A stretch of 64,000 nt of DNA, taken from positions 558,001 to 622,000 of the forward strand of contig JAIVFI010000014.1 in assembly GCA_025558095.1 (NCBI GenBank). Direction: 5' to 3'. The stretch is from Hyaloraphidium curvatum SAG 235-1. Taxonomy: Eukaryota > Fungi > Monoblepharomycota. Under the pieces are notes generated by a model. That model searched no databases. It worked only from the letters and a program-made list of their open reading frames with translations, and had not been told where the DNA came from. Position numbers and translations under genes: made by a program. How positions within the stretch are numbered: position 1 is the stretch's first letter; each line of letters opens with the position of its first letter. Below, in pieces: positions 1 to 64,000 of the stretch.

Positions 1-352
1 ACGGCATCGACGCGCAGGTGCGCGCGGGCCTGGACCTCAAGCGCCGCGGCAAGGGCACGCTGGCGCAAGTGGACGTGGTCCGACTGGACCGGGGACGGAA
101 CAAGTCCAACGGCCGCCTGAGGAACCGGGTGCAGCGGACGTACGAGATCGGCACGGTGTGGCCGGGGGACGTGATCGAGGTGCAGGTGGATCCGCGGGAC
201 AACGTGCACTGCGATACGTTGCGCGCACAGGTGGGTTTCGGCGCGGGCATCCGTTTCGGCGGCTGCGGGCGGCTTCTGACTTTGGCCCCGCGCAGTTTGT
301 CATCTTCAGCTCGAGCAAGCCCGAGGCCGTCGGGGCGGAGAAGGAAGATTAA
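1..352 (+). CDS. 3' end of a gene paralogous to the C-terminal domain of the GT4 at 11838-14972 (5'-truncated by window edge)
   Basis: RTYEIGTVWPGDVIEVQVDPRDNVHCD aligns with ATYELGRILPGDTVEVELSPNSSMDCD; intron 231-295 (GTGGGT..CTGAC..CAG); last exon FVIFSSSKPEAVGAEKED*. Confidence 0.75.
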   Translation, partial: RHRRAGARGPGPQAPRQGHAGASGRGPTGPGTEQVQRPPEEPGAADVRDRHGVAGGRDRGAGGSAGQRALRYVARTGGFRRGHPFRRLRAASDFGPAQFVIFSSSKPEAVGAEKED

Positions 353-934
353 TCTCTTGTCCTATGTATGCGCTCTGCACACCCGGTCCTGCTGACAAAC
401 CGTGGTTTTGCTTCGTGCTTTGCGTTGAGTCAGTTCGAGGGCCCTGGGTGCCTCGGAACGCAAGGGCTCGGGTGTTGTTTGGCTCCCCAAATCTTCAAAG
501 ACAAACCGGACAGACGGCCAGCTCCTTCCGAGCGAAGAATTTTGAGGTCCTGCGGGAGTTTTGCCAGGCAGCAGCGCCTTCCTGCGGCGCGCGGACCGGC
601 CGGAGCCTGTTACGGCACGGACAAACAGCGGTGCCCGCGTCGCCACAAGCCCCGCGGCTGCCGCACCCCGAATCCGCGCCGGACCACCCGCCGGCATTCG
701 GTCCCGTCTCTCGGAGGAGCATTTAGCTACCTGACAGCGACGGCGCCCCGTTCGGCACGGAAGCGAGCCGCTCGCGCTGGGGATGCTGTGCTGAGCGTCC
801 TAAACACACCACCACCCGGAGCCCGCGCCGCCCGACGAGCCGACAGGCCCGGGCCAGCAGTGCTCAACAACTCTCTACCACCGGCTGGCAGGTCTCCGGG
901 TCCACCGGACGCCTGCGGAACCGGACACACGGAC

Positions 935-3900
935 ATGGCCGACGGGGATTTTCCGCCCGAGGTTCACCCGCGGCGACGGGAGGGCCGGAGGACCGGCTCG
1001 CGGAGATGGCTCGGCCTTTCCAGCCTTGTATGCTTGTTTGCAGCAGCTCTTGCGGGTAGCGGGCTGCCGCGCGGGGCGGTGGCGTATCCGTCGGAGCTTC
1101 CCGAGGGATTCTTCTCGACTGACATCGTCAACAACCTGGGGTGAGATTTGGGCTCGGCTCCGACGCGTACCCGGCTTCTCGCCCTAATTCTGCGTTCTAG
1201 CACGTCCGTATCGGACTTTTGTGTCCTTGATGCCAACCGGGTCGTCGTCCTGCAGCGCATGGGGGTCATGCTGATGGTGCGTCCGCGTTGCGAGCACCTG
1301 TTTTACAGACAACCATATAACTTCTATTCGCTACCTGCGAACAGGTGAAGAACGGCGAGCTTATCTGGGATCCCGTGCTCGACCTGACGGACGTGCTCGG
1401 CGCTGCCCTTGGTGATCGCGGTTTGACATCCTGCACCCTCCACCCCGACTTCGCCGAGAACGGCTGGATATACCTGGGCTACGTCTTCGATGACAACCCT
1501 ACCAATCCTACAGGGACCAAAAAGAACCGCATCTCGCGCTTCACCATCGTGGGCGACAAGATTGACCGCGTGACCGAGCAGGTCATCCTTGGGTCCTGTG
1601 CGGTGCTGCGTGCGGGAGCCAACGATCCCCTCGAGGGAGACGGTCAGTAACATTGGTGTTGCAAGGGCGGTCTGTGGGCTCACGAAGCTACCTTCGCCAG
1701 ACTGCATGCCGACGTTTGGCATCACCCACAACATTGGCTGGCTCAACATCGGGCCCGACAACATGCTTTGGGCGGCCGTTGGGGAAGGCATTGCCTGGGA
1801 GGGTGAGGATTGGGTCAAGTCGGGCTTCCCGCAGAACTGGCTCGGTCCCATGGACCCCGACTACCTCAGTGGCAAGATCCTCAGGATGGACTGGGAGGGT
1901 GAGGACCCCGTGACGCGCCAGCAGACAGCCGGGCTTCAACTCGCGTTCCTTCAGGCAACGGTCTGCCGGACAACCCATGGTACGACGGGAAGCCGCTCTC
2001 GGCCAGGTCACGCGTGTGGGCCGTCGGTCTCCGGAACCCCTTCCGATGCAACCACGTTCCCAACAGCAACTCGTACGATCTGCTGTGAGTGCTCTCTCAC
2101 GTCTGCATCGCGAACAGTTCTGAAGTGGTGCGCAGCTGCGGGGTCGTCGGCTGGTTCACGACCGAGGCGATCCACGTTGTCAAGCGCGGTGCCAACCTCG
2201 GGTGGCCTTGGTCAGTGGAACGGAAGCTGCCTTAGCTTGCCAGGAGATTGACTGACGCAATTGATAGCTTCGAGGGAACAAAACCGCCGACTTTCTTTAA
2301 CCAGTTGACCGAGGGCTGCATGGTAAGCTGCTCCCGGTGCCGATGGTCGAGTGTGCACTAAGTTTAGCCATCAAGAACTTCTACGAAGGCAATTCTCCTT
2401 GGCCGGGGTTCGACCAGGGCTACATTGCCATGGAGTGGGACCACAACGGTGCCAGCGCCTGCGCAATGGGTGGCACTTTCATGACGGACAAGTACCCCGA
2501 AGCCTACCAGGGTTCTTACATCTACGGAGACTTTTCCCTCGAATGGATGTCGACCGTTGCTTGGGATGTCGCGAACAGCAAGCCGGCAGCCGCGCCCATT
2601 GCATTCGCCAAGACGACAGACGGACCAGTTGCCTTCAAAGTCGGCCCGGACGGATGGATCTGGTACTTGGCGCAGTGTGTAACCTGCGTAGGCGGCGGCG
2701 TTCTGCGTGCTATCACTTATGGCGAGGCTTGGACGCCGGCCTGGGGCACAACGTACACGCCCCCGCGTTGCGACCGGCCGTTGGACCTCGTTCTGCCCGC
2801 TCTGCCTCCGGGGTGGCAAACGGCCATGTACCTCAGCGACTTGCCCGCGAGCTACTTCACTCCGATCACCTCGAACGGGGAATGGAGGCCCGTGGCCAAC
2901 GGCACGAGAGCTGCCGGAGGGGACGGGCAGGCGGCACAGGGGCCTGTGTTCTACTCCAAGGATTCCTCGATCGGTACCGGAAACTTGGACGGCAGGCCGA
3001 TGAACATCGGCGGCCACCGCGTCCGCAAGGGTCTCGGTGTCCGAGCGGTCTCCAATATCGAGGTCGACCTCCAGGGTGCATGCTACGGCATGTACTTGAA
3101 AGGTGGGATAACAGAGAAAGGGCCTTGGGAGTGTCTGACATCCCGTTCACGCAGCGGGAATCGACGACGCTCGCGCGCCTGAGGGACACGGCGAGCTCGT
3201 TTTGTTCGCAGACAATAGGGTTCGCTGGAATAGCACGCGAGCCAACCGCGGCAAGTTCCTCAGCAGCGGAATGGCGCCGTTGACATTCGACATCGGGCAC
3301 GCCAGCGGCGTTGGCAACTTGCTCGGCGTCCGCAAGCTGCGCCTGTTTGCGAGGGCTCCCGTTGGATTCACCGCTGGTCCGGCTGATCAGATCGACTGGT
3401 GAGAGTGCGCGAGCACATACCGATGCACGGGACGCTCACTTCCAACCAGGGGCGAGATGAGGGTCTTCTGCGGGCCAGAGGCACCGTATGTGCCGAGGCT
3501 TTTCATCAACGCCCCCGAATCCGACTTGGTCGCGAAACCTGGCGAGCTCGTCTTCTTCACCGGTGGAGCCAAAGGTGCGTGGCATGTGCGACCGTCTTCC
3601 CCTTTGGCACTCATCGCATCCACGACTGCGCAGACTGGAAGGGCAACGCCATCCCCTGGCAGAACCTCGAGTGGACCGTCAACATCGTCCACGGCCAGGG
3701 CGGAGGGTCACACATCCACCCTGCCCTGTTCTACTTCCCCCAGACCGGATGGGGATCCTTCCAGGTCGAGCCGCACACCAACAACGCGCAGGAGTACTAT
3801 TACTTCGAGATCCGCCTCAACGCCTGCGATCCCAACTGCATCCGGTCATGCAACTTCGTGGTGGGTACGCTCTCCGCTTTGCGCATTACGCCGGTCTTAC

Positions 3901-3947
3901 CTGTGATTCATACCTCGCAGACGACCTATGTACGTGTACAGGGCTGA
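935..3947 (+). CDS. Secreted/membrane-anchored glucose/sorbosone dehydrogenase-like (PQQ-type beta-propeller) with NPCBM/NEW2 module; multi-exon
   Basis: N-terminal hydrophobic segment; motifs DRGLTSCTLHPDFAENGWIY, HNIGWLNIGPDNML, SGKILR, GLRNPFR, GANLGWP, YQGSYIYGDF, GPDGWIWY; NPCBM-like YLSDLP..KGLGVRAVSNIEVDL..GIDD; many short introns. Confidence 0.8.
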
Positions 3948-5832
3948 TACCATATGTGAAGATATCCGGGCATAATAGAGCACCTGGTCTGGTGGGACGG
4001 GTGTGTTCAAATCACAGTAGTACATCAAGCTGTCCTCGTCCTCGCTCCGGTAACCCCTTTGCTAGACGTCTACAAATCTTGCCGACGGATCACGATCGCA
4101 ACGGCGCGAAGGGCAGCATCCGGATTCCTGGGGAGCAGAATGAGCATCGGCGCTGCGGTCGCAATCAGGCATCTGCAGCCCACCGAGAACAGCCATGAGA
4201 AACCAGAAATCAGCCGGAGGTCCAGGAGGGTGGAGTGAGTAAGCAGCCTAGGCCCCGCGAGGAAGACACACCTTCGATCGCGCTGGTCCACCAGTTGGAG
4301 GCGAGGATCGAGAGCATCGAGCCGCTGGCGTTCGCGCTCCTCTGGTACTGCGGGGCTTTCTGAGAAGCAAAGCCCTCGATGAGTTATTCTGGCTTGAGCT
4401 CGCCGCCGAGGATCCAACTCACGGGCTCTGCCGCGGAACGAGAGGCGGTCGGGGTCCTTCGTCCGTTGACAGGAGTCTCCATGGCAATGCCGGACGCGAA
4501 CGATGGTAACGACTGGCCACCAAATCCGTCCAAAGACGCGATTCGAGGTGATGCTGGCCCGAACTGCGGCCCGGTGCACAGAGTCCGTGCCGAGAAGGCA
4601 AGCGGTGGCGTCCCTCCGTTCCCGTGCGTCAAAGGCCCCCGCGCGACGAGACAGGGATGACTTCGCGGTCTCAAGGATGAAGAAATCGTCCGCGATATTC
4701 CTCTGGATGCCGCAGCCGACATGCTGTGGACGCGTCCAACGGGCGGTTCGGGGTTGAGTGATGCATGGCGGCGGGTGCGCCTGAGTCTGTTTCCACCCTT
4801 CGTCGGACGATGGCAGCGGCAGGATTCGCGCGCGGCGCCGTCGCCGCAATGCACTTTGGCGGCCGCAGCTCCGCGCCGTGTCTCGCGCGGTCCGCGGCGG
4901 CGGGGCCCGCGGCGCGCGGCGGCCAGCTGCGTGGCGTCGCGTCGGCGCCGCTGCGGACGGCGGCGCCCGCATCCGCCTTCGCCGCCCCTGAATCGGACGC
5001 ATCCGGACGGCATCGACAAGGAGCAACGGTGGGAAGCGCTGCGTGCCGGCGGAGACGTCGGAGGCGCGTCGATTCACGGTCCCCTTCTGACACCGCGTCC
5101 TCGACATCAGCCGGCAAACGCGTCGACGAAGGCGAACGCGCCGTTTAGGAGCTTCAGCGAGACAGCCGCGTTGAGTCGGATGCCGACGCGCACGCAGGCT
5201 TCGCATCCGTCCGCGGCCTCCCTCCTGTCGAGCATCTGGCACCTCGGGGGACTCGCAGATGATGGTTAGTATATCATTCCAATCCAACGGCGCAGCCGTG
5301 CGGCGGTGCTTGGCACGTCGCGCCGCCTCTGCGCCGCCTTGCTCCGTGTTCTGGCAACACATTCACTTCCCTTTCATTTCCCTCGGTTTCGCCATCCACG
5401 CCACGCACGCAACAACCGCGACGTCTATTTTGATTTTGATTCCCTGCGGATTGCTGATATCTGCTGCCGCCTTCACCCGACGTCGATCTTGTGGATATGT
5501 AACGACGCGCCGACCTTTCACGAACCCCGCTCCGCGCCGACCTCTTTGCCACTACGGACTTCTGACGTACCCACGTGTACCATGTTCCGCGTCTCCGGAC
5601 ATCTGATGGCGGTGCCTGGTGCAACGTTGTGCTGGCCGCCTCGCTGGATTGGGACAAATGGATCATTGATTCATCCAACGGACCTCTGAATAAGGTTAGG
5701 CGGATGAAGCTCCCCAGCAAGCTGCTGTACATACATAGATGATGTAGCTCTTTCCATCCTCGCGGCCGATCTTGAAGCCGTCCGACCGACGAGGCATGCG
5801 CCTACGACGGCGACGGAACAAACAATTCAACA

Positions 5833-6643
5833 ATGACCTCCAAATCCGGGGCCCCCAAGGTCCCGAAGACCGCGCGGGAGAAGGAAGCTACCTCCCGACT
5901 CATCGTGGTCTTGAGTGCCGCGTCCCTCGAGTCCATTAAGCTGGGGAAGGGCAAGGAGGAGAGATACGCCCTGCTCAACTGCGACGACCACGTCGGCTAC
6001 CTGAAGAAGTTCAACAAGGATGCGGCGGACTACAGACCCGATATCACGCACCAGGTGCGGCTGACTGTCTGCTCCACTGTCCGTTGGCCGTGGTTTGACA
6101 CCTTGTGGTCGGCAGTGCCTCCTGGCTCTACTGGACAGTCCCCTCAACAAGGCGGGCCGACTGCAGGTCTATATCCACACCAAAAAGAACGTCCTCATCG
6201 AAGTCAACCCCCACATCCGAATACCGAGGACGTACAAGCGATTTGCAGGGCTCATGAGTGGGTCTCCTCCATGTTGCCGACTATCGGTCGCTCATGCTGC
6301 CTCCGAAGTCCAACTGCTACACAAGCTGTCCATTCGTTCGGTGAATTCGCCGGAGAAGCTCTTGAAGGTGATCAAGAACCCGGTGACGGACCACTTGCCG
6401 GCCAATTGCCGCAAGATCACCCTGTCGGGGGACGCCAAGGTGGTCCGGCTGTCGGAGTACCTGCCAACGATCCCGACGGACAACAGCGTGTGCTTCTTCA
6501 TCGGCGCTTTCGCGCACGGGCCGGACGACTTTGCCGACGGGATGGTGGACGAGAAGATTGGCATCTCGAACTACAACCTCTCCGCCGCGACGTCGTGTTC
6601 GAAGGTGTGCGAGGCGTTCGAGGAGCTTTGGGGCGTTCTATAG
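5833..6643 (+). CDS. EMG1: 18S rRNA pseudouridine N1-methyltransferase Nep1/Emg1
   Basis: [57 protein letters not shown]; two introns, the second (starting 6258) ending in AAG. Confidence 0.97.
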
Positions 6644-7047
6644 ATGGAGGATTGTCGTGTATGATACCCATTGCAAATGTACAGCCTCTTTCTTTTCGTC
6701 GGCGACGCGTCGAAGTGCGTGGCGGGGCAAAGAGGTCGATGTCGCGAGCCAACGGGACCGCATGCCCATGGATCAGGCGTCGGTTCTTGAGGACAGGCTT
6801 TCCATCTTCCGGCCATCTTCACGGGCCGCGCCAGAAACACGCGGCCCGACGACATCGAGGATGTCCGGCGAAAATCAACTTTGGCTGATCACATGCGTCG
6901 CCGCCGGAAGACAACCCCCCGATCCCCCGTCGAAGCTGCTGCCGGGGCGAAGCTAGAGGCCCGCCGAGACCCGATTATCCGCCCGAGAAAGATGTGGACT
7001 CTGTGACTGCGGCTTGGGAATCTGGACGCGGCGTTCGCTCTCCGGAA

Positions 7048-8348
7048 ATGAAGGCGAAGGAGGAAGGGGGGCGCCCCATCGCGGACGCTCTGGCGGACTT
7101 GTGGGGCGGTTCCGCATGGAAACCCGAATGGTCCAAATTCAATGTCCCTCCGGGCGTGCTCGAGAAGCTTCGGAATGTCGGCGACGGACCGGCCGACGAC
7201 CTCCTGGCGGACCTGGACCTGGAAAGCGGGCGGGACATACTGGATCTGATCGAAGAGGCGGCAACGAATGGAACATCAGATGCTGCAAAACAGTTCTGGC
7301 AGTCAGTACAGTCCGCTCCTGCATGGATTGATTGGGAGATTGTCGGTCGAGCGCAGGAAGACGTGTTCTGGCAGTTTGCCGGCCCCATGTTGATGCTGCT
7401 GCTTCACTTCTCGCTCATCGTGGGTGTTTCGGCTCCCAAGGTCAATCGAGTTCTTGTATCTACCGGCTATCTCACGAAGCCGGGGGAAAGGACCTTCAAG
7501 CGTCTGCTGGAAACGACGGCCTGGCTGGCGGCGATTATGGAGCCCGACGCTCTTCGACCCATGGGCTCCGGCTGGAAGGCGTGCCTGCGAGTACGTTTTC
7601 TCCATGCACACGTTCGCTTGAGGCTCCGCAAGCTGGCCCAGAAGCGTCCGGACCTTTACGACGAGGCTAGCTTTGGGGTGCCTATCAACCAGGAGGACAT
7701 GGCCGCGACGATACTTGCTTTCTCCGTAGGACCCATTGCCGGCCTGCAGAGAATGGGCTTGGCTGTCAGCGCAACGCAGGTGGGGCACAGATGGTGGGCT
7801 GGCATCCACACTGGAGATTTAACTCGGCTTTTCTCCAGCGGGAAGACTATTGCCACCTTTGGCGTTACGTTGCGTGGCTCATGGGAGTGCAGGACGTTTG
7901 CAATCCGTGCAACAGCTTTCCAAAAGCATCGGCGTGGGCGATGAGCATCGTCAGGCACATTTCGCAGCCCGATGAATCGTCTCGCCTCATTACGGATGCG
8001 CTTCTCAAGTCTTGCGCTGCGGCAGCCTACGCACGGGAACCGAAATACTCCGAAGACGCGTGGCTCGGGTTTCTTCACGAGCTGACGCGCATTGTCGTGG
8101 GAGACGAGTATGCCGTTGCTGTCGGGGTACCATTGCGCACGGATTTCTGGACCTCGTGGTCGGCATGGCTGCTTTGCAAGTACTACGTTGTTTCAGCTGG
8201 TTACTTGAGTTATTACTCCTCGCGGTGGAGAACATGGCGAGTTGAACGAGCCAAGCGGTATATCCCCAAGATGCTGGCCGAGATGCTCAACGGCATGCCT
8301 CGCTTCCTCCTGGAGCATTCTCCTGCTGCACGCAATTTGTCGTCCTAG
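7048..8348 (+). CDS. MpaB/rubber-oxygenase-like (DUF2236) heme protein
   Basis: PAWIDWE, VLVSTGYL, KRLLET, GWKACLRVRFLHAHVR, GVPINQEDMAAT, HLWRYVAWLMGV; intron from 7780; start codon uncertain. Confidence 0.88.
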
Positions 8349-8517
8349 ATTCCTCGGACTAGAATCGATTCCCTACGGCTTTCAGTATTCGTTCATCTCT
8401 TTTCATTAGCTAGACATCAGATTGTGAGCAGATATCAGGTCCATCTCATTGCACATTCGCCAGAAGAATCTCAATTGACAAAGACCGCACGGTATCGAGT
8501 CCATCCGCATCGCCACC

Positions 8518-9394
8518 CTACGTCTCGAGCCAATACTCCTTGCAGAGCGGCGACCCGTTCCGCATGACCAGCTTCGAACCCTCTGGGCATCGAAACACCT
8601 TCCTCATCTCGCACTGCACATACGCCTTGTTCTGCTGCTCCCCAGGCAGGAGAACATATGGCCAGGTATCGGATATCCTGAGCGCACCGAAGTGGTTAGA
8701 GTCGTGGGGGAATACGGAAAGCTGCACCTCACCTCGCGGACCAGCAATGGACCCAGTCCTTGCCCCAGCTCGCCCACTCGACGCAGCGCGAGTCAAAGAC
8801 CTCGAATTGACCGGAGTCCTCGAGAAAGGAATGGCATGTTTGGTTCGGCGGACAGCCCTGGTCGGTCCCTTCCCTGTTGCACCGCTGCCCAACAACCGTG
8901 GAGCCCTCCTTCTGGCTCCGCTGGCTGAAGTGGCGAAGCCCGCCATCCTGTCGAGCGGAGTCCGCACCAGACGACTCCGCTGCCGTGGCCGCACTGCACT
9001 GCAGGAGTAGTCCGAGAATCAAGGCGCCAAACACGAGTGTCCGCCACACGTAGCCATGTCTGGCCCGAGCAGGCGCGGAGCTCGAGCAAAGCTGCCCTCT
9101 CTGTACGCTTTCCGGGGGCTCAGACTGCAAGCCGCCGTGCACAACACTCCCGAGTCCAATGCTACCCGTTTGGGATGCAAACGAGCAAAATGAATGTTCC
9201 CGCACGCTGTCCGCGCAGACGAGCTCCGAGGCACGAAACGGCCCAAGGCACGAGCGCTTGTCCGCCGATGAATGGTTTGCAGGGGTATCTGCGGCCTTCC
9301 CGCGTCGAACAGCGCATTGTTGTGCTCCGACGCCCGGGTCGGCGGCGTCCTCCTCTGCCCGCAGATGCAGCCGGGCGGGGCGCGTTGCCCCCAT
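8518..9394 (-). CDS. Small Cys-rich secreted/membrane protein with CBM-like C-terminus; start uncertain
   Basis: Hydrophobic TLVFGALILGLLLQCSAA; intron 8678-8732 (GTGAG..CTAAC..CAG) joins two ORFs in frame; C-terminal YVQC..FRCPEGS..LC. Confidence 0.5.
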
Positions 9395-9629
9395 GAATCG
9401 AATCTGGGTATCTTCTAAACACCGGCACGGCCGTTTCCTCGGCGGTTGCGACGAAATGCTAGCGTGTGCGGACGTCCGAATCCGATTGTTTGCCAGATTG
9501 GGTCCCGCGCCGCGCCGGCCACGTCCGGACCCTTGCGGAGCGACCCCGACGAAAGGCCTCGCCGGTTGAGGGCGGGCCTGTACAGATGAGCCAAGAGATG
9601 CGATAAGACGGCGCTATCACGAAGTAGCC

Positions 9630-11150
9630 ATGGCCTGCTTCGTTTGTCGAAGGTGGGTGTTTGAACTTCTCCCCTCGTACCGCTGCTGACTCTCGCTCCG
9701 GGTGCCTCAATGGGCTTGCAGCAGGCGCTTCCGGCGCTGTGGATTCTTCGGGATGTTTTTCTTCATAATGGCGCTCTACGGTGTCACCGAGTTTCGGTAC
9801 CATTTCGACCGCTCGCCGCACCAGAGCGGCGACGGTGCGGGGGCGAGAGCGAGCTTCACGTTTTCCACGAGCTTTGACCTCAGCTTGTCGATGATCGACC
9901 GTAAAGCGGGCTCTGGTGGCGGTCGTTCCGGGAAGGACGATTCCGCCGTTCTGGGGAAGGACATGGAAGTGGTGGATGCGGACGACGAGGAAGATGACGA
10001 GACGGACGAGGAACTGGAGCCGCAACGCCAGCCGGAGAAGCCTCCTGGGAGTGCTGTGCTGCAGCGGCAGGACTCGGGTGGCGTGGACCGGCCGGCCCAA
10101 TTGGCGCCGCGAGAGGACGCCGCGGAGCCGGCGCCAAACGCCGTGGAACCTGCGCGCCCAAAGAGGAGGCTCACGATCATCCTGCATACCGGAGCCGCAT
10201 ACTACAACACGCGGCTGAAGTCCCAGCTTGACACCTGGCTGCGGGCCGACCAGTTGCCGAAAGGATTTGACTACCTCATCTACACAACGGACGATGTCCA
10301 GCCGGGCAAGGAATCCGTCATGTTCCGCGTCAACAACACGAAAAAGTTCTCCACGGAGGTCGAAGACTACATCGCCATGAACGAGCGGGTGCTGCAGAGC
10401 TTCGAGCACGCCCTGAACGTGAGCTTCTGGTTACGGGCTTTCGTGCAGGCTCTGCAGACACTGACGGAGCGCCGATTCACGATCTAGACGCACGACTCGG
10501 ATTTCTACATCAAAATTGACGACGATACCTACGTCAACACGACTCTTCTCGCCTCCTTGTTGAACGACCTGGACGCCAACCGGGTTCCCCGCTTCCTGGA
10601 CGCGAATCCGGACGACAACATCAACATGTACAATGCGCGCGTCGCCAAGCAGATCGAAAAGGTGGCCAAGTACGCCCAGCTCGTGACCAAACCCGGCGAG
10701 GGCCGCTACTACGGCGACTGCTCGTGCATCACGCACACGATGAAGATCCCGATCAAACCGCCACCGGACATTGATCTCGCGGGACTTTCTCCGCAACAGG
10801 TCGCGGATCGGACGTTGAAGCTCGGTCGCTGGAAGTACGCCTGCGGCGGACCCGGCTACCTGATCGACCGGATCGGGATGCAGAAACTCGTGGCCTTCGA
10901 ACGCCAGCACACTTGCCACCGTATCCTGGAGGACATTACCGTGGGACTCTGCATGGACTACATCGGCGTCGGATGCACGCACGTGGACTCGTTCATCAAC
11001 TACGAACGGATGGGTTCGAAGAAGCAGCGCGCGATGTTCCACGTCAAGCCTCAGAAGTTCCTGAGCCTCATCAAGAGGAGCGTCACTATTCACAAAGTGC
11101 TGCCGGCGAATATGTACGCGATCCACAAGATGCTGACGGGTCTGGAGTAG
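9630..11150 (+). CDS. GT31-family (Fringe/core-1 beta-1,3-galactosyltransferase-like) type II membrane glycosyltransferase
   Basis: TM anchor, acidic stem, DFYIKIDDDTYV (DxD), YACGGPGY, EDITVGLCM, VTIHKV; introns from 9653 (NAGNAG acceptor) and ~10419-10487. Confidence 0.85.
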
Positions 11151-11837
11151 TTTCTATGTCGTGTGATTCCTTTATCCTGTTGTTGCACAACGATACCCAC
11201 GGAGCAGCTTCCATCCATCAACAGACTGTCCTTTTCCGCGCATCCTGCGTTTCCTGCCGTGAGAAGCGGGTCTACCCGTTGTAGGTTTCATTGCGGGCTG
11301 ACCGGTTTGGGCAAACAGGGCGGGCGGGGTCCCGCTCGAAACGTCAAATCCGTTGCACCCTGTTCCGGGGCCTTTCCGTAGACATGGCGGGCCCGCAGAG
11401 TGCCTAGGTGCCACGGATAAGTTCCGGACAGAACCGCGGCGGCTCTGCACCGTGACCCGTGCCGCTACCGGTCCTGTGCCGGTGTCCGCACGGGCTCGGC
11501 AGCCACCACTCGACGCGGCCGCCCTCTCCGTTCGCCGCGAGATGCTTTGAGCGCCGTATTCTTCTATTTGGAGGCCACCGACGTAGCTTATTACTGATAC
11601 CGAAGCAACCCGGCGTGGGACAACCGCGAGCCAAACATTGGGAGCTCGCGACGCACTTCCGTCGGACTGCCCGCGTTGGACGCCCGGGGGTGCGCAACTC
11701 TTGATTTATCTGTTTCTGTCGGTCGCCTTGACTTGGAGCGGCCATGGCGCGGGACAACGATAAAGAGAAGGACTTTCGGCGACAGGTGAGCTTCGACTCG
11801 AGAGTCGCAGCGGCGTGTACTGAGCTCTCGCCCTCCG

Positions 11838-14800
11838 ATGAAGCCGCGGACGTCTTTCCTGAACACTCTGGCGGGCTTTCTTCCCGGACGACGAAGGATT
11901 TTCCGCCTCTCCACACTCATCCCTCTCATCTCCGTACTCTACATCTTCTCCAACCTTTCGGCCATCACTCCGAATACCGGAGCGGTCGCATGGATTTCCT
12001 GGCCGGGACAGTGCTTGCAGGCGCTTTTGTGTCTCCATGGGCGAGACAGGCCGCCGTGCGGCGAGGACCCCGCTCTGAAACGGACATTGATAGCGGACAT
12101 CGACGGCAACGTCGCCGGGGGGCTTTCTGCGGAGCCTGCAGAAGAAGCGGGCGAGCCTGTGCTCGCGGACTTGAGTCCCAAAGCGGCACAATCCGAGTCT
12201 GATGTCATCCTCGACATCCTCGGGCCGGCGAACTACGACGAGAACACCCCGACGCCTTCGGAGCCTCTGAAAGTCTGCTTGCTCAATGCGGACACGTACG
12301 GAATCAAAGGCATGGGAGGCACAGCGACTGCTTACTGGCTGCTGGCCAAGACCATCGCCATGCACACCGAGAAGGGGAAGAAGCCCTTTCGCGTGCGGGT
12401 TCTCGCCCCTTCGGCCCCGAGCCTCCAAGAATGCCAGGCGTTGGAGAAGCTTTACACCTCCAACGGGCTCGAGCTGATCTGCATCGATCCGAAAGGGCAC
12501 GACCAGAAGTTCAAGTGGACCTTCTACATGCCGTACCTGACGCAGGGTGCGGCCACGCTCGAATGGTTCCGGCAGAGTTCGAACCGCGAGTGCGACGTCA
12601 TGCACGTCCACGAGTGGGGAGGCTTGGCAGCTCCGATCCTGCAGGCGCGCCTGATCAAGGATCCCAAACTGGACGCCCGACTCCCTCAGTACATTGCCGT
12701 CGAGAGTCACGGCGGACACATGTGGTCCGGGTTGTCTCACTCGCCACGGCGTCCGGCCGATCTGATCGCCCTGGAGGTCGACTACCACGAGAAGTTCACG
12801 CTCGAGCAATCCGATACCACCTTGAGTCCTAGTCGGTACATGCTGAGGTTGGTTTGCTTTTTCTCGCGACTTTTCCGGGTTCTCATTGCGCTCGCGCCTG
12901 CGATCCAGGTACTTCCATGAGCGTGGTTGGCGCCCTACGAACGCAGGCTCCATCCCAAACATCCTCGACCTGGCCGGCCTCCCTCCTTCGGCCATGGTCA
13001 TCACCAACTCGACGTACAAACCTCCGAATCGCATCGTCTTCTTTTCCCGCTTGGAGGACCGGAAGGGGCTTCACGTGTTCGCCCGCGCCATCGATCTGGT
13101 GGCCAACGCGACCTCTGCACCCCTGACGATTGATTTCATGGGCAAGGAAGGCCTGGTTGAGCGTATGAAGGCGCTGACGTACCTTCGGAGCCACCACCTC
13201 AAGTACTGGCCCAAGACTTGGACGATCCGCATCATGACCGAATTGCCGCGGAACGAGGCCCTCGAGAAGCTGACGGCAGACAAGGACAAGACCCTCGTCA
13301 TCCTGCCCTCGCTCGTCGAAAACATGCCCTACGTAGTGGCCGAGTGCGCGATGCTGGGTATGCAGACGGTCATGTTCGACGTCGGTGGCATCAGGGAGAT
13401 GCTCAGCAGCGGTACCGTCGTGCGGAACAGGGACGCGCGGGAGCTCGGCATGACGATCTGGAACATCGTCAATGGCCAGCAGCGCGCCGAGCGGCCTATT
13501 CTGGCCAACAGCGTCACGCAGTCCGACAAGATCTGGATCGAGTGGCACACGCGCGTCTGGAAGACCGGAAAGCTGCCGCGCGTCGACGGACATGCCTGGA
13601 AGCCGCGTCGTCCGGATCCCGTGCCCCATTCGCACGAGCGGCCTATGGACTGCGTCATCGACGGCATCATCGACTGCCCGAGGATCAGCTGGATCGACCC
13701 CAAGGACTACAAAGATGCCTTCGAGATGCACCGCAAAGTCTGCGCGCCCGAGACGGAGGGCGCCCACGGCTTCCTGATCAAGCCTGCCCGGTTCCGCTTC
13801 CTGGGCGGGGACATCAAGCTGCTAATGACCCTGGCCAAACCCCTCTTCAACGACACGCGGATGGTAGCCATCACGGCTGGCCTCCGTGCCGGTACGAGGG
13901 AGTCGGACGCCATTGCGCTGCCTCACGGGCCGTTCTACTACGCGCGGATGACTTGGAAGCGCTGCATAGCGGACTACCCTGTCCTGGTGAAGCGCGGCGC
14001 TTTCTGCCAGGACTTCAGCTCGGAGGCGAGGTCCTTCAGGGACTACCAGGCCTGGTTGCTGATGACGATCCTGGAACAAAGCGGGTTCTCGGTCGGGACG
14101 CTACCGCAACCAATCTTCGAGATCGTCGGGGGCCACGGCGATCACGACGGCATTTACGACGTCTGCAACGAGGAATCGGATCCCGTGCTGCGCCTCGCCC
14201 AGAGCGGTGAGCCCATCGTCATGGACCTCAAGAACGAGGCTGCGGTCGGGCGAATCCGCGAGTACGTCGTGACGACGCCGGCCAAGGGCCAGGAGAAGGT
14301 CATTGCGGACAGCCTGAACGACTTCAGCGCGCTTCAGGGCCAGAACGGATGGAACTTCCTGTTCCGCACCGTTCCCTTGGGGGGCCAGAAGGATCCCAAG
14401 GTGCCCATGAATGAGCTGATGTTCAACCCGAAGCAGAACACCTGGATGTGCCCGCCGGCAAAGGCCGGGGAGGACTCGGTCTGGTTCGGGTTCCCCTACG
14501 TCAAGGCGCACGGGTTCCACCCATGCGCCGCGGCCAAGGGCGAAAAATGCTGCGACGGCAAGGACGCCAACTCGGTCATCATGCGGTGGACGAGCTACAT
14601 GCACGTCGAGATCGCCGCGATCCGGGTTTCGTTCCACCTGATGGGCAAGTGCGGCGACGGCGTGGTGATCGAGGTGCGGTCGACGGCGGGGCGGACGCAG
14701 ACGGACAGGCAGACCAAGATCCTGGAGACGATCAAGTTCGATCGCGACGTGGACGGCGAGGTCACGATCACAAACCCCATGGAGGCGACCTACGAGCTCG

Positions 14801-14972
14801 GCCGCATCCTCCCCGGAGACACGGTGGAGGTCGAGCTCAGCCCCAACTCCAGCATGGACTGCGACTTTATGAGCTCCAGGGTCCAGGTGCGTGGGGCCGC
14901 GTGGCCTTGGCTTGCTTTCTCTCACCGCTACTTCTTATTCAGATCGTCGAGGTCCCGCTGGACTTGTCCTGA
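11838..14972 (+). CDS. Large GT4 (GT-B) glycosyltransferase with N-terminal anchor and extra C-terminal domains
   Basis: GGTATAY, DVMHVHEWGG, SPSRYML, FFSRLEDRKG, LPSLVENMPYVVAE, DVGGIREM; introns ~12848-12908 and 14887-14942. Confidence 0.85.
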
Positions 14973-15141
14973 TGTTGTGATTCTCTGTGTCGCGGCTCTC
15001 CTCTCATTCTTTCTTGAGACATGGTTGTAGCGGCAGATAGAGCAGTTTTCTCTGGGATCGGTTGCGATCGTTGGCTTGTCTGCACTGGCGGGCTGGGCGG
15101 GAAGGACGCTGACGTCGGTCCCCGCCCAACCGTCCGTCAAC

Positions 15142-16329
15142 ATGCACCGCGCCGTCCGGGCCCCGAGCCCGACGCCGGCCAGCGACTACGACGGCGACAA
15201 GAGCCCGTACAAGAACGGCGACGTCGGGCTGCTGAACGCGCTGCTGCCGAAGGCGCCGAAGCCGCGCGGCGCGCCGCAGTGGACGGTGCTGGGCACGCTC
15301 GCGGCGCTCGCAAACGCCGCCTTCTTTGCATTCAACGCCTTCTCGCTGCTGGCGGGGCCGCCGCAGCCGCCGCAGCTGGCGGTCTCCGTCGGGGACGGCG
15401 GCGCGCACGTCGCCCGCGCCCCGGTCGCCGTCGCCGTCGCCAACGCGTCCGCCCCGCACCGCATGCTGGTGCTATCGCGCTACCGCGAGGACACGACGTT
15501 TGTGGACCTGTACCTGCGCGACGTGCCGCACGTGGTGTACCAGGGCGGCAACCCGGCCGCCGCACACCCCGTGATCCCGGACGCCGGCCTGGAGGCGCTC
15601 GCGTACCTGCGCTACATCTGCGACAACTACGCCAACCTGCCCGAGAGGATTGCGTTCATACACGCGCACAGGTACTCGCGGCACTACGACGACATTGTGC
15701 CGCTGCTCCAGTACCTGCGCTGGGACGCCTTCCCGTTCTTCAACCTGAACGTGCGCTTCATGGTGCAGCGCTTTATCCGCGCGGACATTGAGCGCGCCGA
15801 GGCCGAATGGAAGGCCCAGTCGAGCGGCGCCAAGGGTGCCTCGGTCCTGGAGGACCAGGCGTGGCAGAAGAAGAACCACGTGCTGGCGCAGGGCGCCTTT
15901 ATCATGGACTTTTGGCGGCGCTTCATCACGCCTTATTCCGGTGTTCCCTTCCCGGACGTTGTGTCGAGCCCGTGCTGCGCTTCCTTTGTCGTGTCGCGGG
16001 AACGCATCCTCAAGCACCCGCTCAAGCTGTACCAGACGATTGCGGACTGGCTGGTGAGCATGGAGCTCCCCTCGCACTGGTCCGCGAGGGTGCTCGAGTA
16101 CACATGGCACGTGCTCTGGTCCGACGGGCCCGTGGAGAAGCAGAAGCACATCTGCCAGATTACGGACGGCCTGTGCTCGGTGGACGCAAAGGGCCGGCCC
16201 AAGGCGCCGCTCATCGTTTCGCCGACGGCCGTGGACATGCCGCCGTCACTCGAGTCGGTGGACGACGCAAAAGAGTGGAAGAGGCTGTGGAAGGAGGATC
16301 GGCACAAGAGGGGTTGGAGGGCGCCGTGA
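15142..16329 (+). CDS. DUF3431 protein (putative glycosyltransferase-like, type II membrane), intronless
   Basis: VLSRYRED, GLEALAYLRYICDNYANLP, FIHAH, PCCASFVVSRERI, RVLEYTWH. Confidence 0.9.
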   Translation: MHRAVRAPSPTPASDYDGDKSPYKNGDVGLLNALLPKAPKPRGAPQWTVLGTLAALANAAFFAFNAFSLLAGPPQPPQLAVSVGDGGAHVARAPVAVAVANASAPHRMLVLSRYREDTTFVDLYLRDVPHVVYQGGNPAAAHPVIPDAGLEALAYLRYICDNYANLPERIAFIHAHRYSRHYDDIVPLLQYLRWDAFPFFNLNVRFMVQRFIRADIERAEAEWKAQSSGAKGASVLEDQAWQKKNHVLAQGAFIMDFWRRFITPYSGVPFPDVVSSPCCASFVVSRERILKHPLKLYQTIADWLVSMELPSHWSARVLEYTWHVLWSDGPVEKQKHICQITDGLCSVDAKGRPKAPLIVSPTAVDMPPSLESVDDAKEWKRLWKEDRHKRGWRAP

Positions 16330-16584
16330 GGCCCGGCATCCCCAGCAGCCATGTCGTGATGTTTCGCCGACGCTAGCGTGACATAGATTCGATGCCAGCA
16401 ACATGGGGCCATTCGTCCGCTGCTCGAGGATTCAGCTGCTGAAATGAGATGGGAATCGTTCGATTGATAGTCAACTACAATGACGGAAACCCCTCGAATA
16501 GGGGATAGACAGGGTATGGTTCTCGGGTGTCCTCGGTATCTACAACTCGTTGCGAGAGGCGCAGGAAGCAACGCTCGTCACGTG

Positions 16585-17521
16585 TCATGCGGGTTCGCCA
16601 GCCTGCTCCACGGCCTCGGGTATCGCAAAGCCGTCCGCCGTGGCATAGAGGATGGCTTCCATCTCCTTGAGCATGTCCTTCAAGTCCTCTGAGTGGGCGG
16701 CATCGGCCTGTTCCGCCGGAGACAAGGAGAAGCGACAGTGAGATCTCGGAAGTCAAGCTCAAGCAACATGGTGACGCCAACCTGGAGCTTGCTCTGCATC
16801 AGCACTTCGAGCTCTCGCAGCTTGCCGAAGTAGAAATCCCGCTCGACGATGGCAGCGTCCACCATTTCCTTGAAGGCCGCAAGGTCTTCCTCCAGCTTCG
16901 CGACCCTGTCATCCTTTCCCTTGCCAAGCGCCGGCGCCTTCCTCGCGGGCGGAGGTCGCGGTGCCGGTGGAGGTTGGGCCGCCGGCTCGCTGACCGCCGT
17001 GTTGACACTGGCGGAAGACGAAGGCCGAGCAAGTGCCGGCGCCTCGCCCCTGCGCCCCAAGGCGTCGTAATGCTTGCCTTCCGGGTATCGGGAAACCCAG
17101 AACTTCCGAAGGAATTGGAGGAACTCGAGGTTGGGAGCCATCGACATCTTTGCCTGGAATCGGACAGTTCAGTTCCCATCCCGGTCTTCCGGACGCGCTC
17201 GCACTGACCAGACGCTGGACGGGAATGGGCTTGTCAATCTTGTGCCTCGCGAAAGCGTCCTGCAGCACCCGGAAGTTGGCTAGGTTGTCCACCTCGTTCC
17301 TCGCGTCCCATTTCAGCTTCTGCGGCCGGGGTTGGTTCCTGCGGCGCGACGGCACGGGTGCAGCCCACCTTGAGGGGCAGGTCCTCGAATATCGAGTCAA
17401 GAAGGATGGCGTAGGCGACTCCATTTCCCAAATCCTCTATCCGGTCGACTGCAAGAGCGCAGGTCTCGTTTACCCAGGCGAGGAGCTCGGAGCGGGAGAG
17501 GTTCTCCGAGGACGACGCCAT
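16585..17521 (-). CDS. BIM1: Microtubule plus-end binding protein EB1/Bim1/Mal3
   Basis: SRSELLAWVN, IEDLGNGVAY, NFRVLQDAF, NLEFLQFL (CH domain); ERDFYFGKLRELEVL, ILYAT (EBH domain); three introns. Confidence 0.93.
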
Positions 17522-18559
17522 TGCGCCGCGAAAAGAAGGAGCACGCGCAAGAACAAAGAGAAGCTCCGAACGGAGCAAGTAGGCCGGGGAAGCCGGGGAT
17601 CCCGGGGACAGCGTGCAGCAAGAAGGGCAGCCGCAGGATGGCCAGCCGCAGCCGCCACGGTGCCGGTCGACGCCCCGAATCACGACGGCACACGCGACGA
17701 TCCCTGCCTGTCGACCACATGGAGGGACATCAAAAATCAATCTATGTCGAGCATAGTGCCAGTTAAAGGAGGCTATCCGGCTTTACCGAACTCCAAGTCG
17801 CCGTTGGACCGGCACCAGGCACCCTATCCCGTCGCCGCGAAACAACCCTCCATGCCATATCAGTGCTGCCCACTGGGGTCCCATGCCCTCTCCATAGTCC
17901 ATGGAATAGACGCCATGTCGTCTCCGTTCAGGCTTGCTCAGGAGAATGTCGGCAAACGCACCCGAAACACCTTTCCAACACTGCCTGCCGAGTCCGTGTC
18001 CGAAAGCTCCCGCTTTCGCAAGCATTCGACACCATGCAGCTCATTTTGCCTCCCGGAAGTCGTCCGCCTTGTCCTTGCTGCCGACCCCAACGGCTGTCAC
18101 CGCCCGGCCGACAGTCTTGGCTACCCCGGAGACACCGTCCATGACAACCGCCCACCCGCCGGTCCGAATGGGTGGTAAGTGGGTGTCATTTGCGGCCTCG
18201 AGGTCTGAGCACGCGAAACACAGCAGAGGGCCGTCAATGGCTGTTGACGCAGCGCGGGGAGCGCACGCAACGCACCGGGTTCCCGCACTTCGCGCGAGCC
18301 TTTGGGGCGGGTGGGCACCGGCATTGTCCTGCTCCGCGAGGGCTTGCTCAATGCATGGGCATGCGGAATGGGTCCGTGCGGCGTTCGCACGACGGTCCTC
18401 CGAAAAGTTGAAAGCGCCGAAAACGGGAACTCACCAGCCCCACTCCAAACAGCGTTGCGTTTCGGAGATCGCCGCGGAGCTTGCAATTCCAAGCTCGTCC
18501 GCGTGGCTTCGGGAGCAGGATCCTCGTCGCATTCTCCCTGCCCTCTACACTTCCAAACC

Positions 18560-19261
18560 ATGCCCCGATCCGGCTCCGCCGACGCCCTCCTCGCGATCCG
18601 GGGCGGCACGCTCCTCCCGCCCGCCCGGTCCGAGCGGCACTTCCAGATCCCGCACCGCGCCAGGTCCGCGCTGCGCGGAGCGCAGGCAATGCTCGGGATG
18701 TTCCTGCTGTTCCTCCTCGGGCTGCAGGACGCCAAGCTGCTCGAAGACCGGACGGGCGCCGCGGGCCGCGCGGCGTGGTTCGCGGTCGGGTGGTCGCTGG
18801 CGGTCGTGTGCTGGGGCGCGATGCTGTATCTGTTCCCGCTGTAAGCTGCCGCCGCATGCCGGGCGCATGTACCGCCAGAACTCACCGGCACCCCCGCCGG
18901 CGCAGCTGCATGAAGTGGCCGTCGGTGCGCGTGCTGGTCGTCGAGATGCTCGCCGACGCGAGCGCGCTGCTGATCCTGGGGACCAACGGGTTCGCGCTGC
19001 TGAGCGGGATGGGCGACGCGTGTCCGATTCTCAAGTCGGCCGCGTGCGACAGGTGGGCTTCCGGTGTCGCTCCGGAGGCGGCCCGCGCTGACAGGCCGGG
19101 GCAGGTACAACGCGTTCATGGCCTTCTTGGGCATTGATTCCATCGTCTGGCTCGCGGCAATAGTCAACTCGGCGTGGAACCTGTACCGAGGTCTGAGGCC
19201 AAAGGGGCTCGACGCGTACGAAGAGGACGCGCTGCTCCGGCAGGCGATGCGGAGAAAATAA
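18560..19261 (+). CDS. Four-TM MARVEL-like membrane protein
   Basis: Three exons give four hydrophobic helices with a Cys-containing loop (ACPILKSAACDRYNAFMAF). Confidence 0.6.
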
Positions 19262-19369
19262 AGCCGTCTGGTTCCAGAGGAGAAGTATGGAATACGAGTT
19301 GACTCCAAAGAGAACCCTTCAGAACACGAGGTGGCGGTTCATAGAGTTCTTCAGGAGAAGTTGACCGCA

Positions 19370-19936
19370 CTAGAGGCGAAGCTTCATGAAGAGGGCCACT
19401 TCCTGCTTGTCAAAATCGTCGTTGCTGTAGAAGGACATGTCGAACTTCTCGATGGTAAACCCCATCGCCCGATACGCCCTAATTGCAGGCACATTTCGGT
19501 TGGCCGTCTCGACCTCGATTACGCGGAACGACCTCTTGCGGGCCTCGTCGGCCAGCGTGGCCATCATGAGCTTCCCGACGCCCCTGCCGCGGTGCCCCTC
19601 GGCGACGTGGAATTCCCAGAGATTTACGGTGCCGTTCCAGGGCGTCGTCCCGGCGATGACCAGCCCAATCGTCGCTTCCCCGTCCTTCGCCAGGAAGCAG
19701 AGCCCGCCGGGCCGCACCAGAGACCCGTAGAAGTTGACGAGCTCGCTGCGGTGTTCCCATCGCTTCACGAAGGGTTCGGGCAGCTTCTCCAGTTCGAAGC
19801 GGAACGTCGTAAGCGCGTCCGCCTCTTCCCTGGTGAGCCTGAGCAGTTCATTCGACACATAGCCCACAGAAAGCGAAAGGAAGATGTCTCTGGAGAAGGA
19901 TTCCCAAGGGACGACAGTGATTTCGCCCGATGCCAT
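19370..19936 (-). CDS. GNAT acetyltransferase, streptothricin/nourseothricin acetyltransferase (Nat1/Sat)-like, intronless
   Basis: WNGTVNLWEFHVAEGHRGRGVG, ETANRNVPAIRAYRAMGF, FDMSFY..EVALFM. Confidence 0.85.
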   Translation of the reverse strand: MASGEITVVPWESFSRDIFLSLSVGYVSNELLRLTREEADALTTFRFELEKLPEPFVKRWEHRSELVNFYGSLVRPGGLCFLAKDGEATIGLVIAGTTPWNGTVNLWEFHVAEGHRGRGVGKLMMATLADEARKRSFRVIEVETANRNVPAIRAYRAMGFTIEKFDMSFYSNDDFDKQEVALFMKLRL

Positions 19937-20070
19937 GCGGTTCGCGGTTGGTGTCGGAAAAAAAGTCGTTCCGATCCGACCGGCCCAGCTCTTTGGGTGG
20001 CGGGCTGGCACGGACTCCGTGTCCCGCATCGGAGAGCCCCACGAGCGGCCGCCCTCGGACCATCGTCGCG

Positions 20071-22686
20071 ATGTCCGACTACGCGGACGACGTGGCCACC
20101 AACGGCCATTACAACGCGTCGCCGGAGAAGAACGGCGAGAAGCGGCGCCGCGTGACGCAAGGTGGGCTTCGCGGCGTCCCCCGCCGGCCCCGCTGACTCC
20201 CGCGGCCATCCCGCCCCGCCTGCCCGCGCGGCCGACGCAGCATGTGAGCATTGTTTGTTTGCTCCGTGCTGCCGCGGTTCTGACAGTCCCCGCCCCCGGC
20301 CGCCCCGCCGTCCCCCGCCGCAGGCGACCTGTGCTCGGAGCAGCGCGCAAAGTGTGACTCGATGAAGCCGTGCGCGCGCTGCGAGAAGCGCGGCACCGAG
20401 TGCACCTATCTGCGGCAGCCGAAGCGCCGCGGCCCGCCGAAGGGCACCGCAAACAGCATGCGCGAGCGGCTCTCGCGGCTGGAGCAGATTTACGGCGCCG
20501 TCAAGGCTGAGGAGATGCTGATGATGGCCGGCGTCGGCGTCCAGCTGTCGCAGCCGTCGCATATGATGAACGGCGGCCGCGCCCCGTACCGCGGCGTGTC
20601 CGTGGCGGCGTCCGCCGCGGACTCCGTGTCGGGCGACGAGGACGGGATCCGCAGCCCGGACAACTACGGCTCGCCGGCGCCGTACGTTCGTGACATCAAG
20701 CCCTCCGCTGCGGCCCTTGCGGCGGCGAGCGGCGATCCCGCCAGCCGCATGTCGATCGGGTCGCTGCTGGCCCAGCACAGCGCCAACGCCAACGGCCTGG
20801 TCACCTCGCCGCCGGCAAAGCCCAGCTCCTCCGCAACGCCCCCGCTCTTCCTCATGACCTCGGACAGCTCGCTGTCACTCATGCTGCCGCCCGAGGTCTT
20901 TGCCTCGGTCATGGACACCTACTTCACCTCCATCTTCCCCACGATCCCCATCATCCACCGCTACTCGCTCGAGCGCAACCCGCACTTTTACCCGCCCGCC
21001 CTCCTCTTTGCCGTCATGGCCGTTTCCGTGCGGTTCAACAACCACGCCTTTTTCGACACCCCGGCGGTCAGGGAGCAGTGGGCCGAGTGCCTGTTCCAGC
21101 AGGCCCACAAGCTGCTGCAGCCCCTGATCCTGGATCCCAAGCGCGTGCACTACCACCACGTCATCGCGCTGCTGCACGTGGTCAACTACTTCTTCCACAT
21201 GAAGGTTCGCGGCCGTCGTGCAGGCCCTGGCGAACCCCTCTGATCTGGATTCGCCAGACGGCGCTCCTTATTTCGACGCGCGGAACGAGCCTCGTTTTCG
21301 TGCTGCTTCGCGAACTGAGGCTGGATGAGGAGACGATCGCGCAGTGCCCCTTGCCTCGCTGGGTCCAGTACGAGGGTGAGATCACTTGCTTGCTTGCCAG
21401 AGTGCTGCTCACCTCGCGCCCTCAGAGTTCCGCAGGCTTCGCTGGAACATGTACTTTCATGACCGCGTGCTGACCTACGGCGCCGGCGCCGGCATCCGGC
21501 CCTTCGCTCTCGCTCGCAGCTCGCTCATCAACATGCGGTTCCCCGTGGTAGGTTGCTCGCCCGTCGTGCCTGGCCTGTGCCTGACGGCCCGACAGAACGA
21601 CAACCTCTGGCTCAACGGCGACACCACGGAGCCGGTCGCCACGTCGGCACCGATCACGTTGTCCATCTTCGAGCGCGACCTCTCGTCCTACGCCATCTTC
21701 ATGAGCGAGCTGGCACCCCTGTCGCGGATGATCATCCTTTTCTCTATTTTTGTGGGTGCTTCTCCTCCCTTGGCCCGCCAACGTTGTGCTGATTCTTTTT
21801 CCGGCGAACAGGAAAAGATCGTCTGCAACCTCAACGGTCTTCCCGGAGCCGAGTCCAAGGAGACCATCGCGCAGATGCTCGCGACGTGGTACGAGTGCCA
21901 GCCGCCGGAGGACAAGTTGCTCTCGTCGACGTCGGAGCCGTCGTACGGTCTGATCTACCTCATGATCGTTTACGTGGGTTGCCAGCAACACGGAGCAAAA
22001 CTCTTGTCACTGACGACTTGCCCATGATCAGCACACAATGGTGGTCATCATCCACTCGCCTTCCAACCTCGACGACATGTGGGCGGACGAATCGTGGCTC
22101 CTCTCGCAGGATTTCCTGGTCGCCGCCGAGCACGCGGGCCTGTGCACCAACTACCTCGAGGCCAACCCGCGCGCGCTCCAGTTCGCGCCGTACCTGGTCA
22201 AGATCTTCGTGCAGCGGGTTTTCTGCATGCACCTCATGCTGGCCCAGAAGCTGGCGCACGAGCAGACCTTCCAGGAGGACCTGAAGCGCAAGGTGAAGCT
22301 GCACATCCAGGCACTCGCCGTCATGGGGCGGACCGACAAGGTGGGCACGATCCTTTGGCCGGGGTGGAATGAAGCACCGTGCTGATGGGGACCGCAGATG
22401 TCGGCGATCACGGCCAAGCTGCTCGCGGTCACGGCCGAGGGCTCCCTGGGTCAGCTGCAGGGATCCGTCGGCGAGGTGTTCGCTGCCGCCGGGTTCACGC
22501 CGGAGGAGATGGCCATCATGGCCGACATCAACAAGGACTGGATTTCCGAGGTGGGGCGCGTCGCGCTCGATACGTGGCGGCACGCTGACGTTCGCTGCAG
22601 CGCGCGGGATTCCTGTCGCAAATGAGGTCGTTGATGCAGCGCAGCGTTGGGGTCAAGCCTCAGGAGTCCCCGCAGCCGGATCCTGA
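20071..22686 (+). CDS. Zn(II)2Cys6 transcription factor with fungal-specific TF domain
   Basis: Spliced KRRRVTQACDLCSEQRAKCDSMKPCARCEKRGTECTY; YFTSIFPTIPIIH, EFRRLRW; many introns. Confidence 0.9.
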
Positions 22687-22865
22687 GCTGTGATTTTGGG
22701 GTTCGCTACCGTTTGGTCTACATCTAGGTGCTCTGGGCGCGGGCATGGAAAAAGAGTTTTGGAATGTCTCGGGTCTTTTGCGGCGGCTACATCAAAGATG
22801 CGCCCCTGGGCCATCGCTGACGGGAGGCGTCAACTCCCGTCGATGGCGAGGCAGGGGGCTTTTTC

Positions 22866-24633
<1,768 letters not shown>

Positions 24634-24869
24634 CGTGTTGCACAAATGGGGATCAGCAGTCAACGGTCTGGAGTTGCGCGAGCTGACCAGTTGGTGGCGG
24701 CCCGACCGCGTCGATCAATCGACGAGCCGACCCGCGCACAGCCTCACGACCTGTTGATTCGGGGCTTGATCTGGTACCGTGATGAACGAAAAAAAGCAAA
24801 AGAACATCGTAACCTTGCTAGAGACCACGTGCCGCGCCCACGGCGGCCCAAAGACCGGCTCCTCCCCCG

Positions 24870-27800
24870 CTACGCCGCCTCGGCCACGTCAACGAGCAAA
24901 ACCGTCACGTCGTCGTACACAGTGTGATCGGTGAAGATCTTGAACTCGTTCCTTTGGAGCTCGCCCAGTCCTACAGCAAACGACTTCAGCTTTTGCTGAA
25001 CGACCTCGTCGGGGAGAGAATCGCCAGCATAGGATGCAGATTGGAAGACGTTTCTGTTCACCTGCAAATGGCCATGAGTCCCATTCGTGAAGTGACCAGC
25101 GCGGCAACGTACCTCATCCTGCATCGCGCGCTGAATGATGCCAGCGATCTCTTCCGCCTGCCTCACAAACTGGCTCGTAGGGACCTTGAAAGCGTCCCAC
25201 AAACCATCTGTTGCCATGCCTGCGCACAAGCATGATCAGCATCGATCGGGCCCAAGACTCGCGCATCACTCACAGATTATGTAGCGCCTGTCCGGTTCCA
25301 GCCTCACCCATGTCATGTCCGGCTTGCACTGGAACACGGGGGGATCCAGCTTGAACAGCAGGTCACCCATCGCGTCCCCACAATTGATGTGCTGGGTGAC
25401 GTTGAGCCCGAGCAGCACGGCTTGCGAGTGAGGGCCCAGATACTCTTCCGTCCGCACAACACGGCCCGCGCGAAGCGCCTCAATGTGGCGCTTCTTGGGC
25501 CCTTCCTCCTTCGTCCCAACCTGGGCGTGCAGGCCCTTCGGAATGGTGAGGTTCTGGCCCTGCCCGGGCCGAGACACCTTGATGATGGCGGAGGCCGCGG
25601 TGCCGTGAACGATGTGGTGGGCCTTCTCTGGGTGTCCAGGGTGGTGATCTTCCGAGATAAAGGTGGGTTCGAAACGGAAGCGGGCCCGGTGCTGCGTTTG
25701 GAGCACGCAGGTGCGCGAGTCCCCGATGTTGACGTTGAGAAGCCATTCGCCGCCAGACCAGGGCTCCGCAAAGTCCGGGAAGACGAGGTTGAGCACCAGG
25801 GTCGAGCCGTCGTCGGCGGGCTTCTTGGTCTCGTCAGCCCCGCTCTTCTTCCACTTCTCGAAACGCCTCTTGATCACCTCCAGGTACTCCTTGTCGGTGG
25901 TCTTTATCGCACACTCCACGGCTTCGACGATGCGATTCTGATTCCACTCGTCCGCGTCGACCTTGTCGAGTTCCTTCCGGATCATGTCGGGCAGTTCCTC
26001 GGCCACATACTTTGCGCAATCGGGGCCCCCGTGTCCGTCGGCGACGAGAAACAGGCTGTAGTTGAGCCCCGTCGGCTTATGCTCCATTCGCTCACGTATC
26101 GCGTGGGCGTCCTCCATGTGCTCATGGATCTTGATGGGCCGCGGGTCGTGCCGGGAGCCCATGCGGTAACCCTGCTTCACGTGGTCGGCGTATCGGATGC
26201 TGCGCAGCGGCGGCGCTCGGTAATCGTCCGCCTGCGTACGCGCTGAACCGGGGCGCGAGGCGTCGGGCGAGATCTTGGCCTTGCTTGGAGAATGGCGCAC
26301 GGTGGGCCTCTTGCCGGTCTCGATCCAGGGGATCCGGGGCGAATGCGACTTGGGCTTCTCGACCGTGCGCAGGAACTCAGCGCGCGGCCGAGTCGTGTCC
26401 TGCGGCGTCGCGGGCACGATATCCTCATCAAGTTCGGAGTGCGTGCTGGGCGGGTGTTGCTCGCGGTCGAGCGAGGGCTGGCGCTCCGGGGGCGGATCGA
26501 CCTGCATGATGTCTGAAGCGTCGACAAACTCCTCCTCCGATTCGTTGGGAAGCGGCTGGGTTTCCTGAACGAAGAGTTGCATCGGAGCCCGTTCGTGCGG
26601 CTGCGACGATTCCTCTGGGCTCCCCCGGCCAGGCTCTTCGTACGTCAGCGCAACGGGTGTCAACCGAAACTTTTCAGGCATTGGCAGGCGCCGATCAAAC
26701 TCCGATATCCATTGGTCCAGGGCCTGGAAAGTGCCTTCCTCCTCCGCTGTTTTGCCGACCACCTTGCGTGGATCCGGAGCATGGCCGAGGGCCACAATCG
26801 AGTCCTGCAGGGAATCCTCCGGCATCTGCAGCCTGATGCCGCCGTACGGGATCTGCGAATCCTGCGACGGCGGCGTCCCCGGCTTGCCGCTCCTCCGGCG
26901 CGTGTGCGGCTGCGCCAAGACACGCTCCTCGGTCACCACCGGATCCGGGGAGCTCGACGGGCTTCGCGATCGTGATCCATGCGCCGGGCGCTGCGCAGCG
27001 GGCACCGGCAGATCCTCGGGCTGCATCGCGGGGGTCCGCTCCCTTGGGGTCGCGGGCCGGCGGCCCGACCAGCGCCGGCTGGCGATCGCCGCCTGGCTGG
27101 CCGTGACGGGAAGCTCGATCTCCACCTCCACCTCGTTCGACGGCTTGCGCGACCTCACGGCCCGCGGTACCGGCGGCTGGGACGCTTCCGGCGGGGCAAA
27201 GTACTTCGACGTCTGCGCCTCCGCGGGGGGCGGCACCGCGTCGTTTCCCGAAGGGACGGGCGCCGCTCCTCCCCGCTCCGTGGACACGCTCCGCCTGCTC
27301 GCCGCCTGCCCGGTGTGCCGCCGCACCCTCGCCTTGTTCGGTGTTCTCGCAAACGAGTGCACGACATCGGCCGCGTGGTCCTCGGCCTGCGCGCTCATGG
27401 GCGGCGTGGCCGGCCGCGCAGGCTGGGGAGGGGTGACCCTGCCGAGCAGCTCCGCCGCCGAGGGCAGCTCCTGCATCTCCGTGGTCGAGTCTTCGAGCTG
27501 CGTGTCGTCCATGCGCAGCTCTACCGGTCCGGGCGACGAGTCCATCTCCGTGTCGGGCTCCCCGGCGTCCGATCCGTGCGCCTCGGGCAACTGCATGGCC
27601 TGCGTCCGCTCCGCAGACACCGCGAGGATCTGTTCCACCACGATCTCCGCCTCCCGTGCCTTTTCCTGCTGCGGCGAAGGCACCGGTACCGGCTCCGGCA
27701 CCGGCTCCGGCTCGGGCTCCGGCTGCGCGGGCGGTGGGGCGGCCTCGCTGTCCACGCTCGCCTCCCGCTGCGTCCTCAGGCTCCGCCGGGAAGGCTCCCT

Positions 27801-29876
27801 TGCCGGGCTCGCCGGCTTGCCCGGCGCCGGCGCCGCGCCGTCCTTGCCCTTGCCAGACTTCCGCTTCGAGCGCGGCTTCGTCGCCTCGAATTCACCCCAC
27901 GCATCCGCGACCCCTTGGATGCTCCCCACCCGCGATTTCGCCACCGACGACCAGAACGGCTTCCAGTCCTCGGGCTGTGCATGCTCGCGGAGGAAGGCGC
28001 ACGCCGCAGGGGTGGGCTGGGGGGAGTCGGGCAGCTCGCGGCGGACGGGGGCGCCGAGGGCAAAGGACAGCAGCCTCTCGGCGGTCTCGGATTCTGCGCA
28101 CGCAACACCGTGAGGCCGGCGGCAACGGGCCGCTGAAGGCGACTTACCGATCATCAAAACCGCCATCGCGCAGATCTCCTCGAGCGTCTTCCCGCCCCCG
28201 TCCAGCGCCTTCATCCTGTTCAGCGCATCTCCGACCTCGACCCACCGGGTGTGGCGATTCCGCTCGTATCTGTACCGCAGCCCGAAGTCGCGGAGGGCAC
28301 TTTCGAGCTCGGATTCCGGGGCTTCCGGCGCCCCGCCCGACGACGACCGAGAGCGGTTGGAGGGGCCCGACGCTGCATTCCTCGCGCGCTTGGCGGGCTG
28401 CTCCTCCGCGGCCGACGACGGCCGCTTCCGCGCCGACGTGCTCTTCGGCGGGTGCTGCGACGCAGCGGATGCCGGCGTCCTGCGGGAGGAAGGCGGCCGC
28501 GCGGGGGGATCGGGTTCCGCCGGCCCGGATCGGGGACCGCCCGTGACCGAGGAGTCCGTGTCCACGGATTCGGGCTCGCCGGGATCCGGTGCGGGTGCGG
28601 GTGCGGGTGTCCGTGCCGGGGGTGGGGGAAGCGCGATCCTGGGTGCGGTGGGCTCGACGATCGGGTCGAGCGTCTGCTCGGGCTGCGAGAGCGGCACGGA
28701 AAACACGTCCTTCTCGGCCGCGGGCTCCGGTTCGGGGGCTTCCTCTGGGGCGGCGGGCTCCGGGGTGGGCGGTTTCGGCGGCAGCTGCGGCGTCGCCTTG
28801 ATGGTGAAGGGCGAGAACCTCTTGGCGTTCTTCGCGGGCGCCTTGGCCGCCCGCGTGCGCGCGGGCTTCACGACGTCGTCGTCCTCCTCCGGATTGTCCC
28901 CCGGCTCCGCGTACGACATCGGCGCCGTCCTGCGGCGGTTCCGGTTCGGTGGGCTCGGCGGAAGTGCCTGCGGCGGTGGATTTCTGGGCGCGGGGGCCTC
29001 CTCGTAACGCGGGTCAGAGGGGGAGATGTTCATCGGCGGGGTTTTGCCGCGACGCGGGCGCTCCGCCGTTGCCGGTGGCGGCGCCGTTGGCTGGGGCGCC
29101 GGATCCGGGTCCGCCTTGACGCGCCTGCCGCGCGGGGGAGGGACCACGGGCACGGCAAGATGGTCGGTTTGCGGGGCCGCCGCCTGTCCGTTTGCCGCGT
29201 TCTCGCCCGCCGCCTGCGTTTCGGCGCCGTCCGCCTTTTTCCGTCCGCGGCGCTGCGTGGTCGGCGGCCTGCTTGCTGGCGTCGGGGAAAAGTCCTGCCG
29301 GGCGGCGAGGACAGGCGCGTCCTCCTCGGGCGGGTTCACCAGCGCGGAAATCTCCATCGCGGGGCTCCGTCCTTCAGGAAGACGCTGCTCCGCTGCCCCG
29401 CCGGCATCATTTGAAGGCGCCTCCGGGGCCGCGGGAATTTCGGCCGGGGGTGGAGGCCTCTTTGGCTTTTGCGGGAGCAGGGTCGGCGGCGTCCCCCTCT
29501 CCGGTTTTGGCGACGCCCTCACGGTGCGCAGGTTCACCCGCTTCGGTGGTTGCCGCGGAGGCGTGTCCCCGGGGTGGAAGTCATACGGGTCCTCGGCGGG
29601 CTCCGGCTCCTGTTGTGCCGGGGGGGCCGCAGCCCGGCCGCGCCTCGCGCCGGCGGCCTTGAACATCACCGGCGCGGGGTTCTGCGGCTTGACGGCGCGC
29701 GGCTTCGGCGGCACGATGGCGGCGGGCTTCTGCGGCGCCCTGCGCGTGCGTGGCCCTTCCGGCGTGTCGAACGAGACGGCGTCCCCGGAAGGCTGCACGC
29801 CGCCCGACCCGCGGGTCGGCATTTTCACGCCCGTCCGCGTGACTTTGGCCGCCGCCGCCGCCGGCTTGCGGCCCAT
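24870..29876 (-). CDS. PP2C/PPM phosphatase with very long Pro-rich disordered N-terminus
   Basis: VADGHGG, DGSTL, NIGDSR, EDHHP, MGDL, ATDGLWD, DDVTV; probable in-frame intron 28095-28148 and two 3' introns. Confidence 0.88.
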
Positions 29877-29971
29877 CGTGACCCGCGCCAACTGTTGTGG
29901 GCGAACTTGTCGCCAAGAACGCGCGGGACGACTGTCCCCCAAATCTCAACGCATCTAGCCGGAAGATAGAA

Positions 29972-31063
29972 ATGGAGCCGCCGAATGCTGGGCAGCTCGA
30001 TATTCCGGAACGCGCCGAAGAGGCGGTCGGTGCGGCAGGCGCCGCAGCGAGCCCCTCCGACGCGCCCGAACCCCCCCTGCTCCCCGTCCCCGCTGTCGCC
30101 ACACTCCCGCCCGAAATCCGCAACGCCATTATCAAGGCCCTCATGTCGCACGGCGACCGCGGCTCCGTCTCGAGATTTTCGAGGGCCAGCAAGGCGTGCT
30201 ATCGCGCGTTCTACCCGCTCCTTCTGCGAGACATAACCTTCGAGCCTGGGTGGGCCCGCGGGGCGCGGCTGGAGCAGTTCCTGGACGGCGTGGCCGGGCC
30301 GCAAAAGTATGCCCTCGTCAAGAGGCTGAAGCTACACCACTCCATCTGCTTCGACGACCCCCGGCACGGGACCCGGATCTGGGACCTCCTCAAAAGCTGC
30401 CTGCCCCACCTCAACTCGCTCGAGCTCGTCGGACCGACCGCGTTCCTGTCTGTCGCGTGGAAGCTGGTGCTCGCTGCCAACGTGCAGCAGCTCGAGGAAC
30501 TTTCTTTCGTTGGAGGGTGGAAAGGCCCGAGCTCGGGCCAGGCTCTGCCTCGCTGCGTGCGGAGGCTGACGGTCGTTCCGGAAGACTACTCTTCTCTGCA
30601 CCAGATCGTGGTCATGGTGGACCGGGCTTCGGATCTGGAGGATTTTCACATCAAGGGCCTGAGCCTGGTCGGCATCGAAGACGAGTTCGGTCCGTTCGAA
30701 CACGCGAAGAGAGTGCTGCGGAGCTGCTTCTTCAAGGAAGCGCTGGTGCGGCTGCCAGCCTGGCTGACGGGACTGCGGGTTTTGCGGATCCCAAGGCAGC
30801 TCACGGGTCTCGCCTTCAGAGTGCGGGCCAGCGACCCGCGTTTCCAGCTACCGCCGTCCCTGAAGGAGCTCCGCCTCGAGCAGGTGCAGCTTACCATGAC
30901 TGAGGACCGGTTCGACGCCGTCCGAAAGGTGCTGAAAGCGTCTAACCTGGAGAGCATCTATGTGCGGGTCGCGTGGAACTCGCAACGCACAGATTCCGCT
31001 GTCAAGGAGCTCGCGTTCTGGCGCTCGATCGACATTGCCCGGATCGATTGCCACTGGGCCTGA
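29972..31063 (+). CDS. F-box-like / LRR-like protein, intronless
   Basis: LPPEIRNAII..SRASKACY..PLLLRDI F-box-like pattern followed by LxxLxL repeats. Confidence 0.65.
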   Translation: MEPPNAGQLDIPERAEEAVGAAGAAASPSDAPEPPLLPVPAVATLPPEIRNAIIKALMSHGDRGSVSRFSRASKACYRAFYPLLLRDITFEPGWARGARLEQFLDGVAGPQKYALVKRLKLHHSICFDDPRHGTRIWDLLKSCLPHLNSLELVGPTAFLSVAWKLVLAANVQQLEELSFVGGWKGPSSGQALPRCVRRLTVVPEDYSSLHQIVVMVDRASDLEDFHIKGLSLVGIEDEFGPFEHAKRVLRSCFFKEALVRLPAWLTGLRVLRIPRQLTGLAFRVRASDPRFQLPPSLKELRLEQVQLTMTEDRFDAVRKVLKASNLESIYVRVAWNSQRTDSAVKELAFWRSIDIARIDCHWA

Positions 31064-31210
31064 AGGTGCTCCGCCAGCCCGTTGGCCGCCGTGACTTATC
31101 TAGAGCTAGATTTCATGCTTCACTACATTCACTAAAGATGGAAAGCCGCCCTTTTTCAAAGATCTGCGTTCGGACTCGCGAGCTCCAACCAAACGTGCCC
31201 CCTTGACACC

Positions 31211-32577
31211 TCACGCCGCTCCACACCACACGGTTCCCTGCCCCGCGTAGCACTTCGTTCCCGCTGGGCATGGCTGCGCGACCCAGACGCCGTTGGCGCA
31301 CTGCTCGAACCCGGTGCCGGCGCAGCGGTACGAGCCCGCTGCGCAGGGGCCGGATGCGGCCGAGGTGGTGGTCGTGCGGGTGGTTGCGGATGTGGATGTC
31401 GAAGTGGTCGGCCGGGTTGTTGTAGCCGAGCTCGTGGTCGTCCTGCTGCTCGTCGTCGAGCTCGACGTGCTGGTGCCGGGGATGCCGGCGCCGCAGGCGA
31501 TCTGGCTGCCGGTCTGGATGCACACGGTGTTGGGAGGGCAGCTCAGGAGCACGTACACGCCGTTGGCTGCGGTTCAGGTGCGCGGTCAGGATGGAGAACG
31601 GGATAAGTGGAGCGATCGGACTTACCGCACTGACGGAAGGCGCGCGCGTCACTTGTGGAGCCTCCGGTGCCGCAGAGGTACGTCCCGTCGGTGCACGTGG
31701 CTCCCGCTGCCGACGTCGAGGTCGTCGTTGGCCCGGAAGTGCTTGTCGTCGGGGTTGTCGGACCGGGGTTCGCCGTCGGCGTGCTGCCAGGCACGACGGT
31801 GACCACGCCCCCGCCGGCGTCGACTCTGATCACCGCCCGGCCTTCGAGATACTCGATCCCGGCGTTGCTGACCTCGTACGGGAAGTTGAACTCGCTGATC
31901 CTCGGCACGGGGAGCAGGGCGGCCGGCCAGGGGTTCAGGTCGGGCTGGGCGAGGAGGAGCTGGGGCCCGGTGACGGCGCCCGAGGTCGTGCTGCCCGGGA
32001 ATCGGATGTCGATGCAATTTTCATAGTATTCCCGGGCTCCGATCGCATTGATCCAGTTCCAGCTTATCACCTGTGGACTCGTGTCACAGTGCGCCACACC
32101 TCCGACGCGGCGCGGCCTACCCAGCGTCCGCCGAGTCCTCCCGGGAGGGTAACAGAATACGACATGCCGTCCAGGAAACAGGTCCGTACGATGGTTCGGA
32201 GAACAACCCAATCGTTGGTGGTTTTGAGGACGTCCGAGCCGACGATCGGGGAGATGGCGAACTCTGCGTGGTTCGGGGCGCGATCAGCACCGATAGCATC
32301 GGCGATTGCAGGAACACTCACGGCAATGACCGCCATTGTGCAAGGCGCTGCCTTCGAAGCTGATCGCCAGCGACTGACCAGGTGCCACGTCGTGCACCAC
32401 CTGTCCCGGAGGTTTCCCGCCGCACGGCCAGGGCCTGTCCGCCGCCAGCGGGCTCTTGAGGTCGTAATCGATGGGAGGGTTGCCGTACCGCGAGCCGCGG
32501 GGCAGAGGGCTGCGGACCTCCACGTGCGCCCGCGCCGCGGCGAGGAAGCTAAGCAGGAGGACGAGGGCGAGCAGCAT
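31211..32577 (-). CDS. Secreted AA11-like lytic polysaccharide monooxygenase with two CBM19-like chitin-binding modules
   Basis: Signal peptide then His1 (ARA|HVEV), HNGGHCQFAIS, WNWINAIGAREYYENCIDI; Thr/Ser linkers; 2x C..G.Y.C..F.QC.NG.[WY]V..CP..T.C. Confidence 0.85.
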
Positions 32578-32861
32578 CGCAGAGACGGGGCGGGGAATGC
32601 TTTGATTGGGCGGAGGTCCGCGTGCCTACCACTTTCCGCAGGCGATCTTCTACGGAACTGGACGAGAGCCGGAGGCGGATAATCTCGAGTGAGGCGGAGG
32701 TGGCACGAGGAGATTCGAGGTCCATCGTCCGTCACTCGATCTTGGCGTCACCGCGAAGACGCCGCCCAAACACTGCGAAGCTCCGTGCTCACACACGCGT
32801 TTTCCCTCTCCTGCGCCTTGACTCACGCGTTTCGGAAGCTCCCTTGCACGGCCCTGCTCGG

Positions 32862-33974
32862 ATGGTGCCGAAACTGCTCGTCCTTGGACTGAATCCGTCC
32901 ATTTCCTTGACCCTCGTGCTCGACGGGCTACAGCTCGGGCAAGTGAACCGGGCGCAGCGCGGGATTCCTTCTTCCGGAGGCAAAGGGCAGAATGCTTCCG
33001 TGGCGGCCCGGACCTGGTTTGATGCTTCCGGAATGCCCGAGGCTGAGGTGCATTTGCTCCAGGTCCTCGGAGGCATGACCGGCGACGCAGTCAGCCAGCG
33101 ATTGCGCGATTCGTACCCCGGCATCGTGCAGCATACTTTGGCGATCGCGTCACCCACGAGGACGACGGTCACTGTGATTGACGAATCGCGCGGGGAGACC
33201 ACGGAGCTGATTGAGCCGAACGCCGGGCCTGTCGGCGCAGAAGAGGCCGAAAAGTTGCTGCAGCTCCTCGCCGAGGTTATTGCGAGCATTTTATCTGACA
33301 GAGGAGAGCCATCGGCTGTCGAACAGGGCCCTCGCTGTGGCCTGTTGCTTATGGGAACGTGCCCGCCCGGCTTGGCTGCTTCCGAAATCTACGCCCGAGC
33401 GGCGCGGACATTCAAGGCGCGACTGCCGGACGGGTTCGTTCTTTTGGATACTTCCAAGGGTCTGGATGCGGTCGTCGAGGCCGCGGAGGGGTGCATCGAC
33501 GCTGTGAAGATCAGCTTGGACGAAGCCGCTGCATTCGTGAAGGCTCGAGGCGCGACAGATTTGGACGGACCGCAGGTGGCAAAGCTGACGCTGGATCTCC
33601 TTGTCGGCGTGGACTTTGTTGGAATTACGGACGGTCCCAGAAGCTCGTACCTGGCCTGTCGAGAAGCCCAACCTGATCGCACGGTGCTCTACGCCTATAC
33701 TCCCCCGTCACTGTCTGCTCTCTTTCCAGACGTTTCGCTGCTAAATCCGATTGGAGCAGGCGATGCTGTCTCTGCAGTCTTTGCGGCCTCCTTTGTGGGG
33801 TCGGATGGAACGGCTGAAGCCGCACGTGAAGCGTTTGCGAACGGATTGTCTGCCGGAAGTGCGAGCTGCCTTGGTTTCGAGACGTCAAAGTTTGATCTTG
33901 TGGCTTGCAATTCCATTCGGAAGCACCTGACGTCAACGGACAACAACGAGGCGGCTAGTTCTTCAAGCATGTAA
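32862..33974 (+). CDS. PfkB-family sugar-phosphate kinase (FruK/LacC-like), intronless
   Basis: LNPSI, GGKGQNAS, LGGMTG, TRTTVT..TELIEP, NPIGAGDA. Confidence 0.88.
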   Translation: MVPKLLVLGLNPSISLTLVLDGLQLGQVNRAQRGIPSSGGKGQNASVAARTWFDASGMPEAEVHLLQVLGGMTGDAVSQRLRDSYPGIVQHTLAIASPTRTTVTVIDESRGETTELIEPNAGPVGAEEAEKLLQLLAEVIASILSDRGEPSAVEQGPRCGLLLMGTCPPGLAASEIYARAARTFKARLPDGFVLLDTSKGLDAVVEAAEGCIDAVKISLDEAAAFVKARGATDLDGPQVAKLTLDLLVGVDFVGITDGPRSSYLACREAQPDRTVLYAYTPPSLSALFPDVSLLNPIGAGDAVSAVFAASFVGSDGTAEAAREAFANGLSAGSASCLGFETSKFDLVACNSIRKHLTSTDNNEAASSSSM

Positions 33975-34021
33975 TTCATTTCGAATGAAATCACTTCATG
34001 TACACAGCTCGCTCTGGATAG

Positions 34022-34960
34022 TCAGTACATATCCCAGTAGGCTGATTCGTCTTCGTCCGCATTGTTTGCCCCAGAAGACGTAACAGCTGCAGATGCTTTT
34101 CCAGAACCAGAGCCAAAAGTCCCCTCGTTGTCCTCGTCCTCGTCTGGAAGTAGGTAACTCTCGTAGTACTCCCTCTCGCCGTCGCTCTCATCTCCCCTGC
34201 CGAGCTGCTTCTGTGCGAGCTTCGCAACTTCCGCCTGGAGGGCGGCTGCTCGCTCTTCGGCTCGAAAGGCCTCTTCTGCCTCGGCTTCCGAGTCGAACCA
34301 GATGGCCTTCCCAGGAACCAAGGTGTCGATCAGTTCTCTGCTCCAAAGAGAAGCTGTCCGGCAGAGCAGCAGGTCGTGAAAAACCCAGCCTCTTCTGTCC
34401 GCGGGTTCGAAAAGCATCACGCAAACACCCGAAACCTCGTCCTCGCTTGCAAGAGTGGCGTCGAACGTCCTGCCGAACTCCACGGCGGCATACAGTGTTC
34501 TCCGATCAACGCGGCGGTAACGCGCAAAAGCACTCTCCGAGTCAGCAAGGGCACCGGCGTCGTCGAAACTGGTTACGAGCTGTTCCGCCACCATCGAGCT
34601 CGCGTTCGAGCATGCAAGGCAGTCAAATCCATACACGCGGCGGCGCAAAGTGGCGGCATCAGTGGAGCCACCGGTCGCTCCGATCCGGTCCAAAGGCTCC
34701 GCAGCCGAGTCCGGGGAAGCCAGAAACATGCATCGTTCCCGCAGCGCCGTGGAGGCGAGCGATAGCAGGGCCTGGCGAGCTCCGGCCCTTAGAAGCGACA
34801 GAGAAACAACTGCGAGAGTCAAGGGACAATCGAAAGGGTTGGAGGAGGGCATCGCCGCAAGCCCAGTAACTGCCGTGCCATTCGACGATGCGACCGACGA
34901 ACGGGAGCGGTGCCGCGACAACGGCAATGGCTGCGGCTTCGGTTGGACGATGGAGGCCAT
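34022..34960 (-). CDS. Hypothetical protein with acidic C-terminus
   Basis: Long protein-like ORF ending ESAYWDMY, convergent with pfkB; no family recognised. Confidence 0.55.
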   Translation of the reverse strand: MASIVQPKPQPLPLSRHRSRSSVASSNGTAVTGLAAMPSSNPFDCPLTLAVVSLSLLRAGARQALLSLASTALRERCMFLASPDSAAEPLDRIGATGGSTDAATLRRRVYGFDCLACSNASSMVAEQLVTSFDDAGALADSESAFARYRRVDRRTLYAAVEFGRTFDATLASEDEVSGVCVMLFEPADRRGWVFHDLLLCRTASLWSRELIDTLVPGKAIWFDSEAEAEEAFRAEERAAALQAEVAKLAQKQLGRGDESDGEREYYESYLLPDEDEDNEGTFGSGSGKASAAVTSSGANNADEDESAYWDMY

Positions 34961-35222
34961 TCGAGAAGGGTCCTTCTCCGATAACAAGAGAGTAGAAGTG
35001 TCGCCCAGATAGCGTAACGTCACGGCAACTCCCTCGTTGCGGGCAGCGGCAGAGCTCCGGAAGGCAATGGCCCCCTCAGAAGCAACTGCCTCGCTTTTGT
35101 AATTGCCTTCCGGCGGCCGAACGCTAGAGTTGGCAGGGCGATGACGAACGGCGGCCCGGTGCCACCACCGCGCGCCGACGACGGTCATACGGCTCATCTC
35201 AGAGCCTGTAGATACGTTCGCA

Positions 35223-36263
35223 ATGCCGTCCGCTGCGTCGGCGCGGCTGCCGCCGGAAGTGGTTGCTGGGACCATCATCTCCCACGACGACGACCACGTA
35301 TACCTGAGGAAGCCTGTGGGGCTGCCTGTCTTCCCGGCATCGGGCTCAAACGCCCCCACTCTTGTCGATGCCTACGGAGCCGCATTGCGCACCGTAGCTG
35401 CACGTTCGTCATTTTCGGAACGCGTTCTGTCTGAGTCGTGGCCTGCCGGCTTCGAACTCGGGATAGCGCACCGCTTGGACACGATGACCTCGGGCGTCGT
35501 TGTTGCTGCGCGCACCCTGGCGGGACTGCTGGCCCTGCGATCCCAATTTGCCGCGAAGGAGATCCGCAAGTTCTATCTCTTTCGCTCGGCGGCGCACCGG
35601 CCGTACTGGCCGAACGGACAACGTGTGTGTGCCCTCCCGATTGCTCATCACAAGACCGACAAGAGGAAGATGGTTGTTGGCTTACCCCCGCTCGCGGATC
35701 CTTCCGTGCCGGACCGACGACCGGACATTCCCCATAAGGGGCGTTGGCATCCGGCCTACACCATATTCCGGCCGTTGCCGCCGACGTCGCCGATCCTTCC
35801 GAGTCTCCTGCCGGACAAAGCGGGCGCCAACCGCGTTCTTGCCGATCCCCTGCTGGTTCAGTCGGTCAGAGCCCACCAACGGCGAGCGGAAGATGATGCT
35901 GAGAAGGCAAAGAGGCGGAAACCAGGCGTCGAGTTCGACGGCCCGGCCTTTTTGAAGACTGCGCTGGCGTCGGTGAACTTTGACCGCTTCGAAGGCTTCT
36001 ACACGGCGGAAATGCGGACTGGCGTCACCCACCAGCTGCGTGTTCACGCTCTGGCTTGCGGGATTCCGATCATGGGCGACACCCTCTACGATCCCGACGT
36101 CAGACGGGCAAAGATGGCGGGCGTGACTGCGGCTACCAAGGAGTTTCTGCTCCACTGCTACCAGATGCAGGGGCCGGAAGGCAGCTGGTCGACCCCGTTG
36201 CTGCCTCTCGTCGACGATCTTCGGTTGCCGCCGGACGTGACGACGAAGGGGAACGATGACTAG
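35223..36263 (+). CDS. RluA-family RNA pseudouridine synthase
   Basis: KPVGLPV, HRLDTMTSG, TGVTHQLRVH, PIMGDTLY, LHC. Confidence 0.92.
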   Translation: MPSAASARLPPEVVAGTIISHDDDHVYLRKPVGLPVFPASGSNAPTLVDAYGAALRTVAARSSFSERVLSESWPAGFELGIAHRLDTMTSGVVVAARTLAGLLALRSQFAAKEIRKFYLFRSAAHRPYWPNGQRVCALPIAHHKTDKRKMVVGLPPLADPSVPDRRPDIPHKGRWHPAYTIFRPLPPTSPILPSLLPDKAGANRVLADPLLVQSVRAHQRRAEDDAEKAKRRKPGVEFDGPAFLKTALASVNFDRFEGFYTAEMRTGVTHQLRVHALACGIPIMGDTLYDPDVRRAKMAGVTAATKEFLLHCYQMQGPEGSWSTPLLPLVDDLRLPPDVTTKGNDD

Positions 36264-36326
36264 CCATGGCCGTTGTAGTAAACAGACAAACAACGTTTCA
36301 CCTGCCGCCCCGCTGGCGAAGTCTCG

Positions 36327-37475
36327 ATGTCCCGGTCGGAGCCTTCAAACGCCACCGATTCGTCTGAGGAGCTTTCCTCGCTTGCAGATTCGGACGATGG
36401 CAGCGAATCGGAGACGCACTCCCGTCCCTGGCCCGATGGACCGGCGGTCCCCGCCACGGCCATTACCTCTCTCCTCCAGGAATGCGCTCTGTCAGTACGG
36501 GCCCTTCTCTCGGCAGCACCACCATCGCATCTCTCCCGGCCACCCTCGCCGCTTGAGTTCATGAGACTGGTTCATGCGGGGCGTCCGGCCGTTATCCACG
36601 GAGTGCTCGCCCAGCCCGGGTGGGAGCGCGTCCCGGAACTGGAGCTCCGGTCGACGTGGACGCGCTTGCTGGCCGGCAACAGCAAGCAGGGCAAAGTGCA
36701 AGTTAGCGTGACCCCGGACGGACGTGCCGACAGCCTGTGCGGGACGCTTTTTGCCTTGCCGAAGGAGGAGGACATGGACGTCGGCGCCGCGCTCGATGCG
36801 ATCGCCGACATGGCTCGTCCCCTGCGTCCAGGGGAACAGCGGACCGAGATTCGCTATATCCAGTCCCAGGATAACAACCTGCACGGCGATTTCGCCCCTT
36901 TTCTCGGCGTCGTCGTTCCTCCGACCCTGGACTTTGCGGAGGAGGCGCTCGCCCGACCTCCGGACGCCGCAAATCTGTGGCTCGGGGCGCAAGTGAGCAC
37001 GACTAGCCTTCACAAGGATCCGTACGACAACGTTTACGTCGTGCTGCGGGGAAGGAAACAGTTTACTCTCCTGCCGCCGCTTACTTGGATTCCAGAAACC
37101 GACGCCGACGTTGCGCGATGGGACTTGGATGGCGCAGAATGGAAGCTCCGCTCTGAAGAGCCAAGGGTCACTGTTCCTTGGGCAACCGTTGACTTCGATT
37201 CTCCTGAGTCTCTCAGGCGCTACCCTTGGTTGAAGCCGATGAGGGTCACGATCGGCCCCGGCGAAGCCCTTTACCTTCCTTCGCAGTGGTGGCATGCCGT
37301 GAGCCAGGTGTCTCCGGAGGACGAACCGGATGCGCCGCCTCCGGACCCGGAACGGATCGCTGGAACACTGGCTGTGAACTTCTGGTTTGACATGGAATAT
37401 GGTTTGCAGTACGAGTCTCTGCGACTTGTGGAGAACCTTAGCCGGTTGGTCAGGGAGGCTGTAACTACTGACTAG
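36327..37475 (+). CDS. JmjC-domain hydroxylase, JMJD7-like
   Basis: PLEFMR, VTPDGRAD, YIQSQDNNL, PDAANLWLG, LHKDPYDN, LYLPSQWWHAV, AVNFWFDM. Confidence 0.9.
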   Translation: MSRSEPSNATDSSEELSSLADSDDGSESETHSRPWPDGPAVPATAITSLLQECALSVRALLSAAPPSHLSRPPSPLEFMRLVHAGRPAVIHGVLAQPGWERVPELELRSTWTRLLAGNSKQGKVQVSVTPDGRADSLCGTLFALPKEEDMDVGAALDAIADMARPLRPGEQRTEIRYIQSQDNNLHGDFAPFLGVVVPPTLDFAEEALARPPDAANLWLGAQVSTTSLHKDPYDNVYVVLRGRKQFTLLPPLTWIPETDADVARWDLDGAEWKLRSEEPRVTVPWATVDFDSPESLRRYPWLKPMRVTIGPGEALYLPSQWWHAVSQVSPEDEPDAPPPDPERIAGTLAVNFWFDMEYGLQYESLRLVENLSRLVREAVTTD

Positions 37476-37608
37476 AAGACCTTTGTTCCCCGCACGCACT
37501 CTATGTACACAAGCAAGACGACCAAGGATCGGCAAAGCCAGCACGCACGCCGTCCAACAAACCCCACCCACTTCCGTTCTTTCCCGACTTGTGCCGCAAC
37601 TGTTGTGC

Positions 37609-40344
37609 TTACGCCGCCGGGTTCTCCTCGACAATGAAGTCAACTCCTTCCTGCAATCACGAGCGACAAAGTTAGTGGCCAGTCATTGGAAAGTGCCGAA
37701 CGGCCACGTACCCTGAGGTCAAGAGTGATCATGAAGCTGGAAGAAGATCTCGGTCAGTCAAACGTCACAGCACATTTGAAGCCCGCAACGTACCCGTAGC
37801 GTCCCTCGCGCTTCGTGGGGTCCTCGTTCCACACGCCCCACTGTCGGAAAAGGTAAGCACGGAGTCAAGCACATCAGAAGCGTGCTCCGAACCTTGCGCG
37901 GCTCGTTCTCGAGCACCAGGTTGAACTTGAACCTCCGGACCAACGTCGAGATGAACACCACGGCCTCCTGCGTCGCCACTGTAAAGCGAACGTGTTGGCA
38001 ATCATTCACGTTGGCTGTTCGGCGAACTCACTGTTCATGCCCAGGCAGATGCGCGGACCGCAGTTGAACACCGGCCACTTGAACTGGTTCTCTTTGGCCA
38101 GGTTGCCCTTCTCGTCGAACCAGCGCTCCGGCTTGAACTCCTCGCAGTCCGGGCCCCAGACGGCAGGCGAGTGACCCATGACTGGTTTGGTCAAGGTCAG
38201 AAGGCGGAGCAATCAAGTGCCGTTCCGAGCAGGACCCACCGTACGAGGACCACATGACACGCTGGCCAGCGTACACCTTCGTGCCGGTGCCGGGAAGGAC
38301 CGTGTCCTGCAGCGACAACTTCTGGGAGTTGGGAACGTTCGGGTGGATGCGGAGGGTCTCGTTGAAGACGGCCTGGCGATCACGTGAGAAGAAGCGCGGG
38401 TAAAGCTAAGTCCGTGCACGTACGGTCGCGTACTTGAGGTCCTTGAGCTTCTCGTAGCTGGCCTTTCCGGTAGGTCCGCAGACGGCGATGGCCTCCTCGC
38501 GGAGCTTCTTGTACACCTCGGGCCGCTGAGCAATCTCCCAGAATGCCCACTGTAATGGATGGGATGCGATCAAATAACTGTTCTTCTAACAAAGTCAATG
38601 CGATCACAACTTACGCTGAGGGTCTGTGCGGTGGTGTCCCTACCGGCGATGACTGCGAAAAACGAATCAGTCTTTCTCAACGGGAGCAGCCGACAAAAAC
38701 GCACGGAAGTTCATGACTGAAAGGAAACGGGGTTGGAGGTTAACGGCGCAAAGCCAGGCAGAACACGGCGATCGCGACCCACCGATGTCCCTGAGCTCCT
38801 TGAAGCTGAGATCGCGGCCGGCTTCCGCAGCATGACCGATAAAGAAATCGAGCAAATCCGACGACAGGGCATTCGGGTTGCTCGGGTCCCCGGCCTTCTC
38901 GGTGGGCTGCGCACCCTTGGCGGCGCGCGCCTTCTTCTTCTCCTCGATCACCTTGGCAGCAAAGCCGTCCAGCACGTCGATCGCCTTCTTCATCGCCGGG
39001 CCCTTGCCGTCGTAACCCTCGGTCCACTCCCAGAACGGGTTGAAGCCGCGCTGGAGGGTGAGCGAGTTGGCCGAGTCGAAAGCTACCATGAAGTCCTGGT
39101 CCTCGAGTGTGAAGCGCTTGTACGGCTTCCCGTCCTCCTGGCTCGTGCAGTCGATGATGCGGGAAGGGGCGGAAATGCAGCCGACGTCGCGGCCCATTGC
39201 GAGGCGGCACTGGAGGGCGGCACAGGTCAGGTGGTGCAACGACGGCGGGAGGCGTTCAACTCACGAACGAGTCCATCGTGCACCGGTAAAGGAGATCCTG
39301 GAGATCAAGGACGTACTTGTTCTTGGCGCAGGTCGAGAGGAGCTCGGACAGGTGCTCGCATTCCTCGAGGAAGTCGATCGTGAAGCGGTCCTGAAACACG
39401 AGTTAAACATCAGAAACCATTGCACGAGTCGACAGCGTCTTCGCACCCTGAAGTTCCTGTTGAGGGTAAGGGGCGTTAGCTCCGTCAAGTTGGACAACCG
39501 AAAACACCCTACCTGACGTTGAAGACTATGCGTGGTGAATGGAGCAAGACGGGACGATCAGCAGCGATAAAGAGAGCCAAAATCGCAACGCACTGTTCGA
39601 GGCCGTCTTGCGCGCATCCTTCCATGCGTCGCCGTCGCTGGCAAAGATTCCGTGGCCTTCATCGACAGGCGCGTCAGATCGCTGCGAAAGAACGAGCTTG
39701 GAACCAACCGAAAAAGTCGCGCGTGGCAAGCTGGTCCCTGCCGCCGGTGCCCTTCACGAAGTTCCACGGATCCTTCATCACCCATTCGACGTCCTGGACG
39801 TTGAAGGTGAAGATCGCGTCGTTCACGCCCTGGGTGGGGCCGATGAAGGTCTGACGGAAGACGGGGCCTGCGATGGAGAACTGCATCAGCCTTCTGCCTT
39901 TGTCGGCTCGAAAGAGCCGCGGGAAACGGGTCTCCGAGTCGCCTCCGCCCTTGCGCTCCGCACCGTGGGAGACACGTATCTCCGGGCCGCCAAGCCACTC
40001 CCGCACTTCCAGCGCGGTCGGAATAGTGCTCCAGATGGAACCAGCCGCGCAGACCCGGTGCGGCCACCCGCCGAAGCGTGGCCGACGCCGGTGGCAAGGT
40101 GCCCTTCCGCCCGCCTCGGCTACCCACCGAGCTTCTTGTGGAACTCCAGCTGGCGCTCCAGCCGGCGGCGGGCCGCGCGGCGCACGGCGTTGTTGTGGCC
40201 GACGAGCGGCTCGCAGTCGGGGGCCAGCGGGACGTCGGTGCGCCAGCGCGAGAAGATGGCCGTGTCCTTCCAGCGGTAGAAGCGCGCGTAGGCGTAGAAC
40301 AGCGCCAGGGCGCCGCCCAGCGCGAGTAGCACGGTGCCGAACAT
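37609..40344 (-). CDS. Cytochrome P450 (CYP86/704-like, possible fatty-acid hydroxylase), highly intron-rich
   Basis: GIFASDG..RKTAS, AGRDTTA, ETLR, PERW, FNCGPRICLG. Confidence 0.93.
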
Positions 40345-41109
40345 CGCCGTCGCGTGGGCCTGCAGGGGCAGCTGCCGGGGCGGGCGGGAGGCAGAGGGGC
40401 GAGTGAGCGGAGGGACTGAGGTGCCGCCGGGCGGGCGGATACAGCAGAGGCTTCCAACGGAATCGTCTCCCGTCTCCCATCAATCAGAACTACAGCAATC
40501 GCTTGCTCGAGACGCATATGAACAGCTGCTTCCTTTTATTGAGGCACTGGTGTCGTCCAGCAGCGCGCACGGATGCCCTCATCGCATCGTCGGGGCAAGA
40601 TCGACATCATTCATCCCGGCAGAGAAGAGCCATAGAGCCGGCGGCCAGGTCGCTTGGAACCAATCCGTCCTCTTGGAACGTACATCCACGTTCACTTCTC
40701 AGTCCTCGTGACGCGTGACGCGGCCAACGCCGAATGAGCAACCACGGAAAAACGGCTTGCGCCACTTGCCCGCTACCCGCCCGCGAGTCAGTCGCCGCTA
40801 CGCGATTCTGCCGCCTCAGGGCTCCCGGCAGAACAGCACTGGGCGCGTCGGTCTCGCGCGTTCTTTGACGGCCGTACTTTCTCCCTAGTCACGGCGCCAG
40901 CAGCGGTCTCGCCTCGGACTGCGCGGAGCTTCCCGTTCGCCGCGTGAACCTCGCTCCGTTTCTGCGAACAGCGCCCTGGTGCCTGCTTTCCCTGGACACT
41001 CTTGGTTGGGACTGGTCTCGGCTTTGATTCCGGCTCTTGGCCCGCCAACTCCGCCCTAGTGCCTGCCCGTCTCTGCCCATCTGCAGGCACTGTCGACTTG
41101 TTCGCAACG

Positions 41110-43104
41110 ATGCTCGCCCTGGCGCTCTCTTCAGCCCCGGTGCTAGCTGTCGCTGTTGTCTTGCTCATTGCAAGCCTCGCCTTCGTCTACCCGAAGACCG
41201 TACTCTTTTCTCGGATCAGGAACGACGTTCCGGTGGCCGACGGCGGTTTACCGCTTGTGGGTCACCAGTTCGCCCTCGGCCGGAACGTCAAGCGCCGCCT
41301 TGAGCGGCTGGTGGATGTAGCAACCAAGTACGGCGAGGTTGTTCGGACCACCATCTTCTCCCCCGTCATGGGAATCATCGAGCTGTACTTCTGCACCAAC
41401 CTGGCCGACGTCGAGTTCATCTACCGCAACCCGGATCTCTTCATCAAGGGACAGAGCGCCTCGAACATTGCCCGCCAACTTCTCGGTTACGGAATCTTTG
41501 TTTCGGACGGGCACGAGTGGCGCGTGCAGCGCAAGACGGCCTCCAACGTGTGTGGGTATTGCATGAGCTCCATCATCCCGATGCCCACAAAGGACTGATT
41601 TCGCTTCCAGTCAACCTCCGGAACTTCCGCGACACTTTCCAGCAAATCTTCATGGCCGAATCGAAGGACCTGTGCGGGCACTTGGGTGCCGCTGCGGACC
41701 GTGGCCTCGTCATCGACATCCAGGACCTGCTCCTCCGCGGCACGCTTGAGTCCTTCGCGCAGCTTGCAATGGGACTGAAAGTGCACGCTTTGGACGGGCC
41801 GTTCGCGGTGCAGGAATCCCGAGACGCGAAGGGAGATTTGCAGAAGAAGTACACGCTGCCGATCGTGGAATACCTCGAGGCCTTCGATCTCGCCAACGCC
41901 ATCACCGCTTCCCGCGGCCCCAACCCCTTCTGGAGGTACACGGAGCGCTGGAACGGTACCAAGGAGAAAATGGAGTGGGCCATTGGTGTCCTCGACGCAT
42001 TCGCGCAAAAGGTGATCACCGCCAAGAGGAAGAGCGGCAAAGCCCCTCCCGAGGGCAAGGGAGATATTTTGGACCTCTTTCTCGCGCTCAGGAAGGAGGA
42101 CGGAAGCGAATGGACTGACATCGAGCTGAGGGACATTGGTGGGTTGCCAGCCGGACCTTGATCGTCGCGGTTCTAATCGGCTGATCGTCCTGCAACAGTT
42201 ATGAACTTCCGTACGTCGCACCCACGTCAGTATAATGAGAGTATGGAAACTGACTCGTCGTGCTTTTCAGTCATTGCCGGCAGGGACACTACGGCGCAGA
42301 CGCTCAGCTGGCTGTTCTGGGAGCTCTCGCGCAACCCCCAGGTGGAAAAGAAGCTGCGAGAGGAGATCATTGCGGTCGTTGGCAAGACGGGCGACATTAC
42401 CTACGATCAGACCAAGGAGATGAAGTATGCTAACGTAAGTCGCTGCCGAACTCGCTGGCATCGCGAGCTGACCATCTTTTGTCAGGCCGTCTTCAACGAG
42501 ACCCTTCGCCTCCACGGTAAGCTCGCGCCCTCCCCAGTCTGAAGCTCTTTCTTACCCCTTTCTCAGCCAACGTGCCCGCGCAAGCCCGCCGCGCGGCCGA
42601 AGACTGCGTACTCCCCGGCACCGGCACACCCATCTACAAGGGCAACGCAGTGCAGGTTTCCTCGTACGCCATGGGCTACCTCGAGCGGATCTGGGGCCCC
42701 GACGCCAAGACCTTCCGCCCCGAGCGCTGGATCGACGAGAAGGGCAGCCTGATCAAGGAGAACCAGTTCAAGTGGTGGGTTACGGCACGTATTGCCGCCC
42801 GGACGCTGCTGATCCACTTCTTCCTAGGCCCGTGTTCAACGCGGGACCGCGGATCTGCCTCGGGATGAACATGGCGACGCAGGAGGGCATCATCTTCCTC
42901 GCCGCCATCCTGCGCGAGTTCACGTTCAACGTCGTCAACGAGGACAAGCCGTCCAAGTGGGGCTCGCCCGAGACCCGCGAGGGCCGCTACGTGCTCGCTC
43001 TGGTGGGTCCACTCCCTGGAAGCGCCGGCCGACCATTGCTGATCTCGGATTTTCAGTCCCTCGGTCTCCGGGACGGGCTCGAGGCGACCGTGTCGAGGGT
43101 TTGA
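41110..43104 (+). CDS. Cytochrome P450, paralogue of 37609-40344
   Basis: GIFVSDG..RKTAS, AGRDTTA, ETLRLH, PERW, FNAGPRICLG. Confidence 0.93.
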
Positions 43105-43128
43105 AGTACACTCAGGGAAGCGACCCTT

Positions 43129-43196
43129 TCGAGGGTCTAAAGGACTCGAGGGTCTGAAGGACTCGAGGGTCTGAAGGACTCGAGGGTCTGGAGGAC
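43129..43196 (+). repeat. 17-bp minisatellite x4 (TCGAGGGTCTRRAGGAC)
   Basis: Four directly visible tandem units just after the P450 stop. Confidence 0.95.
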
Positions 43197-43419
43197 CTGT
43201 TGTGTAGCCCGATGACCTCCCGAGTACGCAGCCGGAATTCCGGAATCCAGGCATTGTAGATATTGCAAGTAACTTGTAGATGCGTGTCGATCTTGTGGAA
43301 CAAAGTGCAATCTTGTCGATCGGTGCGCGCGCGGTGCATGGCGGCGCGAGTGATCGGGCGGAGGATCGACGCGTTGCAATCTTTCCGCGCATCGCGCCCG
43401 GCAGACCGCTCTTGCCATC

Positions 43420-44436
43420 ATGGCCTCCGGCAGCGTCATCCGCCCGAGTCCCGACGCCTCCTTCACCACCGTGAAGGCCGGCCCGTCGGGCTTGAACACG
43501 TACATTTCGCCCAAAATCGACATCCTCCACGGGCACCTCGCGACCCCCCAAGGACATCGCATCTACGTGCAAGTGGTCAATCCTTCGGGCAGGAAGGCAC
43601 CGGTGCTCATCCTCCACGGCGGCCCGGGGATGGCATCGTACTACTGCGAGCCGATGGCCCGGCTCTGCGAGGACAACCGGCCGGTGGTGCTGTACGACCA
43701 GCTCGGGTGCGGGCGGAGCGACCTCGGCCCCGCCGACAGGTCGCTCTACACGATTGACTACTACGTCGAGGAGGTGGACGTCGTCCGGCGCGGGCTGGGG
43801 ATCGGGAGCTCCCCGATCCACCTTCTCGGGCAGAGCTGGGGCACCCTCGTCGCGGTGGCGTACCTCACCAAGCCCGAGAAACCCCCGGGCATCGTCTCGG
43901 TGGTCCTCTGCGCGCCGTGCATCAGCACCCGCGAGTGGGGCGGCGGGATCCGCGCGGAGCTGTTCCCGAAGCTGCCCGCGGACGTGCGCGAGACCATCCT
44001 GGACTGCGAGGCCAGGGGGGACTACTCATCCGAGGCGTGGATGGCGGCCGTGGGGGTGTTTTACGAGCGGCACGTGTGCAGGCTCAGGCCGTGGCCCAAG
44101 TGCGTGACCGAGAGCACTGCCGCGGGCGATTCGAGCCCCGTTTACGGCTACATGTGGGGACCTTCGGAGTTCACCTACACGGGGACCTTGAAGGACGTAG
44201 ACCTCGCGACGCCCGAGGTCCTTGGCAGCCTCGGGGACGTGCCGACGCTCTGGACCTGCGGGGAGGAGGACGAGTGCCGGCCGAGCTCGATGGCGCGGCT
44301 GAAGGAGATGAAGGGCGGTGCGAGGGACAGGATGCACGTGTTCCCGGGGGCCTCGCACTTCCACCACATTGAACGCGAGGACTCCTTCGTCGAGGTGGTG
44401 GGTGGCTTCATCGCCGAGGTCGAGGGCAGCGAGTAG
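43420..44436 (+). CDS. Proline iminopeptidase / L-amino acid amidase (prokaryotic-type alpha/beta hydrolase), intronless
   Basis: LHGGPG, YDQLGCGRS, GQSWG, VYGYMWGPSEFTYTGTLKD, GEEDE, ASHFHHIE. Confidence 0.92.
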   Translation: MASGSVIRPSPDASFTTVKAGPSGLNTYISPKIDILHGHLATPQGHRIYVQVVNPSGRKAPVLILHGGPGMASYYCEPMARLCEDNRPVVLYDQLGCGRSDLGPADRSLYTIDYYVEEVDVVRRGLGIGSSPIHLLGQSWGTLVAVAYLTKPEKPPGIVSVVLCAPCISTREWGGGIRAELFPKLPADVRETILDCEARGDYSSEAWMAAVGVFYERHVCRLRPWPKCVTESTAAGDSSPVYGYMWGPSEFTYTGTLKDVDLATPEVLGSLGDVPTLWTCGEEDECRPSSMARLKEMKGGARDRMHVFPGASHFHHIEREDSFVEVVGGFIAEVEGSE

Positions 44437-44638
44437 GAGCATCCACTTTGACCTCGGGCGCGATAGAGATGACGTGGAAAGGATGGGAATCTAATTCCCG
44501 CGGTCCCTCGCCCCGTCAGCGGCCTACCACGATTTGGCGATCTGAGGTTGCCGCACAGCTCGATCGTCGCATTGGGGCGCCGCACTGCCTCAGCACACGC
44601 GGATCCAAACACTCCCCATATTCCGGCGATTCACAGCG

Positions 44639-45262
44639 ATGCCGCCCTCTCCGGCCCTCCTCCTGGGCCTCTCCATCGCCTTCCTTGCCCTCGCTTTGCC
44701 CTCCCCGGCCACGGCCTCCCCGTCCCCCCTCCTGGCCGCCCGCCAAGCTCCCCCGGTCTGCGGCAACGCGGCGGTGTACGAGGCCGCACGCCGCGTGGGG
44801 TGCTTCCGCGTCGACACGGCGTTCCCGGATCCGGACTGCGTGTGCGTGAATGCGACGTTTTTGGAGACTCTGGGGACCTTCTGTGGGTTGCCGCCCGGGG
44901 AAGTGGAGCGAAGTGGGAACTGAACCTGTCCCTTTGCAGGTCCGGCGGGGTCGGAGCCCATCGTTTACTGGACCGACCTGTGCAAGCCTTATAATTCGTC
45001 GGCGTCGGCGAGCCGGACGGCCACGGGGGTGTCCGCGACGACCAGGTCGACCTCGGCGGGGGTGGCAACCACTGCGGCAGCCACGACGGCGGCGCGGACG
45101 TCTTCCGAGACCCTGACGGTGCGCGCGACGTCGTCGGGGCCGGCTTCGACGGCGTCGACGAGGACGACGACCACGGGCGTGCCGTCCAAGGCGGAGGGCG
45201 CGGGGCCGGGTCGGCCGCTGGTGGCGGCGCTCCTCGCGGGCCTGGCCTGCCTGGCGCTGTGA
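44639..45262 (+). CDS. GPI-anchored Cys-rich (CFEM-like) cell-surface protein
   Basis: Signal peptide, six-Cys domain with CxC, Ser/Thr stalk, hydrophobic C-terminus; intron 44883-44939. Confidence 0.7.
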
Positions 45263-45953
45263 ACCTGGACGATCTGGAACATTGATATTGCTATGTCGCG
45301 GCGTCGCAGCATTCGCGCCGCTGAACTTTGATCCATGTATGAAGATACCGGACAACAATATACCTGTGCTCAATCTGGTTTCCAGAGGTCCATCAGGAGC
45401 TTCTTTGCTTGGATCTGTGCCGAAGTCTTCGTGCGGTCCAAGCACACGATCTGCCGCTTGGCGCCCCTTTGCTGATCCCAACCCTCTGGCGGAGCGGTGG
45501 CTTCGTGCGACCGACGGCGCAGAAACCCGGTTCTGGAACAGATCTGGAGCCGATCCCATCGGTCTTCCAAAATCCAGCTATCTCCGAGGGGCAGAGGTGC
45601 CAACGGAACGGCGTTCCCGCCTGTGGGTTCGCCGCGTTCGATTCGAACTCGCCGCTTGCACTCGGGGGACCCCGCTGACCTGTGCGGTGGACCAGTCAGT
45701 CGGACCGCCCACTCACCCACCGCCGGCCCACGCCGGCGCCCCCAGGCTCATCGGCCCCAACCCCGCGTTTGCTCCGTCGCGCGCACGGTGCCGCGTCCGG
45801 CGGGCCGGGCGAGGCGGAGGGGGGCGGGCACAGCAGGCTGCAGTTGCGGGCTCCGGCAGCGCGCTTAGGCGGCCCGCGGGGAGTTAGGGGCCGGTTAAGG
45901 CCGGCCTAAGGAAGACGGCGGGTGTTGCGGGCGCGGAGCGGGGCGCGGCGGGC

Positions 45954-48760
45954 ATGGAGATGTTGGCGGCCGCGGGGACGGACGCGGGGAGGTCTGCCGG
46001 CCGGCCCGGGCAGCCGCACGGCTCGCCGCAGCCGCCGCCGCAAAGACACTGGCGGCACTCGTCGGCCGCGGACAAGGGCGGCGGCGCGGAGGCGGGCTTC
46101 GGCGACTCGGCCGCGACGCTGTCGCCCCCCGCCGCCGGAGTGCCCGGCCACGCCGCCGCGCTGGTCTCGCCGCCGCGCAAGCGCCACGCGCGCCCGAACG
46201 CAAACACAAACGGCACCGGCTTCCACCGCGGCCCGCGGATAGACGCGCCCGCCCTGGGGGCCGGCTGGGAGCTGTCGCCCGCCGCGGAGGCGCGGCTGTC
46301 CGCAGACATCGAGGCGCTGTACGACTCGCTGCTGCCGCCGGGGGACAACGTCATGCGGAGGTTCCAGGTCGGTGGGATGGCGGGCGGCCTCGGCGGTGCA
46401 TCTGACGCGGCGGCCTCGCCGTCGGGCTCCGCCTCCCGCCTCCAGTTCCGGGAGAAGCTGCAGGGCATCTTCGACCGCGAGTACCCGGGCCGCGACATCC
46501 GTGTGCACCTCTTCGGCTCTTCCATCTCGGGCCTGGCGGCGTCCTACTCGGACGTGGACGTGTGCATCGAGACGCCGTGGGACGACCGGATCAACGGCGT
46601 GGCAAACATGTTCGTGCTCGCCGGCACGCTGCGCAGGCACGGCATGTCCATCACCCAGGTGGTCAACTCGGCAAAGGTGCCCGTGTGCAAGTTTTTCGAC
46701 CCGGAGTTTGGCATCTGCTGCGACGCGAACGTCAACAACACGCTGTCGCTCAAGAACACCGAGCTCGTGCGGTCGTACGTCGCGATCGGTCGGTGGAATC
46801 CCGCGAGCGACGTCCTCCTTTCTGACGGTGTCGTTCTTCGGCTGGTTGCACCAACAGATCCTCGGGTTCGCAAGCTCTGCGTCGTCATCAAGCACTGGGC
46901 CAAGCGAAGACAGCTGAACGACGGTATGCTTTCACTTGTCGCCCTGTCCCCGTTTTGCTCACCCGTGCTTTGGTAGCCGCCAAGGGCGGAACGCTCAGCT
47001 CCTACTGCTGGGTCATGATGATCATCCACTTTTTGCAGACGCGCAATCCCCCCCTCCTGCCGTGCCTGCACGCCCTCTACGACGGCCCGCCCGAGCTGTC
47101 GCCCGAGGGCGTCGACACGGCCTTTTACACGGACATCGAGGAGCTGCAGCTCTCTGGATTTTCCCTGCGCAACGGCGAGTCCCTCGGCGGCCTGCTGTTC
47201 CGCTTCTTCCGCCGCTTCGCCATCGAGTTCGACTACGAGACGATGGTCGTGAGCGTGCGCACGGGCGAGCTTTTGCGCAAGTCGGAAAAGGGCTGGGACG
47301 TGGACATGGCCCGGCACAACAACTTCCTCGCGGTCGAGGAACCCTTCGACCCGCGGCGCAACCTGGCCAACTCGGCCGATTTCTACTCGGTCGTCGGCCT
47401 GCGGGGCGAGTTCCGCCGCGCGTTCGAGGTGCTGCTCGGCGGCGGCACGCTGGAGCAGGCCAACGCGCGGTACGTGTTCCCCGGGGACCCTCCCGGGTCG
47501 CCCAACCCGGACGGCGTGCAGCTGCACCTCCAGCTGGCCGGCTCGCTGTTCCCGGGCAAAGGGTACCGCAGCGGCGCGCCGACCCCGAAAAAGGCCAACG
47601 GCGCGCCGCCCGGCGAGCCGCAACCCCCGCCGACGCCCCCCGCGGAGCGCGAGAACGGGGAACACCACGCGCGCTCGGCCTCCTTCGCCGGCATCGAGTT
47701 TGCGGTCGGCAAGGACGGCCTCCCCTTTGTCGTGCAGGCGAACCCGTACCACCACATCAGCTACCGCTTCGTCGCCCCGCAGCCAGGCGAGCTGCAGTTC
47801 CACCCGCCGCACGGCCTGCTCGCGCCGGATTTTTCCTCCATGGGCGCGGCGCAGTACGTCGAGCTGGCGCCGTACTACCAGGCCGCGGCTGCGGAGCGGC
47901 AGGGCCGTTACCTCGCGGTCCACGCCGACGCAGGGAGGCGGCATTCTTCCGTCGACAGGGCGGCCCGGCCCGCGGGGCAGGGGATGCGGGGCGCGCTGCG
48001 CGCGCAGGCGATGAGCGAGACCGCGAGCCCGCAGTGGAAGCCCGCCGCGGATGCCGAACGGGGCGCGGGGAGCCCGCCCAAGGAGGTCGAGGTGCTGGAG
48101 CTCGCGCTGCCCGCGACGGCGCAGGGCCCGTCGCCGGCGAGCGAGTCGTCGTACGCGGATTCGGCGGAGGGGGATCCCGAGTCCAGCTCGTCGGGCGCGA
48201 GCAGGACGCCGTCGCCGCCGCCGGAGCGGCAGGGAAAGAGCCCCAAGGCCGGCGGGAAGCCGCGGCGCACGCTCTTGTGGACCAACAGCTCGGTGCGCGC
48301 GTCGACGGACATGGTGATGGGCGCCGAGGAGCTGTTCACGCCGCGGGCACCGGGGGAGAGGGACAGGGACAGGGACGGGAAAGCGGGTGAGGAACGGAAG
48401 GGAAAGCCGGCGGCCAACGGCAAGCCAAAGGCCAACGGGGCGCCGCCGGGCAAGCCGCAGGCCAACGGGTCCGCGGCGCCCGCCAAGCCGCAGGCCAACG
48501 GATCCGCGGCGCCCGCCAAACCGCACGCCAACGGATCCGGGGCGAAACTGCAGGCCAACGGCACCGCGGCCGCCCCCGCGCGCGCCGGCGCGGCGGCCAA
48601 GCACCGCGCCGCGTCGTTCGGCAACAGCTTCGCGAGCCTCGAGGCGCCCTCCTCGCAGCCCGCGGCGCCGGCGCGGGGGGAGCCGGTGGTCCGCGCCATG
48701 TCGTGGGCGGCGGTGGTCGCCAAGCCGACATCGCGCGAGGCGGCAGAGAGGGAAGAGTGA
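45954..48760 (+). CDS. Non-canonical poly(A) polymerase, Cid13/Cid1 family
   Basis: FGSS..SDVDVC, AKVPVCK, GGTLSSYCW, VEEPFDPRRNLANSAD. Confidence 0.92.
48402..48570 (+). repeat. Coding tandem repeat KPxANG(SAAPA)
   Basis: About six degenerate copies; core unit AAGCCGCAGGCCAACGGRTCCGCGGCGCCCGCC (33 bp). Confidence 0.85.
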
Positions 48761-49124
48761 TGGGGGTGGGAGTGGCGTGGGAAGAAAAAGCTCTGGAGCA
48801 GGGGTGGATCATGGCATGCGCATCTGCATTCGTAGCGCCGGCGTGTTGTAAAACATATCCCGTTAATTTTGGCTGTCCATCGTCACGGTGAATGCTGAGT
48901 GGATTCGGGAAGTCGATCTGCCCTTTGGGGGACGGGCTGGAGGCGATCGTTGCAGGGAAATGCGGTCCGAATTGCACAATGCATCATACGAGATAGAGCG
49001 CCGATAGGTATCTATGCCCCGCAGGGCCGGGATCTAGCGCGCCGCGCGCCCGCGGCGGCGCGAAACGAGTGCCGCAAAGCCCCTCCGCGTCCGAGCGCCC
49101 CCCCAAACCTTCCCCAACCGACGT

Positions 49125-51173
49125 TCAGTGGAATCCCGAGACGACCTTGCCCCAGAACTTCCTCAGCCCGCCCTTCTTCTTCCTCCCCCCGTCCGGCGCG
49201 CCGATCCCGACGGCCGTGCCGTCGCTCTCGAAGCTGTGCCGGTCCGAGTCGTCCCCCCCGCTCGAAGGCATCGACAGCGCGCTGTTGGTGCGCTGCGGGG
49301 CGGCAACGGGCTGCAATGCCGGGGACGAGGGTACGGAGGAGGGTGTGCCGGGGCGGCCCGAGGCGGCAGATGCCGGGCGCGCGGGGACGGCGCTCCCGGG
49401 GGCGGTCGAGGCGCCGAGGTTGCCCCCGCCGAACGGGATGGCGAGGCGCATGTTCCGGCTCTGCATCTTTGCGGCCACGAGGCGGGCCAGCTCGGCGAAG
49501 CAGCGCGCGTAGTTGCCCGCGTCGGCCAGCTCGCGGGTGGGGGTGACGAACGACGGCGTGGGGCGGGAGATGGGCACCCTCGGCGGCTGCCCGCCCGCCG
49601 CGAGCCACGGGTGCGCGAGCAGGGAGCGCGCGGTGATCTTGCCCTCGTTGTCGGGGTCCAGCACCGTCTTGAGGAAGTCCTCCGCCATCGCGCGCCTCTC
49701 GGGGTCCCACGAGTCGGGGAGCGGGAAGGGGCGCTCCTTCTTGCCCTTGAGGATGATCTCGCGCTGCAGCCGCGGGATGTCGGTCTCCTCGAAGGGGAAG
49801 CGGCACGTGGCCAGCCCGTAGAGGGTCACGCCAAAGGCCCACAGGTCCTGGTGGCCCTTTGCGGGGAGCATGCCGCCGTAGCCGTCCTCGAGCATCGCCA
49901 GCAAGGGGGGGGAGGCGTAGCTGGGGGTGCCGATGATCTCGACGAGGCGGACCTGCGGGTGGTAGAAGGTCGCGAGGCCGAAATCGATCACGGTGACCTT
50001 CTGCGTCGCGGGGTCGTAGAAGACGTTGTCGAGCTTGATGTCGCGGTGCAGGACCGAGTGCGTGTGCATGTGATCCAGGGCCGCGAGCAGCTGCGCGGCG
50101 ATGTTGCGGCACTCGTCCTCCGGGGCGCCGCCGATCTTTTCCGCGTACGAAAAGAGCTCCTCGCCGGGGGCGAGGCTCATCACCAGCTCCACGTGCGCGT
50201 CGCTGCGGTGGTACTCGTACAGCGTCGCCACGTTGGGGTGCGGCGGCAGCGCCATCATCACGGCGCCCTCGCGCAGCGCGAAAAAGTGCAGCCTGTCGCG
50301 GGGGTCCGCGGGCTCGGGGAACACGATCAGCTTGCACACGGCGGGCTGGCCCGTGGCGTAGTGCCGCGCCAGGCGGACGGTGGCGAAAGTGCCCGTGCCG
50401 GCGACGGGGCCGAGGTCGTAGTTGCCCACGCGGTCGGGGCCGTAGGCGGCGTCGTCCGAGAGGGATTTGCGGGGCAGCGGGGGTTCCGGCTTGAGGGCGG
50501 CGGCGGGGAGTGCGCCGGGGGGCACGGCGGAGAGGGGCGTCGAGGGCGGGAGGTCGACAGGGGGAACGACGGGCTCGGCGAGCGGGATGGGGAGGATCGA
50601 TGGGCGGCGCGAGCGGGTCGAAGGGAGGGGCGGCGGGGGCGCGGCCTGTGCGGCCGGCGACAGCAGCGATGCGAGCTCCTTCTGAGCGGCGACGAGGTCC
50701 GGCGGCGACGGCAGGATCACGCGCAGCGGCTCCGGCTGTTGTGCCGGGGGCGCCGTCACGTGCTTGCCGGGGGGGCCGTCCCACGCGGGCTCGGCCCTGC
50801 CGGGGTCGCCCGCGTCTGCCGAGACGACGGCAGCGTACGTGCTCGCGGCCTCCCTCGCGGCGTCCCTCTCAGCGTCCGTCCTGTCTTTGGGCACCTCGGT
50901 CGCCGTGCGCGCGTGGCGCGCGGTCGCCGCCCGCACCAGGTCCTCCGACGACGCCGACCGCCCGAAGCCGGCGATCGAGCGGCGCGCCTGCAGCACCGAG
51001 TCGGGCACGGACAGCTGCCGCGCGACCGGCGGCGGCAGCATCGACGCCCGCCGAGAAGGCATCGCTATCGTCACCGCGCGCTCCTCCCACTCGGACAGGT
51101 CGGGCGGCGGCGCCGCCTCGGGGACGGCCATCGCGGGGGCACTGTCGTCGGCCGGCGGCTCCTCCGCGGCCAT
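49125..51173 (-). CDS. Ser/Thr protein kinase, CAMK/AMPK-related, intronless
   Basis: GTGTFATV, VCK, HRDIKLDN, DFG, GTPSYASP, DLWAFGV. Confidence 0.92.
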   Translation of the reverse strand: MAAEEPPADDSAPAMAVPEAAPPPDLSEWEERAVTIAMPSRRASMLPPPVARQLSVPDSVLQARRSIAGFGRSASSEDLVRAATARHARTATEVPKDRTDAERDAAREAASTYAAVVSADAGDPGRAEPAWDGPPGKHVTAPPAQQPEPLRVILPSPPDLVAAQKELASLLSPAAQAAPPPPLPSTRSRRPSILPIPLAEPVVPPVDLPPSTPLSAVPPGALPAAALKPEPPLPRKSLSDDAAYGPDRVGNYDLGPVAGTGTFATVRLARHYATGQPAVCKLIVFPEPADPRDRLHFFALREGAVMMALPPHPNVATLYEYHRSDAHVELVMSLAPGEELFSYAEKIGGAPEDECRNIAAQLLAALDHMHTHSVLHRDIKLDNVFYDPATQKVTVIDFGLATFYHPQVRLVEIIGTPSYASPPLLAMLEDGYGGMLPAKGHQDLWAFGVTLYGLATCRFPFEETDIPRLQREIILKGKKERPFPLPDSWDPERRAMAEDFLKTVLDPDNEGKITARSLLAHPWLAAGGQPPRVPISRPTPSFVTPTRELADAGNYARCFAELARLVAAKMQSRNMRLAIPFGGGNLGASTAPGSAVPARPASAASGRPGTPSSVPSSPALQPVAAPQRTNSALSMPSSGGDDSDRHSFESDGTAVGIGAPDGGRKKKGGLRKFWGKVVSGFH

Positions 51174-52247
51174 CTCGCTCGGGCGGATGAGTAAGGGTTG
51201 CCGTGACGTTGTCGGGTTTGCCCTCGTGATCACTGCGGAACAATGGTCCTGCCGCCCCGCTTCCTCGGCTTGAACGATCCCCCGGCCCATCCGGCGTTGT
51301 CCCGGGCCGGCCAAACCCGTGGCCCCGAGCCTTTTTCGCCGGAACCCATCCACCAACGAGCTTGCCCCAACCAGTGCCCGCAGCTACCGCCCGCCGCCGG
51401 CCAGCGCCTCCAGCCTGCCCAGGATCTCCTCCAACTCGACCACCTCCCCCCGCATGGCCTCGGCGGCACCCCGCTCCGCACGCAGCCGCCTCAGCAGCTC
51501 GTCGTTGGCCTCGCGGAGATCCGCCAGGACGTCCGGGAAGGCGGGGGCCGAAGGGTCGCCCAAAAGGGAGAGGGGAGGGGCCGAGGGGGACTGCCGGCAC
51601 CAACATCAGCACGAGCTGTCATTTGACGACGCAGGAAAGTTGGACGCACCTCCTCCGGCCTCGCATCGCCCCGCCTCGCGCCGCCGTCGCGCTCCTCCGC
51701 GCGTGACCCGCGTCCCGAGCTCCTGCTTCCCCTCCCCGGTGGGGCCCCGCTCCCCCTCCGCTCCCCGCTGCCCGCGCGCGGATCATCGAAGGGCGTTTCG
51801 CCGGCAGGGAGGGGAGGGGCGGGGTGGGTCTTGGAGGGTACGGGGGAGGGGTCCGAGGGAGGGCGGTCGCCGAGCATTGTCCGAGGGCGGTGCGGAACCC
51901 GCGTGCCAAGCAGAGGGATGAAAAGCGAACGAAGAGAGTCTTGGAGGGCCGTCCGACTTTACTGGTCCGAGAGCGAAAAGAGGTGTCGGCCGCGCGGTGC
52001 GCGGAACGGGAAACGCGTCCACAGGACGCACTACTGTTCGTGTCGCCCACCGGGAGGCGCGCGTCCCGGCCCGTTCCCGCCCGTGCCTCTGAAGGATCGC
52101 GCGTGGATACGCCATTTTCCTGCGCCGCCGGCCCGGGATTCTTCGAGCCGGCCGTCCTGCACTCTGCTTCCGCCCTTTCCCGCTCCGACGTGCACCGTCG
52201 ACGCAGCGCCCGTTCGTCCACCGCTTCTTGCCCACGACCTCGAAAAA

Positions 52248-53456
52248 ATGCCCGGGAGCGCCAACGACGGCGCCGACGCGGGCGCAAACGCGGACACCGT
52301 CACCACCATCCCGCGCTTCAAGTCCCACGTCTCCCCCCCCGCGACGGCCTCCGCCCCCTCCAACCCCCGCCTGCTCGCACCCAGCCCGCAGCTCAACCTC
52401 ACCGTCGCCGCCTCCTTTGCGGGGTTCGCGGACGCCAACTTCCCCCTCGACGACGCCGGCCGCACGTACCACGTCGGCCTAAAGAGGGGAGAAGTCTGCA
52501 ACCGCATCCTCACGGTCGGCGACACCACCCGCGCCCTCCAGATCGCCACCCACCTCGACGCCCACCCGCAGCCCTTTGCCCACACCTCCAAGCGCCACTT
52601 CACCACCGTCACCGGGCGCTTCCGCGGCGTCCCCGTGTCGATCCTCGCGATCGGGATGGGCGGGCCCAACATGGACTTCTTCGTCCGCGAGGTGCGCGAG
52701 GTCGTCGACGGGCCCATGGCGGTGATCCGCCTGGGCACGTGCGGGTGCGTCGGCTCGTTCGAGCTCGCGGGGCCCAACGGCGGCGGGGAGGACAGGACGG
52801 GCAAGGTGGCGGTGGCGGACGAGTGCGTGCTCGTGGAAAGGAACTACGACTACTTCCTCGACGCCGTCGGGGAGCCCTACAGGGTGTCGAGGGCGGTGCC
52901 GGGGGACGCGCGGCTCACCGCCGGGCTGAAGGAGCGGCTCGAGGCGAGGATGGGGAGCGAGAGGGTGATGGTCGGGTTGAACGCGGCCGCGGACTCGTTC
53001 TACGGGTCGCAGGCGCGCAGGGACCGCAACACGGTGGATGCCAACCACGATCTGCTGCGGACCGTGAGGGAGAAGCACCCGGGGCTGCTGACGTTCGAGA
53101 TGGAGACGTACCACCTGTTCAGCTTCGGCTTGGTGTGCCTTGGGAGGGATCTGGAGGGGTCGGCGGAGGAGATCATCAGGAGGAGGAACGAGGGGGGGCT
53201 CAAGCCGACGGTGTTGGCGGCGGGTGCGCACATCGTCGTCGGTGGGTCGCCTGCCGACCGAAATCCGCCGGCTGCCCGTTCACGCCGTTCCGATCCGGCA
53301 GCCGATCGCGTGACCAACGACTTCATCGCGCCCGCGGTGCTGCTCGAGGCGCAGAAGGAGGCGGGGATGGCGGCGCTCGAGGCGCTGGCGGCTTACGAGT
53401 TCGAGGAAGGGGAAGAGGCGCTGCACCCGGAGAGGGGGAGCGTTTGGGAGCTGTGA
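52248..53456 (+). CDS. Uridine/purine nucleoside phosphorylase
   Basis: GRTYHVG, NRILTVGD, IGMGGPNMDF, IRLGTCG, DSFYGSQAR, FEMET; intron 53242-53301. Confidence 0.9.
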   Translation: MPGSANDGADAGANADTVTTIPRFKSHVSPPATASAPSNPRLLAPSPQLNLTVAASFAGFADANFPLDDAGRTYHVGLKRGEVCNRILTVGDTTRALQIATHLDAHPQPFAHTSKRHFTTVTGRFRGVPVSILAIGMGGPNMDFFVREVREVVDGPMAVIRLGTCGCVGSFELAGPNGGGEDRTGKVAVADECVLVERNYDYFLDAVGEPYRVSRAVPGDARLTAGLKERLEARMGSERVMVGLNAAADSFYGSQARRDRNTVDANHDLLRTVREKHPGLLTFEMETYHLFSFGLVCLGRDLEGSAEEIIRRRNEGGLKPTVLAAGAHIVVGGSPADRNPPAARSRRSDPAADRVTNDFIAPAVLLEAQKEAGMAALEALAAYEFEEGEEALHPERGSVWEL

Positions 53457-53870
53457 TTGACGGACGGGTTGGCGGAAATGTACGGGACCGGATGCAGGAG
53501 CGCGAGATGGAGGGAGGTGATCACTCGTTCGCGGCGGGGCGCCCGAGGTAGAGGATGGGCTGCACGTTCGAGCTCCAGACGGGATGAAGTAGACCGTCAG
53601 AATCGTCGGAACAAGTGCTGCGGAAGCCCGGCAAGGCCGATCGTGCGCAACGCCGTTTGGGGCGTTGCGCCCCGAAAGGGGAAGATTGCTGGCCGCGCGT
53701 CGTGCGCCCCGCCGGCCGACTTTCAGGGACCAACAAACACGCGGACGCGGAAGCTCGCAGGCCTCCTCACCGGCCGTTGAGGACCTTCCCGTTTACATTT
53801 CGGGACCCTACTTCCTCCCTGCTCCCACCTCCGGGCGTTCTCCGCCTCCCCCGCCCCCCGCGAACGCGCA

Positions 53871-56057
53871 ATGGCCGCCCCGCTCGGCGGACCGCAGATC
53901 CAGGGCAAGGCGCCCATCGTCCCGCTCGACACGGTCGAGAAGCTCTCCGTCCCCGTGGCGGAGCCCGTGCAGAACGGGAACCAGTGGGGGATCGGCGATT
54001 GGGGCGGGGATCCGAACGCACCGGACAACTATGCGGCGTTCGACAAGGTGGGGCCGGTGGGAGGGGATTCGCGGCGCCGGGAGGGCTCACGGACGTCCTC
54101 CGGCACAGGCCATCAAGGATTTTGCCAAGAGCAAGCCCGGGGAGAAGCTCCAGCTCGCTCCTGCGGTCTACAAGTTCACGACGGAGAACATCTTCTATAT
54201 TCGGGTGGGTTCGGCCCCGCCGCCCCCGCAGCAGGTGCCAATATCTTATTCCCGCCCGTCATGGCCCCCGCCAGAACATGCACGACGTCGTCATTGACGG
54301 CCAGGGCGCCACGTTGATGTTCCACCGCGCCACAAAGCCTTGTCCGTTCATTCAGTTTGACAACTGCTATAACGTTAAGCTTGTGAACCTGAATGTGGAC
54401 TGGGACTGGAGCAAATCCCGCGTCGCGAGCCTGGTGCGGGTCATCGCGGCAACTGCAACTAGTTGGACGCTCGATTTCCTCGAGGTGCCCGGTAAGCCTG
54501 CGTCAGGCCCCTCTCTGCGCGAAGCCCTTACGCTCCCCAGACATCAACCCCGCGACCCTGCTGCAGACCGTCGACATGCACCCCGTCAACGAGGCCACCA
54601 TGACCGTGGGCCAGTACGGGATCATCGAGTTCTGGGACCTCAAGGGCACCACGTACGCCAAGGTGCCCGGCAAGCCCAGCCAGCTGGTCGCCACGCTGCC
54701 CCGCGCGATCCCCAAGGGGCCGCCGGTGGGCCAGACGTACCTGCTGAGGCACTACACCTACGAGGGCCACGGCCTGGTGTTCTACAACTCCAACAACATC
54801 ACCTTCGAGAACTTCAACATCTGGTCGACCATCGGCATGGGCGTCGTGCTCGAGAACAACAGCCATTCGTTCGCGTTCCGGAACTTCAAGTGGGATCGCT
54901 CGCTCTGCGCTTTTTGGGCAACCGCTGATCGTTTTCCAGGATCACCAAGCACCCGACCGAGAAGCGGCTGATCTCGGCCGCGGCGGACGGGATCCACTGC
55001 AACAAGTCGCTGGGCAAGATCATCCTCGACAAGTGCGAGATCATGTACCAGGGCGACGACGCGCTCAACGTCCACGACCCCATCAAGAGGGGCTTCACGG
55101 TGACGGGACCCGAGTGGGTGGCAATCGGGCTCGGTTTGCCGGCGGCAGAGCGCTGACGCACGTGCAGCACCATGACCTTGGACAAGCTACCCCACTGGAA
55201 GATGGACTTCATGCCCGGCGACCCGATCGAGATCGTCAAGGGCGACTTTTCCCCCGTCCCGTACGCCTCGCTCGTCAAGGCCGCCACGCAGCCCAAGGGC
55301 GGCGAGACCTGGACGGTGCAGATGTCGGACCCGCTCCCCTTCCCCGCCGGCACCGACACGAGCAAACACATTGTGCTCAACCACCGCTGGAGCGCGGGCA
55401 ACGTCATCGTGCAGAACAGCAAGTTCGGGGCCAACCGCGCCCGCGGCCTGCTGCTCGAGTGCCACACGGTGCTGGTGCAGAACAATCACTTCTGGAGGAC
55501 GCAGCTGTCGGCGATCCGGATCGAGGCGGACGTGGGGGAGTGGGACGAGGGTGTGGGGACGAAGAACGTCGTCATCATGAACAACGTGTTTGAGGGTGGG
55601 TTGCCGTGGGATGTTGATTGGCCCGGCTGACGGTACTTTGGCAGACTGCGACGTTCAAAACTGGGGCCACGGCGTGCTCTGGATGGGTGCCGGCTCGCCG
55701 GCAAAGGAGAACCAGACCACGACGCCGTTCCACTGCAACATCCGGGTCAAGAACAACGAGTTCGTCAACAGTGGGTTTCGCGCCGTCTCGCCGTGCCGAT
55801 CGTGGCTGACCTGCCCGCCAGTGCCCGGTGCCGTCGTCAACGCCCGATCGTGCGGCGACGTGGAGGTGTTTGGTAACAAGATCGTGCCGCCCGGCCAGGC
55901 AGGCACGGTCGGCATCGCCGGGATCGGGAAGCGCGGGCTGCCCGGCGGGGGCGTCGACCCCAATTCGCTGATCAGGATCGATGCCGCGGCGCCGGGTGTC
56001 AAGGTGCAGGGCAACGGCACTAACGTGGAGCTGCCCGTGTTCCAGATCCAGTCGTGA
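53871..56057 (+). CDS. Right-handed beta-helix protein, GH110 (alpha-1,3-galactosidase)-like; multi-exon
   Basis: IDGQGATLMFH, NVKLVNLNVDWD, RLISAAADGIHC, YQGDDALNVH, NRARGLL. Confidence 0.75.
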
Positions 56058-56344
56058 TCGGACGGATGCGAAGCTGCCCCGCCGACAGCTGCCTGGCGAG
56101 GATAGATTGTTGTCTCTGCTGTATCTAACTCCGTCGTCTTTTGATATCCTCTGAACTGCGCGCCATGTCACTTCCAGTCAGACTCGCCGGGGTCCAGGGT
56201 CCAGCGGTCGCGACGCATTCCTTCTGCGCCACTTGTGAGCGCCATCATCGCGCGTTCGCCCCGCCGCGTACATCCCCGGATCCGCTTTCTCATCGTGCCA
56301 GCCCCGCTCACTGACATGGACGGACCGCCCGGTGGTGTGCGAGA

Positions 56345-58882
56345 GTGGAAGGCTCGGCTCGTTGCGGCAGCGGAAAACGCAAAGGGCCGCTCAAAGTGCG
56401 TCTAACATGGACGGCCACGATGGACGCCGACGGCGCAAAGGACCTGGCAGAAGCTCTGGCTGACGACACCGGGGTGGACGTTCTGGAGCTGAAGGACAAC
56501 GAACTAGGAGATGCGGGTGCCGTGGCAATCCTGGAGGCTCTGAAGACGAACACAACCTTGACCGCGGTGAAGCTGTTCAAGAACGGATTGACGGTCCGAA
56601 CGGCGTCGGCGCTTGGCGAACTGCTCCGGAGCAGCAAGACTGTGACGGTCCTTGAGCTTTCGGCGAACGACATTGGACCTGATGGGGCGAAGCTCCTTGC
56701 TTTGGCGCTCCAGGACAACTGCACCCTAGAGGAGCTCAACATTTCTAACAACGACATCGGCGTCGGGGGCGCTAGCGCTCTTGCCGCTCTTTTGGAACGC
56801 AATCGGACTCTGAATCGCGTGAACATGAGCAAGAATGACTTGGGAGACAAAGGCGCAGAGGCTCTACAGGCGGCCCTGACGCTTAATCGGAAGCTGGAGC
56901 ACCTTCACCTCGCTTTCAATGGAATTGGGAGACGCGGATTGTACCAGATCACCCGTGGACTTTGGGACAACGTTCATCTTCGGACCCTTGACCTTCGGGG
57001 GAACACCTTCGGGGAGTCTGGCTGCCAGGCATTCAAGGACCTATAGGACCTATTCTGCTGGGGCGAAGGCGCGTTGAGGGAGCTCGTCATCAGCCACTGC
57101 AAAACTAGGGGATCATGGGATAGAGAGGCTTGCCGAAGCGCTCAAGTCCGACAAGCAGATTCTCCGTAGAATCGACTTGGGCTACAACGGCATCGGGCCT
57201 GTCGGAGCTCGCTACCTGGCCAGCATGCTTGCCGTCAACAGGACTCTCCTCGACCTTACGATGACGGGCAATTTCATCGGGGACTCTGGCACGGAAACGT
57301 TGTCCAAAGCACTGACGTCTAACAGCACCTTGCTGTTCCTGAACTTGGACGGCAACCGAATCGGGAACGCCGGGGCCACAGCCCTCGCCCGGCTGCTGCA
57401 GGTCGATACGGCTTTGCAGATGCTCATTTTGCGGGGCAATCACATCGGAGACGAAGGAGCCGCTTCCTTGGCGGAGGCAGTGAGGACCAACCGAACGCTG
57501 TCGCAGTTGAAGCTGGCTGTCAACGAATTCGGTGACGAGGGATTGCGAGCACTGATGCTTGCTGTTCGGGAGAACCCCGTAATCCGCTGGATTGGCTACG
57601 GGAAAGATGAGGGGTTCTCCGAAGCACTCGTTGACGAAATGGAGGCTACTCAGAAAGACCCGAAAAGGTGGCCTACACCATATGCGAAAGCCGAGGTCGG
57701 GGCCTCCAGCAATCCTTCTTCTGCGGAAACATCGGCTCCGGCCACCCTGTCTGCTCACAGCGTTCCGTCGGTCACCAATCCTGGCTCGGCAACGAATTCG
57801 ACACCATCGACGCCGCGGCGAGCTACGACGACTCCCAGCACTCATTCATTTCCCGGCTCGCGCTCCAAAGACTCATATCTCGTGGAGGACGATGATATCG
57901 AAATCGACAAATCACACCCGCTTGGGAGTGGCGGATTCGGCATGGTTTATCGCGGAACACTTCGCAAGACAACGCCTATAGCCGTGAAGGAAACCGTTGG
58001 AGCCCGAGCCGAACATGTCTTGGAAGCCGAGATGCGGGTCTGGTCCCAAGTGCCTCCTCATGGGAATGGTGGGTGCCCGATCAAATCGAAGCTTCGCATT
58101 ACTCACTGCCGCTTTGCTGTTTTTGCATTCAGTGGTACCTTTGCTTGGTTATCATCTTGATCCACCGTACTTCATTACGGAGCTCTATGCAGGTGGGTCC
58201 CTGAAGGAGTACCTGGAGAGCAAGGGCTGGCATCTCCCAGTATCGATTCGTCTCTTGGCGGACGCGGCTCGCGGCATGGATTTCCTGCATAGCCGAAATA
58301 TTGTGCACTCGGACCTTAAGCCCGAGAACGTTCTGGTCGACGTTTTCCGCGGGGGAGGGGCCGTGGCTAAGGTGTCCGACTTCGGCCTGGCCAAAATCCG
58401 GATCAGGAAGAAGGACAGCAAAGACGGAGAGCGCCAGTACGAGTACCACGGCGAAACCGGAGCCACGACGCGCTATGCGGCTCCGGAGTTCTTGGCCGCC
58501 AACGTGTCTAATCGAGCATCAGATGTCTGGAGCTTTGGCATGATGTGCTATCAGATCGCCAACAAGGGCCACGGCCCCTATGCAGAATACCCCAACTATA
58601 CGGTGAGCTACCTTTGTTGCCTGGGGTAGCTCTTTTGCTTGATGCGCACCTCAGAGTCTTGTCATTGCAATCTCAAACGGGAGAGAACCTGGACCCCGAC
58701 CGTATGGCGTGCCCGACGACGTATGGTCGCTTATACAGCGCTGCATGAGTAAGGAACCGGAGCAACGACCAACGTTCCAGGACATTTTTGTGGAGCTGGA
58801 CGGGAAAGCGAGGAGTTTCGCCGAGGAATTGAAGAGTCGCGCGGCGGCAATGCGAAAAGCGGCAGAAGAAATCAGTATCTAG
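56345..58882 (+). pseudogene. RNI-like LRR + TKL-type protein kinase, disrupted; start uncertain
   Basis: LRRs (LxxNxIGxxGAxxLA); kinase GSGGFG, AVK, HSDLKPEN, DFG, APE; in-frame TAG at 57044-57046 and +1 frameshift at 57101-57104. Confidence 0.8.
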
Positions 58883-59199
58883 CCCGCGCTAGTGTTTGTA
58901 TTCTTCGTCTTGCATCAAAACGTCCAGTCTGATTTCCCGATCGAAGAACGGCAATGCGCAAGTGCGGCGCAATGGAACGCAAGTGCACAAGTCGCGGCTG
59001 CTCCGCGCGTGTTCCCATAGCGGCCAGTGAGCTACCAAATGAACGGGTTTCAGGCCCTGGTATCGAATCGTCTGGATGGGGTCGTCGAGGGACCGTCCCT
59101 CGGCCGGCCAGCGGCAAGCGGAGCTCCATTGTCCGAACGCGGGACAACAAAGGTCCCTAGCACATTGTCCCCTTCCCAAGAACCGTCCCAAAGAAAGCG

Positions 59200-59659
59200 A
59201 TGGGCCGCGGACGCCACGGTTACGACTGCAAGAAGGAGCGCTGGTGCCACCGGCAGTGGCGCGCGCACTACGAGGTCCGCGGCCCCGCGATGCAATGTGG
59301 CGCGTCTCAGCCTGACTTGCTTCCGCCCCGTCCGTTACGCCGTGCAGCGCGCCAAAAACCTCGCCGAGGCCAACGGGATCAATGTGGACACCGTGCGCAC
59401 TCGGTCCGGGCAGCTTCAGGTGGGCATCCGGCTACGTCCCCCATTCAACCCGCCCCACCTGACCACTCTGCGACGCCAGGGCCTGCTCCACGCGCTCAAG
59501 AAGAAGGGCCTCGAGGTCAACGGCACCGGCAAGCGGCCGCACCACATGAACTCCCAGCAGGCGCGCCGCGAGGCCCGCCACGCGAGGGGCAGGAGGTCGA
59601 GGAGGAGCAAGGGGCCGAACAAGCCGCACAACAGGCCGGGCAAAGGCCACAAGAAGTGA
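59200..59659 (+). CDS. Small (108 aa) highly basic protein of unknown function
   Basis: Exons 59200-59274, 59348-59419, 59480-59659 with phase-0 GT-AG introns and CTGAC branch points; strong GC3 bias. Confidence 0.7.
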
Positions 59660-59833
59660 TCGCGTGTCACGAGCAACCTCGAAGAAGATCACTTTGGCCG
59701 TGTGCACGCCTCCGGACCGGCTTCACCCGTCCAACCATCCGCTTCCGAGCGTCCGATACAATCAGGTGGTGATCTGCCGAGGATCGGTGTTGCAGCTACA
59801 TGGCGACCGAGATCCGGCCGTTTCTGATGGGAG

Positions 59834-59945
59834 AAAGAACTTGGGGAGCAAGGGTTGGCATCTTCCATTATCTCTCCGCCTCTCTGGCGGATGTGGCTCG
59901 TGGCATGGAACTTTCTACGCAGTCCGCACATTGGACTCGGACTGA
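59834..59945 (+). pseudogene. Degenerate relic of the adjacent kinase exon
   Basis: GAGCAAGGGTTGGCATCTTCC..TGGCGGATGTGGCTCGTGGCATGGA closely matches 58218-58281, with indels. Confidence 0.85.
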
Positions 59946-60484
59946 CGGCAACGGGGCAACTATCTAAAGCATTCCAATCTTGATCTTGCTTCGAAACGTT
60001 CCAATCTGCGCCCGATCGATGTCCGCAGTCCGCTTTGCGTGGGCGTCCTTGAACAGGAGGGTCACATCCACATGCTCAATCCCCCTGTTGTTGTGGATCA
60101 TAAAGTTTAGAGCTCCACTGATCTTGCTCGTGCAAATGCCGCAGCAATTACGGGCGAGTATAGGAAAAACCGTCAAAGGGTCTCGTCGCGAAAGGCAGCA
60201 AACACAAGTCGGGAAGGGGGTCGCGTGCCTCCCGCCAAACAACCCCGACGGTATCACTAACCCCGCCCCGCCGGAGCTTCGTCGGCACCGCTGCACGCAG
60301 GATCAGGCGCATGAATCTCTGAAGCGGCCCCATCGCCCGTCGCAGCTCGTGTGCGGCCCCCGCCGGCCCGCCGCCGAGTTTGACAGGTCGCCCCGCGCCC
60401 GCGCCGAATCCCGCCGGCGCGCCCTCCGCCGCCCTCGACCGGCCGCCGACGGTCCCTGACTGTTTGCTTCCGCCCGCGCCCGCG

Positions 60485-62272
60485 ATGAGCGTCGGCGTCG
60501 CCATCCCGCACGGCGGGTTCGCCGCCGCCCAACACGGACAACACGCGGCCGCGCTGCCGTCGCCCGCCGCGAGCGACTTGCTTCTTGGCCTGCCGGCGCT
60601 GCCGACCAAGGTGCCGCAGCCGGATCCCGCCGTCGCCGCGCTGCCCGGCCCCGATCGGCCCCGCTTCGACGCCGGCGCGCGCCGCGGCGACCCGGGCCTG
60701 GACATGCTGCTGCACTTCCACGCGACGTCTGCTATCACGCCGCCAGAGTCGCCCAACGACCCGCCCGCGCACGAGATGGAGTGGAGTCCCGCGGAGGAGC
60801 CCGAGGAGCGCAGCGAGGAGGCCGCAATGCCGACGCCGAGGCCGCAGCCGAGGCTCCTGGTCAAGCCGGCCAGGCCGTCGGTCGACGACAGGAAGGACAT
60901 CGACACCGGACTGCTCGAGTACGCCAACCTGGCCCTGAGCTACAACATGAGCAACAAGAGGCACGGCGCGCAGCCGTCGCCCGTGGTGCGCGAGCCTTCT
61001 GCAAAGAAGCCGCGCAAGGGCAAGCCGGTGCGCTCGCTGCCTCCCGAAAGCTCCATGAAGGCGCGGTCGACCGCGTCTGTGGCATCCGACCGCCTCTCCC
61101 TTTCGCCGTCCTTGCAAGGCTTGCTGGGCACGGGCATGCGTTCCGACCATCCGGCCGCAGGAGGGGCCTGGTCGACGTCGTCGCAGGTGTCGGCCGATGA
61201 CAGCTCCAATGCGGACCTTCTGGCACCCCCTGCCCGTTTCGCGTACCGGGAGCGCCGGCCCAGTGGGGGATCGGATCTCGCACTGCCCGACTCTTCGGTA
61301 TCAGAGGCGCGCTCGGTGTCCCCGGAGCACTGGGTCGGCCAGAGGGGGGGCGTTCCCGTCGCCGCCGAGCTGCAGCTCCGGCAGGAACCCGACGGCAGAC
61401 AGGCCTTCATGCCGGCGCTGCCGGAGCTCCTCCCCGCCCTGTACGTGGACCCGGGCAACGCCTCGGACTCGGACGCGGACGACATGGTCGACGACATCCG
61501 GCACAAGATGGACCTGACCTTTACCTTTTCCGCCGTCGACGACATGATCCGGAGGGGGGAACAGTCCCGCCTGCTGCTCTGGAACGACGAGGGCTACCAG
61601 CGCAGCCTGCAGGCCCGCTCCGAATCTGGCCGCGGCGGGCACGCGGGATACGAGGACGAGCCCCCGAGCCCCGTCAAGCGCGGCCGCGCCGACTCGGCCC
61701 CCGCGCTGCCCCGGGACCCTTCGCCCAAGAAGCCGCGCGTCAAGAAGCCGTCGGCGCCGGCGATTCCGCGCACCACGACCAAGGTCTTCCGCTCCGACGT
61801 GGCCTCGCTCCCGCCCATGCCGTCGACGCCCAAGAGCAAGGAGCCGCTGCCGGTGCAGACCCCGCGGGTCAGCTACGACATCGAGAACGTCGAGATCAAG
61901 CGCGTGCGCAGGTCCCTGCCCTCCGAGACGGCCGGCGCGCCGCAGTACACCTGGAACAAGGGTTGGTGTCACGTATCGGATTCTCGATCATTGCCCTGAC
62001 TTTGCATCCGCCCAGGCGACCCGATCAAGTACGGTCCCCAGGACGAGTACTTCGACGTGCTCACGCGGGACGAGGTCAAGCTCTGCGAGACGATCCGGCT
62101 GGCGCCCAAGCTGTACCTCTTCGTCAAGGACACGATGCTCTCTGCGCGCGAGGAGCGTGGCTACTTCAAGAAGCTCGAGGCCAAGAAGTGGTTCCGGCTT
62201 GACGTCAACAAGACGGGCAAGGTGTACGACTGGTTCATGGCGCTGGGGTGGATCCTTGCGGGGCCCGAGTAG
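60485..62272 (+). CDS. SWIRM-domain protein (Fun19/YOR338W-like)
   Basis: EVKLCETIRLAPKLYL..K, KKLEAKKWFRLDVNKTGKVYDWF; intron 61962-62015. Confidence 0.88.
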
Positions 62273-62601
62273 GCCGAGGTTGGTTGCCGCTCGAGTGGCT
62301 TTTGCAGGGCAGGCATGCTGACGTCTGACTTCCGCAGAAGCCGTTACCAAAACACTGCTTGTAGCGCTGGTTCGCTCACGGAAGCGCCGGACGCCCAATC
62401 TGCACACTAGTTTAGATCTCTTCGGTTCTGTAGACAACTGATTGATTGATTGTACAGGTGACTTTTGGCAGGCTGAAGTTCGCGATTCTAGTCCGCCCGC
62501 AGCCCCCTGTCGCAGAAACCAGAGAAAAGGACTTGACATGAACAGGTAGAGAGATAACGTCGCGCGAACATCGATTAGAACAACGTTACGTAGCACATAC
62601 G

Positions 62602-63384
62602 TTATTGAACGTTGCCACCGAAAGGCAGCGGGTCGCCTGACTCCCCGGTAATGGCTGTCACCCGCTCAAACAGTTCCTCGATGTAGTCGTCCCTGATCCC
62701 CAGCCGCACCAGCTCCGCCCTGACGCGGTAGAGGTAGTCCCTGTTTGCCCCGCTTCGCCCGACCGCCTTTGCGATCGTCTCCGCCTTCTTCGCCATCGGG
62801 TACGTGTCCCTCGGGATGATCCTGGGATGCTCCGGGTCCGCCACGAACGCCACGCACGGCAACGCGCCCCCGTCCTCCCCCACGCAGTCCACCCACTCGG
62901 CGACGTAGAACCCCGATATCATCTCCCTCAGCCAGACCACGGAAGTCTCCTCCTCCACGTGCTCCGGCGCGATCCGGTGCGCAACCGCCTCGCACCGCCC
63001 CCCGGGCTCCACCGCCAGCATCAGGCCCGGGCGGTCGGGCGTCCCGCGGCCGAGGAGCATCTCCGCGCAGAAGGAGCGGCGGTAGCCTTCGCACGAGACC
63101 CTGCGGGACTCGGCGACCCGGATCGCGGGGTTGTACATGAGCGAGCCGTAGGCCAAGATCCATATGGAGTCGCCGGGGGACAGCCTGGAGAGTACCATGC
63201 GCCGCGAGGCCTCGCGCTGCTCGGGCGTGGGGAGCTTCCAGGTCGGGTCGATGCGCCGGATCTCGGCCTGCACTTTCTCGACCAGCGAGAGGTTCAGCGT
63301 GTCCCGCTGCAGCAGGCCGTCCTCGCCGCGGACGATGCGCGGGTGCGCAGTGGGCTCGGCATTGCTGTCGGAAGCGTCGGGCAT
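62602..63384 (-). CDS. chaC: ChaC-family glutathione-specific gamma-glutamylcyclotransferase, intronless
   Basis: WILAYGSLMYNP, RGTPDRPGLML, WLREMISG.Y, AVGRSGANRDYL. Confidence 0.92.
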   Translation of the reverse strand: MPDASDSNAEPTAHPRIVRGEDGLLQRDTLNLSLVEKVQAEIRRIDPTWKLPTPEQREASRRMVLSRLSPGDSIWILAYGSLMYNPAIRVAESRRVSCEGYRRSFCAEMLLGRGTPDRPGLMLAVEPGGRCEAVAHRIAPEHVEEETSVVWLREMISGFYVAEWVDCVGEDGGALPCVAFVADPEHPRIIPRDTYPMAKKAETIAKAVGRSGANRDYLYRVRAELVRLGIRDDYIEELFERVTAITGESGDPLPFGGNVQ

Positions 63385-63772
63385 TTCGGCGGGGCGCGGG
63401 GGCCCGGAAAGGGGAGACAAACGGGGGCGGGGCGCGGAGCCCTGGAGAAAGGGAGAGGGGAGGGCTGCCGGGCGAGGCGGCGGCGCTCTCGTGACGAGGA
63501 GCCCGGGGGGAAGACGGGGACGAGAAGGCTCTTCTTTGCCACCCGACCCCACCGCGGGTTTTACCGGTGACGGCTTTCCCGCCCCGTCCCTTGAGAAGGA
63601 AAGGACAGGAACAACTCCAGAAAGAGAGAAAGTCGCAAGACCAGGTAAGAAAGACGCCCCGGCTGCTGCCCATCTGCCCCCGGACCCGGACCCTGATACC
63701 CCCGATCGCGCGCCGCAAATGGATTGCGATCTACATCATCTACATGCCCATCGTGCCCAGGTATCGGAATGT

Positions 63773-64000
<228 letters not shown>

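Follow-up and report, generated by a model that had tools for sequence, protein, structure and literature searches.

The stretch of DNA analysed here, referred to as the window, comprises 64,000 nucleotides of the Hyaloraphidium curvatum SAG 235-1 genome (contig C14, positions 558001-622000). On its minus strand it carries a complete open reading frame that runs from an ATG at 19934-19936 to a TAG at 19370-19372 and encodes a GNAT of 188 aa that we named SatL-1 (Table 1). The translation (WNGTVNLWEFHVAEGHRGRGVGKLMM...EARKR...VETANRNVPAIRAYRAMGFT...FYSNDDFDKQEVALFMKLRL) has no internal stops and needs no intron, and it matched the Pfam family Acetyltransf_1 (PF00583) at 8e-18. An earlier note, made from the DNA letters alone, had described an intronless GNAT gene at this position; its coordinates were right and all the motifs it quoted were present in the translation. 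SatL-1 is single-copy in the genome (31.9 Mb, 55 contigs) and lies about 577 kb into C14, which is longer than 620 kb. Its neighbours include Zn_clus/Fungal_trans, DUF3431, ADH and PP2C genes. The gene divergent from SatL-1 encodes a Zn2Cys6 transcription factor, with Pfam Zn_clus and Fungal_trans matches on the exon ORF 20362-21240 when the exons were searched separately. Introns were inferred in this gene because the coding homology switches reading frame. The earlier note had spoken of intron-containing neighbours; a fungal Zn2Cys6 factor does adjoin SatL-1, with putative introns placed from these frame changes. If the putative first exon of the factor (20071-20160) is real, the two divergent start codons are 134 bp apart.

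Table 1. Features of the SatL-1 locus, in window positions, and the second Sat-like gene of the genome
Feature	Position	Strand	Basis
SatL-1 CDS, 188-aa GNAT, stop codon included	19370..19936	-	ORF/translation, Pfam, PDB matches, AlphaFold2 model
A151, Y155, F160, Y170 (= SatA A145, Y149, F154, Y164)	19427..19486	-	alignments
V142-E143 (= B. anthracis SatA L136, E137)	19508..19513	-	alignment to 3pp9
Acetyl-CoA binding motif R116-G-R-G-V-G121 (GNAT motif A, R/Q-x-x-G-x-G/A)	19574..19591	-	alignment
Strand W100-N-G-T-V-N-L-W-E108 (W100 = SttE W98, E108 = SttE D106)	19613..19639	-	alignment to 7ypu
Last exon of convergent left neighbour	19064..19261	+	C-terminal peptide aligns with translated end of L005
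SatL-1/Zn2Cys6 factor intergenic region, short, divergent	19937..20070	.	sequence and frames; first exon of the factor putative
Zn2Cys6/Fungal_trans transcription factor gene, divergent from SatL-1; putative extent	20071..22027	+	exon ORFs, tblastx/blastn
SatL-2, Sat-like GNAT, 198 aa	C8:655317-655913 (= L010:1477-2073, stop included)	-	six-frame genome search

A second fungal copy of the locus

A relative of SatL-1 with 62% identity, P0001, was located on the metagenome scaffold L005 (2.7 kb, 55% GC), of which JGI and Logan copies exist. Upstream of the GNAT gene and divergent from it this scaffold carries a homolog of the Zn2Cys6 factor, collinear with window positions 20311-21961 by tblastx and blastn in blocks of 70-80% identity. 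Downstream of the GNAT gene is the C-terminus of the convergent left neighbour of the window (19064-19261). Both flanks of SatL-1 are matched in L005, and the three-gene arrangement is therefore common to two fungi of differing base composition. In both fungi the Zn2Cys6 factor has G-D-L-C in place of the expected first Cys-x-x-Cys, with five cysteines left (window 20071-20400; L005 reverse strand, about 1357-1600).

Base composition and substitutions were compared between the two genes. The GC3 of SatL-1 is 0.81 as compared to 0.83-0.92 in the neighbouring host genes, and that of the P0001 gene is 0.65 in its 55% GC contig, showing that the ortholog follows its own contig. Synonymous sites between the two are saturated (pS 0.77) and dN is 0.36, both ORFs are intact, and each of the two fungal proteins retains the residues for catalysis and binding. 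Judged by these values SatL-1 is under purifying selection. As a relative at 62% identity has the same fungal genes on both sides, we regard SatL-1 as a chromosomal, old and composition-adapted gene under such selection, and the shared gene order puts its acquisition before the two fungi diverged. Two metagenome scans returned no further fungal-type SatL-1 orthologs and a profile search of protein collections returned no named fungal match; the apparent rarity of SatL-1 among fungi rests on these protein collections and metagenome scans.

These data bear on two rival readings. Bacterial contamination or an assembly chimera could be suspected for a gene that is intronless and bacterial-like. 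We consider this scarcely credible, as SatL-1 sits between fungal genes some 577 kb inside C14, the same three-gene arrangement occurs on an independent metagenome contig and the GC3 resembles that of the host; contamination was ruled out by synteny and composition. SatL-1 is physically part of a fungal chromosome, with fungal genes on its flanks and these flanks conserved in a second fungus. SatL-1 could also be a silent or decaying relic, unexpressed and without a phenotype, and the C at -3 before its ATG is indeed a weak context. This is improbable given that the ORF stayed intact in two fungi despite saturated synonymous sites, with a dN of 0.36, that both orthologs keep their catalytic and binding residues and that the codon composition matches the host.

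Relation to the streptothricin acetyltransferases

SatL-1 was compared with all PDB chains using phmmer. The first match was SttE/STAT of S. lavendulae (7YPU, 3.5e-17), a streptothricin self-resistance enzyme crystallised with its substrate (PMC10156733). It was followed by Nat1 of S. noursei (5C82), which matched over residues 76-185 at 7.3e-15, and by B. anthracis SatA (3PP9), colinear over residues 17-186 at 6.9e-10. These are the three streptothricin acetyltransferases of solved structure, and the first GNAT below them was at 1.3e-8. The likeness to Nat1, which the earlier note had put forward, is real and far above chance. A family profile made from SatL-1 and 35 homologs (36-sequence alignment) matched Nat1 (5.5e-28), SatA (7.2e-28) and SttE (1.1e-23) over the full length, followed by the next GNAT at 8e-17. 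An AlphaFold2 model of SatL-1 was predicted from the same alignment with a mean pLDDT of 97.2 and a pTM of 0.90, and a Foldseek search of the PDB with this model returned SttE, Nat1 and SatA alone in the top 10 (E 8e-14 to 3e-12, TM 0.72-0.86) with every other GNAT at 1e-8 or worse. The lead of the Sat enzymes over the next GNAT amounted to 4-5 orders of magnitude in Foldseek and 11 orders with the profile.

Scores on the NCBIfam models were highest for STAT, followed by rimI, Sat3 and Sat2, with Sat4 scoring too. On the STAT, Sat2, Sat3 and Sat4 models SatL-1 reached 59, 29, 41 and 26 bits, all below the allele-level cut-offs of 360-420 (420 for STAT), and it is therefore none of these named alleles. 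An annotated genuine SatA reached only 48 bits on the STAT model, so the missed cut-offs do not exclude membership of the Sat family.

Comparison with individual enzymes gave a consistent set of likenesses and differences. SatL-1 shares the GNAT fold with STAT/SttE (7YPU/7YPV) and Nat1 (5C82), which are its top sequence and Foldseek matches, and similarity extends through all of the C-terminal 100 residues, but SatL-1 is missing the acidic insert that the Streptomyces enzymes have in their N-terminal half, and unlike STAT/SttE it does not lie beside a streptothricin biosynthetic cluster. SatA of B. subtilis and B. anthracis resembles SatL-1 in size (about 185 aa) as well as in its colinearity, yet the identity is low (25%) and SatA and Sat2 group with the second Sat-like gene described below rather than with SatL-1. 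The mobile or metagenomic resistance genes Sat2, Sat3, Sat4 and SatB share with SatL-1 the family and the conserved key positions; they differ in that SatL-1 resides in a eukaryote chromosome between fungal genes and not in an integron or plasmid. The divergence of SatL-1 from these genes is comparable to that among the named families themselves, which average about 29% identity (PMC12542778).

Residues implicated in binding and catalysis were then located by alignment. Within the acetyl-CoA binding motif G119 is invariant and R116 and G121 are nearly so in an 11-sequence alignment of SatL-1, its fungal ortholog, bacterial kin, SatA, Sat2 and STAT-type proteins. Across SatL-1, the ortholog, its bacterial neighbours and annotated SatA, Sat2 and STAT-type proteins the invariant columns are G119, E143, N148, Y155, G159 and Y170, and Y155 and Y170 are invariant in every Sat reference aligned. 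E143 is invariant in both the 36-sequence and the 11-sequence alignment and aligns to the proposed catalytic glutamate. In B. anthracis SatA this residue is E137 and streptothricin binding is assigned to L136, A145, Y149, F154 and Y164, according to two publications that sum up its mutagenesis (PMC11702664, PMC12542778), and the six positions are given as identical in all seven named Sat families (PMC12542778). Measured against these residues, SatL-1 is identical to SatA at the catalytic E137 and at four of the five binding positions (A145, Y149, F154 and Y164), and the fifth, L136, is replaced conservatively by V142.

The strand W100 to E108 corresponds to a part of SttE where W98 contacts streptothricin and D106 is the proposed base (PMC10156733). 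Throughout the 36-sequence family alignment W100 never varies and E108 hardly does. The contact comparison with SttE covered nine contacts, the N-terminal ones not being reliably alignable. Five of the nine alignable ligand contacts are kept in SatL-1 (W98 to W100, D106 to E108, E141 to E143, Y168 to Y170 and E176 to E179) and four are altered (E105 to W107, T143 to A145, L167 to F169 and S173 to F175). Together the sequence, the predicted fold and the key residues support placing SatL-1 in the Sat/STAT/NAT branch of the GNATs. SatL-1 is distinct from Nat1 itself and adds to a family of enzymes already known, in a host that is unusual for it.

Origin of SatL-1 and of a second Sat-like gene

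Relatives of SatL-1 were collected by searching 1.84 billion cluster representatives exhaustively, and 191 proteins were returned at E<=1e-10. A single cluster, the fungal P0001, exceeded 45% identity. Apart from P0001, SatL-1 has its place in a clade of environmental bacteria, mostly Chloroflexota, at 45% identity or less, and word-based and profile searches agreed with the exhaustive search. The relatives that bear a name are without exception prokaryotic (MAGs of Anaerolineae, Anaerolinea, Anaerolineales and Chloroflexi and one Thorarchaeota MAG), and several carry the IMG label "streptothricin acetyltransferase". A scan of one genome per bacterial and archaeal species found three loci, two in Ardenticatenaceae and one in Actinomycetota, and a language-model atlas returned Chloroflexota and Bacillota clusters. 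The contigs of three near relatives were inspected and are bacterial and gene-dense. The nearest relatives are GNATs of Anaerolineae/Ardenticatenaceae (Chloroflexota) MAGs, which are 34-45% identical to SatL-1 over the full length and fall in the same clade, but unlike SatL-1 are prokaryotic, stand in gene-dense contexts and are uncharacterised. The member labelled Thorarchaeota MAG (P0217) falls within this Chloroflexota-type clade and may represent binning contamination or another inter-domain transfer.

In trees of 115 and 71 rows SatL-1 and P0001 formed a clade with 100/100 support. This pair was nested in a 40-row environmental bacterial clade (SH-aLRT 92-97, ultrafast bootstrap 75) in trees that are unrooted and poorly resolved inside that clade, which is called bacterial from its named or inspected members. 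References were added from plasmid records, namely satA of B. mycoides, sat2 of E. coli and STAT-type GNATs of S. rochei and another Streptomyces. The S. rochei protein scored 297 bits on the STAT model and served as the stand-in for Nat1. With these references the STAT type fell in a 54-row group with the SatL-1 clade (SH-aLRT 96) and SatA and Sat2 fell in the other group, in a tree that is unrooted and has no non-Sat outgroup. Global identity to SatL-1 is 25% for SatA (B. mycoides), 21% for Sat2 (E. coli) and 26% for the S. rochei STAT-type protein. As placed by these trees no characterised enzyme falls in the immediate clade of SatL-1, whose nearest kin are uncharacterised Chloroflexota-type GNATs. 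Another STAT-type GNAT, in Streptomyces sp. NBC_01243 (L024:2815-3345, 186 bits on the STAT model), is encoded on an 869-kb linear plasmid and looks mobile because IS1380 and IS4 transposases flank it on both sides.

Horizontal acquisition, as the earlier note had proposed, is the best reading of these results because the relatives of SatL-1 are bacterial; the fungal pair lies inside the 40-row bacterial clade and the gene is integrated among fungal genes. Of the comparisons that it had called for, the sequence searches put SatL-1 in the Sat branch and the trees put the fungal pair among bacterial sequences. The nearest kin are not the Streptomyces enzymes of the Nat1/Sat type, to whose C-terminal half it had likened the protein, but Chloroflexota-type environmental GNATs. 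A bacterial origin of SatL-1 is well supported, and the best explanation is an ancestor from an environmental, mostly Chloroflexota-type bacterial clade. It is very improbable that SatL-1 instead descends vertically from an old fungal GNAT that most lineages have lost, with an artefactual bacterial affinity. Two fungi do share the gene in synteny, and the searches covered protein collections, but the presence of just one cluster over the 45% identity mark in 1.84 billion representatives, the wholly prokaryotic set of named relatives and the nesting of the fungal pair in a bacterial clade all argue against vertical descent.

The six-frame search of the genome also identified SatL-2 (Table 1). 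Its best PDB matches were SatA (2.4e-16), Nat1 (3.9e-13) and SttE (1.1e-10), and many bacterial proteins, among them those of Longimicrobium and Chloroflexi MAGs on megabase contigs, share 53-68% identity with it. The clade of SatL-2, which contains MAG proteins labelled Gemmatimonadota and Chloroflexi, falls together with SatA and Sat2, and SatL-2 has a Cys at the position of SatA F154. Within a few kb of SatL-2 there is an AAR2 gene, which we take to be a eukaryotic context, as well as Biopterin_H and ELFV_dehydrog genes. A single fungal origin of SatL-1, P0001 and SatL-2 was rejected by the AU test (p = 0.0002), for a group that was defined after the tree had been seen. SatL-2 looks like an independent and probably younger acquisition than SatL-1. 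Two independent captures, of SatL-1 from the Chloroflexota-type clade and of SatL-2 from the clade that groups with SatA and Sat2, which both yielded active streptothricin acetyltransferases, are possible, and we propose this combination tentatively.

On a 3.6-Mb bacterial contig (L026:1-3576) a homolog of SatL-2 directly follows an ABC transporter operon made up of ABC_tran and two ABC2_membrane genes, a setting compatible with a role in drug resistance. A third GNAT of the H. curvatum genome, on C38 (L011:1348-1932, minus strand, 194 aa), matched SatL-1 weakly (E 1.7e-8) and was set aside; it is without the E-T-x-N-x-N-V-x-A hallmark around the catalytic Glu and probably belongs to an unrelated GNAT subfamily.

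Proposed function and significance

Streptothricins are among the commonest actinomycete antibiotics and are toxic to eukaryotes, and this toxicity is what makes nourseothricin, paired with nat1, a standard selection system for fungi. We propose that the ancestor of SatL-1 came from a bacterium, that a fungal lineage acquired it ahead of the divergence of two fungi that are now far apart, and that it has been kept intact since. The protein would bind acetyl-CoA, and Glu143 together with E108 would deprotonate the beta-amino group of the beta-lysine chain of streptothricin. Acetyl-CoA-dependent acetylation of this amino group would then detoxify streptothricins, as the acetylated drug would no longer block the ribosome. 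Such an enzyme would protect a fungus living in soil against actinomycetes that make streptothricin, and selection with nourseothricin could be weakened by it. We give this reading as a whole, a GNAT of the streptothricin N-acetyltransferase branch with a bacterial ancestor, early entry into fungi and streptothricin acetylation as its activity, a probability of roughly 55%. Streptothricin acetyltransferase function is plausible for SatL-1, and the fungus may resist nourseothricin by means of it, as the earlier note had suggested.

Alternatively, a protein of the same fold and ancestry could act on another amine, such as a beta-amino acid, a polyamine-like metabolite or a basic antibiotic other than streptothricin, and give no useful streptothricin resistance. 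Characterised enzymes are lacking from the 40-row clade, SatL-1 departs from SttE at four of the nine alignable contacts, the bacterial homologs had no consistent resistance-type gene neighbourhood on the contigs inspected, and the substrate range of GNATs shifts easily. We nonetheless hold a change of substrate to be less likely than streptothricin acetylation. The residues reported as common to all seven named Sat families (PMC12542778) are kept bar one Leu to Val change, both Foldseek and the profile rank the Sat enzymes well ahead of other GNATs, and annotated Sat references fall on both sides of the SatL-1 clade in the unrooted tree.

The literature searched contained no account of a streptothricin acetyltransferase native to a fungus. 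Bacteria are well known to have passed small metabolic or detoxifying genes to fungi, and SatL-1 is therefore an instructive case and not a new principle, made somewhat more notable by the second, independent Sat-like acquisition in the same genome. If SatL-1 is active, antibiotic-inactivating genes pass from bacteria to fungi and are then long retained, and its activity would explain or predict background resistance to NAT markers in this lineage. An active SatL-1 would also extend the streptothricin resistome, which has been called under-sampled (PMC11702664), into an uncharacterised Chloroflexota-type clade. If both SatL-1 and SatL-2 are active, they would be native eukaryotic streptothricin acetyltransferases, and H. 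curvatum would be a fungus enzymatically armed against an actinomycete antibiotic.

Follow-up and report, generated by a model that had tools for sequence, protein, structure and literature searches.

A predicted three-nucleotide exon contributes to the first zinc-ligand codon of a Zn2Cys6 transcription factor gene in the early-diverging fungus Hyaloraphidium curvatum

Background

The gene of a Zn2Cys6 transcription factor in Hyaloraphidium curvatum SAG 235-1 raises the question whether an exon of only three bases can supply the first of the six zinc-ligand cysteines (Cys1) and, if so, whether these bases are always included in the messenger or are sometimes skipped. The gene is located on the forward strand of the window, a stretch of 64,000 nucleotides that was analysed as a whole (contig JAIVFI010000014.1, positions 558,001 to 622,000), and occupies about 578,071-580,693 of the contig. 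A paralogue on contig C18 of the same genome corresponds to the NCBI protein KAI9020373.1 of H. curvatum, being identical to it over residues 1-31 and 94% identical over the remainder with the introns read through. Exons of three nucleotides have already been documented in fungi, for instance in Coprinopsis cinerea, in which long reads revealed exons of 3 nt or less, with 27 internal 3-nt exons in 26 genes (PMC12230235). The factor protein discussed here was predicted from the genomic DNA and by comparison with related loci.

Results

Exon 1 of the gene (20071..20161, forward strand) runs in translation from the ATG to ..RRRVTQ plus a G that forms the first base of an alanine codon, its 3' end reading ..ACG CAA G at 20161. 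It is followed by intron 1 (20162..20240, forward strand, 79 nt, GTGGGC..CAG), in which a CTGAC branch motif is found at 20192-20196, some 44 nt 5' of the 3' splice site, and of which the acceptor is the sole AG. The micro-exon CAT (20241..20243, forward strand, 3 nt) provides bases 2 and 3 of the alanine codon (G-CA) and base 1 of the Cys1 codon (T-GC). Intron 2 (20244..20323, forward strand, 80 nt, GTGAGC..CAG) has its own CTGAC at 20280-20284, which leaves about 40 nt to the 3' splice site. Exon 3 (20324..21204, forward strand) opens with GC GAC CTG TGC at 20324; it completes the Cys1 codon with two bases, encodes Cys2 to Cys6 and continues through a basic/coiled-coil linker into what is putatively the beginning of a fungal transcription-factor middle domain. 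The immediate flanks of CAT (CAG-CAT-GTGAGC) consist of a canonical acceptor and a canonical donor, and both introns have a workable length and a CTGAC 40-44 nt from the acceptor.

The remaining exons are tentative, as they were modelled from a splice-site scan, a reading of the sequence and a check of frame and stops. They lie within 21258..22693 on the forward strand (21258-21375, 21426-21547, 21596-21751, 21812-21973, 22032-22340, 22398-22550 and 22601-22693), and these downstream pieces find their counterparts in P0003, P0152 and P0151 of the orthologues. The other seven introns of the gene are 48-60 nt long. The predicted protein counts approximately 695 amino acids, or approximately 689 if the last candidate intron is kept. 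This candidate (22551-22600, 50 nt, GTGGGG..CTGAC..CAG) leaves an open frame with or without its removal; when it is removed the protein ends in ..PDPEL, and when it is kept translation stops at a TGA at 22623-22625.

With CAT included, the translation across the junction reads RRRVTQ-A-C-D-L-C-SEQRAK-C-DSMKP-C-AR-C-EKRGTE-C. Taking CX2CX6CX5-12CX2CX6-8C as the criterion for the cysteines of a Zn2Cys6 cluster, we found all six at the spacing CX2CX6CX5CX2CX6C in this form (ACDLCSEQRAKCDSMKPCARCEKRGTEC) and five cysteines without CAT. When CAT is skipped the product reads Q-G-D-L-C, in frame and free of stops, with a glycine in place of Ala-Cys1. The inclusion junction is ..ACGCAAG-CAT-GCGACCTG.. 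and the skip junction is ..ACGCAAG-GCGACCTG.., while retention of either intron alone leads to an early stop in translation. The initial annotation, which had placed CAT between introns 20162-20240 and 20244-20323 and had contrasted Q-A-C-D-L-C with Q-G-D-L-C, proved exact in its coordinates, its splice sites and both readings.

Gene models with a single intron were rejected, because among the 18 in-frame, stop-free models with a GT/GC..AG intron enumerated between 20100 and 20345 none has a cysteine at the Cys1 position. An alternative exon of 12 nt, generated by the weak donor GTTTGT at 20253, was also rejected; it gives a non-canonical C-X2-C-X2-C and is absent from the orthologues.

The domain profiles agree with this layout. 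The Pfam family Zn_clus (PF00172) matched the exon-3 piece alone with 32.3 bits (cut-off 21, E 1.1e-7) over profile positions 6-38, and because the match begins at profile position 6 the start of the cluster is absent from the exon-3 piece. The same match was recovered in a six-frame Pfam scan of the organism's own genome, there over profile positions 5-38. Fungal_trans (PF04082) reached 19.6 bits on the exon-3 piece against a cut-off of 23; the piece covers the first 100 of the 262 profile positions, and the domain would extend into later exons. The likeness to a Gal4-type Zn2Cys6 cluster (PF00172) lies in the spacing with CAT, followed by a basic stretch, a heptad-like linker and a putative fungal-specific middle domain downstream; what differs is confined to the gene structure, the protein itself being ordinary. 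Zinc-dependent DNA binding by a Gal4-type cluster is lost when any one of the six cysteines is missing, so the skip product would be binding-dead.

Orthologous loci were sought with exon 3. An exhaustive protein search returned a handful of close relatives and a word search one more; exon 3 is 61-66% identical to P0001 and P0002. None of the protein libraries searched with exon 3 or by words contained a product spliced at this junction. For three orthologous loci DNA was available, namely L001 (Logan assembly SRR23967301), L002 (an ENA metagenome scaffold) and L003 (Logan assembly SRR26194948). Two metagenome scans yielded no further orthologues, and the sample consists of four orthologues including the window.

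In all three loci the same layout was found: an exon 1 that ends in (K/R)R(K/R)RVTQ plus a G, a GT..AG intron, three bases, a strong donor and a second intron, after which the next exon opens with GC GAC CTN TGY. The three bases are CCT in L001 (810-812, AG-CCT-GTGGGT), CTT in L002 (1026-1028, AG-CTT-GTAAGT) and CCT in L003 (2673-2675, AG-CCT-GTGAGT). Bases 1 and 3 of the micro-exon, i.e. position 2 of the alanine codon GCN and position 1 of the cysteine codon TGC, are invariant over the four loci, and base 2, the wobble position of the alanine codon, shows three of the four possible bases (CAT, CCT, CTT and CCT). Over the next 45 codons amino-acid identity is 87-96% and third-position identity in conserved codons is 0.50-0.58, indicating that the species are old enough for unconstrained bases to have been randomised; the invariance of bases 1 and 3 thus reflects selection.

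The flanking introns have diverged. Intron 1 measures 79, 96, 91 and 80 nt and intron 2 measures 80, 171, 172 and 191 nt in the window, L001, L002 and L003, respectively, and the donors of intron 2 in the orthologues are GTGGGT, GTAAGT and GTGAGT. The flanking introns of the four loci could not be aligned, and no conserved intronic element was found near the micro-exon. Wobble-only change between diverged introns is the signature of a translated exon. A strict branch motif was not found in the introns of L002, and the one in intron 2 of L001 lies 128 nt from the acceptor; as strict branch motifs are missing or badly placed in part of the orthologous introns, splice signals in this lineage are looser than our scan assumed.

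Synteny supports the comparison. In the window a GNAT acetyltransferase gene (19370..19936, reverse strand, an open reading frame) lies divergently 134 nt from the ATG of the factor, and a zinc-type alcohol dehydrogenase gene (23068..24643, reverse strand, seen as open reading frame pieces) lies downstream in convergent orientation. An upstream divergent neighbour is present in L001, L002 and L003, with acetyltransferase Pfam families in L002 and L003 and as a gene for 177 amino acids in L001. An ADH_N/ADH_zinc_N gene follows downstream in L001 and L003, and L002 ends before the position concerned. As this arrangement agrees with that in the window, the orthology of the factor loci is secure. 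The recurring order of acetyltransferase, factor and alcohol dehydrogenase is a hint that one neighbour or both may be under the control of the factor.

Homologues in which this region is continuous tell what the missing residues should be. We aligned the exon-1 and exon-3 peptides of the four loci as separate rows together with six such homologues, and the exon pieces of the four loci leave exactly two columns empty between them, where each of the six contiguous homologues has 'AC'. The (K/R)R(K/R)RVTQ motif, kept in the exon-1 pieces of L001, L002 and L003, aligns with RVTQ or RVSK of the intron-free homologues, which across the junction read ...RVTQ-AC-D.C.... For instance, P0004, a paralogue from the same organism as L003, is encoded by one uninterrupted open reading frame in the DNA and reads GKRRRVTQACDNC. 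Another paralogue, P0006 from the organism of L001, has a single ordinary intron after Cys2 and lacks a micro-exon. The proposal of the initial annotation that the micro-exon supplies Cys1 is therefore upheld by the occurrence of C-N-T in four syntenic orthologues and of 'AC' at the same place in the homologues.

Chance would rarely produce such an arrangement. In dinucleotide-preserving shuffles of the 162-nt interval, AG-NNN-GTRRGY with two introns of at least 45 nt left over occurred in 13 of 20000, and in 1 of 20000 when the third base was required to be T. Under a looser definition of the donor a C-N-T micro-exon appeared in 8 of 5000 shuffles of the window interval, and in 3-8 of 5000 per interval over the four orthologous intervals. 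The chance expectation of AG-CNT-GTRNG is about 1e-3 (0.1%) or less per locus. Together with the substitution pattern, this makes the three-nucleotide exon very probably real.

Two candidate relations between introns were tried and rejected. The motif GTTTGTTTGCT, shared with an intron of the paralogous locus L027, is not a repeat family and its occurrence is compatible with chance. An origin of introns 1 and 2 by duplication of one intron was likewise dismissed, as the two are no more alike than shuffles (369 of 1000 reach the score).

Database gene calls for the orthologues do not contain the exon. That gene predictors would miss it had been anticipated, and for the orthologues this was borne out: in P0002 and P0151 the reading frame continues through intron 2, and the calls P0001 and P0010 start downstream at an internal methionine (MRERL). 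These four public calls and that of the paralogue P0006 are of the kind obtained by ORF-style calling on eukaryotic contigs. The N-termini of all five are intron read-through or internal starts and as they stand are unfit for domain analysis. A word search with the paralogue P0005 for a gene model from the organism's own genome returned P0005 itself alone.

We also surveyed the Zn2Cys6 genes of this genome. The six-frame Pfam scan gave 111 Zn_clus matches, 17 of which start at profile position 5, the present gene included; a start at this position means that Cys1 is not in the same open reading frame. Cys1 and Cys2 are encoded by different exons in approximately one seventh of the Zn2Cys6 genes in this genome. 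Eighteen loci (L013-L030) with a match starting at profile position 4 or later were read, and wherever an upstream exon was readable, a single ordinary intron interrupts the Cys1-Cys2 segment or adjoins it, and Cys1 is encoded upstream of it by an exon of the normal kind. Intron position and phase vary among the loci (after CD plus two bases, after C, inside TG-C, and others), and domain counts based on six-frame or ORF translation consequently under-call complete clusters. As introns between Cys1 and Cys2 are frequent in this lineage, we infer that the three-nucleotide exon may be the most extreme instance of a habit.

Some of these paralogues deserve mention in their own right. L017 (G000:C10:43600-44750, reverse strand) has an exon of 21 nt, RATTACD, that holds Cys1 between two canonical introns approximately 100-125 nt upstream of the Zn_clus match C10:43906-44007, and P0014 (152 amino acids) has it spliced in. 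In L027 (G000:C41:276500-277600) an intron of approximately 163 nt with two CTGAC motifs separates Cys1 (SCL) from PC, upstream of the Zn_clus match; counting the acceptor CAG as intron restores CX2C, where the ORF reading wrongly gives CX3C. One paralogue occurs with identical scores at G000:C10:42512-44010 and G000:C51:10690-12188 (also C51:353-481), which suggests either that it was duplicated recently or that the assembly contains it twice (haplotig).

Discussion

How would two introns separated by three bases be removed? Because the Cys1 codon is split across CAT, a functional mRNA needs both introns to be removed at exactly these sites. We propose that each flanking intron would be recognised independently by intron definition, from its own donor, branch motif and acceptor, and that the two would be removed one after the other. 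Since the three bases of CAT adjoin the 3' splice site of intron 1 and themselves occupy positions -3 to -1 of the 5' splice site of intron 2, removal would have to be sequential. As intron 1 is fully transcribed before the branch site of intron 2, inclusion of CAT would be expected as the default, probably near-constitutively. To this reading as a whole, with CAT a genuine coding exon, independent and sequential splicing, inclusion as the near-constitutive default and the structure the extreme of a lineage habit, we assign a probability of roughly 0.75.

In fungi splicing proceeds mainly by intron definition, exon skipping is the rarest alternative event and intron retention the dominant one. 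This weighs against the idea that CAT is a regulated cassette, in which donor 1 would be joined to acceptor 2 under some conditions to give an isoform that lacks the binuclear zinc cluster, keeps the linker/coiled coil and the putative middle domain, and could be DNA-binding-dead or dominant-negative. The skip product is indeed in frame and free of stops, but the frame is kept automatically for any exon of 3 nt. The structure persisted over four diverged species, yet the selection revealed by the conservation of the CAT equivalents concerns inclusion only. On its exon side donor 2 (CAT, CCT, CTT) is unlike the usual MAG, so that this site rests on its intron part, which would favour occasional skipping; skipping, however, would call for the removal of an intron of 162 nt in this gene and of 266-274 nt in its orthologues, whereas the two introns on either side of CAT have 79-80 nt and the other seven of the gene 48-60 nt. 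A precedent might be seen in the glucose-dependent 20-nt microexon of Xlr2 in Trichoderma virens, but its authors saw no reads joining exon 1 to exon 3, and Xlr2 is not a case of cassette skipping either (PMC11121469). Regulated skipping of CAT is accordingly an unlikely reading, and it is equally doubtful that the exon was retained for that purpose since before the four species diverged.

Regulation might also act through the rate of splicing, if slow or inefficient splicing around CAT led to variable retention of intron 1 or intron 2 and so tuned the expression of the factor. The retained forms, both with an early stop, would be degraded as transcripts or would yield a truncated peptide. Splice sites 3 nt apart would keep two spliceosomes from acting at once, and retention is, as said, the prevailing alternative event in fungi; set against this, the local RNA structure over the two introns is no stronger than in shuffles (z = -1.58) and no conserved intronic element near CAT emerged from the comparison of four loci. 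In T. reesei a sugar-dependent retention of the intron adjacent to the Xlr2 microexon was described, for which the authors suggest inefficient microexon splicing (PMC11121469). We regard such a kinetic control of the present locus as improbable. Supposing that there is any regulation at this locus, skipping is no likelier a mechanism than the retention of introns with their premature stops.

The least probable reading is that the micro-exon is not used, the gene having one intron of 162 nt and a degenerate cluster of five cysteines, or an N-terminus that was mis-modelled. Donor 1 and acceptor 2 are canonical, their joining keeps the frame, and introns of approximately 160 nt do exist in this genome (e.g. 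that of L027). It would require, however, that four loci had each come to carry AG-CNT-GTRNG at an identical codon position by coincidence, with a chance of approximately 1e-3 per locus, and that a codon-like substitution pattern arose by chance as well, and it leaves unexplained that homologues carry 'AC' exactly there.

The closest known system is Xlr2 of T. virens, whose 20-nt microexon encodes PCRRCE with two cluster cysteines and was missed by the JGI model (PMC11121469). Both cases concern a micro-exon in a Zn2Cys6 DNA-binding domain that provides zinc-ligand cysteines between canonical splice sites, is missed by the automatic model and is conserved among orthologues with third-position changes (PMC11121469). 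They differ in size and content, since in Xlr2 the exon has 20 nt for six residues and two cysteines and here it has 3 nt split over two codons and contributes to one cysteine, and also in kind of evidence: the glucose dependence of Xlr2 was seen by RNA-seq and RT-PCR, seemingly as separate transcripts (PMC11121469), whereas CAT is predicted from genomic sequence. The lineages differ as well: Xlr2 belongs to the Sordariomycetes and the present factor to an early-diverging fungus.

The exons of C. cinerea resemble CAT in being internal, 3 nt long and easily lost by annotation, with damage to the gene model as a result; those exons are transcript-supported, whereas the exon described here is put forward on comparative evidence, and no link to zinc ligands was reported for C. 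cinerea (PMC12230235). In Fusarium an exon of 1 nt in CYP621A was inferred from a phase mismatch and an intron-free homologue and has read support in the SRA (PMC12940212). Like CAT it is ultra-small, lies in a conserved motif and recurs, splice sites included, in the orthologues, but its omission breaks the frame, whereas omission of CAT keeps the frame and removes only the ligand (PMC12940212). An acceptor and a donor nearly back to back, requiring two splicing reactions in succession, are reminiscent of a stwintron or a recursive splice site. In those systems nothing is left in the mRNA at that point, whereas we see two ordinary neighbouring introns that are not nested. A stwintron or a zero-length recursive exon was rejected because the three bases must stay in the mRNA for Ala-Cys1, removal of the whole 162 nt giving a product without Cys1.

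Conclusions

What is new in the present case is the location in the Cys1 codon of a Zn2Cys6 cluster, the early-diverging fungal lineage, the depth of conservation and the fact that the database calls of the group are all wrong at this point. An essential zinc ligand would hang on a three-base exon that is absent from every gene call seen for the orthologue group, and in Zn2Cys6 catalogues of such genomes truncated or seemingly degenerate entries would really be annotation errors. The locus would add a deeply conserved case, recognised by comparison, to the small number of fungal micro-exons known from DNA-binding domains. If CAT were a regulated cassette after all, it would represent, for an early-diverging fungus, a splicing switch that controls DNA binding through a single codon, yielding a full-length, zinc-cluster-dead and possibly dominant-negative form of the factor. 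In either case the gene lends itself to testing how two spliceosomes deal with splice sites separated by 3 nt, and whether any use is made of skipping.
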